DNA from: an uncultured Actinomycetota bacterium
GTDB lineage: Bacteria > Actinomycetota > Actinomycetes > CAVWCF01
Assembly: GCA_963753435.1 (NCBI GenBank)
Contig: CAVWCF010000001.1
Span: 736,001 to 800,000, forward strand
Reading direction: 5' to 3'
Length of the DNA: 64,000 nt
Shown here: in pieces, positions 1-64,000 of the stretch
How positions within the stretch are numbered: the first letter of the stretch is position 1
Layout of the letters: each line of letters starts with the position of its first letter
Position numbers and translations under genes: made by a program
Notes under the pieces: generated by a model
What the model was told of the DNA's origin: nothing
What the model saw: only the letters and a program-made list of their open reading frames with translations
Databases searched by the model: none

Positions 1-96
1 CGGCAATACGACGAGGGCTCCACGCCGCACCGCAGCCGCCGCCCGGCGGATGAGCGGTTCGCGGGAGCCCGGATCCGTGCAGTCCAGGATCGTCAC
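1..96 (-). CDS. tsaC: L-threonylcarbamoyladenylate synthase (Sua5/YrdC/TsaC), 5' end only; runs off the window
   Basis: Manual translation from GTG at 96 gives [32 protein letters not shown], a typical YrdC N-terminus. GTGA overlap with the prmC stop and the usual position after prmC. Confidence 0.75.
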   Translation of the reverse strand, partial: MTILDCTDPGSREPLIRRAAAAVRRGALVVLP

Positions 97-965
97 CGTC
101 GCCCCCCACTCCACCGCGGGCGCCCGGCCAGGTCCGGTCCGGACTCCAAATCGGTCAGACCCACCTCGGCCAGAACGGCTCGCACCTGGTCGGCCTGCTG
201 CTCGCCGTGCTCGATGACGACCCGCCCACCGGGCCGCAGCAGGCAGGCGGCCTGCTGTGCGACTTGCCGGATGACATCCATGCCGTCGATTCCTCCGAAC
301 AACGCCACCGCTGGATCGTGCTCGGCAGCCTCCGGATCGCGCGGGACCGCGCCGTCGGGGATGTAGGGCGGGTTGCTGATGACCAGATCGACGGCCGCCA
401 CTAACTGCGCCAGTGGACCTTCGGCAATGTCCGCCACCCGGGCGTGGTGGACCTGAACCGTTGATCCGGTGGCCAACAGTTCACGGTGCGCGGCGACGTT
501 GCGGTGCAGCCAGTCGACCGCGACGGGATCGGCCTCGACAGCGTGCACGCTCATGTCGGCGCGCTCACAGGCGATTGCTAAGGCGATTGCCCCGGACCCG
601 GAGCACAGATCCACGACCGTCGCCGGGCTCGTCAGTCGCCCCAGGGCGGCATCCAGCACGGATTCGGTCTCCGGCCGCGGGATGAACACCCCCGGCCCCA
701 CCGCCAGCTCGATGGTGCGAAACGGCGCAGCGCCGGTCAGATGCTGCAGCGGAACCCGCGCAGCCCGCTGCTGAACCAAGTGGTCGAACTCGCGGGCCTG
801 ATCGCCGGACCAGCTGGCCAGGTGAATCGCACCGCGGCGTACGCCCAGGACGTGGGCGGCCAACAGTTCTGCGTCCACCTGCGGGGAGGGCACCCCCGCC
901 GACTTCAGGTCGACGGCAGCAGCTCGTACCGAGGCGGCAACGCTGCTGACCTGGGTGGCGGTCAT
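93..965 (-). CDS. prmC: Release factor glutamine methyltransferase PrmC/HemK
   Basis: [19 protein letters not shown] and NPPY motifs; follows prfA. Confidence 0.97.
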
Positions 966-2044
966 GACAGGCCGCTTCGGGCAGCGGCATCGGCTTCAAT
1001 GCACGCCTGGATCAGGCTGTCCAGGTCGCCGTCCAAGACGGCGTCGAGGTTGTAGGCCTTGTAGCCGACCCGGTGATCCGAAATCCGGTTCTCGGGGAAG
1101 TTGTAAGTACGCACGCGTTCGGAGCGATCCACGGTTCGGACCTGACTGCGCCGGGCCTCCCCGGCCGCCTCATCGGCAGCCGTCCGGGCCTCCGCCAGTA
1201 GCCGCGCCCGAAGGATGCGCATCGCTTGTTCCCGGTTCTGCAGCTGCGACTTCTCGTTCTGGCAACTGACGACGACGCCGCTGGGAACGTGCGTGATGCG
1301 TACCGCCGAGTCGGTGGTGTTGACGCTTTGCCCACCTGGGCCAGAGGAACGGAAGACGTCGATGCGTAGATCGTTCGGGTCGATCTCGACCTCGACGTCT
1401 TCGGCCTCCGGCAAGACCACCACACCGGCTGCCGACGTGTGGATCCGTCCGGACGATTCGGTAACCGGGACCCGCTGCACCCGGTGCACGCCGCCTTCGT
1501 ACTTAAGCCGCGCGTACACACCCTCATCCGGGCCAACGATGCCGCGGGACTTCACCGCAACTTGTACGTCCTTTACGCCGCCCAGGTCGCTGTCAGCGCT
1601 GCTCAGCACTTCGGTCGTCCAACCGCTGCGCTCGGCGTAGCGCAGGTACATCCGCAGCAGGTCCCCGGCGAACAGCGCCGACTCCTGGCCGCCTTCGCCG
1701 GCCTTTATCTGCAGGATGACGTCCTTGCCGTCGTCCGGGTCGCGCGGCGCCAAGAGCTCGCGCAAGCGCTGCTCGAGAACCTCCCGCTGCTGGGCGAGTT
1801 CCTGAACCTCAGCCCGGAAGGCCGGGTCCTCACTTGCCAACTCCGCGGCTGCGGTCGCGTCGTCGTTCGCCCGAAGCCAGGACTCGTGGGCTGCGGCGAT
1901 CGGTTCCAACTCGGCCGAACGTCGACCCAGGCGCCGCACCTTGGCGGGGTCCGAATGCACCGAGGGGTCGGACAGTTGCCGCTGCAGATCTGCGTACTCG
2001 TCGAGCAGCGCTGGGATGGCCGGGGAGAAGTAGCGATCGCTCAC
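962..2044 (-). CDS. prfA: Peptide chain release factor 1
   Basis: GGQ motif ([16 protein letters not shown]), RF1-specific PVT tripeptide (QRVPVTES), [14 protein letters not shown]. Confidence 0.98.
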
Positions 2045-2125
2045 CGGCGACTCCCCCGCTCTGCTCCCGAACGATCAATGCCAACGGCACCGCCGGGATG
2101 CCCCCAGGCGGCGCAGGTGCAGGAG

Positions 2126-2335
2126 CTAAGCCTTCTTGCCGAACCGCTTCTCGAACGCGGCCACGCGGCCACCGGTGTCCAGCAACTTCTGCTTGCCGGT
2201 GTAGAAGGGGTGGCACTGGCTGCAGACCTCGACATGGATGATGCCGTTGGCAGCCGTGCTACGCGTCGTGAAGGTGCTGCCACAGGTGCAGGTCACCTCG
2301 GTCACCGCGTAATCGGGGTGGATATCGGACTTCAC
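2126..2335 (-). CDS. rpmE: 50S ribosomal protein L31 (zinc-binding, C+ type)
   Basis: MKSDIHPDY...CTCG...[13 protein letters not shown]. Confidence 0.98.
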
Positions 2336-2344
2336 TGAAAGCTC

Positions 2345-2400
2345 CTAGTCGGGCACCGGGTCGTCTTCCGGGGTGGAGGACGTGAACCGGAGCACCGGCA
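2345..2400 (-). promoter_or_regulatory. Putative actinobacterial L31 (rpmE) leader RNA structure
   Basis: The minus-strand 5' UTR CCGGTTCACGTC...GACGACCCGGTGCC can pair and precedes an AGGAG RBS. It resembles conserved actinobacterial rpmE leaders as I recall them; needs a covariance-model check. Confidence 0.45.
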
Positions 2401-2438
2401 TTCTGCCACCAGGCCTTGGTCCTGGCGAAATCGCGTTC

Positions 2439-3677
2439 TCAGGCCGAGATGAGCTCGGATCGCACCGCCGGGGCGGTGCGGGTGCCCCACCGGTTGTCCG
2501 TGAGCGATCCCAGCGCCCGTAGCCGGACGGGGATGAGCAGGGCCGCGTGCAGGAAGCCGTACAGGACGAAGAAGAAGAACTTCGGGTTGCGGGTTCGGTA
2601 CAGGGCGTAAAGGCAGTGCAGCACCGCCATGATCGCGATGACCGTGAAGTAGAGGACGAGCACCTCGGGCCCGTAGAGGAAGGCCCGCACAATCGTGGCT
2701 GTGACGGCGATGGTGAGCAGCAGCGGCAGGAGGGCCTGAATGAAGACCTCGGTCGCCATCACTCGGGAAAGCCGAGGCAGGAACGACAGGGTCCACAGCA
2801 GCTCGCGGTAGTAGGACTTGTTCCAGCGCAACTGCTGGGTCAAGTAGCTGCGAATGTTCGTTGGCGCGCTGGTGATGCAGTGCGCCTGCGGCACGAAGAC
2901 CGTGCGGAAGCCTTCACCAAGCACCAGGTTCGTCAGATGTCGATCATCGCCGAACGTGCACGGAACTCCGCGGAAGGTCTGGCTGACATACCGGGGCCAG
3001 ACCCGACCCAGCACGTCGCGCCGGTACACGGAGAACGGACCGGAACAGCAGAGCACCGCGCCGAACAAGGAGTGGGCGGCCCGCTCCTGGTTGAACGCGA
3101 CCCAGTAGCGCATGTCGATGAGCAGGGTGAGCAGGTTCGTCCGTGCGTTGGAAACGCGGACATCGCCGGTGACCGCGCCAACGCGGGCATCGGCGAACGG
3201 CTCAATGATCGTCCGGACCCCGTCCGGAGCGATCTGGGTGTCCGAGTCGATGGTCATGATCAGGTCGCCGCAGACGTGCGGCAGCGCAGCGCTTTGGGCG
3301 TGGCGCTTGCCCCGATTCACGTCCGGCAGGTGGATCGTCCAGCCCGGCCGAGCCGAGTACTCGCTAAGCAGCGGTATCAGGTCCTCGCGGTTCGGTGACA
3401 GGTCATCGACCACGTGCACCTCGATCACGCCCGGGTAGTCCTGTGCCAGCAAGGACTCAAAGCACAGCCGCAAGTCATCCGGGTGCTCGTTGTAGACGGG
3501 GATGATGACCGATACGACGGGCCAGGATCCGTGCCACTTCGGCCGTTGCAGCGTTCGCCGCCAGGATCGGTGCGCCATGCCGACCTGCAGGACGAAGTGC
3601 GACACCACCAACACGGTGTAGACGATCAACAGGCCGTCGAGGAAGTTCTTGACCACGGTGGCCAGTAGGCCGCTCAC
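2439..3677 (-). CDS. Processive GT2 glycosyltransferase, NodC / hyaluronan-synthase (HasA)-like
   Basis: IIPVYNE, VVDD, NRGKRHAQ, IDSDT, ERAAHSLFGAVLCCSGP, GDDRHLTN, QQLRWNKS and C-terminal WGTR; one N-terminal and several C-terminal TM segments. Confidence 0.9.
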   Translation of the reverse strand: MSGLLATVVKNFLDGLLIVYTVLVVSHFVLQVGMAHRSWRRTLQRPKWHGSWPVVSVIIPVYNEHPDDLRLCFESLLAQDYPGVIEVHVVDDLSPNREDLIPLLSEYSARPGWTIHLPDVNRGKRHAQSAALPHVCGDLIMTIDSDTQIAPDGVRTIIEPFADARVGAVTGDVRVSNARTNLLTLLIDMRYWVAFNQERAAHSLFGAVLCCSGPFSVYRRDVLGRVWPRYVSQTFRGVPCTFGDDRHLTNLVLGEGFRTVFVPQAHCITSAPTNIRSYLTQQLRWNKSYYRELLWTLSFLPRLSRVMATEVFIQALLPLLLTIAVTATIVRAFLYGPEVLVLYFTVIAIMAVLHCLYALYRTRNPKFFFFVLYGFLHAALLIPVRLRALGSLTDNRWGTRTAPAVRSELISA

Positions 3678-5347
3678 GACGCGATCCCTGAGGCGCTAAT
3701 CAGATCCCGCGCTCGCTGCAGCAGCGCTTCCTGCGGATCGGTATCACCGACGACAACGCTGGTGCCAATAACCCGACCACCAACGCTCAGTGGGCCCGAT
3801 TGCGAACTCGCCATCAGCACCACGCGCTCGTGTCGGATCACGTCGCCGTTTCGGAACGGCCACTCCCAGGAGAGGACGTGCCACGTGCTGCCGCTAGGAG
3901 TACGGAACTCGTAACGCTGGCCGGCGACCCCGCCCAGATCCAACTCCTCGTCGGCGAGCACCTCGTTGTCATGGAACTGGTAGCAGGACGCCAGCGAGTG
4001 TGTCTGCAGTGCCCGTAGGGAATCGGTTGTGATCGAGTCCATCCAGATCGTCGGTGTCGAGGCGGCTGTCGCGCCTACGCCCACCTGCGGCCGGAACTCA
4101 TACCGCATCCAGCGCGAGTCCCCGCCGAAGTAGGCGCGTGCCCATTCCTCTTCACCAAGAGGTGTCACGGACTCCGCGGTGGCCGACATCCGCTGCACTT
4201 GTTCGGCGGCGCTGACGGTGACCGGACCACCCGCGGCGGCACTGCCGCGCATCTGGCCGACGGTGGCGATGTTCACGGCCATGATCAAGGCAGCACCGGT
4301 TCCCAGCGCTAGGAGCCGCAGGACGAGTTGGCGCCGGTCCGGTGCCCCATCTCGCGGTAGCTGCGTGAAGAGGGGGTTGTCGCCGAACCCGGCCTCTCGG
4401 ATGGGCCGCCGAACCAGCCCCATCGGGCCGGCCAAAGCGAGCATGAGCAGGAAGGCCGCGTTCAGGGCCAGCAACCCGGCGACCGGGTGCACCAACCCGA
4501 TCGCGGCATCCTCACCGACAGCTCGACCGATCACCAGGATCGCGACGATTCGGACAACGTTGGCCATGAAGACGACCAACAGGCCCAGTGCGAACCAGGT
4601 GAGCCGGGCCCGGCCGGTGCCACGCAGAACGCTGAAGGATGCGGTGGCCACGACCGCGAAGGCCGCCATGCCCCCCATCCCCGAGCAGGCGCTGGAAACG
4701 ACGACATCGAAGGCGCCATCCGGGGCAGGCACCGTGAGCCGCAGGTCACCCTCCGCGGGCACCGGTGTGGCGATCGGGAAGACGTCCAGAACGCCGCGCA
4801 CGGCCACGCCGGTTGCATTGGTCAACCCGGTGCTGACCAGTTCCAGCAGCGCCGCGTAGGGGACGGGCCAGGCCAAGGCGAGCACGGCGATGGACGGGGC
4901 GAAAGCGAGCAGTGACCGCACCCCGAACAGGAGCGTGAAGGCCGCAACTGCGGTGAACGGCAGCAACAGCAGGTCGAAGCGCAGCACGGCGAAGAAGTTG
5001 CCGGTGCCATGCCAGGACAGCAGCAAGCCGCCGGAAACCAGCAGGGCGCACACGGCGGCCACGTACCAGTCCGCCTTGCCGTGGCGGGCGGTGGAGACGA
5101 AGGGGTGGCGGCGAATGGCCACAACGCTCAGCCCCACCGCGATCAACGGAACGATGGCCAGTTCCGCCAGGGGCGACTGGTACTGCCACGAAGCCAGCAT
5201 CGTCGCGAATGAAGCCGCGCCGGCCGCGGCCACGGCCACCCAGGCGAGCAGCAGGCGCAAGTGCGCCGGGATCAGGTGGGTCGCGGGCGGGTGCAGACTC
5301 AGCCCCGATCGCGGAGGCGTGATCGTGACGTCACGCATCACTGACAC
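3674..5347 (-). CDS. Exosortase/archaeosortase-family protein with C-terminal EpsI-like extracytoplasmic domain
   Basis: Multi-TM N-terminal region with the catalytic-type Cys (VSSACSGMG), Arg (ANVVRI) and His (LVHPVAG). C-terminal soluble domain has HSLASCY, like the EpsI H-x-P-x-x-C-Y motif. GGAGG RBS upstream. Confidence 0.85.
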   Translation of the reverse strand: MSVMRDVTITPPRSGLSLHPPATHLIPAHLRLLLAWVAVAAAGAASFATMLASWQYQSPLAELAIVPLIAVGLSVVAIRRHPFVSTARHGKADWYVAAVCALLVSGGLLLSWHGTGNFFAVLRFDLLLLPFTAVAAFTLLFGVRSLLAFAPSIAVLALAWPVPYAALLELVSTGLTNATGVAVRGVLDVFPIATPVPAEGDLRLTVPAPDGAFDVVVSSACSGMGGMAAFAVVATASFSVLRGTGRARLTWFALGLLVVFMANVVRIVAILVIGRAVGEDAAIGLVHPVAGLLALNAAFLLMLALAGPMGLVRRPIREAGFGDNPLFTQLPRDGAPDRRQLVLRLLALGTGAALIMAVNIATVGQMRGSAAAGGPVTVSAAEQVQRMSATAESVTPLGEEEWARAYFGGDSRWMRYEFRPQVGVGATAASTPTIWMDSITTDSLRALQTHSLASCYQFHDNEVLADEELDLGGVAGQRYEFRTPSGSTWHVLSWEWPFRNGDVIRHERVVLMASSQSGPLSVGGRVIGTSVVVGDTDPQEALLQRARDLISASGIAS

Positions 5348-5377
5348 CTCCGCAGGCCGCTACTCCGATCGGATGAA

Positions 5378-5405
5378 TCTTCGGCTCCTGAGGCACCTGA
5401 CTTGA
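5378..5405 (-). promoter_or_regulatory. Putative sigma-28 (FliA/WhiG)-type promoter for the exosortase-GT genes
   Basis: Minus strand TCAA-N16-GCCGAAGA versus the sigma-28/WhiG consensus TAAA-N15/16-GCCGATAA. Confidence 0.55.
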
Positions 5406-5408
5406 CTG

Positions 5409-5909
5409 TCAGATGGCTGATTGCGAACCGACTGCCCCGCGGCGCCGCAGCCCGAACCAGGCCGCGGCGGTGAGCAGCATCGAGGCGGGCAGCAGGATCG
5501 CGATCGGGGCTTCCGGAAGCTGCGCTGGCGGAGCACACGACGAGACGGTCACCCGGCCCGAGGTGTTGCTTGTGGCTGAGGTCACATCGTCTGCCCGGAC
5601 CCGCCACGCCTTGGCGTCCTTGTGTGCGGACACGTTCAATGCGTAGGCGTAGTCGGTAACCCCGGGCACGGTGGTGACCAGCTGCTGGACCGAGGTGTCC
5701 GACCAGCCGGAGTCCTGCCGCTGCAACGTAAGCACGATCTGCGACCCGGACGGGAAGTTACGCAGCGAGATGGTCCCGCTCAGGGAGTCACCCGCACAGC
5801 TTGCGCCCACGGAACGGACCTCTTTGGGTGCCGCCCAGGCGCTTGCCGGCGCGAACAGGGCGAGCGCAGCGACGATGCCAGCCAGGGCCAACGTGAACGC
5901 ACGTCGCAT
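5409..5909 (-). CDS. Secreted protein with PEP-CTERM-like C-terminal sorting signal (predicted exosortase substrate)
   Basis: ATG at 5909 with GGAGG 8 nt upstream. Signal peptide MRRAFTLALAGIVAALALFAPASAWA, Ser/Thr-rich body with two Cys, tail LPEAP-IAILLPASMLLTAAAWFGL-RRR. Confidence 0.8.
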   Translation of the reverse strand: MRRAFTLALAGIVAALALFAPASAWAAPKEVRSVGASCAGDSLSGTISLRNFPSGSQIVLTLQRQDSGWSDTSVQQLVTTVPGVTDYAYALNVSAHKDAKAWRVRADDVTSATSNTSGRVTVSSCAPPAQLPEAPIAILLPASMLLTAAAWFGLRRRGAVGSQSAI

Positions 5910-5946
5910 CCGCGGCACCTCCAAAACCTGTCGCAACTCTCTGCAG

Positions 5947-5974
5947 TTGTCGGCGCGACGGCTGCGGGGCTTGA
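5947..5974 (-). promoter_or_regulatory. Putative sigma-28 (FliA/WhiG)-type promoter for the sorted-protein gene
   Basis: Minus strand TCAA-N16-GCCGACAA, about 37 nt upstream of the ATG at 5909. Confidence 0.6.
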
Positions 5975-5991
5975 GCGCTTAGGGCGGCGAA

Positions 5992-6033
5992 CGCGAGGAG
6001 GGCCCCGACCAGCAGGTCGGGGCCCTCCTCGCG
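5992..6033 (-). terminator. GC-rich hairpin downstream of rho (probable terminator)
   Basis: Perfect 19-bp stem CGCGAGGAGGGCCCCGACC-AGCA-GGTCGGGGCCCTCCTCGCG, 13 nt after the rho stop; U-tract weak. Confidence 0.75.
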
Positions 6034-6046
6034 GACAGGTGTGGTC

Positions 6047-7819
6047 TTACTCCTCGTCACCGTTCATTCCCGGCGTGGTCTGGGCCACGCTCATCAGGAA
6101 CTGACGGTTGGTGGGTGCCTCGCGCAGCTTGTTCAGCAGCAACTCAATGGCCTGCTGTGTCTCCAGTGCATGCAGCACGCGCCGCAGTTTCCAGGTGACC
6201 TTCAACTCGTCGGAGCCCATGAGGAGCTCTTCCTTGCGGGTGCCGGAGGAGTCCACATCCACGGCCGGGAAGATGCGCTTGTCGGCCAGCCGCCGGTCCA
6301 GCTTGAGCTCCATGTTTCCGGTGCCCTTGAACTCCTCGAAGATGACCTCGTCCATCTTTGACCCGGTCTCCACCAGCGCGGTGGCCAGCACCGTTAGGGA
6401 GCCACCGTTCTCGATGTTGCGGGCCGCACCGAAGAAGCGCTTGGGCGGGTACAGGGCGCTGGAGTCGACGCCACCGGACAGGATTCGCCCGGACGCGGGT
6501 GCCGACAGGTTGTAGGCCCGCCCCAGGCGGGTCATGGAGTCCAAAAGAACTACGACGTCGTGGCCCATCTCGACCAGCCGCTTGGCGCGTTCGATCGCCA
6601 ACTCGGCAACCGTGGTGTGGTCATCGGCAGGACGGTCGAAGGTCGAGGAGATGACCTCACCCTTGACGGTGCGCTGCATGTCGGTGACTTCTTCGGGACG
6701 CTCGTCCACGAGGACCACCATCAGGTGGACCTCCGGGTTGTTCTCGGTGATCGCGTTGGCGATGGACTGCAGCACCATCGTCTTGCCGGCCTTCGGGGGC
6801 GAGACGATCAGGCCGCGCTGACCCTTGCCGATCGGCGCCACGAGGTCGATGACTCGAGTGGTCAAGTCGCTGCTGGCCGTCTCCAACCGCAGCCGTTCGT
6901 TCGGGTACAGCGGCGTCAACTTGCTGAAGTCAACTCGGTCCCGGACCCCGTCCGGGGCCAGGCCGTTGACCGTGTCCACCCGGACGAGCGGGTTGAACTT
7001 CTCGCGGCGCTCACCCTCGCGCGGCTGTCGCACGGCCCCGGTGAGCGCATCGCCCTTGCGCAGCCCCATGCGGCGCACGAGGCCCATCGGGACATAGCAG
7101 TCGTCCGGGCCCGGCAGGTAGCCGCTGGTACGCAGGAATCCGTAGTTCTCCCGGATGTCGAGGATGCCGGCGACGGGCACCAGCACGTCGTCCTCGCCCA
7201 GAACTGGCTCATCGTCGCGACCTCGGCGGGCGCCCCGATCGCGGTCGCGGTCTCGGTCCCGACCCCGGTCGCGGTCACGGCCACGACGGCGCCGGCGGTT
7301 ACCGCGGTCGTCATCACGGGGGCCGCGGGAGTCGTCGTCGCGGGGGCCACGGGAGTCGTCGTCGCGGTCACGACCACGGTCCCGGTCGCCACGGTCGGAC
7401 TGGTTGCGGTCTGACTGGTTGCGGTCGGACTGGTTGCGGTCGGACTGGTTGCGGTCGCGGCCGGACTGCTGGCGGCCGGATTGCCCGTCGTTTCCAGCCT
7501 CGCGCTCACGTCCGCGCGGCCGGCTGGCCGCAGTCGACGGCTCATCGCCGGCAGGGGCGGACTCGCTGCTGCGGGAGTCGGTGCGGGCGGAGTCACGGCG
7601 TCCGGACTCGCTGCGCCCTGATTCGCTGCGCGCGGACTCGCTGCGACCAGAGTCCCGGCTGCCGCCGGCCTCGATGGCCGCAATCAGGTCGCCCTTGCGG
7701 AGCCGCTTGGCGCCAGCGATCCCCAGACCGCTGGCCATCTCCTGCAACTCGGGCAACTTCTTGCTGGACAGAGAGCCGCCGGACTTCGATCCGCGGGTCT
7801 CAGTATTGGTGTCGCTCAC
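6047..7819 (-). CDS. rho: Transcription termination factor Rho with N-terminal low-complexity insertion
   Basis: [41 protein letters not shown]. Confidence 0.98.
7307..7367. repeat. 24-bp tandem repeat (about 2.5 copies) encoding RDDDSRGP in the Rho insertion
   Basis: gtcgtcatcacgggggccgcggga / gtcgtcgtcgcgggggccacggga / gtcgtcgtcgcgg. Confidence 0.8.
7397..7456. repeat. 15-bp tandem repeat x4 encoding DRNQS in the Rho insertion
   Basis: (g/t)gactggttgcggtc repeated four times. Confidence 0.9.
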
Positions 7820-7980
7820 TCGGTGTCCTTCATGGAGCGTGGATGGGAAGCACCCGTGACTTGGGTCACTCGCGTTCGGTCACTGTCGACTCCGAACATT
7901 GCCAAGAGTCGAGGGAAGGTGACTGCGGAGAGCACCGGCCAGAACCGGCCCGGGTGCTGCCACAGCATACCACCCCGGCG

Positions 7981-8878
7981 TCAGGCGTCCTCGACAACCG
8001 CCCCGCGTGCCGGGGAAAGCACCCGCGCCGCGACCCCTTCCGGTGCCGTTGCGGCAATCGCGTCCAACTCGCCGGCGGCAGTGCTCAGCACCAGCACAGT
8101 GGGGCCGGCCCCGGAGATGAACGCAGCATGCCCGGCCGATCGCAATCTCTGCACCAGCACCATCGATTCGGGGTACGCGCCGGTACGAGCGTCCTGGTGC
8201 AACCGGTCGGCAGTGGCCGCGAAGAGCAGACCAGGTTTGGCGGTCATGGCGATCGGCAGGAGAGCGGCCCGGGCCGCGTTGGCAGTGGCGGTCTCGAACG
8301 GGACCGCCGCGGGAAGCAGCGCACGCGCGACTTCGGTGGAAACCTCCACCGCTGGGATCAGCGCAAGCGCGCGGATCTGCTCGTGCACCGGCAAGGAAAT
8401 CGCCTCGCTTGCGCCGGCCTCGGACCACGCCAGGGTGAATCCGCCGAGAAGGCAGGCGGCCACGTTGTCCGGATGACCCTCCAACTCCGCCGCCAGCGGG
8501 AGAGCCGATTCCGGGGAGGTGTCCGCACCGGCCAAGTGCCGGGCCAGCAGGACGCCGCAGGTGATGGCCGCGGCGGAAGACCCGAGACCACGTCCGTGCG
8601 GGATCCGGTTGGTGGCCCGAAGCCGTAGGCCGGGGACGGCAAAGCCCAAATCCGCCGCTGTCCGTTGCAGGGTGGCCACAACCAGATGCCGATCGTCCAA
8701 CGGCACGGTGTCGGCGCCCTCGCCGACGACTCTCCACGTCAATCTGGTCCGCGATGACTTCGACCGCCACCTCGTCGACGAGGTCCAGCGCCAGTCCGGC
8801 TACGTCGAAACCCGGGCCCAGGTTCGCGCTGGTCGCCGGGGCGCGGACGACAGCGCGGGCGCCGATCGGCAGGTCCAC
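7981..8878 (-). CDS. thrB: Homoserine kinase, interrupted by a +1 frameshift near 8731
   Basis: N-terminal PATSANLGPGFD is in one frame from GTG 8878; IPHGRGLGSS, EGHPDNVA and ISGAGPT are in another. Junction reads GAC GTG GAG [A] GTC GTC GGC GAG. Confidence 0.92.
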
Positions 8879-8879
8879 C

Positions 8880-9950
8880 TCAGGCGAGGTCAAGCAGGCT
8901 GGCTGCCGCGGCAGCGTCGATGGGCACCGTTTCCGGCTGCGGCGCACCCGCGATCGCCCACTCCGGGTCCTTCAACCCGTTGCCGGTGACCGTGCAGACG
9001 ATGCGCTGCCCCGGCTCCACCAGGCCCTCGGCATGTGCCTGCAGCAACCCGGCAACGCTGGCCGCGCTGGCTGGCTCAACGAACACGCCTTCGGTGCGAG
9101 CCAAGAGCCGATAGGCGGACAAGATCGCCCGGTCGGTGACAGCGTCAATTCGCCCGCCCGACTCGTCGCGCGCAGCTTCGGCCTGCTGCCACGAGGCCGG
9201 GTTGCCGATGCGGATGGCCGTGGCGATGGTCGACGGCTTGGCGACCGGCTCCCCGCGCACGATCGGCGCCGCACCAGCCGCCTGGAAACCCCACATCCGC
9301 GGGCGCGCGGAGATGCCGTCGTTGGCGTATTCGCAGTACCCCTTCCAGTACGCGGTGATGTTGCCGGCGTTACCGACCGGCAGGACGTGGATGTCCGGCG
9401 CCTGGCCCAACCCGTCGACGATCTCGAACGCGGCGGTCTTCTGGCCCTCGATGCGATCCGGGTTCACCGAGTTGACCAGCGCGACCGGATAGTTCTCCGA
9501 CAGGTCGCGCGCCAAGGTGAGGCAGTCGTCGAAGTTGCCGTCCACCTGCAGCAGGCGTGCGCCGTGCGCCAACGCCTGCGACATCTTGCCGAGTGCGATC
9601 TTGCCTTGCGGGACCAGAACGGCGCAGACCATTCCCGCCCGCACGGCGTAAGCGGCCGCGGACGCCGAAGTGTTGCCCGTCGAAGCGCAGATGACGGCCT
9701 GGGCCCCCGCTTGTGCAGCCTTGGAGATGGCCATAGTCATGCCGCGGTCCTTGAACGAACCGGTGGGGTTGGCCCCCTCTACCTTCAGGTGGACCTCGCA
9801 CCCGGTGCGCTCAGACAGGACCTGGGCCGGCACCAGCGGGGTGCCGCCTTCACGCAACGTGATGACGGGCGTGTCCGCGGTCACCGGCAACCGATCCCGG
9901 TACTCCTCGATGACACCTCGCCACAGGTGCCTGGTCATTGTCGTGGTCAT
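8880..9950 (-). CDS. thrC: Threonine synthase
   Basis: [10 protein letters not shown] (PLP lysine), ASTGNT, PVGNAGN. Confidence 0.97.
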
Positions 9951-9954
9951 CGGG

Positions 9955-11244
9955 TCACTCCCCCACTACTCGCATGACGGATGCGATCGCCCGCACCACA
10001 TCCAGGTCGGCCAACGCCGCCACCGTGGCCGCCAGTTCACCCTCGGTGGCCTCGTGGGTGACGACCAGCAGGCTGGCGTCGTCACCGTGCCCGTCCTGCC
10101 GCAGCGTCTCGATCGACACTGCGTGCTCGGCAAAGACCTCCGCAACCCGGGCCAGGACACCGGTCTTGTCGGCCACGTCCAGGTGCATGTAGTACCTGGT
10201 GCGGGCCCCGGCCACGTCGAGAACAGGCAGGTCCGCGTAGGCGGTGACGGCCGGCTCGCGGCCGCCCGAAAGCCGGTTCCGAGCCACCGCCACCACGTCC
10301 CCCAGGACGGCTGACGCGGTCGGTGCGCCACCTGCGCCACGGCCGTAGAACATCAACTGCCCGGCGGCGTCGGACTCCACGAAGACCGCGTTGTAGGCCT
10401 CTCGCACGCTTGCCAACGGGTGCGTCCGCGGAACCATCGCCGGGTGTACGCGGACATAGACCCCGCCGCCGTCGGGGCTGCGCTCACAGATCGCCAGCAG
10501 TTTGACCACGTAACCCATGCTGCGGGCGGTAGCAACCACGTCGGCGGACACGTCGACGATCCCCGTGACGGAAACGTCCCCCAGCGCCACTCCGGTGTGG
10601 AAGGCGAGCCCGGCGATGATCGCGGCCTTGGCAGCGGCATCCGCGCCACCCACGTCGGCGGTCGGGTCGGCTTCGGCGTAGCCGAGCGCCTGGGCCTCGG
10701 CGAGCGCGTCGGCGAACGAGGCGCCGGTCTCATCCATTCGGGTCAGGATGTAGTTGGTGGTGCCGTTGACGATGCCGAGGACGCGCTGCACCCGGTCGCC
10801 AACAAGGGATTCACGCAAGGGCCGTAGCAGCGGGATCGCACCGGCAACGGCGGCCTCGTAGTAGATGTCGACCCCGTGCTCGTCGGCCGCTTCGTAGAGA
10901 GTCGCACCGTCCTCAGCCAGCAGCGCCTTGTTGGCACTGACGACGGCGGCGCCGTGGCTCATGGCCGATAGCAGCAGTGACCGCGCGGGCTCAATACCGC
11001 CCATGACCTCGATCACAATGTCGATGTCCGGCCTGGACACCAACCCGGCCAGATCAGTTGTGTAGAGGGAAGGGTCCACCTCGAAGCCGCGCTCGGCGTC
11101 GAGGCGCCGCACCCCGATCCCGGCAAGGCGAAGCGGGGCTCCGGCGCGCGCACCGAGGTCGTCGGCGGCGCTGAGCAGGCCGCGAGCGACCTCGGCCCCG
11201 ACCGTCCCGGCGCCGAGCAAAGCGACGTTCAGCGGCTGAGTCAT
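9955..11244 (-). CDS. hom: Homoserine dehydrogenase
   Basis: [34 protein letters not shown]-terminal ACT domain. Confidence 0.97.
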
Positions 11245-11277
11245 GCCACAACCTTCATGAACGGCATCCTCCCAGGC

Positions 11278-12660
11278 TCAACCGACGTCGGTGGCCAGCA
11301 GGTCCGCAACGGTCTCCCGGCGGATCAGGGTGCGCACCTCGCCACTGGTCAACGCAAGTACCGGCGGGCGCGGCACGACGTTGTAGTTGCTCGCCATCGA
11401 CCGGCAATACGCCCCGGTCGCCGCCACCGCCAGCAGGTCGCCGGCCGCCAGATCCGCCGGCAGCCAGGCGTCGCGGACCACAACGTCGCCGCTCTCACAG
11501 TGCTTGCCGACGACCCGGGCCAGCATTGGCGGCGCATCGGAGGCACGACTGGCCAAGGCCACCGTGTAGTCCGCGTCGTACAGGGCGGTCCGGATGTTGT
11601 CGCTCATGCCGCCATCGACGCTGACGTAGGTACGCAACCCGTCCACGTTCTTGACCGTGCCGACCTCATACAACGTCACCCCGGCCCGACCCACGATGGC
11701 TCGACCTGGTTCGACGGCCAGCCGCGGAATCGGCAGGCCGGCATCGGCACAGACCCGTTCCACGATGCCGCGCAGTCGCGTCGCCAGTTCCGCCGGGCCC
11801 TGGGGGTCGTCCTCGCCCAGGTAGGCGATGCCGAACCCACCGCCCAGATTCAACTCGGGCAAGGTCGCTTGATGCTCGTCCCGGATTGAGCTGAGCAGTC
11901 CGGCCACTCGCGCCGCGGCCACCTCGAAGCCTTCAGTGTCGAAGATTTGCGAACCGATATGGCTGTGCAGGCCGACAAGTCGCAACGACGGCGACTTCAG
12001 CACTCGCCGCACGGCTTCGGCGGCGTCGCCCCCGGCGAGGGAGAAGCCGAACTTCTGGTCCTCGTGGGCGGTGGCAATGAACTCATGCGTGTGCGCCTCC
12101 ACTCCGGTCGTGACCCGGACGAAGACCTCCTGCTGCGCGCCTCGTTCCTCGGCCAGGAACGCAAGACGTGCGATCTCGGCGAAGGAGTCGACGACGATCC
12201 GGCCCACGCCGGCATCGAGCGCCTGAGCCAGTTCAGCCGGGGACTTGTTGTTTCCGTGGACCAGGATCCGCTCCGGTGCGAACCCCGCCGACAGTGCGAT
12301 CTCCAACTCCCCGCCGGTGCACACGTCCAGCGACAGGCCCTCTTCGGCCACCCACCGGGCAAACCCACGGGAGAGGAACGCCTTTGCTGCGTAGTACACG
12401 TCGCCATCGGCGAAGGCCTCGCGCCAGCGACGCATCTCGTTGCGGGCCCCCTGCTCGTCCAGGACGATCGCGGGGGTTCCGAACTCCTCGGCGACACGAC
12501 GGGCGTCGTGTCCGGCGATGCCGATGGCACCGTCGGCCTGCCGGTGCGCAGACTCCGGCCACACGTGCGCATCCAGCGGGTTGAGGTCGTCGGGGGCGCC
12601 TTGGAGGGAATGGTCGACGACAAGGTCGCCATGACGAGGTCCAGCCGGGTGCGCACGCAT
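11278..12660 (-). CDS. lysA: Diaminopimelate decarboxylase
   Basis: YAAKAF, HSHIGSQ, EPGR, GKHCESGD. Confidence 0.97.
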   Translation of the reverse strand: MRAHPAGPRHGDLVVDHSLQGAPDDLNPLDAHVWPESAHRQADGAIGIAGHDARRVAEEFGTPAIVLDEQGARNEMRRWREAFADGDVYYAAKAFLSRGFARWVAEEGLSLDVCTGGELEIALSAGFAPERILVHGNNKSPAELAQALDAGVGRIVVDSFAEIARLAFLAEERGAQQEVFVRVTTGVEAHTHEFIATAHEDQKFGFSLAGGDAAEAVRRVLKSPSLRLVGLHSHIGSQIFDTEGFEVAAARVAGLLSSIRDEHQATLPELNLGGGFGIAYLGEDDPQGPAELATRLRGIVERVCADAGLPIPRLAVEPGRAIVGRAGVTLYEVGTVKNVDGLRTYVSVDGGMSDNIRTALYDADYTVALASRASDAPPMLARVVGKHCESGDVVVRDAWLPADLAAGDLLAVAATGAYCRSMASNYNVVPRPPVLALTSGEVRTLIRRETVADLLATDVG

Positions 12661-12690
12661 GCGGCGGAGGGTACCTAGCCTGGAACGGGA

Positions 12691-14352
12691 CTACATGCGC
12701 TCGGGCGCGGTGACCCCGAGTAGGTCCAGTCCGTTGGCCAACACCTGGCGCGTGGCCGCGCACAGCAGGAGTCGCGACCGGTGCAGGTGGGTCACCTGCT
12801 CGTCGCCGCGTGGCAGCACGCGGCAGGAGTCGTAGAACTTGTGGTAGGCCGTGGCCAACTCCTCCAGGTAGCGCGCGACCCGATGCGGCTCGCGCAACTC
12901 CGCGGAACTGGCTACCACCGCCGGGAACCGGGCCAAGGTCGCCAGCAGTTCCTCCTCGGCGGGGTGCTCCAACAGGGCCGGCTCATAGGCGTCGGGGTCG
13001 ACGGCCACGCCCACCTCAGCAGCGTTGCGAAGCAAAGAGGCGATACGCGCGTGGGCGTACTGGACGTAGAAGACCGGGTTGTCGTTGCTCTGCCGCACCA
13101 GGACGTCGAGGTCGAGCGTCAGCGGTGAATCGGTCGGATACCGATTCAGTTCATACCGAGCCGCATCAACGCCGACCTCGTCGACAAGGTCCTCCAGCGT
13201 GACGATGTCTCCGGCGCGCTTGGACAGTCGGACCTCGACCCCGCCGCGAACGATCTTCACCAACTGGCCGATGAGGACGTCGATGTGGGTTTCCGGATCG
13301 TCACCGGCGCAAGCGGCAATGGCCCGCAACCGGCCCACGTAACCGTGGTGGTCGGCGCCCAGTAGGTACAGGCAGCGGTCGAAGCCGCGTTCACGTTTGT
13401 CGACGTAGTAGGCGGCGTCGGAGGCGAAGTACGTGGTGTCGCCGTCGCTCTTGCGCAGGACTCTGTCCTTGTCATCGCCGAAGTCGGTGGTCCGCAACCA
13501 CACCGCGCCGTCGGCTTCGAAGACGTGACCTTGCTCCTGCAGCTTGGCGAAAGCCCGCGGCACCGCCCCGGAATCGTGCAGGGAGCGTTCGGAGACCCAG
13601 ACCGTGAAGTGAGTGCGAAAGCGATCCAGCACGGCTTGCTGCTGCTCCAACTGCAGCGCATAACCGGCCTCACGGAAGGCAACCATGCGCTCCGCTTCGG
13701 GCAAGGTCAGTATGTCCGGGTCCGCGGCAACAACCCGGTCGGCCAGATCGCGCATGTATTCGCCGTGGTAGCCGTCCTCCGGCGGCCGGTTTCCCGCCGC
13801 CAACGCCGCCAACGACTCCCCGAAGCGGTCCATCTGCCCGCCGCGGTCGTTGATGTAGAACTCCTCGTCGACGCTGGCCCCGGCGGCACGCAGCACCCGC
13901 GCCAATGCGTCCCCAACAGCCGCCCACCGGGTGTGGCCGAGGTGGAGGGGACCCGTGGGGTTGGCCGACACGAACTCCAGATTGATGCGTTGCCCGGCCA
14001 GGGAGTCCCCTGTCCCGTAGTCGGCTCCGGCGCGCAGGATCTCCGCAGCGACCGCGCCGGCAGCGGCCGCGTCCAGGGTCACGTTCAAGAAGCCCGGCCC
14101 GGCCACGTCGACCGCGGCGATCCCGGGCACGTCCCGCAACCGTGCCGCAATGACGTCTGCCACCGCCCGCGGCGCCTTGCCGGCGGGCTTGGCCAGCCGC
14201 ATGGCGACGTTCGTGGCCCAGTCGCCATGCTCCCGACTGCGCGGACGCTCCACAGTCACCTCGGCCGGAATGGATTCCGGCGCCAAACCGAGTTCGCCGG
14301 CACTGTCCTGAACGGCCGCGACGATGGCGATGGACAGTTCGGCTGGGGTCAC
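12691..14352 (-). CDS. argS: Arginine--tRNA ligase
   Basis: EFVSANPTGPLHLGH, GADHHGY, YVQYAHARI, C-terminal APERM. Confidence 0.98.
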   Translation of the reverse strand: MTPAELSIAIVAAVQDSAGELGLAPESIPAEVTVERPRSREHGDWATNVAMRLAKPAGKAPRAVADVIAARLRDVPGIAAVDVAGPGFLNVTLDAAAAGAVAAEILRAGADYGTGDSLAGQRINLEFVSANPTGPLHLGHTRWAAVGDALARVLRAAGASVDEEFYINDRGGQMDRFGESLAALAAGNRPPEDGYHGEYMRDLADRVVAADPDILTLPEAERMVAFREAGYALQLEQQQAVLDRFRTHFTVWVSERSLHDSGAVPRAFAKLQEQGHVFEADGAVWLRTTDFGDDKDRVLRKSDGDTTYFASDAAYYVDKRERGFDRCLYLLGADHHGYVGRLRAIAACAGDDPETHIDVLIGQLVKIVRGGVEVRLSKRAGDIVTLEDLVDEVGVDAARYELNRYPTDSPLTLDLDVLVRQSNDNPVFYVQYAHARIASLLRNAAEVGVAVDPDAYEPALLEHPAEEELLATLARFPAVVASSAELREPHRVARYLEELATAYHKFYDSCRVLPRGDEQVTHLHRSRLLLCAATRQVLANGLDLLGVTAPERM

Positions 14353-14361
14353 GCGGGGAGG

Positions 14362-14874
14362 CTACCCGCGGGCATCCACTTGCACGTTGGCGTCCGCCTG
14401 CCAGACCCAATTGCCAGGATCGGCCAACAACTCCCCATCGACCCGGACCTCGACCCCGCCGCAGATCGACCCAAGGCATTCAGCGTCGAAGCGAACCCCC
14501 CAGAGCGCGAACAGATCGGCGAGGCGGTAGTCGTCGATGCGGTCAGCGTCCACCTCCTCAACCCAGACCGTGCCGTCGTCGGAGTGGGTGTGCAGAGCGG
14601 ACTCGAGCGCGCGGACCCGGTCGCGGCCGATCTGCGCCGGGATCGTCACCCGATCGCCGTTGACGAACACGACCAGTTGCGCCGTGCGGGATGCCTGCGG
14701 GCGGTAGCCGCTGTCCAGCACCGGCAGCCCGGCCGCCTCGATGTAGGAGATTGCGTCTCGTGGCGCATCCCACGGCGGCGGAGTCTGGCGGACTACGGCC
14801 GGTTGCGGTTCGGGCGCGGCCGGCGCGCAGGCGACCAGGGCCGAGAGCACGGCGAACAAGGCGATGCGGCGCAC
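14362..14874 (-). CDS. Hypothetical lipoprotein
   Basis: From GTG 14874: RRIALFAVLSALVA-C (lipobox LVAC) and an LHTHSDDG motif. The longer ORF call overlaps the tRNA and is rejected. Confidence 0.7.
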   Translation of the reverse strand: MRRIALFAVLSALVACAPAAPEPQPAVVRQTPPPWDAPRDAISYIEAAGLPVLDSGYRPQASRTAQLVVFVNGDRVTIPAQIGRDRVRALESALHTHSDDGTVWVEEVDADRIDDYRLADLFALWGVRFDAECLGSICGGVEVRVDGELLADPGNWVWQADANVQVDARG

Positions 14875-14946
14875 TCCGATGAGGCTACGTCTCGACTTCA
14901 CAGCGACGGAGCCACCCCGCTGCGCTGGTAGCGTTCGCCCTCCCGG

Positions 14947-15018
14947 GCCCCCGTAGCTCAGGGGATAGAGCATCGGCCTCCGGAGCCGTGTGCGCAGGTT
15001 CGAATCCTGCCGGGGGCG
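14947..15018 (+). tRNA. tRNA-Arg(CCG)
   Basis: GCCCCCG/CGGGGGC acceptor stem, TAGCTCAGGGGATAGAGC D-arm, anticodon loop CT-CCG-GA, GGTTCGAATCC T-arm. Confidence 0.96.
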
Positions 15019-15028
15019 CCCATCGGGG

Positions 15029-15412
15029 TCACCCCACCAGCACGAGACCCCGTCGTTGCAGCGCCGCGCGCAGGGCCACGTCGAATCGAGCGACGGCACC
15101 GTCCAGGCCATCCAGTTCGGCGGCGGTAAGCACCACCTGCAACTCCCCGCCGATTCGCGCAGCGACGAACGGTGCTGGCTGCTGCAACGCTCGCACTTCC
15201 TCGCCGCACTCGTTCAGGTGCAGCAACTCGAACCGGACTCCCAACCGTCCAACCAGTTCGTCCCACTCGCGTTTGCGGCGGACAGGTGAGTGCGTCACGT
15301 CGCAGAGGGCGCAATGGCGCGTACCCCGAAGCTTGCCGAACACGTACGCCAACTCGCCGCGGATGCCCCCGTCGGCGTCATAGACCCCGACGAACTCCTG
15401 GACCTGGTTCAT
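15029..15412 (-). CDS. Conserved hypothetical protein with CxxC (VYDADGG...HCALCDVTH)
   Basis: Protein-like composition from ATG 15412; CxxC-x3-H motif. Confidence 0.7.
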   Translation of the reverse strand: MNQVQEFVGVYDADGGIRGELAYVFGKLRGTRHCALCDVTHSPVRRKREWDELVGRLGVRFELLHLNECGEEVRALQQPAPFVAARIGGELQVVLTAAELDGLDGAVARFDVALRAALQRRGLVLVG

Positions 15413-15474
15413 GACGCGGCCAACGCTGCCACCGAGCGACGCATTCCGCATGCCGACGTGCCTACGCTGCGGCT

Positions 15475-15951
15475 ATGGCAGAACCAGCCGGATGGAGTCC
15501 CGCCGGCGGACGCAACGGCATCTACTACGTGCTCGGTCAGTTCGCACTGTTGGCGGTGATCGCCGTTATCGGCGTTCTGGGGTCGCCTTCGCCGGTACCC
15601 GTTTGGGTCGGCGGCGCCATCATCGCGCTGGGGCTGGCACTGGGTGCGCTCGGCGCGACCTCCCTGGGGCCGGCGCTGACGGCGCTGCCAAGGCCGGCAT
15701 CCAGCAGTCCGGGCGTTATGAACTCGGGCATCTACTCGAAAGTGCGCCACCCCATCTATGGCGGGGTTCTGCTGGGCGCGCTGGGTTGGACCTTGCTCAG
15801 CAGCCTCGCGGCGCTGGTTCCGCTGGTGCTGTTGGCCGCCTTGTTCGTCTTCAAGGCCCGACGTGAGGAAACCTGGCTCATCGCGCGCTTCCCGGACTAC
15901 GCCGACTACCGCAATCAGGTTCGCCGGCGCTTCATTCCGCTGGTTTGGTGA
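15475..15951 (+). CDS. Isoprenylcysteine carboxyl methyltransferase (ICMT/Ste14)-family membrane protein
   Basis: GIYSKVRHPIY, REETWL...FPDYADY...RRFIP; TM segments. Confidence 0.9.
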   Translation: MAEPAGWSPAGGRNGIYYVLGQFALLAVIAVIGVLGSPSPVPVWVGGAIIALGLALGALGATSLGPALTALPRPASSSPGVMNSGIYSKVRHPIYGGVLLGALGWTLLSSLAALVPLVLLAALFVFKARREETWLIARFPDYADYRNQVRRRFIPLVW

Positions 15952-15954
15952 CCC

Positions 15955-16875
15955 TCAGAAGCCCAGGCGCCGCAACTGCTTGGGGTCGCGCTGCCACTCC
16001 TTGGCCACCTTCACGTGCAAGTGCAGGTGAACGGCGGTCCCCAGTAGGGCGCTGATGTGTTTGCGGGCCGTCGTACCGACCTCGCGGAGCCGGGCGCCCC
16101 GGTGACCGATGACGATCCCCTTCTGGCTGTCCCGCTCCACGTAGATGGTCACGTACACATCCAGCAGTGGCTTGTCCTCAGGTCGATCCGGCCGCGGCAC
16201 GATCTCCTCGACCACGCACGCAATTGAGTGCGGCAGTTCGTCCCTAACCCCGGTCAACGCCGCCTCGCGGACCAGTTCGGCGATCATCACCGCCTCTGGC
16301 TCATCAGTGAGTTCACCGTCGGGGTACAGCGGTGGGCCTTCCGGCAGGAGTCCGGTAAGCACCTGCCGCAGGACGTCGAGGTTGTCGCCGCTGACCGCCG
16401 AGACCGGGACGATCTCGGCGAAGTCCACCCCTACGGAGGCTGCGAGATCGGCTACGGCCAGCAGGTGTTCGGCTAGCTGTTCCTTGGTGACCGCATCACT
16501 CTTGGTGACCACTGCGACGAGACTCGCCCGTGCCGCTTGGGCCAGCTCGTCGAGGATGAACCTGTCCCCCGGCCCGGGCTTCTCATCGGCCGGCGTACAG
16601 AACCCGACGACGTCGACTTCGGCCCAAGTGGACCGGACCAGATCGTTGAGCCGCTGGCCCAGCAGGGTGCGCGGCCGGTGCACGCCCGGGGTGTCGAGGA
16701 GCACGAGTTGGCTGTCAGCCCCGTGCACGATGCCGCGGATCACATGCCGCGTGGTCTGCGGCTGGTCGGCGGTGATCGCCACCTTCGATCCGACCAACGC
16801 GTTGGTCAGCGTGGACTTGCCGGCGTTGGGCCGACCCACGAAACAGGCGAAGCCGGACCGGAAGACGGCGGTCAC
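15955..16875 (-). CDS. era: GTPase Era
   Basis: GRPNAGKST, PQTTR, DTPG, TKSD, KH domain (SQKGIVIG). Confidence 0.98.
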   Translation of the reverse strand: MTAVFRSGFACFVGRPNAGKSTLTNALVGSKVAITADQPQTTRHVIRGIVHGADSQLVLLDTPGVHRPRTLLGQRLNDLVRSTWAEVDVVGFCTPADEKPGPGDRFILDELAQAARASLVAVVTKSDAVTKEQLAEHLLAVADLAASVGVDFAEIVPVSAVSGDNLDVLRQVLTGLLPEGPPLYPDGELTDEPEAVMIAELVREAALTGVRDELPHSIACVVEEIVPRPDRPEDKPLLDVYVTIYVERDSQKGIVIGHRGARLREVGTTARKHISALLGTAVHLHLHVKVAKEWQRDPKQLRRLGF

Positions 16876-17222
16876 GACGCTCGGCTGCGCAACGCCCCGG
16901 CGCGGTCGCCGAGGAGCAGCTCACCGCCGGAGACGAGCAGGTCCCGCGCGGCCGCCGAGCCGGCCGCGTCGAGTTCGTCGGGACCCAGCAGCACAGCCGC
17001 CTCCAGTTTCGTGGCCCCGCTGGCGACGGCCACGGCTACTACCGACTGCAGGGCGCTCAGCGTCAGCGATGGCAACGACACCGGCCCCGCCACGTAGGTG
17101 CGGCCGGTTTCGTCCCGCACGGCCGCGGCCTCCGCAACGCCCAGCCGCGCCAAGGCCGCCCGAGCCAGCGTGAACAACTTGGCGTCCTCCGCGGACAACT
17201 CCGCTGGTTCAGCCACCGACAC
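16872..17222 (-). CDS. Cytidine-deaminase-fold protein lacking zinc ligands
   Basis: AAAVRDETGRTY motif typical of the actinobacterial gene just upstream of era; no His or Cys catalytic motif. Confidence 0.75.
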   Translation of the reverse strand: MSVAEPAELSAEDAKLFTLARAALARLGVAEAAAVRDETGRTYVAGPVSLPSLTLSALQSVVAVAVASGATKLEAAVLLGPDELDAAGSAAARDLLVSGGELLLGDRAGALRSRAS

Positions 17223-18501
17223 CCTCCCGGATCGGATCGTCCGGTTCGACCCGGACGCGGTCGATCTGATTGCGCCGACCGGAGACCGACTCGGCAGTCA
17301 GGATCAGCCCCGACACGTTCACGCGGGAGCCCGCGATCGGGACGACGCCTAGTTCCTTGGCCATGAGGCCGCCAACGGTGTCGACCCCGTCGATGTCGTC
17401 GGGTTCGAACTCCACGCCCGCTAGGTCGGCCAGATCGTCGACGCTGAGCCGTGCGCTCACCCGCCAGCCACCGCTGGGCAGATCGGTGATCTCCGGCGGT
17501 GCGGTGTCGTACTCGTCGGAGATCTCTCCGACGATCTCCTCGAGCACGTCCTCGATGGTCACGAGCCCAGCCGTGCCGCCGTACTCGTCGACGACGATCG
17601 CGATGTGCTGCCGTTGCGTCTGCATGTCCCGAAGGAGTTCGTCGATCGGCTTGGAGTCGGGCACGAACAGCACCGGCCGCATCACGGAGTCGACGCGCTC
17701 GATGCTTTCCGCGTCGCGGTGTTCGAAGACGCGACGGACCAAGTCCTTGCCATAGACGATGCCGACAACGTCGTCCATCCCCTCCCCAACGACCGGGATC
17801 CGGCTGAACCCGCTGCGCAGACCCAGCGATATCCCCTGCCGCAGCGTTCGGTCCCGCTCGATGAACACGACGTCGGTCCGGGGGACCATGACTTCACGGG
17901 CGATGGTGTCGCCGAGCTCGAAGACGGAGTGGATCATCTGTCGTTCGTCGTCTTCGATCAGCCGGCGCTCTTCGGCCAGGTCGACCAGGTCGCGAAGTTC
18001 CGCTTCAGTGCTGAACGGTCCCTCCCGGTATCCAGGTCCCGGCGTTACCGCGTTGCCCAAGGCGATCAGCACCCAGGTGAGCGGGAACAACACCCGCTGC
18101 AGGAACCGCACCGGACCGGCAAGTAGTCGGCCCAGTCTCGGCGCGTGCTGGCGACCCAGCGTTCTGGCCGCGACCCCGACCACGACGTAGATCAGGACGA
18201 CCATCACGAGCACCGCAATCGCCGGACCGACCCAATCGTCCGGGGTCCAGTTCGCGGCGACCAACACCGCTAATGCGGTCGCGGCAACCTCGGCGGCAAT
18301 GCGCGTGAACAGGACGGCGTTGACCGCACGTGCCGGGTCCGCCGAGATCTCCGCGAGCGACTGGGAGCCCCGCGTTCCGGCCTTGAGCAACTGCTCGACC
18401 TGAACCCGCGACAACCGCTGCAACGCGGCTTCGAACGCGCTGGCCAAGGCGGCGATCAGCACCAGCAGTCCGGCAATCACCAGGGTCGCCGTGGGGCTCA
18501 T
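17209..18501 (-). CDS. Hemolysin/CNNM (DUF21-CBS-CorC) family protein
   Basis: N-terminal TMs, REVMVPRTD, FSRIPV, VVDEYGGTAGLVTIEDVLEEIVGEI. Confidence 0.95.
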   Translation of the reverse strand: MSPTATLVIAGLLVLIAALASAFEAALQRLSRVQVEQLLKAGTRGSQSLAEISADPARAVNAVLFTRIAAEVAATALAVLVAANWTPDDWVGPAIAVLVMVVLIYVVVGVAARTLGRQHAPRLGRLLAGPVRFLQRVLFPLTWVLIALGNAVTPGPGYREGPFSTEAELRDLVDLAEERRLIEDDERQMIHSVFELGDTIAREVMVPRTDVVFIERDRTLRQGISLGLRSGFSRIPVVGEGMDDVVGIVYGKDLVRRVFEHRDAESIERVDSVMRPVLFVPDSKPIDELLRDMQTQRQHIAIVVDEYGGTAGLVTIEDVLEEIVGEISDEYDTAPPEITDLPSGGWRVSARLSVDDLADLAGVEFEPDDIDGVDTVGGLMAKELGVVPIAGSRVNVSGLILTAESVSGRRNQIDRVRVEPDDPIREGVGG

Positions 18502-18959
18502 CGGCGCCGCCGCTGCTTGCGGTGCCCGGCTACGAGCTTGTCCTGGAGACCGAACATCTCCTTGGCCTCATCGGGCTCGGCGTGGTCGTAGCCGAGCAGG
18601 TGCAGGATGCCGTGGGTCAACAGGATGTCGACCTCATCGTCGGTCGCGTGGCCGGCCACCTCGGCTTGGCGAACGGCAACCTGCGGGCAAATGACCACGT
18701 CACCGAGCAGCCCCGGCTCCGGTTCGGCGTCATCTCGGCCGGGGCGCAGTTCGTCCATGGGGAAGGCGAGTACATCGGTTGGTCCCGCCTCGTCCATCCA
18801 GTGTTCGTGCAGGGTGGTCATCGCTGCTTCGTCGACGAGCAGCACGGACAGTTCCGCCTGCGGGTGGATCCGTAGCTGCTCGAGGCAATGCCGGGCCAGA
18901 TGCGCCATTCGGGCCTCGTCGCAGTCGAGGCCGCTCTCGTTTACGACGTCCAGGCTCAC
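18498..18959 (-). CDS. ybeY: rRNA maturation endoribonuclease YbeY
   Basis: PTDVLAF, HGILHLLGYDH. Confidence 0.97.
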   Translation of the reverse strand: MSLDVVNESGLDCDEARMAHLARHCLEQLRIHPQAELSVLLVDEAAMTTLHEHWMDEAGPTDVLAFPMDELRPGRDDAEPEPGLLGDVVICPQVAVRQAEVAGHATDDEVDILLTHGILHLLGYDHAEPDEAKEMFGLQDKLVAGHRKQRRRR

Positions 18960-20044
18960 CGCTTGGACGACCGTTTCGGCTTCGCCTGCGGCTGCGCGCC
19001 CTCATGGCGGTGGTACGCGTCGACAATCTCGCTCACGAGGTGGTGCCGGACCACGTCGCCGCTGGTCAGCCAGCAGAAGGACACGTCCTCCAACCCCGAC
19101 AGGATGCCCTCCACCTGCCGCAGGCCGCTGGTGGAACCCGACGGCAGGTCCGTCTGCGTCACGTCCCCGGTCACGACCATCCGCGAGTTGAAGCCGAGGC
19201 GGGTGAGGAACATCTTCATCTGCTCCGGCGAGGTGTTCTGAGCCTCGTCCAGGATGACGAATGCGTCGTTGAGCGTTCGCCCACGCATGTAGGCCAGCGG
19301 CGCGACCTCGATCGTGCCCTGGGTCATCAACCTGGGGATCGCCTGCGGGTCCATCATGTCGTGCAGCGCGTCGTACAGCGGTCGCAGATAGGGGTCGATC
19401 TTCTCGTACAACGTGCCCGGCAAGTAGCCCAGCCGTTCCCCGGCCTCCACGGCCGGCCGGGTCAGGATGATGCGGCTGACCTGCTTGTCCTGAAGCGCCT
19501 GCACCGCCTTGGCCACAGCCAGGTAGGTCTTGCCGGTGCCGGCCGGGCCGATCCCGAAGACCACCGTGTGCTGATCGATGGCGTCGACGTAGCGCTTCTG
19601 GTTGAGGGTTTTCGGCCGGATCGTCCGGCCGCGGCCGGACAGCACGTTCATGGTGAGGACGTCGGCCGGTCGCTCATCGGTGTCTTCTCGCAGCATCTGC
19701 GCCGACCGGATCACCGCGTCCGCCGTCAGACCCTGACCAGTCCGGACGACGGTCACCATCTCGTCGATCAGCGACTCGACCAGGCCGACCTCGGCGGGAC
19801 TGCCGGTGACCGTGATCTCGTTGCCGCGAACGTGCAGGTCGGCCCCGCCGAACTGCGCCTCGATCACATCCAGGAACTCGTCATTGGCTCCTAGGAGCGC
19901 GACCATGGCCACACTGGCCGGCACGACGATCCGGTGCTCCACGTTTCGACCATCGGGGGCATTCCTGCTTGGTCCAACGGCAGGCTGTCTCGCGCCGGGC
20001 TGATCGGCGCTGGCCGCACTTGCACTGGGCTGGGCGTCACTCAT
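18956..20044 (-). CDS. phoH: PhoH family ATPase
   Basis: [35 protein letters not shown]; start taken at MSDAQ (20044). Confidence 0.95.
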
Positions 20045-20114
20045 GGGTGCGACCTCGCGATCGCGGACCTCCCTGTCAGCGTGGGCCCCACCATCGTAGA
20101 GCGCGCAGACGCGA

Positions 20115-20453
20115 TCAGCCGGGTGGCCAGGCCAGTTGCCGGCCGCCCAGCACGTGCGCGTGTACGTGAAAAACCGCCTGGCCGCCGTCGGCCCCGGTGT
20201 TGAACACGACGCGGTAGCCGCCCTCAAGAGCGCCACCCACCTGCGCCGCGACTGCGAGCACCTCCGCCGCCAATGCCGCGTCCGCATCGACCAGGCTCGC
20301 CATGTCGCGATGGTGCTCGACCGGGATGACCAGGATGTGGGTCGGCGCGACCGGATCGATGTCCCGGAACGCCAGGACGCGATCGGAACGGGTCACCACG
20401 TCGGCAGGAATCTTGCCGCCGACGATGTCGCAGAAGAGGCAGCTGTCCGTCAC
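20115..20453 (-). CDS. Histidine triad (HIT) nucleotide-binding protein
   Basis: CLFCDI...DIDPVAPTH...HVHAHVLGGR; GTG start overlaps the rsmE stop. Confidence 0.95.
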   Translation of the reverse strand: MTDSCLFCDIVGGKIPADVVTRSDRVLAFRDIDPVAPTHILVIPVEHHRDMASLVDADAALAAEVLAVAAQVGGALEGGYRVVFNTGADGGQAVFHVHAHVLGGRQLAWPPG

Positions 20454-21205
20454 GACACCCAAGAGTAGGTGTCCGCCCAGCGCCGCGTTCGGGATTGCAG
20501 CAGCGCCACGGCGATCGGTCCGGCTGTGGAGGTACGCAACACCTGCGGGCCGAGCCGGGCCTCCACGGCCCCGGCCCCGACCAGTTCCGTGCGTTCGCCG
20601 GTCGTCAAACCGCCCTCGGGGCCGACCACCACGAGCACCGTGCCGCTGTCGGGCACGTCCACGTCCACCACCGAGGTCGGCACCCCGGCTTCCAGCACCA
20701 CGGCAAGGTCCGCCGCAGCGCACATTTCGACGACCGCAGCGGTACCGGCCAGGGCCGTCACGTCGGGCACGAACGGTCGCCGTGACTGCTTGGCCGACTC
20801 CCGGGCCGTGGTGGCCCAGCGATCCCGGCCGCGCTCGACCTTGTCCCCGGCCCAGCGGGCCACGCACCGCTGCGCGGCCCAGGGCACGATCCGGTCGACA
20901 CCGGCTTCGGTGAGCATGGCGACGGTCAAGTCGGCGCGCTCGCCCTTGGGCAGCGCTTGCACGACGCAGATCTGTGGGGTCGGCGTCGGCAGCGTTTGCT
21001 CTGTCTCCACACGAACGTCGACCCCGGCGGCGTTGACCGCATCGACGCGGCCGGAGCCGATCCACCCCGCCCCGTCGGACAACAAGCACGTTTCACCAAC
21101 TCGGAGCCGATGCACCCGACCGGCGTGCCGACCCTCCGCACCTGTCAGCGAAACCAACTGGCCGATCGCCGCTGCGGCGTCGACCAGGAACAGGGGCGGA
21201 CTCAC
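20450..21205 (-). CDS. rsmE: 16S rRNA m3U1498 methyltransferase RsmE
   Basis: ESAKQSRR, VVGPEGG, LGPQVLRTSTA. Confidence 0.96.
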   Translation of the reverse strand: MSPPLFLVDAAAAIGQLVSLTGAEGRHAGRVHRLRVGETCLLSDGAGWIGSGRVDAVNAAGVDVRVETEQTLPTPTPQICVVQALPKGERADLTVAMLTEAGVDRIVPWAAQRCVARWAGDKVERGRDRWATTARESAKQSRRPFVPDVTALAGTAAVVEMCAAADLAVVLEAGVPTSVVDVDVPDSGTVLVVVGPEGGLTTGERTELVGAGAVEARLGPQVLRTSTAGPIAVALLQSRTRRWADTYSWVS

Positions 21206-22302
21206 CGACCCGAGAAGGCTCCGCGGACGCGGTCCATGAAGGTGCGCCCGGCCGAGCCCAGCTTCGGCGCCGGCCGCTCCTCCCCCCGCAGCCGGGCCAG
21301 CTCCTGCAGCAGCGACTCCTGGCGGGAGTCCAGCCGGGTGGGGACTACGACTTCAACGTGCAAGCGCAGGTCGCCGCGACCGCCCGTGCGCAGTCGGGGC
21401 ATGCCGCGCTCGGGAACGACGACCACTTCGCCCGGCTGGGTGCCGGCCGGCAGGTTCAACTCCACGGGACCGTCCAGCCCCTCCAGCACCATCGACGCCC
21501 CCAGCGCGGCGGCGGTCATCGGCAACTCGACGCTGCAGTGCAAGTCGTCGTTGCGTCGGGTGAACACCGGGTCCGGCCGCACCGCCACCTCGACGTAGAG
21601 GTCGCCGTTGGGTCCACCGCCGGGCCCGGCCTCGCCCTCGCCAGCCAGGTGAATGCGCATGCCGTCGGCAATGCCGGCCGGGATCTTCACATCCAGGTTT
21701 CGGCGGGTCAGGACCCGGCCCTCACCGGCGCACTCCGGGCAGGGGTTGGGCAGCACGGTCCCGTAGCCGCGGCACTGCGGGCACGGCCGGTTGGTGACCA
21801 CCTGGCCGAGGAAGGAGCGCTGCACCGACTGAACCTCGCCGCGCCCCTTGCAGAGATCACAAGTAGCAACATCGGTTCCCGGTGCCGCGCACCGACCGTC
21901 GCAGGTGGGACACACCACGGCGGTGTCCAGTTGCATGGTGCGCACCCCGGTCTCCAGCGTCTCGGCGAGATCCAGTTCGACCCGGACCAGGGCATCCTGC
22001 CCGGGCCGGCGACGCTCGCGCGGTCCACGTTGGCCACCGCCGAAAAACGCGTCGACGATGTCGCTGAAACCGAACCCGGCCCCGAAACCGGCCATCCCCT
22101 CGGCGCCGGCGTCGTAGCGACGACGCCGCTCCGGGTCGCTCAGGGTCTCGAAGGCCACCGTGACCTCTTTGAACCGCTCAGAAGCAGCCGGGTCCGGGTT
22201 CACGTCCGGGTGCAGTTGCCGCGCCAACCGGCGGTAGGCCTTCTTGATCTCCTCCGGCTGGGCGTCGCGGGCGACGCCGAGAACCTCGTAGTGATCGGCC
22301 AC
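21202..22302 (-). CDS. dnaJ: Molecular chaperone DnaJ (DnaJ2 type)
   Basis: J-domain HPD and four CxxCxGxG-like repeats. Confidence 0.97.
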   Translation of the reverse strand: MADHYEVLGVARDAQPEEIKKAYRRLARQLHPDVNPDPAASERFKEVTVAFETLSDPERRRRYDAGAEGMAGFGAGFGFSDIVDAFFGGGQRGPRERRRPGQDALVRVELDLAETLETGVRTMQLDTAVVCPTCDGRCAAPGTDVATCDLCKGRGEVQSVQRSFLGQVVTNRPCPQCRGYGTVLPNPCPECAGEGRVLTRRNLDVKIPAGIADGMRIHLAGEGEAGPGGGPNGDLYVEVAVRPDPVFTRRNDDLHCSVELPMTAAALGASMVLEGLDGPVELNLPAGTQPGEVVVVPERGMPRLRTGGRGDLRLHVEVVVPTRLDSRQESLLQELARLRGEERPAPKLGSAGRTFMDRVRGAFSGR

Positions 22303-23312
22303 TACCGCTCCGACAGGAATCGGCTCAGGTAGCGCGCCACCGCGGCCACCGTCGACATGGTCGCCGGGTAGTCCATCCGGGTCGGGCCGACTACGCCCAA
22401 CTGGGCGGAGGTCTGTCCCACCCCGTAGACACTGGAGACGGTCGAGGTGGTTTGTAGTTTGCGCTCCTCGTTCTCGGCGCCGATTCGCACCGTCACCGTG
22501 CTCGGGTCCTCCACCTGGTCGAACAGGTGCAGCAGGACGACCTGCTCCTCCAATGCCTCCAGCACCGACGCGACGTAGACATCCGAACCCTTGGCGGCGA
22601 GGTTTGCGGCCCCGCCGATCACGAGCCGGTCCTCCCGTTGGGCCAGCAGGACGTCACTCAACCCCGCCACGATCGCAGCCACCGACTCCCGGGTGGCCTC
22701 ATCTCCGGCCTCGGTGAGGTCGGCCAACAATCCAGGCACGTCGGCCATCAACCGACCCGAAGCCACATTGTTCAGCCGAGTACGCAGGTCCGCGACGTCA
22801 TCGTCGGTCAACGGTTGCACGACCTCGATGATCGACTGGTCGACGCGACCGGAGCTGGACACGACCAGGAGCACCAGTCGCGTCTGTGACAACGGCACCA
22901 GTTCGATCTGCCGAACCGTGGAAGTGGACAGCAACGGGTACCGGACAACCGCCACCTGTCTGGTCACCTGCGCCAGCAGACGAACGGTTCGCTGAATGAC
23001 CTCGTCCAGGTCGACGACGCCGGTCAGGAAACCCTCGATGGCCCGCCGTTCGGCCGCGCTGAGCGGCTTGACGCGGTCCAGACTGTCGACGAACAGCCGG
23101 TAGCCGCGGTCCGTGGGAATGCGTCCGGCGGAGGTGTGCGGCTGCATGATGTAGCCCTCGTCCTCAAGCGCCGCCATGTCGTTGCGAACCGTGGCCGGGG
23201 AAACGCCGAGCCGATGTCGCTCGACTAGGGCCTTGGAACCGACCGGTTCTTGGGTTGCGACGTAGTCCTCAACGATCGCGCGCAGGACGTCCAGGCGACG
23301 GTCGTTCGTCAC
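22302..23312 (-). CDS. hrcA: Heat-inducible transcription repressor HrcA
   Basis: [32 protein letters not shown]; start taken at GTG 23312. Confidence 0.97.
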
Positions 23313-23373
23313 ATGCACCTCCCGCGATCCCCGCTGTTCTGGATTGCCGCTGGTCCCGATCGCCACGGGTCCA

Positions 23374-23400
23374 TTGGCACTCGTCTCAATTGAGTGCCAA
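23374..23400. promoter_or_regulatory. CIRCE operator (HrcA binding site)
   Basis: TTGGCACTC-N9-GAGTGCCAA perfect inverted repeat upstream of hrcA-dnaJ (consensus TTAGCACTC-N9-GAGTGCTAA). Confidence 0.93.
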
Positions 23401-23402
23401 GT

Positions 23403-24608
23403 CTAGCCTTCCGAATCGATCAGCGCCCGCGCCACCGAGTCAGCCAGCAAGCGGCCCCTTCGCGTTAGCCGCACCGAACCGGACTCGCCCACGGCAGCCA
23501 CCAGCCCCTCGGCGTGCAGGTGGTCCAGCACCTCCGGTGGCGAAGCCGTCCAAGGCTGCGCCAGGCGGGTTCGCAGCATTGCCGCTTCCATGCGCTGCTG
23601 CTCGGGGGCCAACTCCTCCCGCGCGGCCGCCGGTGCGCGCCCAGCGGCGAGGCGGCCGGCGTACTCGGCGGGGTGCTTGACGTTCCACCACCGCAAGCCG
23701 CCGATGTGGCTGTGCGCACCCGGACCGAGTCCCCACCAGTTCTGCCCGGTCCAGTAGCCGAGGTTGTGCCGACACTGCGACTGCGGGTCTCGCGCCCAGT
23801 TGGATATCTCGTACCAGGAGTACCCGGCCGCGGTCAGCAGGTCATCGGCGATCTCGTACCGGTCGGCGAGTGCGTCGTCGCTGGGCGTCGCCACGACCCC
23901 ACGCCGCACCTGGGCAGCCAAGCGAGTACCCGGCTCCACGACCAATGCGTAGGCGGAGATGTGATCCGGCCGCATCTCGACGACGGCTCGCAGGGATCGC
24001 TCCCAATCCGCATCCGTCTCGCCGGGGGCGCCGTAGATCAGGTCGACGCTGACCTGAAGGCCGACCCGGCGCGCGGCCGCCACCAGCGGGGCGACGCGCT
24101 CGGGGTCGTGGGTTCGATCCAGCGCCGCCAGGACCTGCGACACCGTGGACTGCACCCCGAAGGAGATCCTGGTGACGCCGGCCTGCACCAACGCGTCGAG
24201 TTCGGTTGCGTCGATGCTGTCGGGGTTGGACTCGACGGTGACCTCGGCGTCCGCGGCTACGGCGAAGTGCGAACGCACCGTCGCCAGCAGGCGAGACAGT
24301 CCGTCGACGCCGAGCAGGGTTGGCGTTCCGCCTCCGACGAACACCGTTTCGGCGGCCGGCCGCTGGGCACCGAGGACGTCACCGGCCAGGGCCGCCTCAG
24401 CGGCAAGCGCATCCAGGTAGGCGTCCTGCGACAGCCGACCGCCCAGTTCAGCCGGCGTGTACGTGTTGAAGTCGCAGTAACCGCACCGGACCCGACAGAA
24501 CGGCACGTGGACATAGACGCCCAGATCCCTACCGGCAAGGTCCGCCAGCGCCCATGCCGGTAACTCCCCGCTGTCCGGAGCCGGGATACCGCTGGGCAGT
24601 TCAGGCAC
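23403..24608 (-). CDS. hemW: Radical SAM heme chaperone HemW
   Basis: YVHVPFCRVRCGYCDF, GGGTPT, YEISNW, HNLGYW; next to hrcA. Confidence 0.93.
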   Translation of the reverse strand: MPELPSGIPAPDSGELPAWALADLAGRDLGVYVHVPFCRVRCGYCDFNTYTPAELGGRLSQDAYLDALAAEAALAGDVLGAQRPAAETVFVGGGTPTLLGVDGLSRLLATVRSHFAVAADAEVTVESNPDSIDATELDALVQAGVTRISFGVQSTVSQVLAALDRTHDPERVAPLVAAARRVGLQVSVDLIYGAPGETDADWERSLRAVVEMRPDHISAYALVVEPGTRLAAQVRRGVVATPSDDALADRYEIADDLLTAAGYSWYEISNWARDPQSQCRHNLGYWTGQNWWGLGPGAHSHIGGLRWWNVKHPAEYAGRLAAGRAPAAAREELAPEQQRMEAAMLRTRLAQPWTASPPEVLDHLHAEGLVAAVGESGSVRLTRRGRLLADSVARALIDSEG

Positions 24609-24623
24609 GGGCTGAGCGTGCCA

Positions 24624-26465
24624 TCACCCGGCGGCAGCTCCGGTGAACATGTCCTCGATCAGGTCGGCGTAGTGGTCCTGAACCGCCTTGCGCTTGACCT
24701 TCAGGCTGGGCGTCAACTCCCCGGACTCCACGGTCAGGTCGTGTGGCAGCACTCGGAACTGCTTGATCCGCTCCCACTTGTTCAGGGACTCGTTCAACTC
24801 GGCCACGCGGGCCTCGAGGTAAGCATGCATCTCCGGCGACGCGGTGACCGCTGCGGCATCACCAGCCACGCCGTTGGCCTCCGCCCAGTCCTTCAGGCCA
24901 TCGGGATCCAGGCTGATCAGCGCCCCGGCGTAGTTGCGCACCACGACGACCATCTGGCTGGCCACCGGGCAAACGGCCTTGAAGTTGGCTTCGATGGCCT
25001 GCGGCGAGATGTACTTGCCTCCGGACGTCTTGACCAGGTCCTTCTTGCGGTCGGTGATCCGCAGCCGGCCTATGTCGTCGAGTTCACCGATATCGCCAGT
25101 CGCGAACCAGTTGCCGACCCCTTCGGGGAATGCTTCAGCCGTCTGCTCGGGCAGGTTGTGGTAGCCGCGCATGACCCCGGGACCCCGCACCATGATTTCG
25201 CCGTCGCCGGCGATGCGGAACTCCATACCAGGGAATGGTTCGCCGACGGAGCCGAAGGACAGCAGGTCAGGTCGCAGGATGCAGGAGCCGGCCGAGGTCT
25301 CGGTGAGTCCGTAGCCCTCCAGGATCGGCATGCCCGCCGCCGCGAACCATTCGGCAACATCGCCGGACAGGGCCGCGCTGCCGGACACGAAGAATCTGAT
25401 GTGGCCACCCATGCGTTGCCGCACCTTGGAGAAGACCAACGCGTCGGCGATCTTGAACTGTGCGGAGTCCAGTGCCGATGGGTTGCGACCTTCGGACTTG
25501 GCCCGGGCCACCCGACGACCGACCCCGACCGCCCAGGAGTAGATGGAGTGCTTGACGCCACCCTCGGCCTCGGACATGGAGTTGACCCGGCCGTAGATCT
25601 TCTCGAAGATGCGCGGCGCTCCGGCCATGAATGTCGGCTTGATCTCGCCGATGTTCTCCACGATCTTGTCAATGCGGCCGTCGACGTACGTCTGGAAACC
25701 GCACGCGATCTGGACCGCCTGCAGCACCTTGCCGAACGAGTGCGACAGCGGCAGCCACAGGTACTGCACATCCTCAGGTTTGAGAATGTTCGTGGCATCG
25801 ACCGCGGCGCCTTCGAAGGCCCAGCAGGAATGCAGGAGTTCAACGCCCTTCGGTCGACCGGTGGTCCCGGACGTGTAGATCAGCGTGGCCAGGCTGTCCG
25901 GACCCAGTTTGGCGACGCGCTCGTCAACGGCACCCGGGTTCTCCTGCAGCAGCTCGGCACCCAACGCCTCCAGGTCATCCAGCGACAAGACCCAGTCCCC
26001 GTCCGGGGTGCCGTCGAAGGTGACGACCTTGGACAGGGCCGGGAGTTCGCCGCGCTTGTCCTTGAGTTTGGCGATCTGCTCGTCGTCCTCGGCGAAGACG
26101 ACCTTGGTCTTGGAGTCGCTGAGGATGTAGGCGACGTCATCTGCGCCGGTGGACGGGTACACGGTCGTGGTGGCACCGCCGGACAGCATCACGCCCAGGT
26201 CGGCCAGCAGCCACTCGATCCGTGTCGTGCTGGTGATGGCAACGCGTTCCTCCATGTCCACGCCCAGTGCGATCAGCCCGCCGGCGATGCGGCGCGCCCG
26301 GTCGGCAGTCTGCGCCCAGGTGAGCTTGCCGATGCCGCTTCGCTCCGGGAAGGTGAACGCCACCCGGTCCGGTGACTGTTCCACCCGGCTCAAGAACAGA
26401 TGGGTGAAGGACTGCGCCACCTCGCCGAGTGGCTCACGCGCTGTGGCGATTGTTGGTGCGGACAC
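24624..26465 (-). CDS. Long-chain fatty-acid--CoA ligase (AMP-dependent synthetase)
   Basis: YTSGTTGRPKG, EGYGLTET, TGDIG, DRKKDL, ELTPSLKVKR. Confidence 0.93.
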   Translation of the reverse strand: MSAPTIATAREPLGEVAQSFTHLFLSRVEQSPDRVAFTFPERSGIGKLTWAQTADRARRIAGGLIALGVDMEERVAITSTTRIEWLLADLGVMLSGGATTTVYPSTGADDVAYILSDSKTKVVFAEDDEQIAKLKDKRGELPALSKVVTFDGTPDGDWVLSLDDLEALGAELLQENPGAVDERVAKLGPDSLATLIYTSGTTGRPKGVELLHSCWAFEGAAVDATNILKPEDVQYLWLPLSHSFGKVLQAVQIACGFQTYVDGRIDKIVENIGEIKPTFMAGAPRIFEKIYGRVNSMSEAEGGVKHSIYSWAVGVGRRVARAKSEGRNPSALDSAQFKIADALVFSKVRQRMGGHIRFFVSGSAALSGDVAEWFAAAGMPILEGYGLTETSAGSCILRPDLLSFGSVGEPFPGMEFRIAGDGEIMVRGPGVMRGYHNLPEQTAEAFPEGVGNWFATGDIGELDDIGRLRITDRKKDLVKTSGGKYISPQAIEANFKAVCPVASQMVVVVRNYAGALISLDPDGLKDWAEANGVAGDAAAVTASPEMHAYLEARVAELNESLNKWERIKQFRVLPHDLTVESGELTPSLKVKRKAVQDHYADLIEDMFTGAAAG

Positions 26466-26538
26466 TGCTCCTCCAAGGGCCGCGGACTTCTGCCAACCGT
26501 AATCCGCAGCGGCCGATTGCGCGCGCGGATTCGCCGAC

Positions 26539-28395
26539 TCACCGGTCGGTCTTGGCCGCCTCGGAGTCGGTAGACAGCGCGGCGATGAAGGCCTCCTGAG
26601 GCACCTCGACGCGCCCCACCATCTTCATCCGCTTCTTGCCCTCCTTCTGCTTTTCCAGCAGTTTGCGCTTACGGGTGATGTCACCGCCGTAGCACTTGGC
26701 CAAAACGTCCTTGCGGATGGCGCGCACGTTCTCGCGGGCGATCACCCGGCTGCCGATCGCGGCCTGGATCGGCACCTCGAACTGCTGCCTGGGAATCAGT
26801 TCCTTCAGGCGCGCCGTCATGGCGGTGCCGTACGCGTACGCCTTGTCCTTGTGGACGATCGCGCTGAAGGCGTCCACCGGCTCACCGTGCAGGAGGATGT
26901 CCACTTTGACCAGATCGGCGGCCTGCTCGCTGGAAGGTTCGTAGTCCAGGGACGCGTAGCCGCGGGTGCGCGACTTCAGGGCATCGAAGAAGTCGAACAC
27001 GATCTCCGCCAGCGGCAGCGTGTATCGCAATTCCACCCGCTCGGGGGACAGGTAGTCCATGGCCAGCAGTTGGCCGCGCCGGGCCTGACACAACTCCATG
27101 ACAGTCCCCGTGAACTCCGCCGGCGCCAGCACGGTGGCCTTGACCACCGGCTCGAAGACCTGGCTCAACTTGCCGGTGGGGAACTCGCTCGGGTTGGTGA
27201 CGATGTGCTCGGTGCCGTCCTCCATCTGCGCCCGGTAGACCACGTTGGGCGCCGTGGAAATCAGGTCCAGGCCGAACTCCCGCTCCAGGCGCTCCCGGAC
27301 GATCTCCAGGTGCAGCAGGCCGAGGAAGCCGCACCGGAAGCCGAAGCCCAATGCCGCCGACGTCTCCGGCTCGTAGACAAGCGCCGCATCGTTGAGTTGC
27401 AGTTTGTCCAGAGCGTCCCGCAGCGCCGGGTAGTCCGATCCGTCGATCGGATACAGCCCGCTGAACACCATCGGCTTGGGGTCGGAGTAGCCCGGCAACG
27501 CCGTTGCCGCGCGGGCACCGGCCAACGTGATCGTGTCGCCGACTCGGGACTGGCGCACATCCTTGACCCCGGTCATCAGGTAGCCCACCTCCCCGACAGA
27601 CAAGCCGCGGGAGGCGACCGGTTCCGGCGAGATGACCCCGATCTCGAGCGTCTCGTGCTCGGCGTGGGTGGACATCATGCGGATGCGGTCCCGTGCCGAC
27701 AGAACCCCGTCGATCACGCGCACGTAGGTCACGACGCCGCGGTACGTGTCGTAAACCGAGTCGAAAATGAGGGCTCGAGCAGGTTGATCGGCTTGACCAA
27801 CCGGCGCCGGGATCTGGCGCACGATTTCGTCCAGGAGGTGGCCCACCCCTTCGCCCGTCTTTCCCGAGACCCGCAGGCAGTCGTGCGGCTCGCAACCGAT
27901 AAGAGCGGCCAACTCCGCCGCGAACCGGTCGGGTTGGGCGGCCGGCAAGTCGATCTTGTTCAGCACCGGGATGACATGCAGATCGTTGTCCAGCGCCATG
28001 TAGAGGTTGGCGAGGGTCTGCGCCTCGATTCCCTGGGCTGCGTCGACGAGGAGCACCGCCCCCTCACATGCGGCCAGACTGCGACTCACCTCGTAGGAGA
28101 AATCCACGTGGCCGGGGGTGTCGATCATGTTCAGGACGAACGGTTCCCCGTTGAGATCCCCCGACGCGACGGTCCAGGGCATGCGCACAGCCTGGCTTTT
28201 GATGGTGATGCCGCGCTCGCGTTCGATGTCCATGCGGTCCAGGTATTGGGCCCGCATCTGGCGCGCCCCGAGCACCCCGGTCTGCTCAAGCATGCGGTCG
28301 GCCAGCGTCGACTTGCCGTGGTCGATGTGCGCAATGATGCAGAAGTTGCGCAGCCGATCCGGCGGCGTGGTGCTGGGGGCGAACGTCTCGGACAC
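26539..28395 (-). CDS. lepA: Translation elongation factor 4 (LepA)
   Basis: [47 protein letters not shown]; start approximated at GTG 28395. Confidence 0.98.
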
Positions 28396-28533
28396 GCGCT
28401 TCCTGAGGTCTGGTGCGGTTGACGGCGGGCGAGCCCGTCGGGGAGTTGATGCTGAGCCTGGACGGCCATGCTCCCATGCCGAGGTAGCGCGCCCGCACAT
28501 CGTGGAGCAGGCCGACGAACCTAGGCTGCGCGG

Positions 28534-29040
28534 ATGCTCGACCGGCTAAGGCGGCTCTTCGGCCGCAAGTCCACCAAGACGCGACCCGCGCCGGCGGCTT
28601 CGCCAACGCGTGGCCGCGCAGTCGTTGGCGAGGCTCCGCCCTATGGCGGGGCACGCGACCACGTCGGCGGAGCGCGGATCTCCTACCGACCCGACCGCGA
28701 CGGCGAGCCCGACCCTGGTGAGGTCGTTTGGTGCTGGGTGCCGTTCGAGGACGACCCGAGCCGGGGCAAGGACCGGCCGGTGATCGTGATGGGCCACGTG
28801 GAGTACTTCCCAGAGTTGCTGGTGGTCCAGTTATCCAGCCAGGAACGGCACCGGGGCGAAGCCGGCTGGGTCGGCATCGGCACCGGCCGCTGGGACTCCA
28901 AACGCCGGGACAGTTACGCCGACGTCAATCGGCCGCTGGCCGTGGCCATGACGGCGGTCCGCCGCGAGGGCGGCACCCTGCCTAGGGACCGGTTCGATGA
29001 GGTAGCCGCGGCACTGCGCGATCGCTACGGCTACCACTAG
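28534..29040 (+). CDS. PemK/MazF-like family protein (orphan, lepA-divergent)
   Basis: [35 protein letters not shown] motifs. Confidence 0.85.
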
Positions 29041-29152
29041 GCCCAAGCGCGGTTTGGCCGGGGCGGCGCCGCCTTGATACCCTCGCCTGTCGCTCCAAGT
29101 GTTCATTTCCCGGTGGCGACGCACCGCAATCCCCGAACGACGAAGGCGACCC

Positions 29153-29419
29153 GTGGCGAACATCAAGTCCCAGATCAAGCGAATCCGCACCAATGAGCTG
29201 GCTCGCCAGCGCAACAAGGCTGTTCGCACGTCCCTGAAGTCCGCTGTGCGCCGTTTCCGCGAGGCCGCAGACTCCGGCGACACGGCCACCGCTGAGGTCG
29301 CCCTGCGCGACGCGTCCCGCGCTCTGGACCGTGCCGCTTCCTCCGGCGTCATCCACAGCAACCAGGCAGCCAACCGCAAGTCAGCTATGGCTCGCCGCCT
29401 GGCCACCCTCAGTTCCTGA
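29153..29419 (+). CDS. rpsT: 30S ribosomal protein S20
   Basis: [14 protein letters not shown]...[13 protein letters not shown]; GTG start at 29153. Confidence 0.98.
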
Positions 29420-29441
29420 CGCTTGGCAGCCACGAGCAGTC

Positions 29442-30428
29442 CTAGGGCTGCTCGCTGTCCCCAGTTGCTCCCCGGCACACCGCAACCACCGCGCGCTCCA
29501 GCGCGTACCCCTTGGCCCGGCCGTCCTGATCGGACTTGACGGCTTCATCAGCCAGCGCCACCGCCGCCAGCGCGTCGGCCAATCGGGCCTGATTCCACGG
29601 ACCAGCCTGGCGGCGCACCCGCTCCAGTTTCCACGGCTGAATACCCAGCTCCCGGGCCGCATCGGCGGCACGCACTCCCCGCGGCAGGTTCCGTAGCCGC
29701 ACGATGGTCCGCAGCGACGCGGCCAGCGAGCCGACGATCAGCACCGGTGGGGTGCCCGTGTCCACCGCCGACCGAAGCGATGCGACCGCTTCAGCGGTAC
29801 GGCCTTCGATGGCGGCGTCGGCGACCTCCCAGCCCTTCACTTCCGCGCGCCCGGCGTAGTACCGGCGGACCGTTTCGACGTCGACTCGGCCGGTGGTGTC
29901 GGCCAGCAGCTGCCGGCAGGCCGCGACCACGTCGACCAAGTCATCGCCGACCGCATCCACCAACGCCTGGGCGGCATCGTTGGTGATCTGCCGGCCGGCC
30001 GTATCGAATTCCTTGCGCACGAACCCGGCCCGGTCGGACTTCTTGACCTCGCTGACCGTGATCGTGTGATCGGCGACCTCGCGCGCCCGCTTCAACACTG
30101 CGGCGCCCTTGTTGCCCTTGGCCGCGTGGGTGATGACCAACTGCAGGTGCTCGGGACGATCTGCCAGCAGGCCCAGGACCGCATCGGATGTGTCCGCGAC
30201 CAGCGCATCCGCCCCGGTTATCACCACCAACACCGGTTCGGCGAACAGGCTCGGCGCGACCAGATCGGCAACCGCGGCATCGTCGACATCCTCAGCCAGC
30301 ACCTTCACGACCCGAAGGTCGGCGGCGGCAGCCTTGGCCTGCTCGACGACCTCGTCGACGGCGCGCGCGGCGAGCACCGGCTCGGGCCCTTCGATCAGGG
30401 TTACTCCCGCCACCTCCGCCGACGCCAC
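29442..30428 (-). CDS. holA: DNA polymerase III delta subunit
   Basis: Conserved comEC-holA/rpsT context; ALVDAVGDDL, YYAGRAEV, ADEAVK. Confidence 0.92.
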   Translation of the reverse strand: MASAEVAGVTLIEGPEPVLAARAVDEVVEQAKAAAADLRVVKVLAEDVDDAAVADLVAPSLFAEPVLVVITGADALVADTSDAVLGLLADRPEHLQLVITHAAKGNKGAAVLKRAREVADHTITVSEVKKSDRAGFVRKEFDTAGRQITNDAAQALVDAVGDDLVDVVAACRQLLADTTGRVDVETVRRYYAGRAEVKGWEVADAAIEGRTAEAVASLRSAVDTGTPPVLIVGSLAASLRTIVRLRNLPRGVRAADAARELGIQPWKLERVRRQAGPWNQARLADALAAVALADEAVKSDQDGRAKGYALERAVVAVCRGATGDSEQP

Positions 30429-30469
30429 GGCGGCAGCATGCCAGCCAGGGGTGACGAGACTCGCCGCCC

Positions 30470-32740
30470 CTAGCCGGCACGGGCAGCGGTCAGGTTGAGG
30501 TCGCCGTTCGCCGCTGTGATCACCAGCGCGCCGTGGCGGTCAGTTCGCCCCACGGTCACACCTGCCGCCGCAAGCGACCGGACGACTTCGGGGTCAGGGT
30601 GGGCGTATCGGTTCTCGACGCCCACACCGATCAGCGCTACCTCGGGGGTCGCGGCCGCGAGCAGCCCGGGGTCCTGGTCGGCGGAGCCGTGATGCGGCAC
30701 CTTGAGAATGTCCACGTCCAGCGCGGCCCCGCCCGCCAGTAGCGCCCGCTGTGCCTCCGCTTCGATGTCTCCGGTCAGCAGCGCGGTGTAGGTCGGTGCC
30801 TGCACTCGCAGCACCACGCTGGCCTGGTTCGGCATCGACCCCTCCCGGATGATCCGCCCCGGCCACAGCACCTCGGCCGACACCTCGCCCAACTGCCAAC
30901 GCTGACCGACCACGGCGGTGTGGACCGGCACGGCGTGGCGCGCCAGCTGCGCCTGAACGTCATCGGCGGCGTCCTCCGGGTCGGCCAACGGCGAGACGAC
31001 CGCCGCCGCAACCGGGCGATTGCCCAGCAGCCCGGCTAGGCCCCCGACGTGGTCCTCATGGAAGTGCGTCAGCACCAACAGCGACACCTCGTTGACCCGA
31101 AGGTCGTCCAGGCACCGATCCAGGGCCACCGGGTCCGGTCCGGTGTCGACGACCAATGCCGAACCGGCACCGGCGGAAACCACGACCGCATCGCCCTGAC
31201 CAACGTCACACATGACCATCACCCAGCCGGTGGGCGGTGCGCCGTGGCCCACCGTTGCGAAAGCCACTGCCAGCGCGACGCCCAGCGCCCACCACCGCAG
31301 CGGTCGCACGATCCGGCGGGTCAGCCAGAACCCGACCACCACCAGAGCGAGCGAGAGGAGGAGGGTGAGTTCACCGCCCGGGACAGTGACCACTGCGGCG
31401 TCGAAGCCGGCCGCAGTGCGGGCCACCCAACCGATCCAATTCCCAGCCAGTCCGGCGACGTTGGCGACCAGGGCCGCTAGCGGTGGGGAAACCGGCGCTA
31501 CCACCGTCGCCAGCACCCCCAGCAGAGTGGCCGGCGCCACCGCGGGTGCAGCCGCCAGGTTCGCGGCAACCGCGACCAGAGAAATCTGCGGCTGGATCAG
31601 CAACAGCAGTGGGAGCACGGCCGCCTGCGCCGCACCAGCGGCGGCGAAGGCAACAACTAGCCATCGCCGCGATCCAGCGGCAATCCACCGAGCCGGCACC
31701 ATTAGGGCGGCGGTGGCCACGACGGACAGGGCGAAACCGAGACTGCGACTGAGCCACGGGTCGGCCAGGAGCAGCAGGCATACCGCTGCCCCCAGCACGT
31801 TGACCCCACCGGTACGCCCCGACCGGGTGATGGCCGCCAAGCCGAGCAACCCCATCACCGAGGCCCGCAGGACGCTGGGCTCCGGGCGCGCCAACAGCCC
31901 GAAGCCGATCACCCCCAGCACACCAACGGCGGTCGACAAGCCGGGTCTGACGCGCAGCAGGCGCGCCACCAGCAGCAGACCCAGGAGGACGATCGACACG
32001 TTCGCACCGGATACCGCGGTCAAGTGGGCCAGCCCGGAGTCGCGCAGGTCGGCCACCAGCAATGGCGACAGCCTGCGCGTATCCCCGACGACGAGGCTGG
32101 GTATCAACTCCCGCGCCGGCCCAGTCAGATGCTCGGTTGCGTCCCGTAGGCCGGAGCGCAGGTGCCCCGCCGCTCGCTGGTAGCCCGGGGGTGGACGAAT
32201 CTGCACCGGTTCGCCGCGCACCGAGATGACCGCCGCAACGGGACCGGTCCGGTCCGAGGCCGTCAGGCGACCGCTGGCCCGCACCTGGCTGCCCAGCGCA
32301 ACGTCGGCCCAGGAGTCGTCCGCCAGCACCAGCGCCGGAAGTCGCGACCCGGTCTGGGTGCCAGTACCAGCACCCGCAGTCGGACCGACGGCGTCCAGCC
32401 GCACTGGGATCACCCAGCCGGTCCCGGAGCGGGTGGGCCGTGGGTCGGCCACGACAGTCGCGCTCGCGGTGACGCTGTGACCGATCCAGTCCTGCGCCGG
32501 GTCGATCGCCACCGCCCACATCCGCAGCGTCAGGATGCCCAGCCCGGCGACCACGAAAGCCGCCACGATCGCCAACTTGTGCCAGTGCTTGGCGACTGCG
32601 GCCAGCCCGACCGCGGCGGCCAGCACGGCTGCCGCCAGCACCATGGCCGGGCTGCCGGCGGTGAGCAGCAGCGCCGCCCAGAGCGCGACCGCGGCGGCGG
32701 TGAACGGGCTGATCCGGTCCGGGCTGCGCCGCTCACCCAA
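30470..32740 (-). CDS. comEC: Competence protein ComEC/Rec2
   Basis: GLAHLTAVSGAN, PSVLRA, GFALSV, DVGQGD, LTHFHEDH, LTGDIE, KVPHHGS; start uncertain (TTG 32740 assumed). Confidence 0.93.
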   Translation of the reverse strand: MGERRSPDRISPFTAAAVALWAALLLTAGSPAMVLAAAVLAAAVGLAAVAKHWHKLAIVAAFVVAGLGILTLRMWAVAIDPAQDWIGHSVTASATVVADPRPTRSGTGWVIPVRLDAVGPTAGAGTGTQTGSRLPALVLADDSWADVALGSQVRASGRLTASDRTGPVAAVISVRGEPVQIRPPPGYQRAAGHLRSGLRDATEHLTGPARELIPSLVVGDTRRLSPLLVADLRDSGLAHLTAVSGANVSIVLLGLLLVARLLRVRPGLSTAVGVLGVIGFGLLARPEPSVLRASVMGLLGLAAITRSGRTGGVNVLGAAVCLLLLADPWLSRSLGFALSVVATAALMVPARWIAAGSRRWLVVAFAAAGAAQAAVLPLLLLIQPQISLVAVAANLAAAPAVAPATLLGVLATVVAPVSPPLAALVANVAGLAGNWIGWVARTAAGFDAAVVTVPGGELTLLLSLALVVVGFWLTRRIVRPLRWWALGVALAVAFATVGHGAPPTGWVMVMCDVGQGDAVVVSAGAGSALVVDTGPDPVALDRCLDDLRVNEVSLLVLTHFHEDHVGGLAGLLGNRPVAAAVVSPLADPEDAADDVQAQLARHAVPVHTAVVGQRWQLGEVSAEVLWPGRIIREGSMPNQASVVLRVQAPTYTALLTGDIEAEAQRALLAGGAALDVDILKVPHHGSADQDPGLLAAATPEVALIGVGVENRYAHPDPEVVRSLAAAGVTVGRTDRHGALVITAANGDLNLTAARAG

Positions 32741-33434
32741 CGCGAACGAGGTCACGCAGGTCCGCGAGTCGGGATTCGCCGATGCCGGACACCTCGCCAA
32801 GGTCTTCGACGGACCGGAACGGTCCGTTCCTGGTCCGCCAGTCCACGATGCGGCCAGCCAGTACGGGCCCGACGCCGGGGAGCTCCTGCAGCAGGTCGGC
32901 GTCGGCAGTGTTGAGGTTGATGACCGCGCCGCCGCCCGAGGCTTCACCGCCACCCGAAGCTGCGCTGGCACCCGGCGTCGCTGCGCTCACCCCGTCGACG
33001 GCAGCAGCGCCGGCGACGATCTGCTCCCCATCGACGACGGGTCTGGCCAGGTTCAGCGATTCGGCATCGCTGGCGCGGACCAGGCCACCGGCCGCGGAGA
33101 TCGCATCCAGCACCCTGGCGCCCGGCGAGAGCCGGACCAACCCGGGTCGCCGAACCGAACCGCTGACGTGGACCACCACTTCACCAGCAGTAGGCACCGG
33201 CTGGTTGCCCGGTTCGGTGGCAGCGGTAGTGGTAGTGGTCACGGCCGGACCCGAAGGCAGGTCAGGTGGGGCGACCACGCCGCCGGGTGACCTGGTGAAC
33301 CAGATCGCGAGCACGACGGCCAGCCCGATAACAGCCACGGCTACGCGCTTGACGGTCCGCTGATTCGGCGGGGCCAGCGCTTGCGCCCTTTCCCGGACCT
33401 GCTCAAAGAGTTGGTCGTGGACGGACTGCGGCAC
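32733..33434 (-). CDS. comEA: ComEA DNA-binding protein (SLBB + HhH)
   Basis: VVVHVSGSVRRPG, INLNTA, LPGVGPVLA, EVSGIG. Confidence 0.95.
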   Translation of the reverse strand: MPQSVHDQLFEQVRERAQALAPPNQRTVKRVAVAVIGLAVVLAIWFTRSPGGVVAPPDLPSGPAVTTTTTAATEPGNQPVPTAGEVVVHVSGSVRRPGLVRLSPGARVLDAISAAGGLVRASDAESLNLARPVVDGEQIVAGAAAVDGVSAATPGASAASGGGEASGGGAVINLNTADADLLQELPGVGPVLAGRIVDWRTRNGPFRSVEDLGEVSGIGESRLADLRDLVRVG

Positions 33435-33502
33435 ACGCGAACTTTGCGCCGCGTCCTGCCACTGTCCATTGGCGTCAGGGGCAGCGGTGGATCACTAGCC
33501 GG

Positions 33503-34348
33503 TCAGGACGGCTGTGGACCGGGGCTGACCACCACCGCGACCATCCCCGGCCCTACGTGGGCCCCGACCACGGCGCCGATCTCGGTGACCGGAACGTCGG
33601 CCCCGGTGCGGTCGTGCAGTCGGGTAGCCAACTGCTGCGCCCGGTCGGCGGCATCCAGGTGATGCACCGCCACGCGCGCCGGGCGTCCGCCGACACCGGT
33701 GACGGCCAGTTCCTCCAGGCGGTTCATCGCCCGCCCGAGTGTGCGCACCTTCTCCAGCGGCTCCACGACACCGTCGACCAGATGCAGGATCGGCTTGATC
33801 GACAAGGCCCCGCCGACGAAGGCCGCCGCCGGACCGATGCGACCACCGCGGCGCAGATACTCAAGCGTGCTGACCACGAACAGCACCTGGGAACCGGCGC
33901 ACACCTGCTCTGCAGCAACGGCGGCCTCCTCAACAGTCGCCCCAGCGGCTGCGGCTTCGGCCGCCGCGGCGGCGGCGTACCCCAGCACCATCCCGATCGA
34001 GCCGGAATCCACGCACCGCACCGGGATGTCGGCGTCCTTGGCCGCCAATTGCGCCGACTCGAACGTCCCCGACAGCGCCGAGGACAGGTGGATCGACACC
34101 ACCGCATCCGCGCCGGCGTCGCGCGCGGCGTCGTAGGCCGCCAGCATCAGGCTCGGTGACGGCCGGGCGGTGGTCACCGGTTCCCAGTTCCGCAACGCCC
34201 TGGTCAGTTCGGACGGATCGCTGGCGGTCTCGTCGGTGGCCACTCCCCCAATGACCACCTGCACCGGCACGACCCGGATGCCGTAACGCTCGGCGAACCC
34301 GGCAGGCAAGTACGCCGTGGAGTCGACGACGAGGGCGAGTCCGGCCAT
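33503..34348 (-). CDS. DegV family fatty-acid-binding protein
   Basis: VVDSTA, LSSALSGT, LRRGGRIG, KPIL, AHVGPG. Confidence 0.95.
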   Translation of the reverse strand: MAGLALVVDSTAYLPAGFAERYGIRVVPVQVVIGGVATDETASDPSELTRALRNWEPVTTARPSPSLMLAAYDAARDAGADAVVSIHLSSALSGTFESAQLAAKDADIPVRCVDSGSIGMVLGYAAAAAAEAAAAGATVEEAAVAAEQVCAGSQVLFVVSTLEYLRRGGRIGPAAAFVGGALSIKPILHLVDGVVEPLEKVRTLGRAMNRLEELAVTGVGGRPARVAVHHLDAADRAQQLATRLHDRTGADVPVTEIGAVVGAHVGPGMVAVVVSPGPQPS

Positions 34349-34402
34349 GCGCTTCAGGCTAGCCGCGAAGCCGAAGTCGCAGGCCGATTCGCGCCGCGCC
34401 GG

Positions 34403-36874
34403 TCAAGCCGGGACGACGTTGACCAGCCTCGGCGCGCGCACGATGACGGTGCGTACCCCCCGGCCGTCCAAGGCCTTGAGCACGGAGTCGCTGGCCAGGG
34501 CCAGTTCACGCAAGTCGTCCTCGGTGATGTCCGGGGACACCTCCAAGCGATCGCGCACCTTGCCAGCGACCTGGACCACGCAGGTGACGGCGTCGGCCAC
34601 CAGCAGTGCTTCGTCGACAGCGGGCCAGCCGGCGCGGGCCACCGTCGGCTCATGGCCGAGCCGGTGCCACATGTCCTCGGCTGTGTACGGGGCGACCAGC
34701 GAGAGCATCACGGCGATCGCCTCGGTCGCCTCGCGCACGGCCGGATCCGCGCCGCCCACGCCGCCGTCGATCGCCTTGCGGGTCACGTTGACCAACTCCA
34801 TGACGCGGGCCACGGCCACGTTGAAGCGATGCGCCTCCACCAGGCGGCCCACTTCGTCGATCGTGCGGGCGGTGGCCTTGCGCAGGGCCAGATCGCCGGT
34901 GGCTGGATCTGTGCCGACCGGCGCGGTCACGTCCCCGGACAACCGCCAGGCCCGCGCCAGGAACTTGCCCATTGCCGCCGCGGAAACGTCGGCCCAGTCG
35001 ATGTCGTCCTCCGGCGGACCGGCGAACACCATGGCAACGCGGATGGCGTCGACGCCGTGCTCGGACAGTTCGTCGGACAGTCGGACCAGGTTTCCGCGCG
35101 ACTTGCTCATCGCCGACCCGTCCATCTGAACCATGCCCTGGTTCAACAACCGCGTGAACGGCTCGGTGAAATCGACCATGCCCAGGTCGTGCAGAACCTT
35201 GGTGAAGAACCGGCTGTACAGCAGGTGCAGGATCGCGTGGGTCACGCCGCCGACGTACTGGTCGACGGGCATCCAACGTTGCGCCGCGGCCGGGTCGAAC
35301 GGCCCGTCGGTCTTGTTCGGGTCCAGGTAGCGCAGGAAGTACCACGACGAGTCGACGAACGTGTCCATCGTGTCGGTGTCGCGGGTGGCCGCCCCACCAC
35401 AGTTCGGGCACGAGACGTTGACCCAGTCCGCGGCCCCACCCAGCGGCGATGTGCCCTTGGGCTTGAGGTCCAGACCTTCCGCCGACGGCAGGGTCACCGG
35501 CAATTGCACTTCCGGGACCGGCACCTCGCCACAGTCGGCGCAGTGCACGATCGGGATGGGCGTGCCCCAGTACCGCTGCCTGGAGATCAGCCAGTCCCGC
35601 AGTCGGTAGTTGACCGCCGACTGGCCATGCCCGTTCTCGCCAAGCAACTCGATGATGCGCTTGATCGCCGCTTCTTTGGCGAGCCCGTCCAGAGGTCCGG
35701 AGTTGACGATGACGCCGTCGCCGGTCGTCGCCACCCCGGTGCTGCCCGGGTCCTCTGCGCCGGTGTCCACGACCACGCGAACCGGCAGGTCGAACGCACG
35801 CGCGAAGTCCAGGTCACGCTGGTCGTGCGCGGGTACCGCCATGATCGCGCCGTGGCCGTAGTCGGCCAGCACGTAGTCGGCCGCGTAGATAGGCAGCCGC
35901 TCGCCGTTGACCGGGTTGATCGCGTACCGCTGCAGGAACACCCCGGTCTTGTCGCGTTCGGTGGACAAGCGGTCCACGTCGGAGGTCTGCCGCACCTTCT
36001 CCAGGTAAGCGGCGAACTGCTCTACGACCTCCGGGGGTGACCCTTCGGCCAGTTCGGCAGCCAAGTCGGAGTCGGCCGCCACCACGAAGAAGGTCGCCCC
36101 GAAGAGCGTGTCCGGGCGGGTGGTGTAGATGGTCACCGGTTCCGCGCGGCCCTCGATCTCGAACAGCACGTCGGCACCGGTCGACCGGCCGATCCAGTTG
36201 CGCTGCATCAGCAGCACCTTCTCCGGCCAGTGGCCCTCCAACTCGGCCATGTCGTCCAACAACCGGTCGGCGTATTCGGTGATCCGGAAGTACCACTGGG
36301 TGAGCTTCTTCTTGGTGACCAGGCTGTCGCAGCGTTCGCAGCGACCGCCCACGACCTGCTCGTTGGCAAGCACGGTCTGGTCGGTGGGGCACCAGTTCAC
36401 CTGCGACGGCTTGCGGTAGGCCAGCCCGCGTTCGTACATGCGCAGGAACAGCCACTGGTTCCAGCGGTAGAACTCCGGGTCGCAGGTGTTCAGTACCCGG
36501 TCCCAGTCGAAGGAACACGCGTACCGCCGCATGGAAGCCTTCTGCGTTGCGATGTTCTCGTACGTCCAGGCGGCCGGGTCCACCCCGCGCTTGATGGCGG
36601 CGTTCTCCGCGGGCAGACCGAAGGCGTCCCAGCCGATCGGGTGCAGCACGTTGAAACCGCGCTGGACCCAGTACCGGGCGATTACGTCGCCGAGCGCGTA
36701 GGCCTCGGCGTGACCCATGTGCAGGTCACCGGACGGGTACGGGAACATGTCCAGTACGTACTTGCCCGGACGGTCATCGGCGGGGTCGCCGGAGCGGAAT
36801 GGCGCTAACTCGTCCCACACCGGCAGCCAGGTGTCCTGGATGGCGTGGGGGTCGAATCGTCGGTCATCGCTCAT
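34403..36874 (-). CDS. leuS: Leucine--tRNA ligase
   Basis: [33 protein letters not shown] (KMSKS variant). Confidence 0.98.
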
Positions 36875-36898
36875 GGGCCGACGAAGGGTACTCCAGGC

Positions 36899-37735
36899 CT
36901 AGTCGGCGGTATCGCTCGCAGCGACTCGGCGCAGCAGGGCCCGGCGCCGGTACATGGCTGCATCCGCCGCCTGGACCAGCGACTCCAACGACTCCTGCTC
37001 CCATGGCGGAGACAATGCGCCGCCTACGGTCACCGCCGCGTCCCACAGGCCCGAGTCGACGGGGGGTACCCGGCGGATGTGTTCGGCAACTCGTCGTTCC
37101 AGGTCCAGCGGTGCGGTGCCGGTGCCTGGACCGACCACCACGAACTCATCACCGCCCATGCGCGCCACGACGTCGGTGCCTCGGGTCACCTCCTGCAGCG
37201 CATCCGCAACAGCCACCAGGACCTCGTCGCCGGCGGTATGACCGGCTTGGTCGTTGACGGCCTTCAGTCGGTCGACGTCGAGAAACAGGCAGTGCACGGC
37301 GTCCCCACCGCGGCGAGCCGACTCCACCATGGGCCCGGCGCGCATCACCAGACCGGCCCGGTTGGCCAGTCCAGTCAGCGGATCAGTCACAGCCAGCGCC
37401 CGTGCTTCGGCTACCGCGGCGGCCAACTTCGCCGCGGTGGATCTGCGGGCTCGGTAGACGAGCAGCCCGGTCCCGGTGGCCGCCAACATGGCAATCACCC
37501 AGACGGCCCAGCCGTCAGCTATGGCACCGACCCAGGCGGCACCGATCAGCCAGGCGGCCCAAAGCCAAACCAGCAGCAGCCCCGCTGCGCGCAGCGGCGC
37601 CACGAAGGCGGCGACCGAAACGAGCAGCAGGACGAAACCAACGGTTGCGATCGGCGCAGCGGCCAGACCCATCCAGACTGCGAGCCCGACCGCGGCGGTA
37701 CCGATACCGACGGCACTCAGAGCAGGTCGGTCCAC
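36899..37735 (-). CDS. Membrane-anchored diguanylate cyclase (GGDEF)
   Basis: About four N-terminal TMs, TDPLTGLANR, LDVDRLKAVND, RGTD I-site, RMGGDEF, ADAAMY; start taken at GTG 37735. Confidence 0.92.
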   Translation of the reverse strand: MDRPALSAVGIGTAAVGLAVWMGLAAAPIATVGFVLLLVSVAAFVAPLRAAGLLLVWLWAAWLIGAAWVGAIADGWAVWVIAMLAATGTGLLVYRARRSTAAKLAAAVAEARALAVTDPLTGLANRAGLVMRAGPMVESARRGGDAVHCLFLDVDRLKAVNDQAGHTAGDEVLVAVADALQEVTRGTDVVARMGGDEFVVVGPGTGTAPLDLERRVAEHIRRVPPVDSGLWDAAVTVGGALSPPWEQESLESLVQAADAAMYRRRALLRRVAASDTAD

Positions 37736-37742
37736 ACATCGG

Positions 37743-37770
37743 GCTTCGGCTGGCGGAAGCGGGAACTTGA
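37743..37770 (-). promoter_or_regulatory. Putative sigma-28 (FliA/WhiG)-type promoter for the GGDEF gene
   Basis: Minus strand TCAA-N16-GCCGAAGC immediately upstream of the start codon. Confidence 0.55.
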
Positions 37771-37791
37771 TGCCTGCAATTGACTTGAACT

Positions 37792-37867
37792 TGGTGGAGC
37801 TAAGGGGACTCGAACCCCTGACCTTCTGCATGCCATGCAGACGCGCTACCAGCTGCGCCATAGCCCC
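37792..37867 (-). tRNA. tRNA-Ala(GGC)
   Basis: GGGGCTATGGCGCAGCTGGTAGCGCG-TCTGC-AT-GGC-AT-GCAGA...GGTTCGAGTCCCCTTAGCTCCACCA; G3:U70 pair, encoded CCA. Confidence 0.97.
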
Positions 37868-37898
37868 AAGTGGTTGCCGAAGTGTACCCGCACACCGG

Positions 37899-38543
37899 TC
37901 AGCGATCGTCGCCGATCACCGGCTCGGGCAGGCTCCCGGCGTTGTGTTCGGTCAGCCGCCAACCGAACGGCGATGCCGGCGTCTCCTCCAGTACTGACCA
38001 GTTGCAGTTGGCCAGACCACCCAAGGCACCCCAAGCGGCCAGCGGCAGGCCCAGGAAACGCCCCAGCACCGCGCGGGCCGCACCACCGTGCGTGACCGCG
38101 ACGAGCACACCACCGGCCGGAATCTCGGTCAGGGCTTCGGTCAGCCCCGCCTCCATGCGATCGGCCACCTGCGAACGGGTCTCCGCGCCACCGGCGGCCA
38201 GATCGGATCCGGCCCGCCAGGCCGCGAACGCCTCGCCATCAGCAGCCAGGATCTCCGTGTCCAGCCGACCCTCCCACGCGCCGCCATGGGTCTCCCGCAG
38301 GCGGGCGTCGGTGTGCACCGGCAGTCCGGTGATCCGCGCCAACGGCTCAGCCGTGAGCCGGGCCCGGGACAGGTCACTGGCAGCGATGCGAGACGGCGGG
38401 AAACCGGCAAGAAGTCGGGCCGCATGCTCGGCCTGCTCCAAGCCGACGTCGTCCAGCGGCACGTCCTGGTGGCCCTGAAAGCGGTTGATGGCGTTCCAAG
38501 CGGTTCGGCCGTGCCGGACCAGAACGATGCGCCGCTGGTTCAT
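37899..38543 (-). CDS. Histidine phosphatase (phosphoglycerate mutase family)
   Basis: VRHGRT, SDLSRA, LRETHGGAWEG, VTHGG. Confidence 0.93.
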   Translation of the reverse strand: MNQRRIVLVRHGRTAWNAINRFQGHQDVPLDDVGLEQAEHAARLLAGFPPSRIAASDLSRARLTAEPLARITGLPVHTDARLRETHGGAWEGRLDTEILAADGEAFAAWRAGSDLAAGGAETRSQVADRMEAGLTEALTEIPAGGVLVAVTHGGAARAVLGRFLGLPLAAWGALGGLANCNWSVLEETPASPFGWRLTEHNAGSLPEPVIGDDR

Positions 38544-38932
38544 GCGCCGGCCTTGGCTGCCCCCGGACCATCAAGGTCCGGTAGCTCCACCAACGGGCAG
38601 TCCTTCCAAAGGCGCTCCAGCGCGTAGAAACCCCGGTCCTCCTCGTGCATGGCGTGCACCACGACGTCACCGAAGTCCAGCAGCACCCAACGACCTTCTT
38701 TGGCGCCTTCGCGGCGCCGCGGCTTGGCCTGGTGTTCCTTGCGGGCCCGATCCTCGATCTCGTCCACGATGGCCAGCACCTGGCGCTCGTTAGGGGCGGA
38801 GCAGAGCAGGAAGACGTCGGTAATCACCAACTGCTCGCTTACATCAACCGCGAGCACGTCAACGGCCTTCTTGTCCGATGCGGCCAGGGCGGCGGTGCGC
38901 GCCAGCGCCACCGCTTCCGCAGTTGCCGTCAT
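38540..38932 (-). CDS. rsfS: Ribosome silencing factor RsfS
   Basis: DKKA, RWVLLDFGDVVVH, FYALERLW. Confidence 0.97.
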   Translation of the reverse strand: MTATAEAVALARTAALAASDKKAVDVLAVDVSEQLVITDVFLLCSAPNERQVLAIVDEIEDRARKEHQAKPRRREGAKEGRWVLLDFGDVVVHAMHEEDRGFYALERLWKDCPLVELPDLDGPGAAKAGA

Positions 38933-39026
38933 CGATTCCTCCTGAGCACGACGCCGTTCAGGCGCAGGCGCTCATTTTCGCATGCGGCCGCGGCCGCAAG
39001 TGACGCCGTCAGTTCCCGGACGCGGC

Positions 39027-40211
39027 TCAGGGCGCGTAGTCGGCGCCCAGAACCACGACGACATCGGCAAGGGTCTGCCCCTGTGGCGTCTGTTGAACTG
39101 CGGTCTCGGGCAGGCCTAGGGCGCGAGCCACCTGGACGCCGGAATCGACGGCATCGCCGGTCACCAGGACGACCGACTCGTCGTAACCGAACCCGGTCGC
39201 ATTGCCGCCATTGACGTACTCCAGCCCGGCAGCGACCAGCTTGCTGCGGGCCCCGTCACCCAGGCCCGGAGTACCTACGCCGTTTCGCACCAACACGCGG
39301 ATGCTGCTTCCCTGCGCGCCGTCGCGGGCAACACCGGCCAGCAGCCCGTCCAACAGCGATTGGGCGGCGGTGCGGTCCAGGGTGACCGCGGGAGTGGCCC
39401 CACCGGCGTCGAGCGGCCGCAACGGCAAAGTCTGGAACGGCAACGGATCGCTGGCCGCGGCCAGTTCCAGCAGCGCGGCGAGATCCGGCACGGCCAGGTC
39501 GGTTCGTGAGCCGGCGCCAAGCCCGGCGAGAGTGGTTTCGGTGTCCGCGCTCAGGCCCGCGATGATGCCCTTGAGCACCGGCTGCAACGCGGCAGCGCTG
39601 GCCTCAGGGGTGCGGACGTCTTCGGCCTTCAGGCCGCTGAGGGAGGCGGTTGCGTCCGCGCCGGAGCGTTGCAGGAGCGCCGTGGCCGCTTCCTCGGTCA
39701 CGCGCCACGTCCCGGCGACATTGATACGCAGTGCATCGGCGATGGCCGCCGCCTGCGCCCCGGCTCCGGGAGCTTGCCCGGACTTGGCGAAAGTGACCGA
39801 GCCAAAGCCGGCCACGTCAACAAGAAGGTCTGCTGGGATCAGCAGCACGGCGGTCCCACCTTGGCCGCCGCCGACCAGCAGCGCGCCCCCGATCGCGGTG
39901 TTGTCGGCCGAATCGATGCTCACGAGGACGGCTTGCCGGGGCAGTTGCGCACCCGCGGACGAATCGGCACCGCCGCCAAGAAGGATCCGGGCCGCCACGG
40001 CGACGACCACGACGGCGACAATCCCGGCCGCGACCCACCGCCAGCGCTGCGGCAACTGCGGCATCTCGGGCAACCGGGGCCGGCTGACATGGCGGGCCGG
40101 TACCACGGCGCGGGGGGCTCGGGGGCGCTCAGGTGCCAGCGTGCCGGAGCCGGCGGGCGCAGAATGGGCCGACGGCAGCGGATCGATTCCCTTACGGCGT
40201 TTGCCGGCCAT
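39027..40211 (-). CDS. Membrane protein with degenerate LCP-like region and LytR C-terminal domain
   Basis: Single TM; C-terminal VLVRNGVGTPGLG...ADVVVVLGADY; conserved position between nadD and rsfS. Confidence 0.8.
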   Translation of the reverse strand: MAGKRRKGIDPLPSAHSAPAGSGTLAPERPRAPRAVVPARHVSRPRLPEMPQLPQRWRWVAAGIVAVVVVAVAARILLGGGADSSAGAQLPRQAVLVSIDSADNTAIGGALLVGGGQGGTAVLLIPADLLVDVAGFGSVTFAKSGQAPGAGAQAAAIADALRINVAGTWRVTEEAATALLQRSGADATASLSGLKAEDVRTPEASAAALQPVLKGIIAGLSADTETTLAGLGAGSRTDLAVPDLAALLELAAASDPLPFQTLPLRPLDAGGATPAVTLDRTAAQSLLDGLLAGVARDGAQGSSIRVLVRNGVGTPGLGDGARSKLVAAGLEYVNGGNATGFGYDESVVLVTGDAVDSGVQVARALGLPETAVQQTPQGQTLADVVVVLGADYAP

Positions 40212-40219
40212 TTACTCCC

Positions 40220-40807
40220 CTACCGATACAGCCCGCGCTTGTCTATGTACTGCATGACCCCATCGGTCACCAGGTACCTAATCGGCAGGTTTGCGGCCAC
40301 ACGTGAGCGGCAATCGGTGGATGAGATCGCCAAGGCCGGGATCTCCACCAGGCTGACCGATCCGGACGGCAGCCCCGGGTCCGCCAGTCGGTGCCCCGGT
40401 CGGGTCACACCGATGAAGTGAGCCATGCTCACCAACTCGTCGGAGCGTTGCCACGACAGGATCTGCGCCAGGGCATCGGCGCCGGTGATGAAGAACAGCT
40501 CCGCGTCCGCACCGAACTCCGCGCGCAGGTCAACAAGGGTGTCGGCGGTGTAGGTCTCCCCGGGCCGGTCCACGTCCACTCGGGACACGCTGAACCGCGA
40601 ATCTGCGGCGGTGGCGATGACACACATCAGGTAGCGGTCCTCGGCCGCGGACACGTGGCGTTCCTGCTTCTGCCACGGACGACCGGTAGGTACGAACACG
40701 ACCTGGTCCAGGTTGAACTCCTGAGCCACCTCGCTGGCGGCGACGAGGTGACCCAGGTGGATGGGGTCGAAGGTGCCGCCCATCACCCCTACGCGGGCTG
40801 GCGGCAC
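40220..40807 (-). CDS. nadD: Nicotinate-nucleotide adenylyltransferase
   Basis: [24 protein letters not shown]. Confidence 0.97.
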
Positions 40808-40810
40808 GGG

Positions 40811-40954
40811 TCAGCGATCGGGGTTGAAACGCGTGACGACGTACAGGGCGATCGCCAGGACCGCGAAGCCACCGACCCCGAACAGCCAGGCTGGGGCCCC
40901 CGAACTCTCCGCCTCCGCGGCCTCCGAGAGCGCAAGCAGCGCCAATCCACTCAT
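40811..40954 (-). CDS. Small membrane protein (47 aa)
   Basis: GGAGG upstream; single TM ending TRFNPDR; directly upstream of nadD. Confidence 0.7.
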   Translation of the reverse strand: MSGLALLALSEAAEAESSGAPAWLFGVGGFAVLAIALYVVTRFNPDR

Positions 40955-41026
40955 CGACTCACCACCTCCGCGATGGCCCCCGTCGGCCGGGCGACCGGGA
41001 CGCACACTATCGGGCAGGATCGGCGC

Positions 41027-41902
41027 ATGCGGATAGCTGTGTGTGGACTAGGCCGGATGGGCCGACTGATGGCCGGGCACCTCGTGGCGGCCGGCCATGA
41101 GGTGACTGTCTGGAACCGGACGCCCGGGCGGGCCGCCGAGCTCGTTGCTGCCGGAGCCATCGAAGCGCCGACCCCGGCTGCGGCCGCCCGCGACGCCGAA
41201 GCCGTGGTTGCCGTCTTGTTCGGTCCGGACAGCGTCGCCGAGGTCTTGACCGGCGCCGAAGGCGTCCTGGTCGGACTGGCCGCCGATTCCCTCGTCATCG
41301 ACACGACGACCATCGGTCCTGCCGACGCCAGGCGGTTCGCAGCGCTGGTGCAGGACTCCGGCGGCCGCTACCTGGATGCGCCGCTGATCGGCTCGATCGG
41401 GCCGGCCACGACGGGGACGTTGGGTTCCTTCGTGGGCGGCTCGGAAGCCGACTTTGCGGCGGCCCTGGACATCCTGGGTTGCTGGTGCGACCCGGCGGCC
41501 GTCGTGCACGCGGGCCCGGTGGGCGCCGGCTCGGCGGTGAAGATCGTCCGAAACCTGGGCCATGCCGTTGCCGTCGCCGGCCTCGGCGAGGCCCTGCGCC
41601 TGGCGGCCGACCTCGGGATGGACCGACAGTTGGCGCTCGGCGCGCTCGCGGCGGGACCGCTGTCCTGGACGCTGCAGGCAACCGGTTCGACCTTGGCCGA
41701 TCGCGACTACGCCGACGCGGAGTTCACGGCCGCCCTGCTCGCAAAGGACGCGGGGCTGGCAGTGGCCGCCGCCGAGCGCCCCATGCCGCTGGTGTCGCTG
41801 GCGCAAGCCTGGGCGGACACCGCCTGTGCAGCTGGAGCCGAGCAGCGGCACTACCTGGCTGTCGCCGACTTCATCGAATCCGGCAGCGGGCAGCCGGAAT
41901 AG
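41027..41902 (+). CDS. NAD(P)-dependent oxidoreductase, 3-hydroxyisobutyrate dehydrogenase family
   Basis: MRIAVCGLGRMG, VWNRT, DAPLIG, GAGSAVK; true start at 41027. Confidence 0.9.
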   Translation: MRIAVCGLGRMGRLMAGHLVAAGHEVTVWNRTPGRAAELVAAGAIEAPTPAAAARDAEAVVAVLFGPDSVAEVLTGAEGVLVGLAADSLVIDTTTIGPADARRFAALVQDSGGRYLDAPLIGSIGPATTGTLGSFVGGSEADFAAALDILGCWCDPAAVVHAGPVGAGSAVKIVRNLGHAVAVAGLGEALRLAADLGMDRQLALGALAAGPLSWTLQATGSTLADRDYADAEFTAALLAKDAGLAVAAAERPMPLVSLAQAWADTACAAGAEQRHYLAVADFIESGSGQPE

Positions 41903-41907
41903 ATGAA

Positions 41908-43185
41908 TCAGGTGCGGATCTGACCGGTACCGGTCACGACGAACTTCGTCGACGTCATCTCCGGAAGGCCCATCGGGCCACGAGCGTGCAGTTTCTGCGT
42001 GGAGATGCCGATCTCCGCGCCGAAACCGAACTCACCCCCGTCGGTGAACCGGGTCGACGCGTTGACCATGACGGCGGCGGAATCAACACCGGCCACGAAC
42101 TCCGTAGCCGCGGCCACCGAGTCGGTGACGATCGCCTCGGTGTGTCCGGATGACCAGCGGCGGATATGCGCCAGCGCCTCGTCGACGGAGTCCACAACCC
42201 CGGCGGCCAGATCCAGCGAGTAGTACTCCGCAGCCCAGTCGTCGTCGGTGACCGCCTGCACCGTCACGTCGACGTCGGCGGCAGCAGCGGCGACGCGTTC
42301 GTCGCCGTGCAGGGTCACCCCGGCGGCGCTGAGAGCCGCGATCGCCCGGGGCAGGAAGGTTGCGGCGATGTCGGCGTGGACGAGCACGGTCTCGGCCGCG
42401 TTGCAGACGCTGGGTCGCTGGGTCTTGGCGTTCAGCAGAATGTCAATGGCCATGTCCGGGTCCGCGGCGGCGTCGATGTACACGTGACAGTTACCGATCC
42501 CAGTTTCGATCACCGGCACGGTGGATTCAGTGACGACGGACTGGATGAGCGACGCGCCGCCGCGCGGAATGAGGACATCGACCAGACCGCGCGCGGTCAT
42601 GAGGTGCTTGACGGACTCGTGCGAGGTGCCTGGAACCAGTTGCACCGCGTCGGCAGGCAGCCCGGATTTGACCAGCGCCTCCCGCATCACGTCGACGAGC
42701 ACGGTGTTTGAGTCGAACGCGGAAGAGGATCCCCGCAGCAACGCCGCATTGCCGGACTTCAGGCACAGGCCCGCAGCATCCACCGTCACGTTCGGGCGCG
42801 CCTCGTAGATGATGCCTACGACGCCCATGGGCACCCGGACCTGTCGCACCTGCAGCCCGTTCGGGAGCGTGTACCCGCGAATCACCTCGCCGACCGGGTC
42901 CGGCAGGTCGGCCACGTCGCGCAACGCGTCGGCGATGGCTGCGATGCGGTCTTCCGTCAGCGTCAACCGGTCGATCAAGGCGGGGCTGGTGCCCGCGGCA
43001 GCAGCACGGTCGGTGTCGGACGCATTGGCTTCGACGATTCGCGGGGTCTCGGTGACCAGGGCGTCGGCCATCGCCAACAGGGCAGCGTCCTTGTCCGCCC
43101 GCGAGGTGGTCGCAAGTTGCACGGATGCCGCCCGCGCCGCGCGGGCGCAGTCCAGAACGGCGGTTCGATCAGACGAGTCGTTCAT
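41908..43185 (-). CDS. proA: Glutamate-5-semialdehyde dehydrogenase
   Basis: [45 protein letters not shown]. Confidence 0.98.
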
Positions 43186-43219
43186 GGCAGCAGGGTACGA
43201 GGCGCCGCCGGTAGGCCGA

Positions 43220-44362
43220 TCAGCCCGGCCGCCGCTCCTCGGTCAACAGGACCAGGTCGTCGCGGTGGACCACTTCGCGCTCATACGCCGGCCCGCGCTC
43301 GGCGGCCAGGTCCTTGGTGGAGCGCCCGATCAGTTCGGGCAGTTCCGCTGCGTCGAAGTTCACCAGGCCGCGGCCAATGACCGTGCCGTCGGAACCCACC
43401 AGGTCCACCGCATCACCAGCGACGAAGACCCCAGTCACGGCGACGATCCCGGCGGGCAGCAAGGAAGCCCCCCGTTCGGCCACCGCGGCAACCGCACCCG
43501 GATCCAGCGTCAGCGTGCCGCGACCGTCGCTGGCGTGGGCCAGCCACAGCAGGCGCGTGGACCGACGGCTCCCGCGCGGCGGGAACCACGTCCCGACAGC
43601 GGTGCCGGTGAGCAGGTCGGCGGCAGCACCAGCCGCTCCCAGCAACACCCCCACGCCATCGCTGGTGGCCATCTGTGCGGCCGCCACCTTGGTACCCATC
43701 CCACCCGTGCCGACCCGGCGACCCCGGCGCCGCGAGTTCAGCGGAACCCCATCCAGGTCAGCCGGTCCGTGCACCTCGTCGATGACTGTCGAGCCGGCCT
43801 TGGCCGGGTCGCCGTTGTACAAGCCGTCGACGTCGGAAAGGAGCACCAGCAGATCGGCGTGGACCAGATGTGCGACCAGAGCCGCCAACCGGTCGTTGTC
43901 CCCGAAGCGGATCTCGTCCGTGGCCACGGTGTCGTTCTCGTTGACGACCGGCAGAACCCCCAACTCCAGCAGACGGAACATGGTGCGCTGCGCGTTTCGG
44001 TAGTGCCCGCGTCGAGCCACGTCATCGGCGGAGAGCAGCACCTGCCCGACGGTCACCCCGAACTCGGCGAACGCCTCGGTGTAGCGGTGCACCAGCAACC
44101 CCTGACCAACGCTGGCTGCCGCCTGCAGCCCGGCCAGGTCGCCGGGACGACCCAACTGGCGCAACGGGCCCATGCCGGCGGCGACGGCGCCGGAGGAGAC
44201 GAGCACGACCTCGCAGCCGGATTTCCGCTTCGCGGCGATTACCGCGGCCAGCGCGTCGATTCGGTCCGTGTCCAGGCCACCGTCCGCGCGAGTGAGCGAA
44301 CTGGAGCCGATCTTGACGACGATGCGGCGCGCGGCTTGCACCGCAGCACGGCGATCGCTCAC
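43220..44362 (-). CDS. proB: Glutamate 5-kinase
   Basis: [27 protein letters not shown]-terminal PUA domain. Confidence 0.97.
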
Positions 44363-45717
44363 CAGTCCTCCAGCCGCAGATCCTCGCCACGACGGCCCAG
44401 CAGGTGCTCAGCGCCGGCGACGATAGTGGGCTCCCAGTCGAACACAACGGCATCGTCACCGGCGCCGATGACAACTTCGGCACCGGGGTCGGCCCCGAGC
44501 TCGACCAACCGCTTCTCGACACCCAACCGGGCCAAGCGGTCGCCCAAGTAGCCAACGGCCTCGGCGTTTGCGAAGTCGGTCTGGGCAACCCAACGCTCCG
44601 GGCGCGGGCCCGTGACGATGAACCGATCGCCGGAACGCCGTACCTCGAAACCCTCCTCATCGACTGCGGCCGGACGCAACACGATCCGGGTTGGCTCCAG
44701 GATCGGCGTCGCCTGCCGGTGCTCGGAAACAATCTGCGCCAAGGCGAACAGCAGCGGCTTGATCCCGGCACCGGTGGCCGCCGAAACCGCAAACACCTGC
44801 ATCCCGCGGGCCTGCAGCTCCGGCGTGACCATCTCGGCCAGTTCCGCGGCGTCGGGGACGTCCACCTTGTTCAAGGCGACGACCCGGGGCCGATCGGTCA
44901 GGCCGCCGTAGGCGCTCAGTTCCGCCTCAATGGCGTCGATGTCGGACAGGGGGTCACGGCCCGGCTCGAGGCTGGCGCAGTCCACGACATGCACGAGCGC
45001 TGAGCAGCGTTCGATGTGCCTGAGGAACTCCAGGCCCAGGCCCTTGCCCTGGCTGGCCCCTGGGATCAGCCCGGGGACGTCGGCCATGGTGAACCGAACG
45101 TCACCGGCTTGGACCACGCCCAGGTTCGGGGTCAAGGTGGTGAACGGGTAGTCAGCGATCTCCGGTCGCGCCGCACTCACCGATGCGATCAGACTGGACT
45201 TGCCGGCACTAGGGAAGCCGACGAGCCCCACGTCGGCGAGCGTCTTCAACTCCAGAACGACCTGGGCCGACTGCCCGGCTTCCCCTCGCAAGGCGAACCC
45301 GGGCGCCTTGCGCCGCGAGGACGCCAGGGCCGCGTTTCCGAGGCCACCGCGCCCGCCGGCAGCGAGGACCACGCTCGTACCCGCACCCACGAGATCGGCC
45401 AGTACCTCACCGGCCGGCGTGGCAACGACCGTCCCGTCCGGGACCGCGATGATCAGGTCCTCGCCGTCCGCGCCGGAACGATTTCCACCGGCTCCGGGCC
45501 GGCCCTTTCCGGCGGCCCGGTGCGGGTGGTAGTGGAAGTCCAGGAGGGTGGTCACCGAAGGATCAACTCGCAGGATGACGTCCCCGCCACGACCACCGTT
45601 GCCGCCGTCTGGCCCACCCAACGGCTTGAACTTCTCCCGGTGCACTGAGGCGCACCCGTTGCCGCCGTCGCCGGCGGCCACCGAGATGGTGACCCGATCC
45701 ACGAAGTGGACTGCCAC
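44359..45717 (-). CDS. obgE: GTPase ObgE
   Basis: [39 protein letters not shown]. Confidence 0.98.
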
Positions 45718-45744
45718 AGCGCCTCCTTTGGCGTGACGCTAACG

Positions 45745-45786
45745 AATCAGGGCGGGTCGGATCCGCTGATCCGGCCCGCCCTGATT
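45745..45786 (-). terminator. Hairpin between rpmA and obgE (probable terminator)
   Basis: AATCAGGGCGGGTCGGATC-cgct-GATCCGGCCCGCCCTGATT, a near-perfect 19-bp stem. Confidence 0.75.
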
Positions 45787-45802
45787 GACGTTAGAAAAGT
45801 GG

Positions 45803-46057
45803 CTACTCCGCAGGAACGACGTTGACGACGCGACGTCCCCGGCGGGAGCCGAACTCCACTGTGCCCTCGGTGAGGGAGAACAGCGTGTCGTCACCGCCGC
45901 GGCCGACGTTCGTACCCGGGTGGAAGTGGGTTCCGCGCTGGCGGACCAGGATCTCCCCGGCGTTCACGGTCTGGCCGGCGAAGCGCTTGACGCCAAGCCG
46001 CTTGGACTCGGAGTCGCGGCCGTTACGTGTGCTGGACGCACCCTTTTTGTGAGCCAT
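45803..46057 (-). CDS. rpmA: 50S ribosomal protein L27
   Basis: [16 protein letters not shown]...RQRGT. Confidence 0.98.
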
Positions 46058-46067
46058 GGCAGCGCCC

Positions 46068-46379
46068 CTACTTCGTCTCGATGCCGGTGATCCGGATGCG
46101 CGTCAGCGGCTGGCGGTGGCCGGCGCGGCGACGGTACCGGGTCTTGTTCTTGTACTTGAGGATGGTGATCTTTGGGCCCTTGGTGTCCTCAATGACCTCA
46201 GCGGTCACCTTGAACGAACCGAGGGCATCCCGGTCGGCGGTGACGGTGCCGGAGTCCACTACTAGGACGGCGGGCAGCTCAACGACGGATCCCGGCGTTG
46301 CCGCCAGGCGGTTCACCTCCAGCTCATCACCGACGGAAACCTTCTCCTGCCGGCCGCTGGCACGGACGATCGCGTACAC
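46068..46379 (-). CDS. rplU: 50S ribosomal protein L21
   Basis: [13 protein letters not shown]...[16 protein letters not shown]; GTG start at 46379 after AGGAG. Confidence 0.97.
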
Positions 46380-46488
46380 CGCGGAACTCCTCGTCATTCG
46401 CTGCAGATTGCCCGCCCCATGGGCGCGCACACGTTCGGAACGGAACGCAGTCGCTGAGGGTACCCCAGCGGGCGCCTCCCCCTCAAAC

Positions 46489-47127
46489 TCAGGCGCCCGA
46501 GCCCGCTGCCAGACGCAAGACCCGGTCGGCCACGGCATCCGCCTCGACCTCGTCGTGGGTCACCAGAACGGCCGGGGTTCCCAACCGACGCAGCAGCGCG
46601 GCGACATCGGCGGCCAGGCGCAGGCGCAACGGCCGGTCCAGGGCCGCGAACGGTTCATCCAGGAGTAGTGCTCGCGGCACCGGGGCCAGGGCCCGAGCCA
46701 AGGCGATGCGCTGCGCTTCGCCGCCGGACAGGGTGGACACGCGGCGATCGGCGAAGCCGGGCAGCCCGACGAGGTCAAGCAGTTCCCGGGTCCGCTCCTG
46801 CCGGCGGCGGCGGTCCAGCCCATGCAGCCCGAAGGCCACGTTCGCCCCGACGTTCAAGTGCGGGAACAGCAACGGGTCCTGAAACACCAGCCCGAACCCG
46901 CGGCGGTGTACCGGCACCTGGCTGACGTCGGCCCCGTCGAATTCGACCACCCCCGCGTCCAGCGGCAACAAGCCGGCGAGCGCCGCCAGCAACGTGGACT
47001 TGCCCGACCCGGACGGGCCGAGGACCGCGAGTACCTCACCGGGGGCAACGCTGAGGTCGACGCCGTCCAGCACCGGCACGCCGTCGTAGGCAAGCCGCAG
47101 CCCGGTTGCGCTCAGTCCGCTGCTCAC
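46489..47127 (-). CDS. ABC transporter ATP-binding protein (thiamine uptake, ThiQ-like)
   Basis: GPSGSGKST, LSGGEAQR, LLLDEP, VTHD. Confidence 0.9.
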   Translation of the reverse strand: MSSGLSATGLRLAYDGVPVLDGVDLSVAPGEVLAVLGPSGSGKSTLLAALAGLLPLDAGVVEFDGADVSQVPVHRRGFGLVFQDPLLFPHLNVGANVAFGLHGLDRRRRQERTRELLDLVGLPGFADRRVSTLSGGEAQRIALARALAPVPRALLLDEPFAALDRPLRLRLAADVAALLRRLGTPAVLVTHDEVEADAVADRVLRLAAGSGA

Positions 47128-48710
47128 AAGGCCCCCACACCCGGGATCCTGGCCCTTTCGGCCAGCAGCACGACAGCCACCACCAGCACGCTCAGCAGGA
47201 CCGCCAACGCGGCTGCTTGGCCGAGGTTCGCCTCGCCGGGACGGCCCAGCAGCCGAACGACCTGGACGGTGACGGTTGGCGCACCGGCCCGCGACACGAA
47301 CGCGGTCGCGCCGAACTCACCCAGCGATACCGCCGCGGCCAGTCCGGCGGCGCCCAGCAGCGCCCGGGCCAGGTATGGCCCTTCGACTGTTCGCCAGGCA
47401 CGGAGGGGGCCGGCCCCGAGAGCCGCGGCGACGTCGAACAGGCGGCTGTCGATCGAGCGCAGCACGGCAACCACCGCGCGCAAGACCAGGGGCAGCGCCA
47501 CAAGGGCCTGCGCCAGCGGAAGCAACCACCAGGTCGATCGCAGATCCACCGGGCCGTTGACGCTGAGGAGCAGCAGGCCGAACCCCAGGGCAACGGCGGA
47601 CACCCCCACCGGCAGTGAAAGCAGGACGTCCAGGGACCGGCTGCGCGACCGGCTCAGCGCGATGGCGGCGGCGGCTCCGAGGACAAGGGCGATGGCAGTG
47701 GCCAGGGCAGCGGTACGCAACGAAACGAGCAGAGACTCCAGCAACGGCGCCGATGCCGTGGTTGCCGAACCGCTTATGACTCCGCGATACCAGTCCAACC
47801 CGAACCCGTCGCCCACCGACACCGATGCCACAGCGAGGGCAACCAGCGGCAGCAGCACCCAGCCGGCGGCCAGATACGCGGTCGCCGCCCACCACCGCTG
47901 ACCGGTCGTGCGGATCGGCCGGCGTACCTCCGCGGCGACGGCCAGCGGCTGTCGCACCGCCACGCGACGTTCCAGGGTGCCGGCGACGAACAACGTCGCG
48001 ACAACGACAACCAACTGCAAGGCGGTCAGCACGGCCGCGGCGGGGAAGTCGAGGAACTGCGAGACGCGCCGGAATATCTCCACCTCCAGAGTCGGCCAAG
48101 CCGGATCCCCCAGCACCAACACCACGCCAAAGGAACTCAGGCAGAAGAGGAAGACCAGCACGGCGGCGGCCGCTACCGCCGGGCGCACCAGCGGCCAGGT
48201 GACGTGCCGGAACAGCCGCAGTCCGGACAAGCCCAGGCTGCGACCGACCGCCTCCAGCCGCGGATCGATGTGCCCCCATAACGAGCCGACGATCCGCACC
48301 AGCACGGCCAGGTTGAAGAACACGTGCGCGGCGAGCACGGCAGCTGTGGTGCCGGACCACGCGCTGGGCAGCAGGACCCGGTACGCCAGACCCACGACCA
48401 CCGTGGGCATCACGAAAGCCACGGTGAGCAGGGCCAGCACCGCGGTCCGTCCTGGCAGTTGCAGCCGGTGCAGCGCTCCGGCCACTGGCAGTCCGAAAAC
48501 GATCGTCAGCAAGGTGCTGACCGCGGCCAGCCCGACCGTGTACCCGACGACCCGCCAGGTGTACGCGTCCGTCAGCACCGGCCACGCCTGCGGCCCCAAC
48601 CCTTCGGCCAGCAGCAGGCCTACGGGCAGTACGACGAAGACCGCGACGACGGCTACCGGAAGCGCGGCAGCCGTCAGCGCAACACGATGTCGGTCCACTC
48701 TTGCACCCAC
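47124..48710 (-). CDS. ABC transporter permease (ThiP/FbpB-like, duplicated TM domains)
   Basis: AHVFFN, SLGEFGAT, EAA-like loops; operon with the thiamine-binding protein. Confidence 0.9.
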   Translation of the reverse strand: MGARVDRHRVALTAAALPVAVVAVFVVLPVGLLLAEGLGPQAWPVLTDAYTWRVVGYTVGLAAVSTLLTIVFGLPVAGALHRLQLPGRTAVLALLTVAFVMPTVVVGLAYRVLLPSAWSGTTAAVLAAHVFFNLAVLVRIVGSLWGHIDPRLEAVGRSLGLSGLRLFRHVTWPLVRPAVAAAAVLVFLFCLSSFGVVLVLGDPAWPTLEVEIFRRVSQFLDFPAAAVLTALQLVVVVATLFVAGTLERRVAVRQPLAVAAEVRRPIRTTGQRWWAATAYLAAGWVLLPLVALAVASVSVGDGFGLDWYRGVISGSATTASAPLLESLLVSLRTAALATAIALVLGAAAAIALSRSRSRSLDVLLSLPVGVSAVALGFGLLLLSVNGPVDLRSTWWLLPLAQALVALPLVLRAVVAVLRSIDSRLFDVAAALGAGPLRAWRTVEGPYLARALLGAAGLAAAVSLGEFGATAFVSRAGAPTVTVQVVRLLGRPGEANLGQAAALAVLLSVLVVAVVLLAERARIPGVGAL

Positions 48711-49732
48711 GTTTCCCGGCCGGCAGCGATCTGTTCCGGGGTCACGCTCAGCGGTTCACTCGGCTGCAGCGCGAACTCGAACTCCGCGGGCAGCGCAGTG
48801 CCGTTGACTGCCGGGAAGACGAACATGTTCAGGGGAACGTCCTCTTGCACCGTCGGCGTCAGCAGGAAGTCCACAAGTTGTCGAGCGTCCTCGCCGCGGT
48901 CGGAGCCACGCAGTACTCCGGCGAACTCAACCTGCCGGAAACAGCCGTCATCCATCACCGAGGTGCTGGGTTCGCTCGGCTTGGGCTCGGCTGCGAAGAC
49001 GATCTCCGCCGGCGGGGACGTCGCGTAGCTGAGGACGATGGGTCGACTGCCCCCGCCGCCACCGGCGGTGAACTCGCCCGTGTACGCCTCCGTCCACCCG
49101 TTTACGACCAGGACGCCGTTGTCGGCCAACTGCTGCCAGAACTGCTGCCATTGCTCGGTGGGTTCGGGGTTGTCCGGGTCGCCGTACCGAGCAACGCTGG
49201 CCAACAGGAAGGCCAATCCCGGTGACGAGGTGGCTGGGTTCGGCATCACGAACAGGTCCTGGTAGTCCGGCTTGGTCAGGTCGTCCAGGGTGCGTGGGGC
49301 TGGCACCCCGTTGGTGGCGAACCACTCATCGTCGACGTTTACGCATACGTCGCCGTAGTCGATCGCGGTGACGACACCGGCGCCTAGATCCCCGATCTGC
49401 TTCGGAACATCGGCCAGGCCAGCCGCGGCATAGGGCTCGAAAACTTCAGCATCGACCGCACGCGACAGCAAGGTGTTGTCGACCCCGAAGAGCACGTCAG
49501 CGTCCGGGTTGCCGCTGGTCAGGACCGCCCGGTTGACGACTTCGCCGGCGTCACCGGCGGTCACGATCTCCACTTCGATACCGGTCTGCTCGGTGAACTG
49601 CGCAAGCACTGAGTCGCTCAGCACGAATGAGTCATGGGTTAGCAACACCAGCGGCCCGGCCGGGGTCGACTCCTGCGTCGTGCAGGCAGCCGCGACTAGT
49701 GAAAGCGCCGCAATGGCAAGGAAACGTCGCAT
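48674..49732 (-). CDS. Thiamine ABC transporter substrate-binding lipoprotein (ThiB/TbpA-like)
   Basis: Lipobox AAAC, THDSF, GVDNT, DYGDVC, TSSPGLAFL, SYATSP, CFRQVE; TPP riboswitch upstream. Confidence 0.93.
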   Translation of the reverse strand: MRRFLAIAALSLVAAACTTQESTPAGPLVLLTHDSFVLSDSVLAQFTEQTGIEVEIVTAGDAGEVVNRAVLTSGNPDADVLFGVDNTLLSRAVDAEVFEPYAAAGLADVPKQIGDLGAGVVTAIDYGDVCVNVDDEWFATNGVPAPRTLDDLTKPDYQDLFVMPNPATSSPGLAFLLASVARYGDPDNPEPTEQWQQFWQQLADNGVLVVNGWTEAYTGEFTAGGGGGSRPIVLSYATSPPAEIVFAAEPKPSEPSTSVMDDGCFRQVEFAGVLRGSDRGEDARQLVDFLLTPTVQEDVPLNMFVFPAVNGTALPAEFEFALQPSEPLSVTPEQIAAGRETWVQEWTDIVLR

Positions 49733-49736
49733 GTAG

Positions 49737-49830
49737 ATCCCTCCGCTGGCATTACCCAGATCAGGTTCACGGGTCCAGCGGCGGCGGCCGCTATCTCAGC
49801 CCGGCGATCCTCGCGAGCTCCCCGTCTTCA
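49737..49830 (-). promoter_or_regulatory. TPP riboswitch (THI box)
   Basis: Minus strand GGGGAGC...GCTGAGA...GACCCGTGAACCTGATCTGGGTAATGCCAGCGGAGGGA; the 3' end overlaps the RBS of the binding-protein gene. Confidence 0.95.
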
Positions 49831-49844
49831 GTTATGCGGGCATC

Positions 49845-52198
49845 CTAGGCAGACGCCGGTTCGCCCTCCTTGGCAGGCTCGGGCGACTTCTTGGACCCGG
49901 AGCCCTTGCCCGACCCAGAACCGCCGCCGGCATCGCCCCGGTTGGTCGGCTTGCCACTCCTGCGGCGCTTCTCCGGGACCTGGGTTCGGGCCGGCGGCTT
50001 GGGGTCAACCGGCGAAGTGTGCACGTGCAGGCCGCGGCCGTTGCATTCGGCGCAGGGCTCACTGAAGGACTCCAGTAATCCGGACCCGATCCGCTTGCGG
50101 GTCATCTGCACCAGGCCCAAGGAGGACACCTCGGCCACTTGGTGCTTGGTCCGGTCACGAGCCAGGCACTCAGTCAGCCGGCGCAGCACCAGATCGCGGT
50201 TCTTCTCCAGGACCATGTCGATGAAGTCGATCACGATGATTCCGCCGATGTCGCGCAGACGCAGTTGCCGGACGATCTCCTCGGCGGCCTCCAGGTTGTT
50301 GCGAGTGACCGTCTCCTCGAGGTTGCCGCCGGAACCGGTGAACTTGCCGGTGTTGACGTCGACGACCGTCATGGCTTCAGTCCGGTCGATCACGAGCGAT
50401 CCGCCACTTGGCAGCCACACCTTGCGGTCCAGGGCCTTGGCCAACTGCTCGTCTACGCGCAGCGAGGCGAACACGTCGCCGTCTCCGCTCCACCGCTCGA
50501 CCCGCTGGGCCAGATCGGGGGCCACGTACCCGACGTAACTGTCCACGGTGTCCTCGGCGTCGCGGCCGGAGACGATCAACCGGGCGAAGTCTTCGTTGAA
50601 GAGGTCGCGGATGACGCGGATGGTCAGGTCCGGCTCGGTGTACAGGGAGGCCGGGGCGCTGGCCGTCTTCGCGTTCTCCTCGATGACCTCCCACTGCGCC
50701 CGCAGGCGTGCGACGTCACGCGACAGTTCCTCCTCGGACGCGCCCTCGGCTGCGGTCCGGACGATGACGCCGGCGTCTTCGGGGACGATCTCCTTCAGGA
50801 TGGCCTTCAGCCGGGTCCGCTCGGTGTCGGGCAGTTTGCGGCTGATGCCGGTCAACGAGCCGTCCGGCACGTAAACCAGGAACCGTCCCGGCAGCGTCAC
50901 CTGGGCCGTCAGCCTGGCTCCCTTGTGGCCGATCGGGTCCTTGGTCACCTGCACCAGCACCGAGTCACCGGACTTCATCGCGTGCTCGATGCGCTTGGGC
51001 TGACCGTCCAGCCCAGCGGCGTCCCAGTTGACTTCGCCGGCGTACAGGACGGCGTTGCGGCCGCGACCGATGTCCACGAACGCGGCTTCCATGCTCGGCA
51101 GAACGTTCTGCACCCGGCCCAGGTACACGTTGCCGATCAGCGACGCGCTGCCCTTGCGGTCCACGTAGTGCTCGACGAGAACACCGTCTTCTAGCACCGC
51201 GATCTGGGTTCTGTCGCCGTCGTCACGAACGGCCATGACCCGGTCCACAGACTCGCGGCGGGCCAGGAACTCTGCCTCGGTGAGGATGGTCGAACGGCGA
51301 CGCCCGGTCCGTTGGCTGCTGCGGCGCCGCTGCTTCTTGGCCTCCAGCCGGGTAGAACCCTTGACGGAGGTCACTTCGGATCGCGGCTCACGCTCGTGAA
51401 CGACGGTGCGCTCGGGGTCGTCCCCAGCACCTTCGCCGCCACCCCCGCCGGATCCACGGCGGCGGCGTCGACGTCGACGCCGCGAGGAAGGACCGCCTTC
51501 GCCGTCCTCGTCCGCGTCCGTGTCCTCGGTCGAGTCCGCCGGTGCCTCTTCGGAGTCGGTCGCTGCTACGCCGTCGGCTTCAGCGACGGCGTCGGCCGAC
51601 TGCCCACCCCGGCCTCGCCCACGCCCGCCGCGGCGGCGGCGGCGCGGCTGGGTGCCGGCCTCGTCATCGCCACCAGCGTCCGCGGCGGCTCCTTCGGCCG
51701 GGCCCGCAGATTCGCTTTCGGCGCCGTCGGCGGCGGCTTTCGTCGTGCGGGTGCGGGTGCGCTTGGGCGCAGCCACCTCTGCAGGCGCTTGGAACAGCGG
51801 CACCGCCGGCACGGCTGGGACGACGGAACCGGCCGTGGTGACCGTTCCCCCGTCGGCGCCGGAGTCCGTCGCGGTCGCCTCCGGGGCGTCCTTGGCAGCG
51901 GCCTTCTTCGCCGTCTTCTTGGCGGTCGACTTCTTGGCCGTGGCTTTCTTGGCCGTGGCCTTCTTGGTCGTCTTCTTCGCAGCGGCCCTCTTGGTGGCCT
52001 TCTTCGCCGACCCGGCGTCCCCGCCGGAATCGCTGGCCGCCTCGGTCCCGCCCCCGCCGGGTGTGCAGCCGGCGGTCCAGCGGGCCTGCTGGCGCGACGG
52101 CGAGTGGTCGTCTTCTTCGCCGGAGCGTCACCGGCCCCGCTGGCAGAACCAGCAGCGGGGCTAGTGGAGTCGGATGTGTTCGTGGTCTCGTCGGCCAT
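49845..52198 (-). CDS. rne: Ribonuclease E/G family protein with long disordered N-terminus; apparent frameshift near 52050-52066
   Basis: GNVYLGRVQNVLPSMEAAFVDIG, VDVNTG, RLRDIGGIIVIDFIDM, QMTRKR, CAECNGRG. The N-terminal MADETT...TRRRASRPAGPP is in a different frame. Confidence 0.93.
51890..52007 (-). repeat. Degenerate 12-15 bp repeats encoding a histone-like AKK tract in the RNase E N-terminus
   Basis: Translates to AKKATKRAAAKKTTKKATAKKATAKKSTAKKTAKKAAAK. Confidence 0.75.
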
Positions 52199-52284
52199 TG
52201 CCGTTCTTCTCCCTCGGACCCCGGGCGCTTAGCGCCGCGCTGGGTCGCGCGTTGTGCACCACGGTCGCTGCCGTGGTGAAGCCG

Positions 52285-53085
52285 TCAGGTGGGCTCGCCC
52301 TCCCCGCGGTCAGCGAGGAGCGGATCCCCGACGCCCACGCCGGACGGCAGCACCGGACCTTGGGCCAACCGCCGGATCTTCGGCGGAACCGGCCACTCAA
52401 GACCGGTCGCGGTGCGCATCGCAACTAGAACGTCGTCTGGGCGAACGGCGGGTGTTTCGTGCCGAACGACCAGGTGAAGTATCGCACACACAGACCCGTC
52501 AGCCGCCGCAGCGCCAAACGAAGCCCCCGGGGTGTCGGCCGCGGCCACGCTGGGCGCCTGGACCTGCAGGAGCAGGATTGGCGCCCGGGCGTCGAGCCGG
52601 CGGACCCCCTTCTTGGTGAGCCGCTCGACCTCGACGGACTCCCGGGCCAACAGCCGTTGCACGGATTCCTCGGCCTCGACCGGACCCACACCTTCGATGC
52701 TGATCTCCCACTCACTGGCCTCCAGGCGGTCAGCGAGCGCGCCGCCACCGGCGGCCACGACCTCCACGATGTCCAGGCCCACTGGAAGGGCCGCGTCCAA
52801 GACGGATCCAACCCACGCCGGGTCGCATTCAGCAGCGAGGCCCAGCTCGAAGTACTCCGCCTCGCTGGCCGCTCCCGTCGGGGCCGCTCCCGCGTAGGAG
52901 ATGCGGGGGTGCGGGGTGAAGCCGGAGCTGAAGGCGATCGGCACCCCGGCGCGGCGGATCGCTCGCTCCAGCGAACGCTGGAAGTCGCGGTGACTCAGGA
53001 AGCGGAGCCGACCCCGCTTTGCGTAGCGGACCCGCAAGCGCTGAACCGGTGGAGCCTGGGGGGCGGGCGGCTGCCTTCGGCTCAC
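52285..53085 (-). CDS. Radical SAM-associated protein (TIGR03936/DUF2344-like)
   Basis: YAKRGRLRFLSHRDF, SSGFTPHPRISY; coupled to the upstream radical SAM gene. Confidence 0.88.
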   Translation of the reverse strand: MSRRQPPAPQAPPVQRLRVRYAKRGRLRFLSHRDFQRSLERAIRRAGVPIAFSSGFTPHPRISYAGAAPTGAASEAEYFELGLAAECDPAWVGSVLDAALPVGLDIVEVVAAGGGALADRLEASEWEISIEGVGPVEAEESVQRLLARESVEVERLTKKGVRRLDARAPILLLQVQAPSVAAADTPGASFGAAAADGSVCAILHLVVRHETPAVRPDDVLVAMRTATGLEWPVPPKIRRLAQGPVLPSGVGVGDPLLADRGEGEPT

Positions 53086-55007
53086 TTGCTACCCGCCGGC
53101 ATGGCCAGCGGAAGCAATTGCCTGCCCGTGGGGCCGATCTGGATCTCAGTGCCCAACTGCGGGCAGACGCCGCAGTCAAAGCAGGGCGTCCATCGGCAGT
53201 CCTCGACCTCGACCTCGTTGAGGGAGTCCTGGTAGTCCTCCCACAGCCAGTCCTTGTCCAGACCGCTGTCGAGGTGATCCCAGGGCAATACTTCGGCGTG
53301 GTCGCGTTCCCGGGTCGTGAACCACCCAAGGCTCACCGGTTCGGGCAGCACATCGGCGGCGCTGACCCACCTGTCGAAGTCGAAGTGCTCGCTCCAGCCG
53401 TCGAAACGGGCCCCGGCCCGCCAGGCGGCCTCGATGACGGAAGCAACGCGGCGGTCGCCACGGCTCAAGAGTCCTTCGATGATCCCCGGCTTGCCGTCGT
53501 GGTACCGGAATCCGATCGCCCGGGCGTAGTCGCGGTCGGCCCGGATCTCCTCACGCAGCAGGCGCAGCCGTTCGTCGATTACTTCGTGGTCTGCCTGGGC
53601 GACCCACTGGAACGGCGTGTGCGGCTTGGGCACGAAGCCGCCGATCGAAACCGTGCAGCGGATGTCACGACGGCCACTGGCCTCGCGTCCGGCGCGGATC
53701 ACCTCCCGAGCCAGGCGAGCGATCTGCAGCACGTCGTCATCGGTCTCTGTCGGTAGGCCGCACATGAAGTACAACTTCACCTGCCGCCAGCCGGCCGCGT
53801 AGGCGGTAGTCACGGTCCGGATCAGGTCCGCTTCGGTGACCATCTTGTTGATGACCGCACGGATGCGTTCGGAGCCGCCTTCCGGAGCAAACGTCAGCCC
53901 GGAGCGACGACCGTTGCGGGTCAACTCGTTGGCCAGGTCCACGTTGAAGGCGTCCACCCGAGTACTTGGCAGCGACAGCGAGGTCTTGGACTCCTCGTAC
54001 CGGTCCGCCAGCCCGCGAGCGATGTCGGTGATTTCGCTGTGATCGGCGCTGGAAAGTGACAGCAGCCCGACTTCTTCGTAGCCGGTGGCTTGCAGGCCCC
54101 CGGCCACCATCTCGCCGATCCCGGTTATGGATCGTTCCCGGACCGGCCGCGTGATCATGCCGGCTTGGCAGAAGCGACAGCCTCTGGTGCAGCCGCGGAA
54201 GATCTCGACGCTCATGCGCTCATGCACGGTCTCGGCCAGGGGCACGACCGGCTTCTTCGGGTACGGCCACTCGTCCAGATCCGACACCGTGTGTTTGCTA
54301 ACCCGCCACGGGACCCCAGGCAGGTTCGGCGCGACTCTGCGGATTCGGCCATCCGCGGTGTACTCGACGTCGTAGAAGCCCGGCACGTACACACCTGCTT
54401 CGATGGCCAGCCGCTGCAGCAGGGCCGCGCGACCGCCGACCGATCCCCCGGACTTGAAGTCGGCCACCACAGCACTGATCCGCAACACCGCTTCTTCGCC
54501 GTCACCGAGGACCGCAGCGTCGATGAACTCTGCGATCGGCTCGGGGTTGAAGGCAGCGTGCCCACCGGCGATGACGATCGGGTCTTGCGACCCGCGATCG
54601 CGCGCGTGCAGGGGAATGCCGCTGAGGTCCAGGGCGGTGAGCAGATTCGTGTAGCCCAGTTCCGTCGAGAAGGACACGCCGAGCAGGTCGAAGTCGCGCA
54701 CGGGCAGGTGCGACTCCAGAGTGAACTGCGGGATCTGGTGTTCGCGCATGAGCGCCTCAAGGTCCGGCCAGACGCTGTAGGTGCGTTCGGCCATCGTGCC
54801 CGGCTGCTCGTTGAGTACCTCGTAGAGGATCTGCACGCCCTGGTTCGGCAGTCCAACCTCGTAGGCGTCGGGGTACATCAACGCCCACCGCACAGTCGCG
54901 GCGTCGAAGTCCTGGTAGGAGGCGTTCAACTCGCCACCCACGTACTGGACCGGCTTGCTCACCAGCGGAAGCAGCGGCTCCAGTCGGGCGAAAACGGACT
55001 GCGGCAT
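53082..55007 (-). CDS. B12-binding-type radical SAM protein (TIGR03960-like)
   Basis: KPVQYVGGE, YPDAYEVG, RGCTRGCRFCQ, TFAPEGGSER, FVPKPHTPFQW, C-terminal CxxxxCxxCGVC. Confidence 0.9.
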   Translation of the reverse strand: MPQSVFARLEPLLPLVSKPVQYVGGELNASYQDFDAATVRWALMYPDAYEVGLPNQGVQILYEVLNEQPGTMAERTYSVWPDLEALMREHQIPQFTLESHLPVRDFDLLGVSFSTELGYTNLLTALDLSGIPLHARDRGSQDPIVIAGGHAAFNPEPIAEFIDAAVLGDGEEAVLRISAVVADFKSGGSVGGRAALLQRLAIEAGVYVPGFYDVEYTADGRIRRVAPNLPGVPWRVSKHTVSDLDEWPYPKKPVVPLAETVHERMSVEIFRGCTRGCRFCQAGMITRPVRERSITGIGEMVAGGLQATGYEEVGLLSLSSADHSEITDIARGLADRYEESKTSLSLPSTRVDAFNVDLANELTRNGRRSGLTFAPEGGSERIRAVINKMVTEADLIRTVTTAYAAGWRQVKLYFMCGLPTETDDDVLQIARLAREVIRAGREASGRRDIRCTVSIGGFVPKPHTPFQWVAQADHEVIDERLRLLREEIRADRDYARAIGFRYHDGKPGIIEGLLSRGDRRVASVIEAAWRAGARFDGWSEHFDFDRWVSAADVLPEPVSLGWFTTRERDHAEVLPWDHLDSGLDKDWLWEDYQDSLNEVEVEDCRWTPCFDCGVCPQLGTEIQIGPTGRQLLPLAMPAGSK

Positions 55008-55071
55008 GAAGAACCTTTCGGGGAAGGCACAAGGGTAGCCGCGAACGGGGCAAACTCGTTTCGGCGCTCAG

Positions 55072-56241
55072 CTACAACTGGCTGCGGGCATGAATGTTCT
55101 GCAACAGCCCGATGGCCATCAGATTGGCCAGCATCGCCGAACCCCCGTAGGAGACGAACGGCAGTGGCAGCCCCGTGACGGGCATGATTCCCAGAGCCAT
55201 GCCGATGTTCTCGAAGGCCTGGAAAGCGAACCACGCGCCGATGCCCACTGCGGCCAGCGCACCGAACAGATCAGCCGCGCCCATCGCGATCCGCAGCGTT
55301 CGCCAGATGACCACGGACAGCAGCAAGATGATCGCCCCGGCCCCGATGAAGCCCAGTTCCTCGCCGGCAACGGTGAAGATGAAGTCCGTCTGCTGCTCCG
55401 GCACGAACCGGCCCGTGGTCTGCGTGCCCTGGAACAACCCGGTCCCGTCCCAGCCGCCGGCTCCGATGGCGATCCGCGCCTGGTTCACGTTGTAGCCGGC
55501 ACCGCGCGGATCCAGTTCGGGGTTGGCGAACGCGGCGAAGCGGTTCACCTGGTACTCGTCCAGCACGCCGAGCGCCACCGCTGCGGCGATGACGGCGACG
55601 CCACCCGCCAGCAGCGAAAGCACCCACCGGGCCGGTGTTCCGGCCACCGTCAGGACCGCGATGACGATGACACCCAGGATGGCCGTGGTTCCGAGGTCCG
55701 GCTGCAGCATGACCAGGACGACGGGGATAGCCGCGATCGCCAACGCCAGGCCGACATCGCGCCCTTCGGGCGCAGCCTCACGGTCCCGGCGTTCGGCCAG
55801 GATCACGGCCAGGCCCAGGCAGAGGGCGAACTTGGCGAACTCACTCGGCTGCAGGCTGAAGCCGCCGGGCAGCACGATCCAGGAGTGCGAACCGTTGATA
55901 GTCGAGCCCAGCGGCGAAAGCACTGCCACCAGACCGATGACGCTGCCGACGTAGACGACTGGCGCGTAGGCGCGGAGCAGGCGGTAGTCGGACAGGAACA
56001 CGATCACGCCGACGACCGCGCCCACGACGAGCAGCAGCAGATGCTTCTTCAGGAAGGACTCTGGGTCCTCGCCAGCGCTGATGAGCCGCGGCCGAGTGGC
56101 CGACCAGACCAGCAACGAGCCGAGCAACACGAGCCCACCGACCGCGGCCAGCAGCAGCCAGTCCAACCGGCGCAGCAGCGCAATCGGGGCGCTGTTGGTG
56201 CCCGGGCGGGCCGGCGATCGGTTCAGTCCGAGGGCGGTCAT
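55072..56241 (-). CDS. rodA: Rod shape-determining SEDS protein RodA
   Basis: QPSEFAK, QPDLGT, PEQQTDFIF, PVTGLPLPFVSYGGS. Confidence 0.96.
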   Translation of the reverse strand: MTALGLNRSPARPGTNSAPIALLRRLDWLLLAAVGGLVLLGSLLVWSATRPRLISAGEDPESFLKKHLLLLVVGAVVGVIVFLSDYRLLRAYAPVVYVGSVIGLVAVLSPLGSTINGSHSWIVLPGGFSLQPSEFAKFALCLGLAVILAERRDREAAPEGRDVGLALAIAAIPVVLVMLQPDLGTTAILGVIVIAVLTVAGTPARWVLSLLAGGVAVIAAAVALGVLDEYQVNRFAAFANPELDPRGAGYNVNQARIAIGAGGWDGTGLFQGTQTTGRFVPEQQTDFIFTVAGEELGFIGAGAIILLLSVVIWRTLRIAMGAADLFGALAAVGIGAWFAFQAFENIGMALGIMPVTGLPLPFVSYGGSAMLANLMAIGLLQNIHARSQL

Positions 56242-58442
56242 GAGGTGAGCCTCCGCATCGGCCGCCGCCGCGGCGCGGCGGTCGCGGTCGGTGTAGCAGC
56301 GGTACCTGCTGGCGTTGTGGGCGCGGATGCGTCGCCCTCGGCGCCCAGCACCGTGCCGTCAGTGCGGATGGTGGGCAATGCCGCCGGCGGTGCCCCCGTC
56401 GGGAAGATCGCGTTGGCGGGGTTGACGGTGCTGCCGGTGACCCCGAACAGCGCCTCGTAGATCGCGCGCACGGAGCGACCGGAAGTGCCCGAACCGGTGC
56501 CACCCTGGCTGACCATCATGACCACGGCGTACTGCGGATCGTCAGCCGGTGCGAACGAAGCGAACCAGGACGTGGTCTGCTTGCCGGCCACCTCACCGGT
56601 TCCGGTCTTCGTGGCAACCGGGATCTCGCCCAGCGGGAACCCGGCGAACGGTGCCCGCCCGGTGCCGTCAGTGGTGACTCCGGCGAGCGCGTCGATGAGG
56701 TAGCGGCGGACCTGGTCGGACACGGGTATCTGCCCGGCGACCTGGGGCGTGAACTCTTCAACGACGTCGCCGTCCGGGGACATGACGGCGCGGGCCACCT
56801 GCGGGGTGTAGATGGTTCCACCGTTGGCCAGCGACGCGTAGACGCTGGCCATCTGCAGCGGTGTCACCAGCGTTTCGCCCTGCCCGATGGAGAAGTTGAC
56901 GGCGTCACCGGCCCGGTAGCGGAAACCGTCAACGCAGTTCTCCTCGGCGATCGCCTTGAGCAGGCGCGCCCGACTGGCGTCGGTCACCTCCGGGTACCCG
57001 GTCTCGGCCCGGCGGCAGTAGGTGTCCTTGTTCTGCTCCCAGTTGCTCTCCCGGGACTCCCTCGTGACGATCCGCCCACCCTTCTCGCTGGGCAGGTCGA
57101 TGCCGGTCGGCTCCCCGAGACCCCAGCCGAGTGCCTCGTTGACCATGTAGTCCTTCGGTGCATCGACTGGGCGGTTGCCGCCGTCGCGCACCCACATGTT
57201 GTAGGCGAAGTCGTAGTACACGGTGTCGCACGACACCTCGATGGTCCGCTTCAGCGTGATGTCGCCGTATGCGCGGGATTCGTAGTTCTTGAAGGTTCGG
57301 TTGCCGACCTCGTAGCTGCCGGTACACGGGTAGGTGCCGTTGAGGGAATATCCGCCCTTGACCGCAGCCGACGTGGAGATCACCTTGAACGTCGACGCCG
57401 GGGCGAACTCACCGGTGACCGCGCGGGAGATCAGCGGAGTGCCGGACTCCTCGCTCGTCAGTGCGTCGTAGTCGTCTTGGCCGATGCCGCCGACCCACAC
57501 AGTCGGGTCGTAGGAGGGATAACTGGCCATGGCCAGGACGGCCCCGGTCTTCACGTCTAGAACCACGGCCGCACCGGAGTCAGCCTTGTAGAGGCGTCCG
57601 GACTTGTCCTCAAGGCCACGAGCGCGCTCGATGGCCTCCAACAGGGCTTTCTCGGTGACCGCTTGCAGGCGCGCGTCGAGGTTGGTCACCACGTAGTTGC
57701 CAGGGACCGCGGGGTCCTCACCGATCGTTCCGCTGACGACTCCGGCCTTGTCCACGGCAAGCCGCTTCACTCCTGGTTCGCCGCGCAGATGGGTGTCGTA
57801 CTGCCGCTCTAGCCCGGCGCGACCGATGCTGTCGCTGCGGCGCAGGACACTGTCGCTGCCTGCTGCCTCGGCGACCTCCTCGTCGGTGACCGGTCCGAGG
57901 TAGCCGAGCAGGTGTGCGGCGTTGGCACCTTCGGGCGCGGGGTACTCCCGGACGGCTTCCACCTGGGCGGTGACGCCGGGGAAGTCTTCGCGACGCTCCA
58001 GAATTTCCAGCGCCGCCGTCTCATCGACGTCCCGGGCGACCGGGATCGGCTGGTACGGCGAACCGTTCCAGCAGACCGGCGGCTTGGGTGCGCCGTCCTC
58101 GCCGCACAGGAGCAAACGTTGGGCCAGCTGCTCCCCCGTGCCGCCGATGAGGCCGGCCAGGCGGTCGAGCACGCCCTCGTCCTCGGCGTTGGCGATCTCG
58201 GTGCGGTCCACCGAAACGACCAGCGAGGTGCGGTTGCGCACCAGCGCCTGGCCGGACGAGTCCAGGATCAACCCCCGCACCGGTGAGGTGATTACCTCCC
58301 GCTCGCTGTTGGCGGTAGCCGCCGCGGTGTAGGTGTCCCCGGTCACGACCTGGAGGTACCAGAGGCGACCGAGCAGCGTCGCCATCAGTGACAGCACCAG
58401 TACTTGCAGGACGACGAGCCGAAGCCGGGACCGGTCGCTCAC
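56238..58442 (-). CDS. mrdA: Penicillin-binding protein 2
   Basis: PVRGLILD, STFK (SxxK), SCD, KTGT; in the mre operon. Confidence 0.95.
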   Translation of the reverse strand: MSDRSRLRLVVLQVLVLSLMATLLGRLWYLQVVTGDTYTAAATANSEREVITSPVRGLILDSSGQALVRNRTSLVVSVDRTEIANAEDEGVLDRLAGLIGGTGEQLAQRLLLCGEDGAPKPPVCWNGSPYQPIPVARDVDETAALEILERREDFPGVTAQVEAVREYPAPEGANAAHLLGYLGPVTDEEVAEAAGSDSVLRRSDSIGRAGLERQYDTHLRGEPGVKRLAVDKAGVVSGTIGEDPAVPGNYVVTNLDARLQAVTEKALLEAIERARGLEDKSGRLYKADSGAAVVLDVKTGAVLAMASYPSYDPTVWVGGIGQDDYDALTSEESGTPLISRAVTGEFAPASTFKVISTSAAVKGGYSLNGTYPCTGSYEVGNRTFKNYESRAYGDITLKRTIEVSCDTVYYDFAYNMWVRDGGNRPVDAPKDYMVNEALGWGLGEPTGIDLPSEKGGRIVTRESRESNWEQNKDTYCRRAETGYPEVTDASRARLLKAIAEENCVDGFRYRAGDAVNFSIGQGETLVTPLQMASVYASLANGGTIYTPQVARAVMSPDGDVVEEFTPQVAGQIPVSDQVRRYLIDALAGVTTDGTGRAPFAGFPLGEIPVATKTGTGEVAGKQTTSWFASFAPADDPQYAVVMMVSQGGTGSGTSGRSVRAIYEALFGVTGSTVNPANAIFPTGAPPAALPTIRTDGTVLGAEGDASAPTTPAGTAATPTATAAPRRRPMRRLTS

Positions 58443-58539
58443 AGGCGGCGCTCCTTGCGGTTTCGGGCTCAGGTGGTGCGACGGATGCGCGGCCGTTCGG
58501 GTTCCGTCTCATACACAGTTCCGTCACTGCCACGTTCCA

Positions 58540-59058
58540 TCACAGCCGCGCCGGGGAGTCGTAGGCGGCCGCCCGGCGAGCCAGGGCGGTGACCCCGGGG
58601 ACCACAAACGGCGCGAGGACCACAGCGTAGACGACCGCGGAGGGCACGGTTCTCAGCAGAACTGCAGCATCGGCACGATCATCACCGACGAGAAGCAGTA
58701 GCAGGCCGTAGCCGACCGTCACCGCGGCGACCAGCCCCGCAGACACCACCAGCAACTCCCACACCGCCCGTTCCCCCGGACGCCGCATGCGCCCGGCGGC
58801 CCAGCCAGCCAGCACGTAGAGCAGCGCCCACGCCCCGAGGGGGCCGTCGGCCGGGGAGATCAGGTCCCAGGACAACCCGGCGGCAAACCCGACCACCGAC
58901 CCGGATACCGGCCCCCACGAGATGGCCAGGGCGATCACCACAAGCAGTAGCAGGTCGGGGGTGGCCCCCGGCAAGGGCAGCCGCGTCAACACCACCGACT
59001 GGACGAACAACGAGCTCAGCAGCAGCGCGGCTGCCAGGGCCACCTGGCGGACGTTCAC
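58540..59058 (-). CDS. mreD: Rod shape-determining protein MreD
   Basis: Hydrophobic; PDLLLL, GFAAGL...D; follows mreC. Confidence 0.93.
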   Translation of the reverse strand: MNVRQVALAAALLLSSLFVQSVVLTRLPLPGATPDLLLLVVIALAISWGPVSGSVVGFAAGLSWDLISPADGPLGAWALLYVLAGWAAGRMRRPGERAVWELLVVSAGLVAAVTVGYGLLLLLVGDDRADAAVLLRTVPSAVVYAVVLAPFVVPGVTALARRAAAYDSPARL

Positions 59059-59912
59059 GGGGTTGCGGCCTCCGGCAGCACCGCGTCTCGCGGGTCGGTC
59101 CGTGGCGGCTGCACGACCACGCCAACGGTGTCCAGAGCCGTCATGTCGGCGTAAGTGCGAACCTGCGCCACCCGCTCCAGCGAGCCGGCGACCCGGCTCA
59201 CCGAGATGACTTCACCGATCGGCACCCCTGGGACGAAGGGCGTGCCGTCGGGTGAGCCGAACGAAACCACTCGCGCCCCCTCCGCGACTGTCACAAGCGG
59301 GTCCAGGACCTGCATCTGCAGCGGGGACAGCCCCTGACCACTGACCACGCCCAGTTCGCCGGTGCCCTCCAGCCGCGCGCCCACCGAGGACTTCGGGTCG
59401 ACGATGAGGAGCACCGCCGCCGTGCTGGCGGTTACCGACTTCACCCGGCCAACCAAGCCGTCGCCGTTGATCACCGTCATGTCCTCAGCGATGCCGTCGT
59501 TGCTGCCGGCGTCAATGGTCACCGTCCAAGCGAACCCTTGCTCGGGGCCGATGGCGATAACGCGGGCGGGGACCGTCTGGTACTGGCCCGCCTCGGCGAC
59601 GCGCAGCAAGGCGTCCAACTCGGCAGCCCGTCGGCGGGCCTCCTCCGAGGTGCGCAACTGCGCACGCAGCTCGTCATTCTCGGCCTCCAACTCGGCCAGG
59701 CGAGCGGCTTCGTCCGCGCCGATCCCGCCGAAGAAATCCCCGATCGGCCGGACGACCGAGTCAACCGCCCGCTGGACCGGCCCGAAGACCGCGCCCGCCG
59801 CCCCGCGCAGACCGCTGAACGGCGAGGACCCGCGCACGTCAAGCAGGATCAAGGAGATCGTGGCTACCAGGAGCACGCCCAGCACGATCCGCGTGCGTCG
59901 GTCATCCCTCAT
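59055..59912 (-). CDS. mreC: Rod shape-determining protein MreC
   Basis: TM plus coiled coil, TIDAGSNDGI, GLVGRV, FVPGVPIG. Confidence 0.95.
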   Translation of the reverse strand: MRDDRRTRIVLGVLLVATISLILLDVRGSSPFSGLRGAAGAVFGPVQRAVDSVVRPIGDFFGGIGADEAARLAELEAENDELRAQLRTSEEARRRAAELDALLRVAEAGQYQTVPARVIAIGPEQGFAWTVTIDAGSNDGIAEDMTVINGDGLVGRVKSVTASTAAVLLIVDPKSSVGARLEGTGELGVVSGQGLSPLQMQVLDPLVTVAEGARVVSFGSPDGTPFVPGVPIGEVISVSRVAGSLERVAQVRTYADMTALDTVGVVVQPPRTDPRDAVLPEAATP

Positions 59913-59941
59913 CTGCGCTCAGCCAAGCGGCGCTGCGCGCA

Positions 59942-60973
59942 TCAACTGCGCGGTTCGGAGATCAGCACCTGCTGGAGCTTGTCGAAGTCCTCCACGCACT
60001 TGCCCGACCCCATCGCAACGGAGTCCAGCGGCGTGTCGGCGACCAGGATCGGCATGCCGGTCTCGTGCTTCAGCCGCTCGTCCAGACCCTTGAGCAGCGC
60101 GCCGCCACCGGTCAGGACGATCCCGCGGTCCATGATGTCGCCGGACAGTTCCGGTGGGCACTTATCCAGCGTCTCCTTGACCGCGTCGACGATCGAGTTG
60201 ACCGGCTCTTCCAGAGCCTTACGGATCTCTTCGCTGGAAACCACGATCGTCTTGGGTAGACCGCTGACCAGGTCGCGACCGCGGATCTCGGCGTTGGGCT
60301 CATCGGGCATCGGGAAGGCCGAGCCGATGGCCATCTTGATCTCCTCGGCCGTGCGCTCGCCAAGGAGCAACTGGTACTCCTTCTTGACGTGCTGGATGAT
60401 CGCGCTGTCCAGTTCGTCGCCGCCGACGCGGATGCTCTGGGCGGCGACAATCCCGCCGAGGGAGATCACAGCGACCTCGGTAGTTCCGCCACCGATGTCT
60501 ACGACCATGTTTCCGGTCGGCTCACCCACCGGCAGCCCGGCGCCGATGGCTGCAGCCATTGGCTCCTCGATGATGAACACACGACGGGCGCCAGCTGCGT
60601 ATGCGGCGTCTTTGACGGCTCGCTGCTCCACCCCGGTGATTCCCGACGGCACACAGATGACGACGCGCGGCTTGGCCAGGTGGCGGCGCTTGTGCACCTT
60701 CTGGATGAAGTAGCGCAGCATGCGCTCGGTGGTATCGAAGTCGGCGATTACGCCGTCCTTGAGCGGGCGGATGGCAACGATGTTGCCCGGGGTGCGACCG
60801 ATCATCCGCTTGGCTTCGGCGCCAACGGCCAGGATGTTGCCGGCGGTCTGGTTGATCGCCACCACGGACGGCTCGTTCAGGACGATGCCGCGACCGCGGA
60901 CGTAGACGAGCGTGTTGGCAGTGCCGAGGTCGACGGCCATATCGCGGCCGACGAAACTGGTTTGACTGGCCAT
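59942..60973 (-). CDS. mreB: Rod shape-determining actin MreB
   Basis: [33 protein letters not shown]. Confidence 0.98.
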
Positions 60974-61107
60974 AACGGGAAGGGGCCTCCGGGCTTGACG
61001 ACTTGAGTCCGAGGAGCGGCGAAACGGTTTCCCGCCGCCACTGCGCGGCCCCCCATGGTAGCCGGGCTACGGACCCTCCCAATCCACGTCCCAGCAGGTT
61101 GGGTGGC

Positions 61108-61515
61108 TCAGGCCTGAGGGAAGAACAGCCCGATCTCGCGCTCAGCCGACTCCGGGGAGTCCGACCCGTGGACGATGTTGTTCTGCACCATCGTGGCGAA
61201 ATCCCCGCGAATGCTGCCCGTAGTCGCGGACACGGGATCGGTGGCCCCGGCCAGTTGCCGGAACGCCTCGATCGCGCGGTCACCCTCGACGATCATGGCC
61301 ACGAGCGGTCCGGACGTGATGAACGTCACCAGATCGGCGAAGAACGGCTTCTCCGCGTGCTCGCCGTAGTGCGTGCGTGCGGTCTCGGCGTCCAGTGTCC
61401 GCATCTGCAGGGCGGTCACCCGCAGGCCCTTGCGTTCTATTCGGCCAATGACCTCGCCGATCAGTCCTCGGGCCACGCCGTCCGGCTTGACCAGGACCAG
61501 GGTGCGTTCGCTCAC
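61108..61515 (-). CDS. ndk: Nucleoside diphosphate kinase
   Basis: [21 protein letters not shown]. Confidence 0.98.
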
Positions 61516-61854
61516 TCAGGCCTCCTCTGCAGAGTCCGGAACAGTACCGCCGCTGGCTGCCGCGCGCCCCAACACGATGGCGGTCACCCAAAGGGCGGCG
61601 AACACGCCACCGACCACGAACATCACCGGGATCACGAACCCAGTGGCCACGACACCGACCTGAATCAGCGATCCGAGCACGTATCCAAGTCGGTAGCGCA
61701 GCAGCGCCGCAGCCAGGATGCAGGCGAGCGCCAGACCGGCGCCGACGGCCACGGCCCGACCGGTCGGTACGTCCTCGACAGTGGTCGCCACCGGAATGGC
61801 CAACAAGACCACGACCGATTCGAAGGCCAGGACGCTGGCGGCCAGCACCCGCAC
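61516..61854 (-). CDS. DUF4233-like membrane protein
   Basis: Hydrophobic 112 aa protein in the conserved folC-ndk position. Confidence 0.8.
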   Translation of the reverse strand: MRVLAASVLAFESVVVLLAIPVATTVEDVPTGRAVAVGAGLALACILAAALLRYRLGYVLGSLIQVGVVATGFVIPVMFVVGGVFAALWVTAIVLGRAAASGGTVPDSAEEA

Positions 61855-61856
61855 GA

Positions 61857-63203
61857 CTACGCCTCCGCCATCCCGGCCAGTAGCCGCGCCTGCGCCGCCA
61901 AGGTCACCGAGCCGGTGACCAGCAGGGCCCCGTTCGGGGTCGCCGCCGCCGCTTCGCAGCCGGCGGTCCAGGCGTCCGGTAGTCGCTCGATCACTTCCAC
62001 CCGTTCGGCGCCGAATGCGGCCGCAGCCGCTATTCCAAGTTCCGCAGCAGGCATCGCCCGCGGCGACGGCGCCGTGGTCACGATCACCCGGTCCGGCCGC
62101 CCGGCGGCGGCGAGTGTCCCGGCGACGTCCTTGTCGGCGAGCATGCCGATCAGCAGCGTGAGTTCGTCTACGGCAAAGGCCTCGGTGAAGCCCGACACGG
62201 CCGCATTCATCCCCGCCGGGTTGTGCGCGGCATCTACGACGACCAGCGGTTGTCGGCCCACGACCTCCAGCCGTCCTGGAGAGGTGACGGCGGCGAATCC
62301 GGCCGCCACGGAGTCCGGGTCCAGTCTGGTCCGGCCGCCGCCGAGGAACGCTTCTACCGCCGCCAGCGCCACGGCGGCGTTGGCAGCTTGGTGCGGCCCG
62401 TGCAGGGGCAGCAGGAAGGGCGGGTAGTCCCCCGCCGTTCCGCGCAGCGTCAGCAACTGGCCGCCGACTGCAACTGAGCGATCGAGCACTTCGAAGTCGG
62501 CGCCCTGACGCAGGGCCCGGGCGCCCAGCGCCGTCACCTGGTCGTCCAGCACCGTCTGCGCGGTCGGGTGCTGTGCGGCCAGGACGGCGATCGATTCGGC
62601 CGACAAGATGCCCGCCTTCTCCGCGGCGATCGCAGCCAGGTCAGCGCCGAGGTAATCCATGTGGTCCATCGCCACCTGCGTGATTACCGCTACGGCGGAC
62701 TCGGCGACATTGGTTGCATCCCAGCGACCACCCATCCCCGCCTCAATCACGGCAACGTCGACCGGGGCATCGGCGAAAGCTGCGAACGCGACAGTCGTCA
62801 GCGCCTCGAAGTAGGACGGAATGGGCTGGTCCGCCTCCTTGCTGCGTTCGTCCGCCCACCGCAGTGACGGCTCAATGTCGTCGTAGGCGGTGACGAACCG
62901 CTCGGCCGAGATCGGCTCGCCGGACAGGTGAATCCGCTCGGTGATGCTGTGCAGGTGCGGGCTGGTGAACAGGCCGGTCTTGAATCCGAACGTCCGCAGC
63001 AGGGAGTCGATCATCCGGGCGGTGGAGGTCTTGCCGTTGGTTCCGGCCACCTGGATGACCGGGGCGGCCAGGTGGGGCGAACCCAGCACGTCCACCAGGA
63101 ACGCCATCCGGTCCAACGTGGGGTCGATTCGGGATTCCGGCCATCGGGAGGTCAACTGCGACTCGACTGCAATCAGTCGCTCTTGGGCGTCGGCGTCGGT
63201 CAC
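61857..63203 (-). CDS. folC: Folylpolyglutamate synthase/dihydrofolate synthase
   Basis: AGTNGKTS, TSPHL, EAGMGG, SPGRLE, DAAHNP, TGS; start taken at GTG 63203 behind a TAGACT -10 box. Confidence 0.96.
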   Translation of the reverse strand: MTDADAQERLIAVESQLTSRWPESRIDPTLDRMAFLVDVLGSPHLAAPVIQVAGTNGKTSTARMIDSLLRTFGFKTGLFTSPHLHSITERIHLSGEPISAERFVTAYDDIEPSLRWADERSKEADQPIPSYFEALTTVAFAAFADAPVDVAVIEAGMGGRWDATNVAESAVAVITQVAMDHMDYLGADLAAIAAEKAGILSAESIAVLAAQHPTAQTVLDDQVTALGARALRQGADFEVLDRSVAVGGQLLTLRGTAGDYPPFLLPLHGPHQAANAAVALAAVEAFLGGGRTRLDPDSVAAGFAAVTSPGRLEVVGRQPLVVVDAAHNPAGMNAAVSGFTEAFAVDELTLLIGMLADKDVAGTLAAAGRPDRVIVTTAPSPRAMPAAELGIAAAAAFGAERVEVIERLPDAWTAGCEAAAATPNGALLVTGSVTLAAQARLLAGMAEA

Positions 63204-63245
63204 GGGTGGGAGTCTAGGTTCGACCCGCACCTAGGATTCCCGCTC

Positions 63246-64000
63246 ATGACCGACGCGCAGGCTCCCACTCCGCCGGACAAGCCCACCTTGGATGGCCTCG
63301 AGGTGCGCTGGGCGCAGTCCTGGGAAGAGCAGGGGACCTACCGGTTCGACCGGGCCAAGTCCCGGGCCGAGGTGTACTCGATCGACACCCCGCCACCGAC
63401 TGTGAGCGGCTCACTGCACGTCGGGCACGTATTCAGTTACACCCACACCGACCTCATTGCGCGGTATCAGCGCATGCGCGGCAAGTCAGTCTTCTACCCG
63501 ATGGGCTGGGACGACAACGGCCTGCCGACCGAACGGCGGGTGCAGAACTACTACGGCGTCCGCTGCGACCCGTCACTGCCGTATGACCCGTCGTTCGCCC
63601 CGCCGGAGGCCCCCGGCAAGCAGCAACTGCCGATCAGCCGCGGCAACTTCATTGAGTTGTGCGAGCGCCTCACCGAGGAGGACGAGAAGGCGTTCGAGGA
63701 GTTGTTCCGCCGGCTCGGGCTGAGCGTGGACTGGCAGCAGACCTACCAAACGATCGACGCCAACGCCCGCGCCGCCAGCCAACGGGCGTTCCTGCGGAAC
63801 CTGGGCCGCGGTGAGGCCTACAGCGCCGAGGCGCCGACCCTCTGGGACGTCACGTTCCGGACCGCGGTCGCGCAGGCCGAGTTGGAGGACCGGGAGCGGC
63901 CCGGCGCCTACCACCGACTGGCGTTTCACCGGGCCGACCAGGTTCCGGTGGAGATCGAGACGACGCGACCGGAGTTACTGCCCGCCTGCGTTGCGCTGGT
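63246..64000 (+). CDS. valS: Valine--tRNA ligase (archaeal-like type 2), 5' part; runs off the window
   Basis: Manual translation: MTDAQAP...YSIDTPPPTVSGSLHVGHVFSYTHTD...PMGWDDNGLPTERRVQNYYG. Confidence 0.93.
   Translation, partial: MTDAQAPTPPDKPTLDGLEVRWAQSWEEQGTYRFDRAKSRAEVYSIDTPPPTVSGSLHVGHVFSYTHTDLIARYQRMRGKSVFYPMGWDDNGLPTERRVQNYYGVRCDPSLPYDPSFAPPEAPGKQQLPISRGNFIELCERLTEEDEKAFEELFRRLGLSVDWQQTYQTIDANARAASQRAFLRNLGRGEAYSAEAPTLWDVTFRTAVAQAELEDRERPGAYHRLAFHRADQVPVEIETTRPELLPACVAL

Follow-up and report, generated by a model that had tools for sequence, protein, structure and literature searches.

The pairing of an exosortase with a glycosyltransferase (GT2) is already known, namely with XrtG in Firmicutes and with XrtS in an actinobacterium. 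The XrtG system (PMC12854382) occurs in a monoderm host and combines the exosortase and the GT2 with one dedicated target, and in XrtG/Firmicu-CTERM (TIGR03110, TIGR03111) the genes stand in the order target, exosortase, GT2. For XrtS, XrtP and XrtR (NF033767, NF012139, NF012138), an actinobacterial exosortase is coupled to a membrane GT2, and one actinobacterial genome in our comparison (G197) passes both the XrtS model (194 vs 145) and that of the XrtP-associated glycosyltransferase NF053846 (628.8 vs 520). The locus considered here shares these traits and had originally been put forward as a candidate for an undescribed actinobacterial system. As a kind, a monoderm exosortase with a GT2 is not new, as XrtG (PMC12854382) and G197 demonstrate, but no named Xrt model covers the enzyme, and our literature search, mostly confined to sources outside subscription journals, found no description of a cassette made of a long-form exosortase, its tag and a hyaluronan-type GT2.

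The window, that is, the whole stretch of DNA analysed, comprises 64,000 nucleotides from an uncultured Actinomycetota bacterium. Three minus-strand ORFs are located between rho (6047-7819) and rpmE: the gene for the exosortase target (5409-5909, 166 aa), the long-form exosortase gene (3674-5347, 557 aa as called) and the gene for the membrane GT2 synthase (2439-3677, 412 aa). As originally described, the three are co-oriented, and the end of the exosortase gene overlaps the beginning of the GT gene in the GTGA at 3674-3677, which serves both as stop and as start. The true start of the exosortase is probably the ATG at 5338, which would give 554 aa, because a GGAGG is found 8 nt upstream and the two closest homologues have 554 aa; the residue numbering used below is counted from 5347, not from this likely start. 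Downstream of the rho stop and ahead of the cassette there is a perfect 19-bp hairpin without a U-tract (5992..6033, minus strand; ViennaRNA fold), which is a possible transcript boundary. Promoter and terminator scans of the locus returned nothing and did not pick up this hairpin either. In four RNA libraries, short contigs cover portions of each of the three genes, one of them spanning the exosortase-GT junction; such contigs cannot show transcription.

That rho and rpmE are usually neighbours holds for four of the five relatives tested, in which rpmE directly follows rho. These include both genomes of the same family, where rpmE was confirmed by blastn; in the fifth relative, no rpmE was found within 1.5 kb of rho. 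Given this adjacency, the three-gene cassette is an insertion. By composition it is not recent foreign DNA, since the third-position GC of its genes (0.83-0.88) matches that of the flanking genes (0.81-0.87), and its arrangement is not due to chance, since the gene order recurs in other genomes; the three-gene set is found again among uncultured actinobacteria. In one further locus (L021), an unnamed short-form exosortase cassette likewise sits between rho and rpmE. No relative was found in the viral contigs searched.

Judged by its sequence, the product of the middle gene is a member of the exosortase/archaeosortase family. It passes the family models PF09721 (67.6 bits, cut-off 25.7) and TIGR04178 (47.4, cut-off 23), and its ca nine hydrophobic helices carry Cys221, Arg266 and His287. 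This triad is invariant in the 19 long-form members and, in a comparison of 150 sequences, Cys is found in 140, Arg in 148 and His in 142. The long-form family amounts to 435 representatives at E≤1e-30. None of the named Xrt models (A, B, D, G, K, P, R, S, T, V, W, X, Y) is passed, in line with what had been predicted: the best scores are 46.3 for XrtA (TIGR03109; cut-off 208), 44.8 for XrtV (313) and 20.2 for XrtG (TIGR03110; 102.75), while XrtP, XrtR and XrtS give no match at E≤1. Nor does any of nine relatives scanned reach a named cut-off. By these models, the enzyme is thus an unnamed exosortase type.

Several differences from the described systems accompany these scores. XrtG has ca 200 aa and no outer domain, whereas the window exosortase is predicted to have one; the window GT scores 67.3 vs 363.95 with TIGR03111, and both the tag and the GT2 lineage are different. 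The XrtS, XrtP and XrtR enzymes are 155-200 aa long with their GT gene upstream, and the window GT scores 15 vs 520 with NF053846. XrtG-like loci are present in the phylum (L049, L052), and XrtP exceeds its cut-off in none of the 201 class genomes. The likeness to XrtA (EpsH)-EpsI lies in a full-length multi-helix exosortase domain followed by a C-terminal outer domain, and that to PEP-CTERM in a tag of the Pro-Glu-x-Pro type with a directly adjoining helix and Arg cluster. However, beyond the low TIGR03109 score, neither PF11984 nor the PEP-CTERM model is matched, the host is monoderm, no Wzy-type EPS locus lies beside the cassette, and there is one target.

The C-terminal domain (residues ca 375-555), which has a CYxFH motif, is predicted to adopt a Mog1p/PsbP-like fold (Z 8.4, rmsd 3.4 and 113 aligned positions for the predicted model against the PsbP-like fold; pLDDT of the exosortase model 82.7). 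The original prediction had called the enzyme an exosortase-EpsI-like fusion. The two family models and the triad uphold the first half of this description. The second half is not upheld by PF11984 (EpsI/DUF3485), which matches none of the 19 long-form members and nothing at the cassette position in the genome; its basis is now the PsbP-like fold match and a weak lead from language-model neighbours (16-17% DUF3485 at 0.88). Foldseek at E≤0.001 gave no match for either predicted model, and no solved exosortase was among its results. A homologue on a Rhodococcus plasmid has neither a tag gene nor a GT2, and gives no NCBIfam match.

We now turn to the target. It has the predicted layout of a secreted protein with a motif-helix-arginine tail: a signal-like N-terminus, called from hydropathy only, then LPEAP, a hydrophobic helix at 136-154 and RRR. 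Residues ca 27-128 are predicted to form an Ig-like beta-sandwich with Cys38 and Cys125 and a Ser/Thr content of 25%; the fold match is generic and no sign of glycan binding. The protein has no Pfam match and no NCBIfam match over cut-off, and its language-model neighbours all fall under 0.9. One related target bears a choice-of-anchor P domain. The sorting signal (5409..5519, minus strand), defined as [VL]PE[AV]P-CTERM from an alignment of 13 tails, consists of the motif, a transmembrane helix and an Arg cluster. Together with the signal-like N-terminus and the position of the gene next to the enzyme, it fits the dedicated type of tripartite signal as laid out in bioRxiv 10.1101/2023.06.07.544157. 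In the window genome (98% complete) there is one exosortase and one tag, as expected for an enzyme with a single cognate neighbour: with a profile that included the window tail itself, this tail was the only match among the ORF tails of the genome (E 1.6e-17, next best 0.11).

Another option is that the small protein is no exosortase substrate, but either a membrane protein simply anchored by its C-terminus or a client of a sortase. The genome does encode two sortases and several LPXTG/LAXTG-type proteins, and the tag fits no curated sorting model: none is over cut-off for the window target or for 18 related targets, and PF07589 (PEP-CTERM) has no match anywhere in the genome. However, the motif lacks TG and runs straight into the helix, as in exosortase signals (bioRxiv 10.1101/2023.06.07.544157), and the tag tracks the exosortase across genomes, which makes this option very unlikely. 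We consider it highly probable that the tag is a substrate of the neighbouring exosortase, and co-occurrence indicates that cleavage of the LPEAP tag of the Ig-like protein is its likely role.

The co-occurrence is as follows. The upstream DNA is readable for 19 long-form loci, the window among them. In 16 of these a tagged gene is directly upstream of the exosortase and co-oriented with it; in two of the others it is divergent or one gene away, and one has no tagged gene. A tail profile built from 13 tails from outside the class search's own matches, again including the window tail, was run against 18 candidates per genome. At E<1e-5 it matches 5 of 401 genomes, the long exosortase is found in 9 of 401, and the overlap is 4. 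The fifth strong match, in a genome with no exosortase match (G036), is situated near a contig end (73 bp away) and is possibly a signal of another kind. The tail matches of three long-exosortase genomes (G026, G032, G344) are weak, with E from 1e-3 to 1e-2, and two more (G136, G377) have none with this profile. A threshold of E≤0.05 was rejected as noise, with 203 of 401 genomes matching. One genome (G148) has 16 tagged proteins scattered over it.

The order tag gene, exosortase, GT2 is conserved among homologues, as had been anticipated, with the type of the GT2 being variable. Of the 19 loci in which the downstream DNA can be read, 17 have a membrane GT2 after the exosortase. This GT2 is of the window type in nine (two of them known from N-terminal fragments only) and of other types in eight, these being CelA-like GT2 and other PF13632 enzymes; the CelA-like genes are followed by a membrane-protein gene, one of which matches PMT_2 weakly. 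In all ten related junctions examined, the stop codon of the exosortase overlaps the start codon of the GT. In one locus (L059), a homologue of the window target is paired with a GT2 that is only 26% identical which, taken with the exchangeable slot, means that the target is not restricted to a single polymer.

The free swapping of GT2 types could also be explained if the GT2 were a passenger in a mobile surface-gene island, in which case its exopolysaccharide would be free and physically unconnected to the sorted protein. Two of the 19 loci (L043, L077) indeed have no GT2, and close GT relatives occur without an exosortase in one genome (G203) and on Lactococcus and Enterococcus plasmids. On the other hand, whenever the GT2 is exchanged, another membrane GT2 with overlapping codons takes its place, and both class genomes with a GT identity of at least 60% keep the GT beside the exosortase. 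We therefore regard the passenger scenario as improbable; the GT2 very probably serves the same process as the exosortase.

The motifs of the GT2 are D144/D146, R190, R199, GDDR (243-246), QQLRW (281-285) followed by NKS, and WGTR (397-400). In CvHAS, R247 and R256 are reportedly critical for GlcA coordination (PMC12346304), and they align to R190 and R199 of the window after a one-residue offset was fixed from the DxD. Among the 120 homologues listed, R190, R199, S212, GDDR, N250, N286, S288 and WGTR are kept in all and K287 in 117, and these states agree with Bacillus tropicus HasA. The enzyme thereby has the residue set of class I hyaluronan synthases (CvHAS, Xenopus HAS1, Bacillus HasA), with the GlcA Arg pair, GDDR, QxxRW and the WGTR gating loop, and, judged by its sequence, it shares with them the form of a small single-protein synthase. 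The best solved relatives are viral HAS (E 4e-48) and Xenopus HAS (E 4e-44). It differs from the class in being ca 40% identical to HasA and in a clade separate from it, in having Val or Ile in its clade for C231 of CvHAS, and in having no hasB or hasC alongside. No dehydrogenase gene is within the cassette, and the bacterial hasAB-type operon layout is absent; two UDP-sugar dehydrogenase family genes (PF03721) over cut-off are located elsewhere in the window genome, and the best plasmid relative of the GT2 (45%) adjoins a nucleotide-sugar dehydrogenase gene. The clade holds at least 120 clusters at ≥55% identity. A related enzyme, the pneumococcal type 3 synthase, is able to use glucose instead (PMC12220298).

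The original prediction was that of a GlcNAc-containing polymer, and the corresponding alternative is that the enzyme resembles NodC or chitin synthases and produces oligomers or a polymer of GlcNAc. NodC (TIGR04242) is the top NCBIfam model, with plasmid NodC matches 38-43% identical, His355 also occurs in two actinobacterial NodC-type proteins, and the GT2 clade is the closest sampled relative of NodC, its sister position having an SH-aLRT of 98. However, the score of 345.8 is under the cut-off of 550, and the NodC states are missing at seven of ten positions compared (190, 212, 244, 250, 286, 287, 398). All five rhizobial NodC have E190, C212, GEDR, I250, ARS and L398, whereas the window has R for E at 190, GDDR for GEDR, WNKS for WARS and WGTR for WLSR; R199, K124 and R284 are common to NodC too and are not diagnostic. 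No nod genes are nearby, neither nodB nor nodIJ adjoining the cassette, and NodA (PF02474) is unmatched in the genome in a search run without a positive control. A tree without the NodC sister link survives the AU test (p=0.079). Streptococcal, viral and vertebrate synthases, the type 3 synthase and chitin synthases are not represented in the trees. The first tree was built without the partial rows L015 and L016, the second without these two, L067 (long branch) and L071, and seven more rows were dropped for the AU test. On balance a NodC-like product is unlikely, and the residues favour a uronic-acid, hyaluronan-type one. A uronic acid in the product is somewhat better than an even bet on these residues, true hyaluronan is possible at odds of about one in three, and the rest falls to a cellubiuronan-like or other polymer.

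Our main reading is that of a dedicated sorting cassette with a hyaluronan-like polymer held non-covalently, to which we assign a probability of roughly 0.45. The exosortase would cleave the LPEAP tag of the Ig-like protein and anchor the protein at the membrane, the GT2 would make and export a uronic-acid-containing, hyaluronan-like polysaccharide, and the anchored protein would retain the polymer non-covalently. By analogy with archaeosortase, there is an even chance that the anchor is a lipid; that the target binds the polymer is a tentative part of the proposal.

In a different scenario, the acceptor itself is the product of the GT2, and the exosortase joins the cleaved protein covalently to this nascent or lipid-linked glycan to give a protein-glycan conjugate. 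In those 17 of 19 loci the GT2 follows the exosortase irrespective of the target, also in the genome with 16 tagged proteins (G148), the same order is seen in XrtG-like and short XrtP/S/R-like cassettes, and the related type 3 synthase primes on lipid (PMC12220298). However, several unrelated glycans for one exosortase family would need a promiscuous site, and the cassette contains no deacetylase gene. Hyaluronan, moreover, has no free amine. The archaeosortase anchor in turn depends on PssA/PssD lipid synthesis (PMC7157517), and overall we find the acceptor scenario rather unlikely. Still less probable is its boldest form, in which a minimal synthase from the lineage ancestral to NodC makes true hyaluronan or a close analogue in free-living actinobacteria, and the exosortase couples the small Ig-like protein covalently to this polymer or to its lipid primer. 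If true, this covalent version would amount to a proteoglycan-like system encoded by three bacterial genes, and the acceptor of an exosortase would have been identified.

What exosortases attach proteins to is an open question (bioRxiv 10.1101/2023.06.07.544157), and the cassette lets it be asked directly. The system is small enough to be reconstituted in a laboratory host, since its 3.5 kb encode a single exosortase, a single substrate of 166 residues and a single synthase. Curated models would be worthwhile for both the long-form exosortase and its tag, and candidate hyaluronan-type synthases from non-pathogens can be drawn from the GT2 clade. Should the sister position to NodC be confirmed, one could test directly how few residue differences separate the synthesis of a uronate polymer from that of the Nod-factor backbone. 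For the organisms themselves, the combination of HAS-type active-site residues and a sorted surface protein suggests that free-living actinobacterial hosts are likely coated with a hyaluronan-like polymer, and that the sorted protein may hold this coat in place.

Between rho and rpmE, where the original prediction had placed an exosortase-tagged protein-GT2 cassette, three co-oriented genes are indeed found on the minus strand: a secreted target protein of 166 aa (5409-5909), the exosortase (3674-5347, with a likely start at 5338) and a membrane GT2 of 412 aa (2439-3677), whose gene overlaps that of the exosortase by GTGA. The premise that rho and rpmE are normally neighbours was borne out, as rpmE directly follows rho in four of the five relatives tested, both same-family genomes among them. 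This means that the cassette is an insertion. The codon-position GC of its genes agrees with that of the flanking genes, and the source genome has 2.17 Mb, 68% GC and 98% completeness. Its gene order and the named relatives suggest a high-GC actinobacterium. The stretch before rpmE is a repeated site of exosortase cassettes of three kinds, namely the long form with the window-type GT2 (loci L022 and L055), the long form with another GT2 (L010, in the unpublished genome G032) and the short form (L021). The frame of thrB (homoserine kinase, ~7981-8870, minus strand) is split near 8732 by an apparent one-base insertion, which looks like an assembly error or a pseudogene; thrB is unbroken, in a single frame, in L055 of a relative (89% identical).

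The identity of the exosortase, for which an HMM search had been proposed, is established by PF09721 (67.6, cut-off 25.7) and TIGR04178 (47.4, cut-off 23). No named Xrt model is passed, the best being XrtA with 46.3 versus 208, and by these models the enzyme falls outside the named Xrt subfamilies, as had been suggested. Counted from the start at 5347, Cys221, Arg266 and His287 are invariant in all 19 aligned relatives, and among the 150 profile matches listed the Cys is present in 140, the Arg in 148 and the His in 142. A search with the long-form profile yields 435 representatives at E≤1e-30, and judged by sequence, the long-form exosortases are a large family without a name. Their distribution is sporadic: of the 401 genomes sampled from the class, 9 are carriers (the profile matched 10, but G229 has the short form and was left out), and three more turned up among the PF09721 matches examined in the phylum sample. 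The C-terminal domain is predicted to be Mog1p/PsbP-like (pLDDT 82.7; best match Z 8.4 with rmsd 3.4 over 113 residues; the first eight rows all show this fold). PF11984 gives no match on this domain, its language-model neighbours, at 0.88, include 16-17% DUF3485 members, and homology to EpsI is a lead only.

Homologues of the target, ~30% identical, adjoin related exosortases; they have a pair of Cys in common and end in CAPxxx[VL]PE[AV]P. The window target is predicted to fold as an Ig-like sandwich of a generic kind (best Z 10.2, with many matches close behind), and one target contains a choice-of-anchor P domain. No curated sorting model passes for the window target or 18 related ones. The proposal of one neighbouring substrate candidate holds: the window tail is the sole one of its type in a genome that also encodes two sortases and several LPXTG-type proteins, and of the 19 long-form loci whose upstream DNA is readable, 16 have a tagged gene directly before the exosortase in the same orientation (near in two, absent in one). 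A 13-tail profile at E<1e-5 matches 5 of 401 genomes, four of them exosortase carriers; in the fifth, the unpublished G036, the tail lies at a contig edge and is unexplained. Tail matches are weak or nil in five carriers, three of these on broken contigs. In genome G148 (L019, L120) a single long exosortase is accompanied by 16 proteins bearing the tag (E≤1e-4), many of them clustered and 500-1000 aa in length; the family therefore also has a one-to-many version.

The neighbourhood check named beforehand also supports the three-gene order downstream, with a membrane GT2 after the exosortase in 17 of the 19 loci with readable DNA there. Nine are of the window type (the window, L055, L001, L002, L003, L057, L058, L022 and L016; L055 and L058 are fragments, and L055, 89% identical, is not independent), hosted by one Gaiellaceae genome and several actinomycete genomes, while eight, including L010, have other GT2 types. 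It is quite improbable that the GT2 is a passenger, although L043 and L077 do without one. In L043 (6667-11292) the exosortase leads directly into phosphate ABC transporter-like genes. L077 (9064-10533), on a Rhodococcus plasmid, is a divergent long-form homologue with neither tag gene nor GT2 nearby and no NCBIfam match, and is possibly inactive. The GT2 of L022 (613-2316) carries a fused response-regulator receiver domain, and behind it lie genes for a response regulator and a kinase-like protein; PF00072 occurs in 9 of the 120 GT2 homologues listed, and the fusion suggests phosphorylation control of the synthase. In G273 (L020, 7871-10248) both exosortase and target gene show apparent frameshifts.

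The window GT2 has relatives at ≥55% identity in at least 120 clusters, automatically named partly hyaluronan synthase and partly NodC. In the hyaluronan synthase CvHAS, R247 and R256 are described as critical in GlcA coordination (PMC12346304), with R287 and R296 as Xenopus equivalents (PMC11750622); they align with window R190 and R199. R190, S212, GDDR, N250, N286, S288 and WGTR are present in 120/120 homologues listed and in B. tropicus HasA, whereas five rhizobial NodC have E (190), C (212), GEDR, I (250), A (286) and L at 398. These residues favour a hyaluronan synthase over NodC. It should be pointed out that caution is called for, since R199 is common to NodC, as are the Lys and Arg described as sandwiching the carboxylate (PMC12987647), CvHAS C231 is not conserved in window-type GT2s, and a related pneumococcal synthase is reported to use glucose, not GlcNAc (PMC12220298). 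Two trees, with odd composition in two rows and key outgroups missing, group the cassette clade with NodC within enzymes having hyaluronan-type residues (99/98 in the tree with a long-branch row, SH-aLRT 98 in the other), and the alternative is not rejected (p=0.079). A product of GlcNAc only is unlikely. Two UDP-sugar dehydrogenase family genes are found in the genome, none in the cassette. Three genomes from a single actinobacterial family (L064, L065, L066) have NodC-type genes (EY, GEDR) basal to NodC, two retaining WGSR and His355 as in the cassette GT2. On Lactococcus and Enterococcus plasmids (L053, 1105-3522), a nucleotide-sugar dehydrogenase and a GT2 that has the residue set of the cassette enzyme, adjoined by IS elements, form a candidate mobile hasAB-like pair annotated just as glycosyltransferase.

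The XrtG system is described with the order target, exosortase, GT2 (PMC12854382), and the window cassette would work in a similar way, but its exosortase falls outside that family by model score. Genome G197 passes both the XrtS and the XrtP-associated GT models, which means that actinobacterial coupling of exosortase and GT2 is already curated. The novelty lies in the long-form subfamily with its tag and its hyaluronan-type partner; we found no description of the cassette in the literature on hyaluronan synthases and NodC, or in the part of the exosortase literature covered. An archaeosortase A match over the cut-off (112.9 versus 75) on a 2.6-kb contig from the same phylum (L048, 2-622) is contamination or transfer.

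Finally, we consider how the cassette could work. The GT2 stays by the exosortase despite the 16 targets of G148, which fits the main rival, that its product is the exosortase's acceptor; we regard this as rather unlikely, and it is very improbable that the target is not cleaved at all. For the full chain, the most likely reading, in which the target is sorted to an anchor and a uronic-acid polymer is made and retained, we estimate a probability of roughly 45%, the catalytic steps all being inferred. In this chain, the target would be exported and retained via its C-terminal helix, Cys221 would cut it at or near LPEAP, and the cut protein would be passed on to an anchor in the membrane, which is probably a lipid by likeness to archaeosortase, whose anchor is reported to be one (PMC7157517). 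The coupled GT2 would synthesise and extrude the uronic-acid polymer. Synthase-made capsules are otherwise described as retained non-covalently or released (PMC12220298); here, the anchored Ig-like protein would help to hold the polymer on the cell surface.

Follow-up and report, generated by a model that had tools for sequence, protein, structure and literature searches.

The locus analyzed here raises the question of what is made by a family 2 glycosyltransferase (GT2) that resembles both rhizobial NodC and class I hyaluronan synthases (HAS), and why its gene is placed between two host genes, rho and rpmE, of an uncultured Actinomycetota bacterium. Within the window, i.e., the whole stretch of DNA that was analyzed (64,000 nucleotides), the following features were distinguished:

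2126..2335, minus strand: rpmE (L31), host gene, downstream flank that marks the site
2439..3677, minus strand: HAS/NodC-family processive-type GT2, 412 aa, GTG start, intact ORF
2478..2489, minus strand: WGTR gating-loop motif (WLSR or WMSR in NodC), from alignment
2823..2837, minus strand: QQLRW (QxxRW) motif, from translation and alignment
2940..2951, minus strand: GDDR motif with the predicted catalytic base D245 (GEDR in NodC), from alignment
3108..3110, minus strand: codon for R190, aligned with XlHAS1 R287 and CvHAS R247, near GlcA in the channel
3674..5338, minus strand: exosortase of no named subfamily (PF09721, TIGR04178)
4487..4687, minus strand: putative catalytic triad region, C221 (CxG), R266 (NxxR) and H287 (HxxxG), numbered from 5347
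5409..5909, minus strand: small secreted target protein, 166 aa, ATG at 5909 behind GGAGGT
5409..5519, minus strand: VPEAP-type C-terminal sorting signal (LPEAP, membrane helix, Arg cluster), from the sequence
6047..7819, minus strand: rho, host gene, upstream flank that marks the site

The three genes between rho and rpmE are co-oriented, in the order tagged secreted protein, exosortase and GT2, and the start codon of the last one overlaps the stop codon of the exosortase gene by 4 nt (GTGA). The original prediction had stated that no deacetylase, acyltransferase or UDP-glucose dehydrogenase gene is adjacent, and this is correct, as the neighbors are the exosortase, its target, rho and rpmE. 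The 52 genome loci retrieved with the GT2 include 16 with an exosortase gene upstream, i.e., all 15 top-ranked ones (L001–L015, from Actinomycetes and Gaiellales) and L023 of Chloroflexota; a homolog of the target gene was found in 14. Loci L020 and L021 (51% and 50% identity) have no exosortase, and L024 was too short on that side. The reciprocal test used 63 metagenome loci found by the exosortase alignment alone, which include close kin and hence are not independent; the GT2 gene lay directly downstream in 52 of the 52 loci with at least 600 nt of room, and a tag gene directly upstream in 34/34 with room, loci too short on a given side being left out. The genome of the window (2.17 Mb, 98% complete) carries one exosortase and one tag, which fits the dedicated one-to-one exosortase-target systems described in a recent preprint (bioRxiv 10.1101/2023.06.07.544157). 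Instead of standing alone, the GT2 gene is the obligatory third member of a cassette for exosortase-based protein sorting, and this membership offers the best hint at its function.

The distribution of the cassette is patchy. The GT2 was found at an E-value of 1e-30 in none of 40 relatives, and in two genomes of the same family (88% and 58% complete) rho and rpmE are adjacent with nothing between them. The rho-rpmE site is occupied by the cassette also in loci L001, L002 and L014. Recent horizontal transfer was considered and rejected, on the basis of the cassette GC3 of 0.82–0.88 (flanks, 0.81–0.89) and of the reuse of this site in these three loci. Across 401 genomes of the phylum, 26 encode a GT2 homolog at E 1e-40; in the 19 new loci fetched from them, this exosortase was present in none within 1.5 kb. 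A scan of the locus for promoters and terminators found nothing. In four metatranscriptomes 6–11% of words were recovered and short contigs span parts of all three genes; such contigs show neither transcription, nor strand, nor level.

Some irregularities were also observed. The thrB (homoserine kinase) gene at 7981–8900 of the window seems split across two frames near 8740–8760, possibly by an assembly error, and the exosortase gene of L011 (4338–6004) and the GT2 gene of L014 (6001–7234) are broken by frameshifts, which are likely assembly errors as well. In L001 (613–2316), L002 (5983–7686), P0006, P0007, P0010 and others, a response-regulator receiver domain is fused to the C-terminus of the GT2, and genes for GAF-histidine kinases come next; this arrangement suggests control of the GT2 by phosphorylation.

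The exosortase gene probably starts at ATG 5338, behind a GGAGGTG ribosome site, while its longest ORF begins at GTG 5347. The protein (about 555 aa) consists of approximately eight membrane helices, a ninth helix and an extracellular C-terminal domain, and it scores above the family cut-offs (PF09721, 67.6 vs. 25.7 bits; TIGR04178, 47.4 vs. 23). The CxG, NxxR and HxxxG motifs, which define the putative triad of the family (PMC1569441), are intact, and all six residues are invariant in 14 of 14 aligned homologs. The window's protein falls below the cut-offs of all listed named subfamilies (XrtA–Y); for the other 13 members this comparison concerns the best E-values only. The additional C-terminal domain has a predicted PsbP/DcrB-like fold with middling Z-scores (6.0–6.7), for which Foldseek returned no match at E 0.001. 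No match was obtained between this C-terminal part and the EpsI model TIGR02914; its "H..CY.FH" motif is one that we take to resemble EpsI.

The target protein has a signal peptide, a small beta-rich domain with two invariant cysteines and a C-terminal sorting tag, which in the window reads LPEAP, followed by a membrane helix and RRR. All elements of a sorting signal, i.e., the motif, the membrane helix, the basic cluster, the signal peptide and the adjacent enzyme, are present. Among 38 tag matches, 26 were VPEAP, 11 were close variants and one was unparsed. None of the named CTERM models fits the target (the best was PepA, with E 0.005 in two of ten members), and an Atlas search with one target homolog gave unnamed clusters only, all under 0.9. 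The Chloroflexota-type targets (like that of L023; P0315, P0317, P0319–P0331) share the tag and the flanking cysteines with the actinobacterial ones and have a different body.

Pfam matches of the third protein were GT2 families, and its top NCBIfam model was that of NodC (TIGR04242; 345.8 bits, E 3e-103), with a score well under the cut-off of 550, which is strict, since an Azorhizobium NodC-type protein reaches 502.6. The PgaC/IcaA model TIGR03937 gave 81.4 bits (cut-off 422.3). The top PDB matches were Chlorella-virus and Xenopus HAS (E 4e-48 to 4e-44); as the top match of NodC itself is also a HAS (117 bits vs. 167.5 for the window's GT2), this result does not discriminate between the two. 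The AlphaFold model (pLDDT 93.5) was likewise matched first to HAS folds (TM 0.80–0.87), before cellulose and chitin synthases. The family-model scores support the assignment of this GT2 to the NodC/HAS family, and to neither PgaC/IcaA nor cellulose synthase. Both the model and the hydropathy profile indicate one N-terminal and two to three C-terminal membrane helices, i.e., the three-span topology of NodC, an enzyme described as having no channel (PMC4132801). The full set of HAS channel-forming helices is absent, as are the extra helices of viral and vertebrate HAS: 12 residues follow the WGTR motif, compared with 91–97 in giant-virus HAS-like proteins, and there is one N-terminal span, compared with two in Bacillus cereus HasA. 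The predicted complex of the GT2 with the exosortase reached a median of 0.29, against a mark of 0.32, a value that speaks neither for nor against an interaction.

More information was gained from individual residues. All motifs quoted in the original prediction (QDYPG, VVDD, NRGKRHAQ, LIDMRYW, ERAAHS, QTFRG, GDDRHLTN, QQLRW, RWNKSYYRE and WGTR) are present, and in that respect its mixture of NodC and HAS signatures stands, but most of the "NodC-like" motifs proved common to the whole NodC/HAS family. Fifteen columns discriminate strictly between 8 NodC rows and 16 HAS-like ones (a set including one annotated HasA only, that of B. cereus), and at these the enzyme is less mixed: it has the HAS state at 12, the NodC state (e.g., DMEY, GEDR, RWARST, WLSR) at one and neither at two. 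Out of 86 residues conserved in NodC and rare in the HAS-like set, it has 13. The position 190 is arginine in 14/14 cassette GT2s, 120/120 nearest homologs, 7/7 ugd-adjacent relatives and B. cereus HasA, and, in general, in 162 of 176 other rows; glutamate is found there in all eight NodC and in the PgaC-like outgroup protein L084. It should be stressed that the whole family inherited the HAS-state residues from its ancestor, and thus they exclude NodC more firmly than they indicate hyaluronan synthesis.

In the alignment with XlHAS1 (8smm), the following residues correspond: R190 to R287, Y191 to Y288, R199 to R296, C210 to C307, D245 to D342, R246 to R343, R284 to R381, W285 to W382, S288 to S385, H27 to H72 and W397 to W491, and H354 occupies the position of K448. 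The GT2 has therefore equivalents of all three GlcA-contacting arginines of XlHAS1 (R287, R296 and R381), among which R190 alone differs from NodC, most of the mapped residues being shared with NodC as well. In XlHAS1, R287 and R296 lie near GlcA-2, their substitutions by alanine yield short oligomers, and activity needs the WGT loop (PMC11750622). The GT2 has all HAS motifs (DxD, GDDR, QxxRW and WGT(S/R)), the acceptor collar residues Y191, C210, W285 and S288, and equivalents of R341 and R348, reported as important in CvHAS (PMC12987647); neither the gating loop nor the channel arginines of processive synthases vary. Where SmNodC has R349, which is reported to act as a ruler of chain length, the clade is divided between R (60/120) and H (60/120).

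The phylogeny was reconstructed in five trees, built from subsets of 198 trimmed sequences (86, 58, 37 and 26 rows, and 34 recoded rows). Streptococcal HasA, CvHAS, XlHAS1 and Frankia NodC are absent from them; no canonical match to Frankia NodC was found in 36 genomes of the family reached, and no streptococcal HasA was recognized among 6 matches in 251 genomes. In all five trees NodC forms a tight clade (support 100 in those of 58, 37 and 26 rows) nested within the R190-bearing family, with the window's GT2 outside it, and the path to NodC leads via three environmental proteins having both R190 and GEDR (P0138, P0144 and P0145), which score 386–424 bits on the NodC model. On one side of the main split there are the cassette enzymes, a mostly uncharacterized sister group and NodC, and on the other B. 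cereus HasA and HAS1-like, giant-virus and ugd-linked rows; its support was 99 (mixture model, quick), 100/99 (LG, careful), 99 and 97. The cassette enzymes are thus apart from B. cereus HasA and the XlHAS1-like P0264, known HAS themselves being scattered. The presence of the high-GC actinobacterial L020, L021 and L039 on the other side argues against a pure composition bias. Dayhoff-6 recoding preserved the topology, with SH-aLRT/bootstrap values of only 85/28 for the full clade of cassette enzymes and NodC, 91/96 for the subclade of the window's GT2 with NodC and 99.7/100 for the larger clade that excludes HasA. The AU test (LG, 26 rows) rejected the grouping of NodC with the outgroup (p 0.003) and of the cassette enzymes with the HAS-like rows (p 0.024), both of which were named after earlier trees had been seen, and did not reject the cassette enzymes as a monophyletic group (p 0.57). 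The outgroup has a long branch, and its support is weak (72).

These trees favor, and do not prove, the derivation of NodC from a HAS-like ancestor near the cassette clade. The cassette enzymes are close relatives of NodC and not its immediate sister, and the lineage of this GT2 appears to lie close to the origin of NodC. A phylogeny was among the checks proposed in the original prediction, and the trees place the enzyme on the NodC side of the HAS-like family; the expectation that it could inform NodC/HAS evolution is supported. The origin of nodC was previously called "less certain" than that of nodA and nodB (PMC4447401), and a survey of chitin synthases included NodC and HAS as outgroups only, as far as its accessible part goes (PMC5122149).

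The remaining genome was screened for possible partners. No PF01522 (nodB-type) deacetylase was found in it, with the control being positive in 11 of 14 genomes; the NodA search gave no match, and neither did its control in any genome. Two nucleotide-sugar dehydrogenases are encoded, both far from the locus and both under the equivalog cut-offs, i.e., a TuaD-like UDP-glucose dehydrogenase (392 bits) and a UDP-HexNAc-dehydrogenase-like protein (L054), whose best matches are ManNAc dehydrogenases. The hasB and hasC genes typical of bacterial HAS operons are absent from the cassette, with a ugd-like gene located elsewhere. No dehydrogenase was detected beside the cassette loci in the 133 of 247 neighbor ORFs that were scanned, nor in the 28 largest neighbor clusters (partly scanned), and neither a flippase nor a nodIJ-like exporter gene recurs next to the cassette. 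A gene for a secreted right-handed beta-helix protein (pectate-lyase fold, weakly PL9-like), on the opposite strand, adjoins 12 of 79 cassette loci (L007, L023, L093, L096, L100, L104, L110, L123, L130, L132, L142 and L151) and was not found in the window's genome.

The best explanation, to which we would give an even chance, is that the GT2 makes a glucuronate-containing, hyaluronan-like surface glycan alongside one exosortase-anchored protein. Its basis was observed directly: the order of the genes, their strict co-occurrence, a single target and a single exosortase per genome, the intact triad and the HAS-state residues. The hyaluronan-like character of the product is suggested by the 12 of 15 HAS-state columns, R190, the match to HAS folds, the TuaD-like dehydrogenase of the genome, relatives beside UDP-sugar dehydrogenases and the hyaluronidase-domain gene of L031 (see below), and, weakly, by the beta-helix gene next to some cassette loci. 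Against it stand the NodC-like minimal topology, the lack of a dehydrogenase in the cassette, the position on the NodC side of the trees and the ancestral nature of the HAS states. B. cereus HasA is itself listed as a candidate in a review (PMC10939387).

According to this explanation, the donors would be UDP-GlcNAc and UDP-GlcA, the latter supplied via the dehydrogenase encoded elsewhere in the genome, and R190 and R199 would bind the carboxylate groups of the chain during its growth. Export of the glycan by the GT2 is possible. Since the monomer has only the three membrane spans of NodC, the chain might exit through a dimer or a partner-assisted pore; streptococcal HAS is thought to act as a dimer (PMC10939387). 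The exosortase would cut the sorting tag off the small secreted protein and likely anchor this protein at the cell surface beside the glycan, and the two may together build a matrix or coat on the surface, similarly to what has been proposed for PEP-CTERM/EpsH.

An unlikely alternative, which nevertheless comes next, is that the same exosortase cassette serves another acidic polymer, such as alternating Glc-GlcA or an N-acetyl-hexosaminuronate chain. The pneumococcal type 3 capsule is an alternating Glc-GlcA polymer. R190 and R199 argue for a carboxylate, not for a particular partner sugar, the genome also has the UDP-HexNAc-dehydrogenase-like gene, and the clade is just 31–40% identical to HasA and the giant-virus HAS-like rows; however, the kin on both sides, NodC and HAS, use GlcNAc, and the acceptor collar residues of HAS are kept. 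Slightly less probable still is a short oligosaccharide only, presumably lipid-linked, that would anchor or decorate the exosortase target, with no free polymer formed. A three-span topology without a full channel, the strict 1:1:1 coupling with the GTGA overlap, the company of distant GT2s with other dedicated exosortases (XrtG, and XrtP/XrtS at L172) and the lipid anchoring of archaeosortase targets (bioRxiv 10.1101/2023.06.07.544157) are consistent with such a product, but the invariant gating loop and channel arginines are those of processive synthases, no flippase gene recurs among the neighbors, and lactococcal relatives with this topology have ugd as their only companion, in the manner of capsule operons.

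Improbable, and the weakest of these readings, is a NodC-like GlcNAc homopolymerase producing chitin or chito-oligosaccharides: NodC is the best named family, it scores higher against the GT2 (240–276 bits) than B. cereus HasA (232) or a giant-virus HAS-like protein (196), the tree side, the topology and the lack of ugd in the cassette agree with it, and HAS enzymes are able to make chitin oligomers (PMC10939387), but only one of 15 columns is in the NodC state, R replaces E at 190, the PF01522 deacetylase was not found in the genome, a nodIJ-like exporter gene does not recur beside the cassette, and the lactococcal ugd-linked relatives (352 bits) outscore every NodC. Consequently, of the products listed in the original prediction (chito-oligosaccharide, hyaluronan or a novel polymer), the first is not supported as the leading option, given the HAS-state residues and the lack of a nodB-type deacetylase among the genes found, and on the same grounds neither is the view of the gene as a Frankia-like nod gene.

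With class I HAS (CvHAS, XlHAS1 and B. cereus HasA) the GT2 shares the fold, DxD, GDDR, QxxRW, the WGT gating loop, both channel-entry arginines and the H72 equivalent, but it has fewer membrane helices, no hasB/hasC in the operon, a separate tree branch and an obligate pairing with an exosortase and its target. With rhizobial and Frankia NodC it shares the size, the three-span topology, 38–43% identity and the side of the main split, and differs in being far below the TIGR04242 cut-off, HAS-state at 12/15 columns, without a nodB-type gene found in the genome and outside the NodC clade.

The layout of tag, exosortase and GT2 is already known, with distant GT2s. In the XrtG/Firmicu-CTERM system of Firmicutes (TIGR03110, TIGR03111), one locus likewise contains GT2 genes together with a dedicated exosortase and a single target that carries a tag (PMC12854382), but the window's proteins score only 67.3 bits (GT2; cut-off 363.95) and 20 bits (exosortase; cut-off 103) on its models, and the tag is different; no TIGR03111 member was found in 81 genomes. 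The actinobacterial XrtP/XrtS locus L172 (PVV-CTERM protein, NF053846 GT2 and XrtS) has the three-gene layout in the same phylum. Its GT2, however, is 23% identical over 208 aa (the window's GT2 gives 15 bits on NF053846, cut-off 520), its gene order and tag differ, and its exosortase is of the type of about 200 aa, compared with about 555 aa and an extra domain in the cassette, so the pairing of GT2 and exosortase appears to have arisen separately. Similarly to PEP-CTERM/EpsH (XrtA), the cassette has an eight-helix exosortase with CxG, NxxR and HxxxG, a PEP-like tag and a linkage to polysaccharide genes, but it differs in having one target rather than many, a host that lacks an outer membrane, no match to the EpsI model and one synthase in place of a large EPS locus. 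A literature search, covering listings, abstracts and few subscription papers, returned in these sources no account of this cassette, nor any report that NodC nests among enzymes of this kind. The cassette is a well-conserved and apparently undescribed variant of dedicated exosortase-GT2 systems, with a HAS-type synthase related to the NodC stem.

Several observations concern more distant relatives of the GT2. Those of 33–45% identity often adjoin a UDP-sugar dehydrogenase gene (L028, L030, L033, L034, L041, L043 and L059). In Lactococcus and related genomes (L028, L030, L059, L075–L078), the GT2s are 42–45% identical to that of the window, one is located on a plasmid among IS elements, and a UDP-glucose dehydrogenase gene adjoins in the three that were checked, possibly making an unrecognized hasAB-like capsule pair. 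In L031 (Saccharimonadales MAG), a gene for a 649-aa protein with the phage-type hyaluronidase HylP domain (4010–5959; PF07212, 106.7 bits) overlaps the start of a HAS-like GT2 gene, whose product is 43% identical to the window's GT2. A related GT2 group with altered motifs (L153–L164, family f52; matches in 14 of 17 genomes) is commonly found beside a short-chain dehydrogenase or a Crp regulator and a large TPR regulator, and exosortases are absent from its vicinity. Distant actinobacterial homologs (32–36%; L166, L167, L168, L169 and L171) are located beside a UDP-sugar dehydrogenase and/or polysaccharide deacetylase gene, and in L168 the deacetylase lies within the same ORF. Finally, in L049 (79–12795, Omnitrophota MAG) a HAS-like GT2 segment is placed inside an open frame of >4200 codons.

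The anatomy of the cassette is solid; what it makes, and how, is inferred. The finding bears on the attachment partner of exosortases and on the reason why GT2s travel with them, as the cassette constitutes a minimal system of three genes, which can be reconstituted in a laboratory host. If its product is hyaluronan-like, HAS-type chemistry would extend to uncultured, free-living Actinomycetota and Chloroflexota, with a compact synthase. The graded series from the cassette enzymes via the intermediates with R190 and GEDR to NodC makes a switch between an acidic polymer and a chitin oligomer testable by few substitutions. A bolder and rather doubtful proposal joins both aspects: the exosortase-linked synthases may be the living HAS-like grade that gave rise to NodC, by an Arg-to-Glu change at the channel entrance and the loss of the GDDR and WGTR states, and their hyaluronan-type glycan may be used by the exosortase, directly or on a lipid, as the anchor of its target. 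If true, this would mean that a bacterial surface protein is anchored by a glycan, and it would provide a route, open to testing, by which Nod-factor synthesis could have originated.
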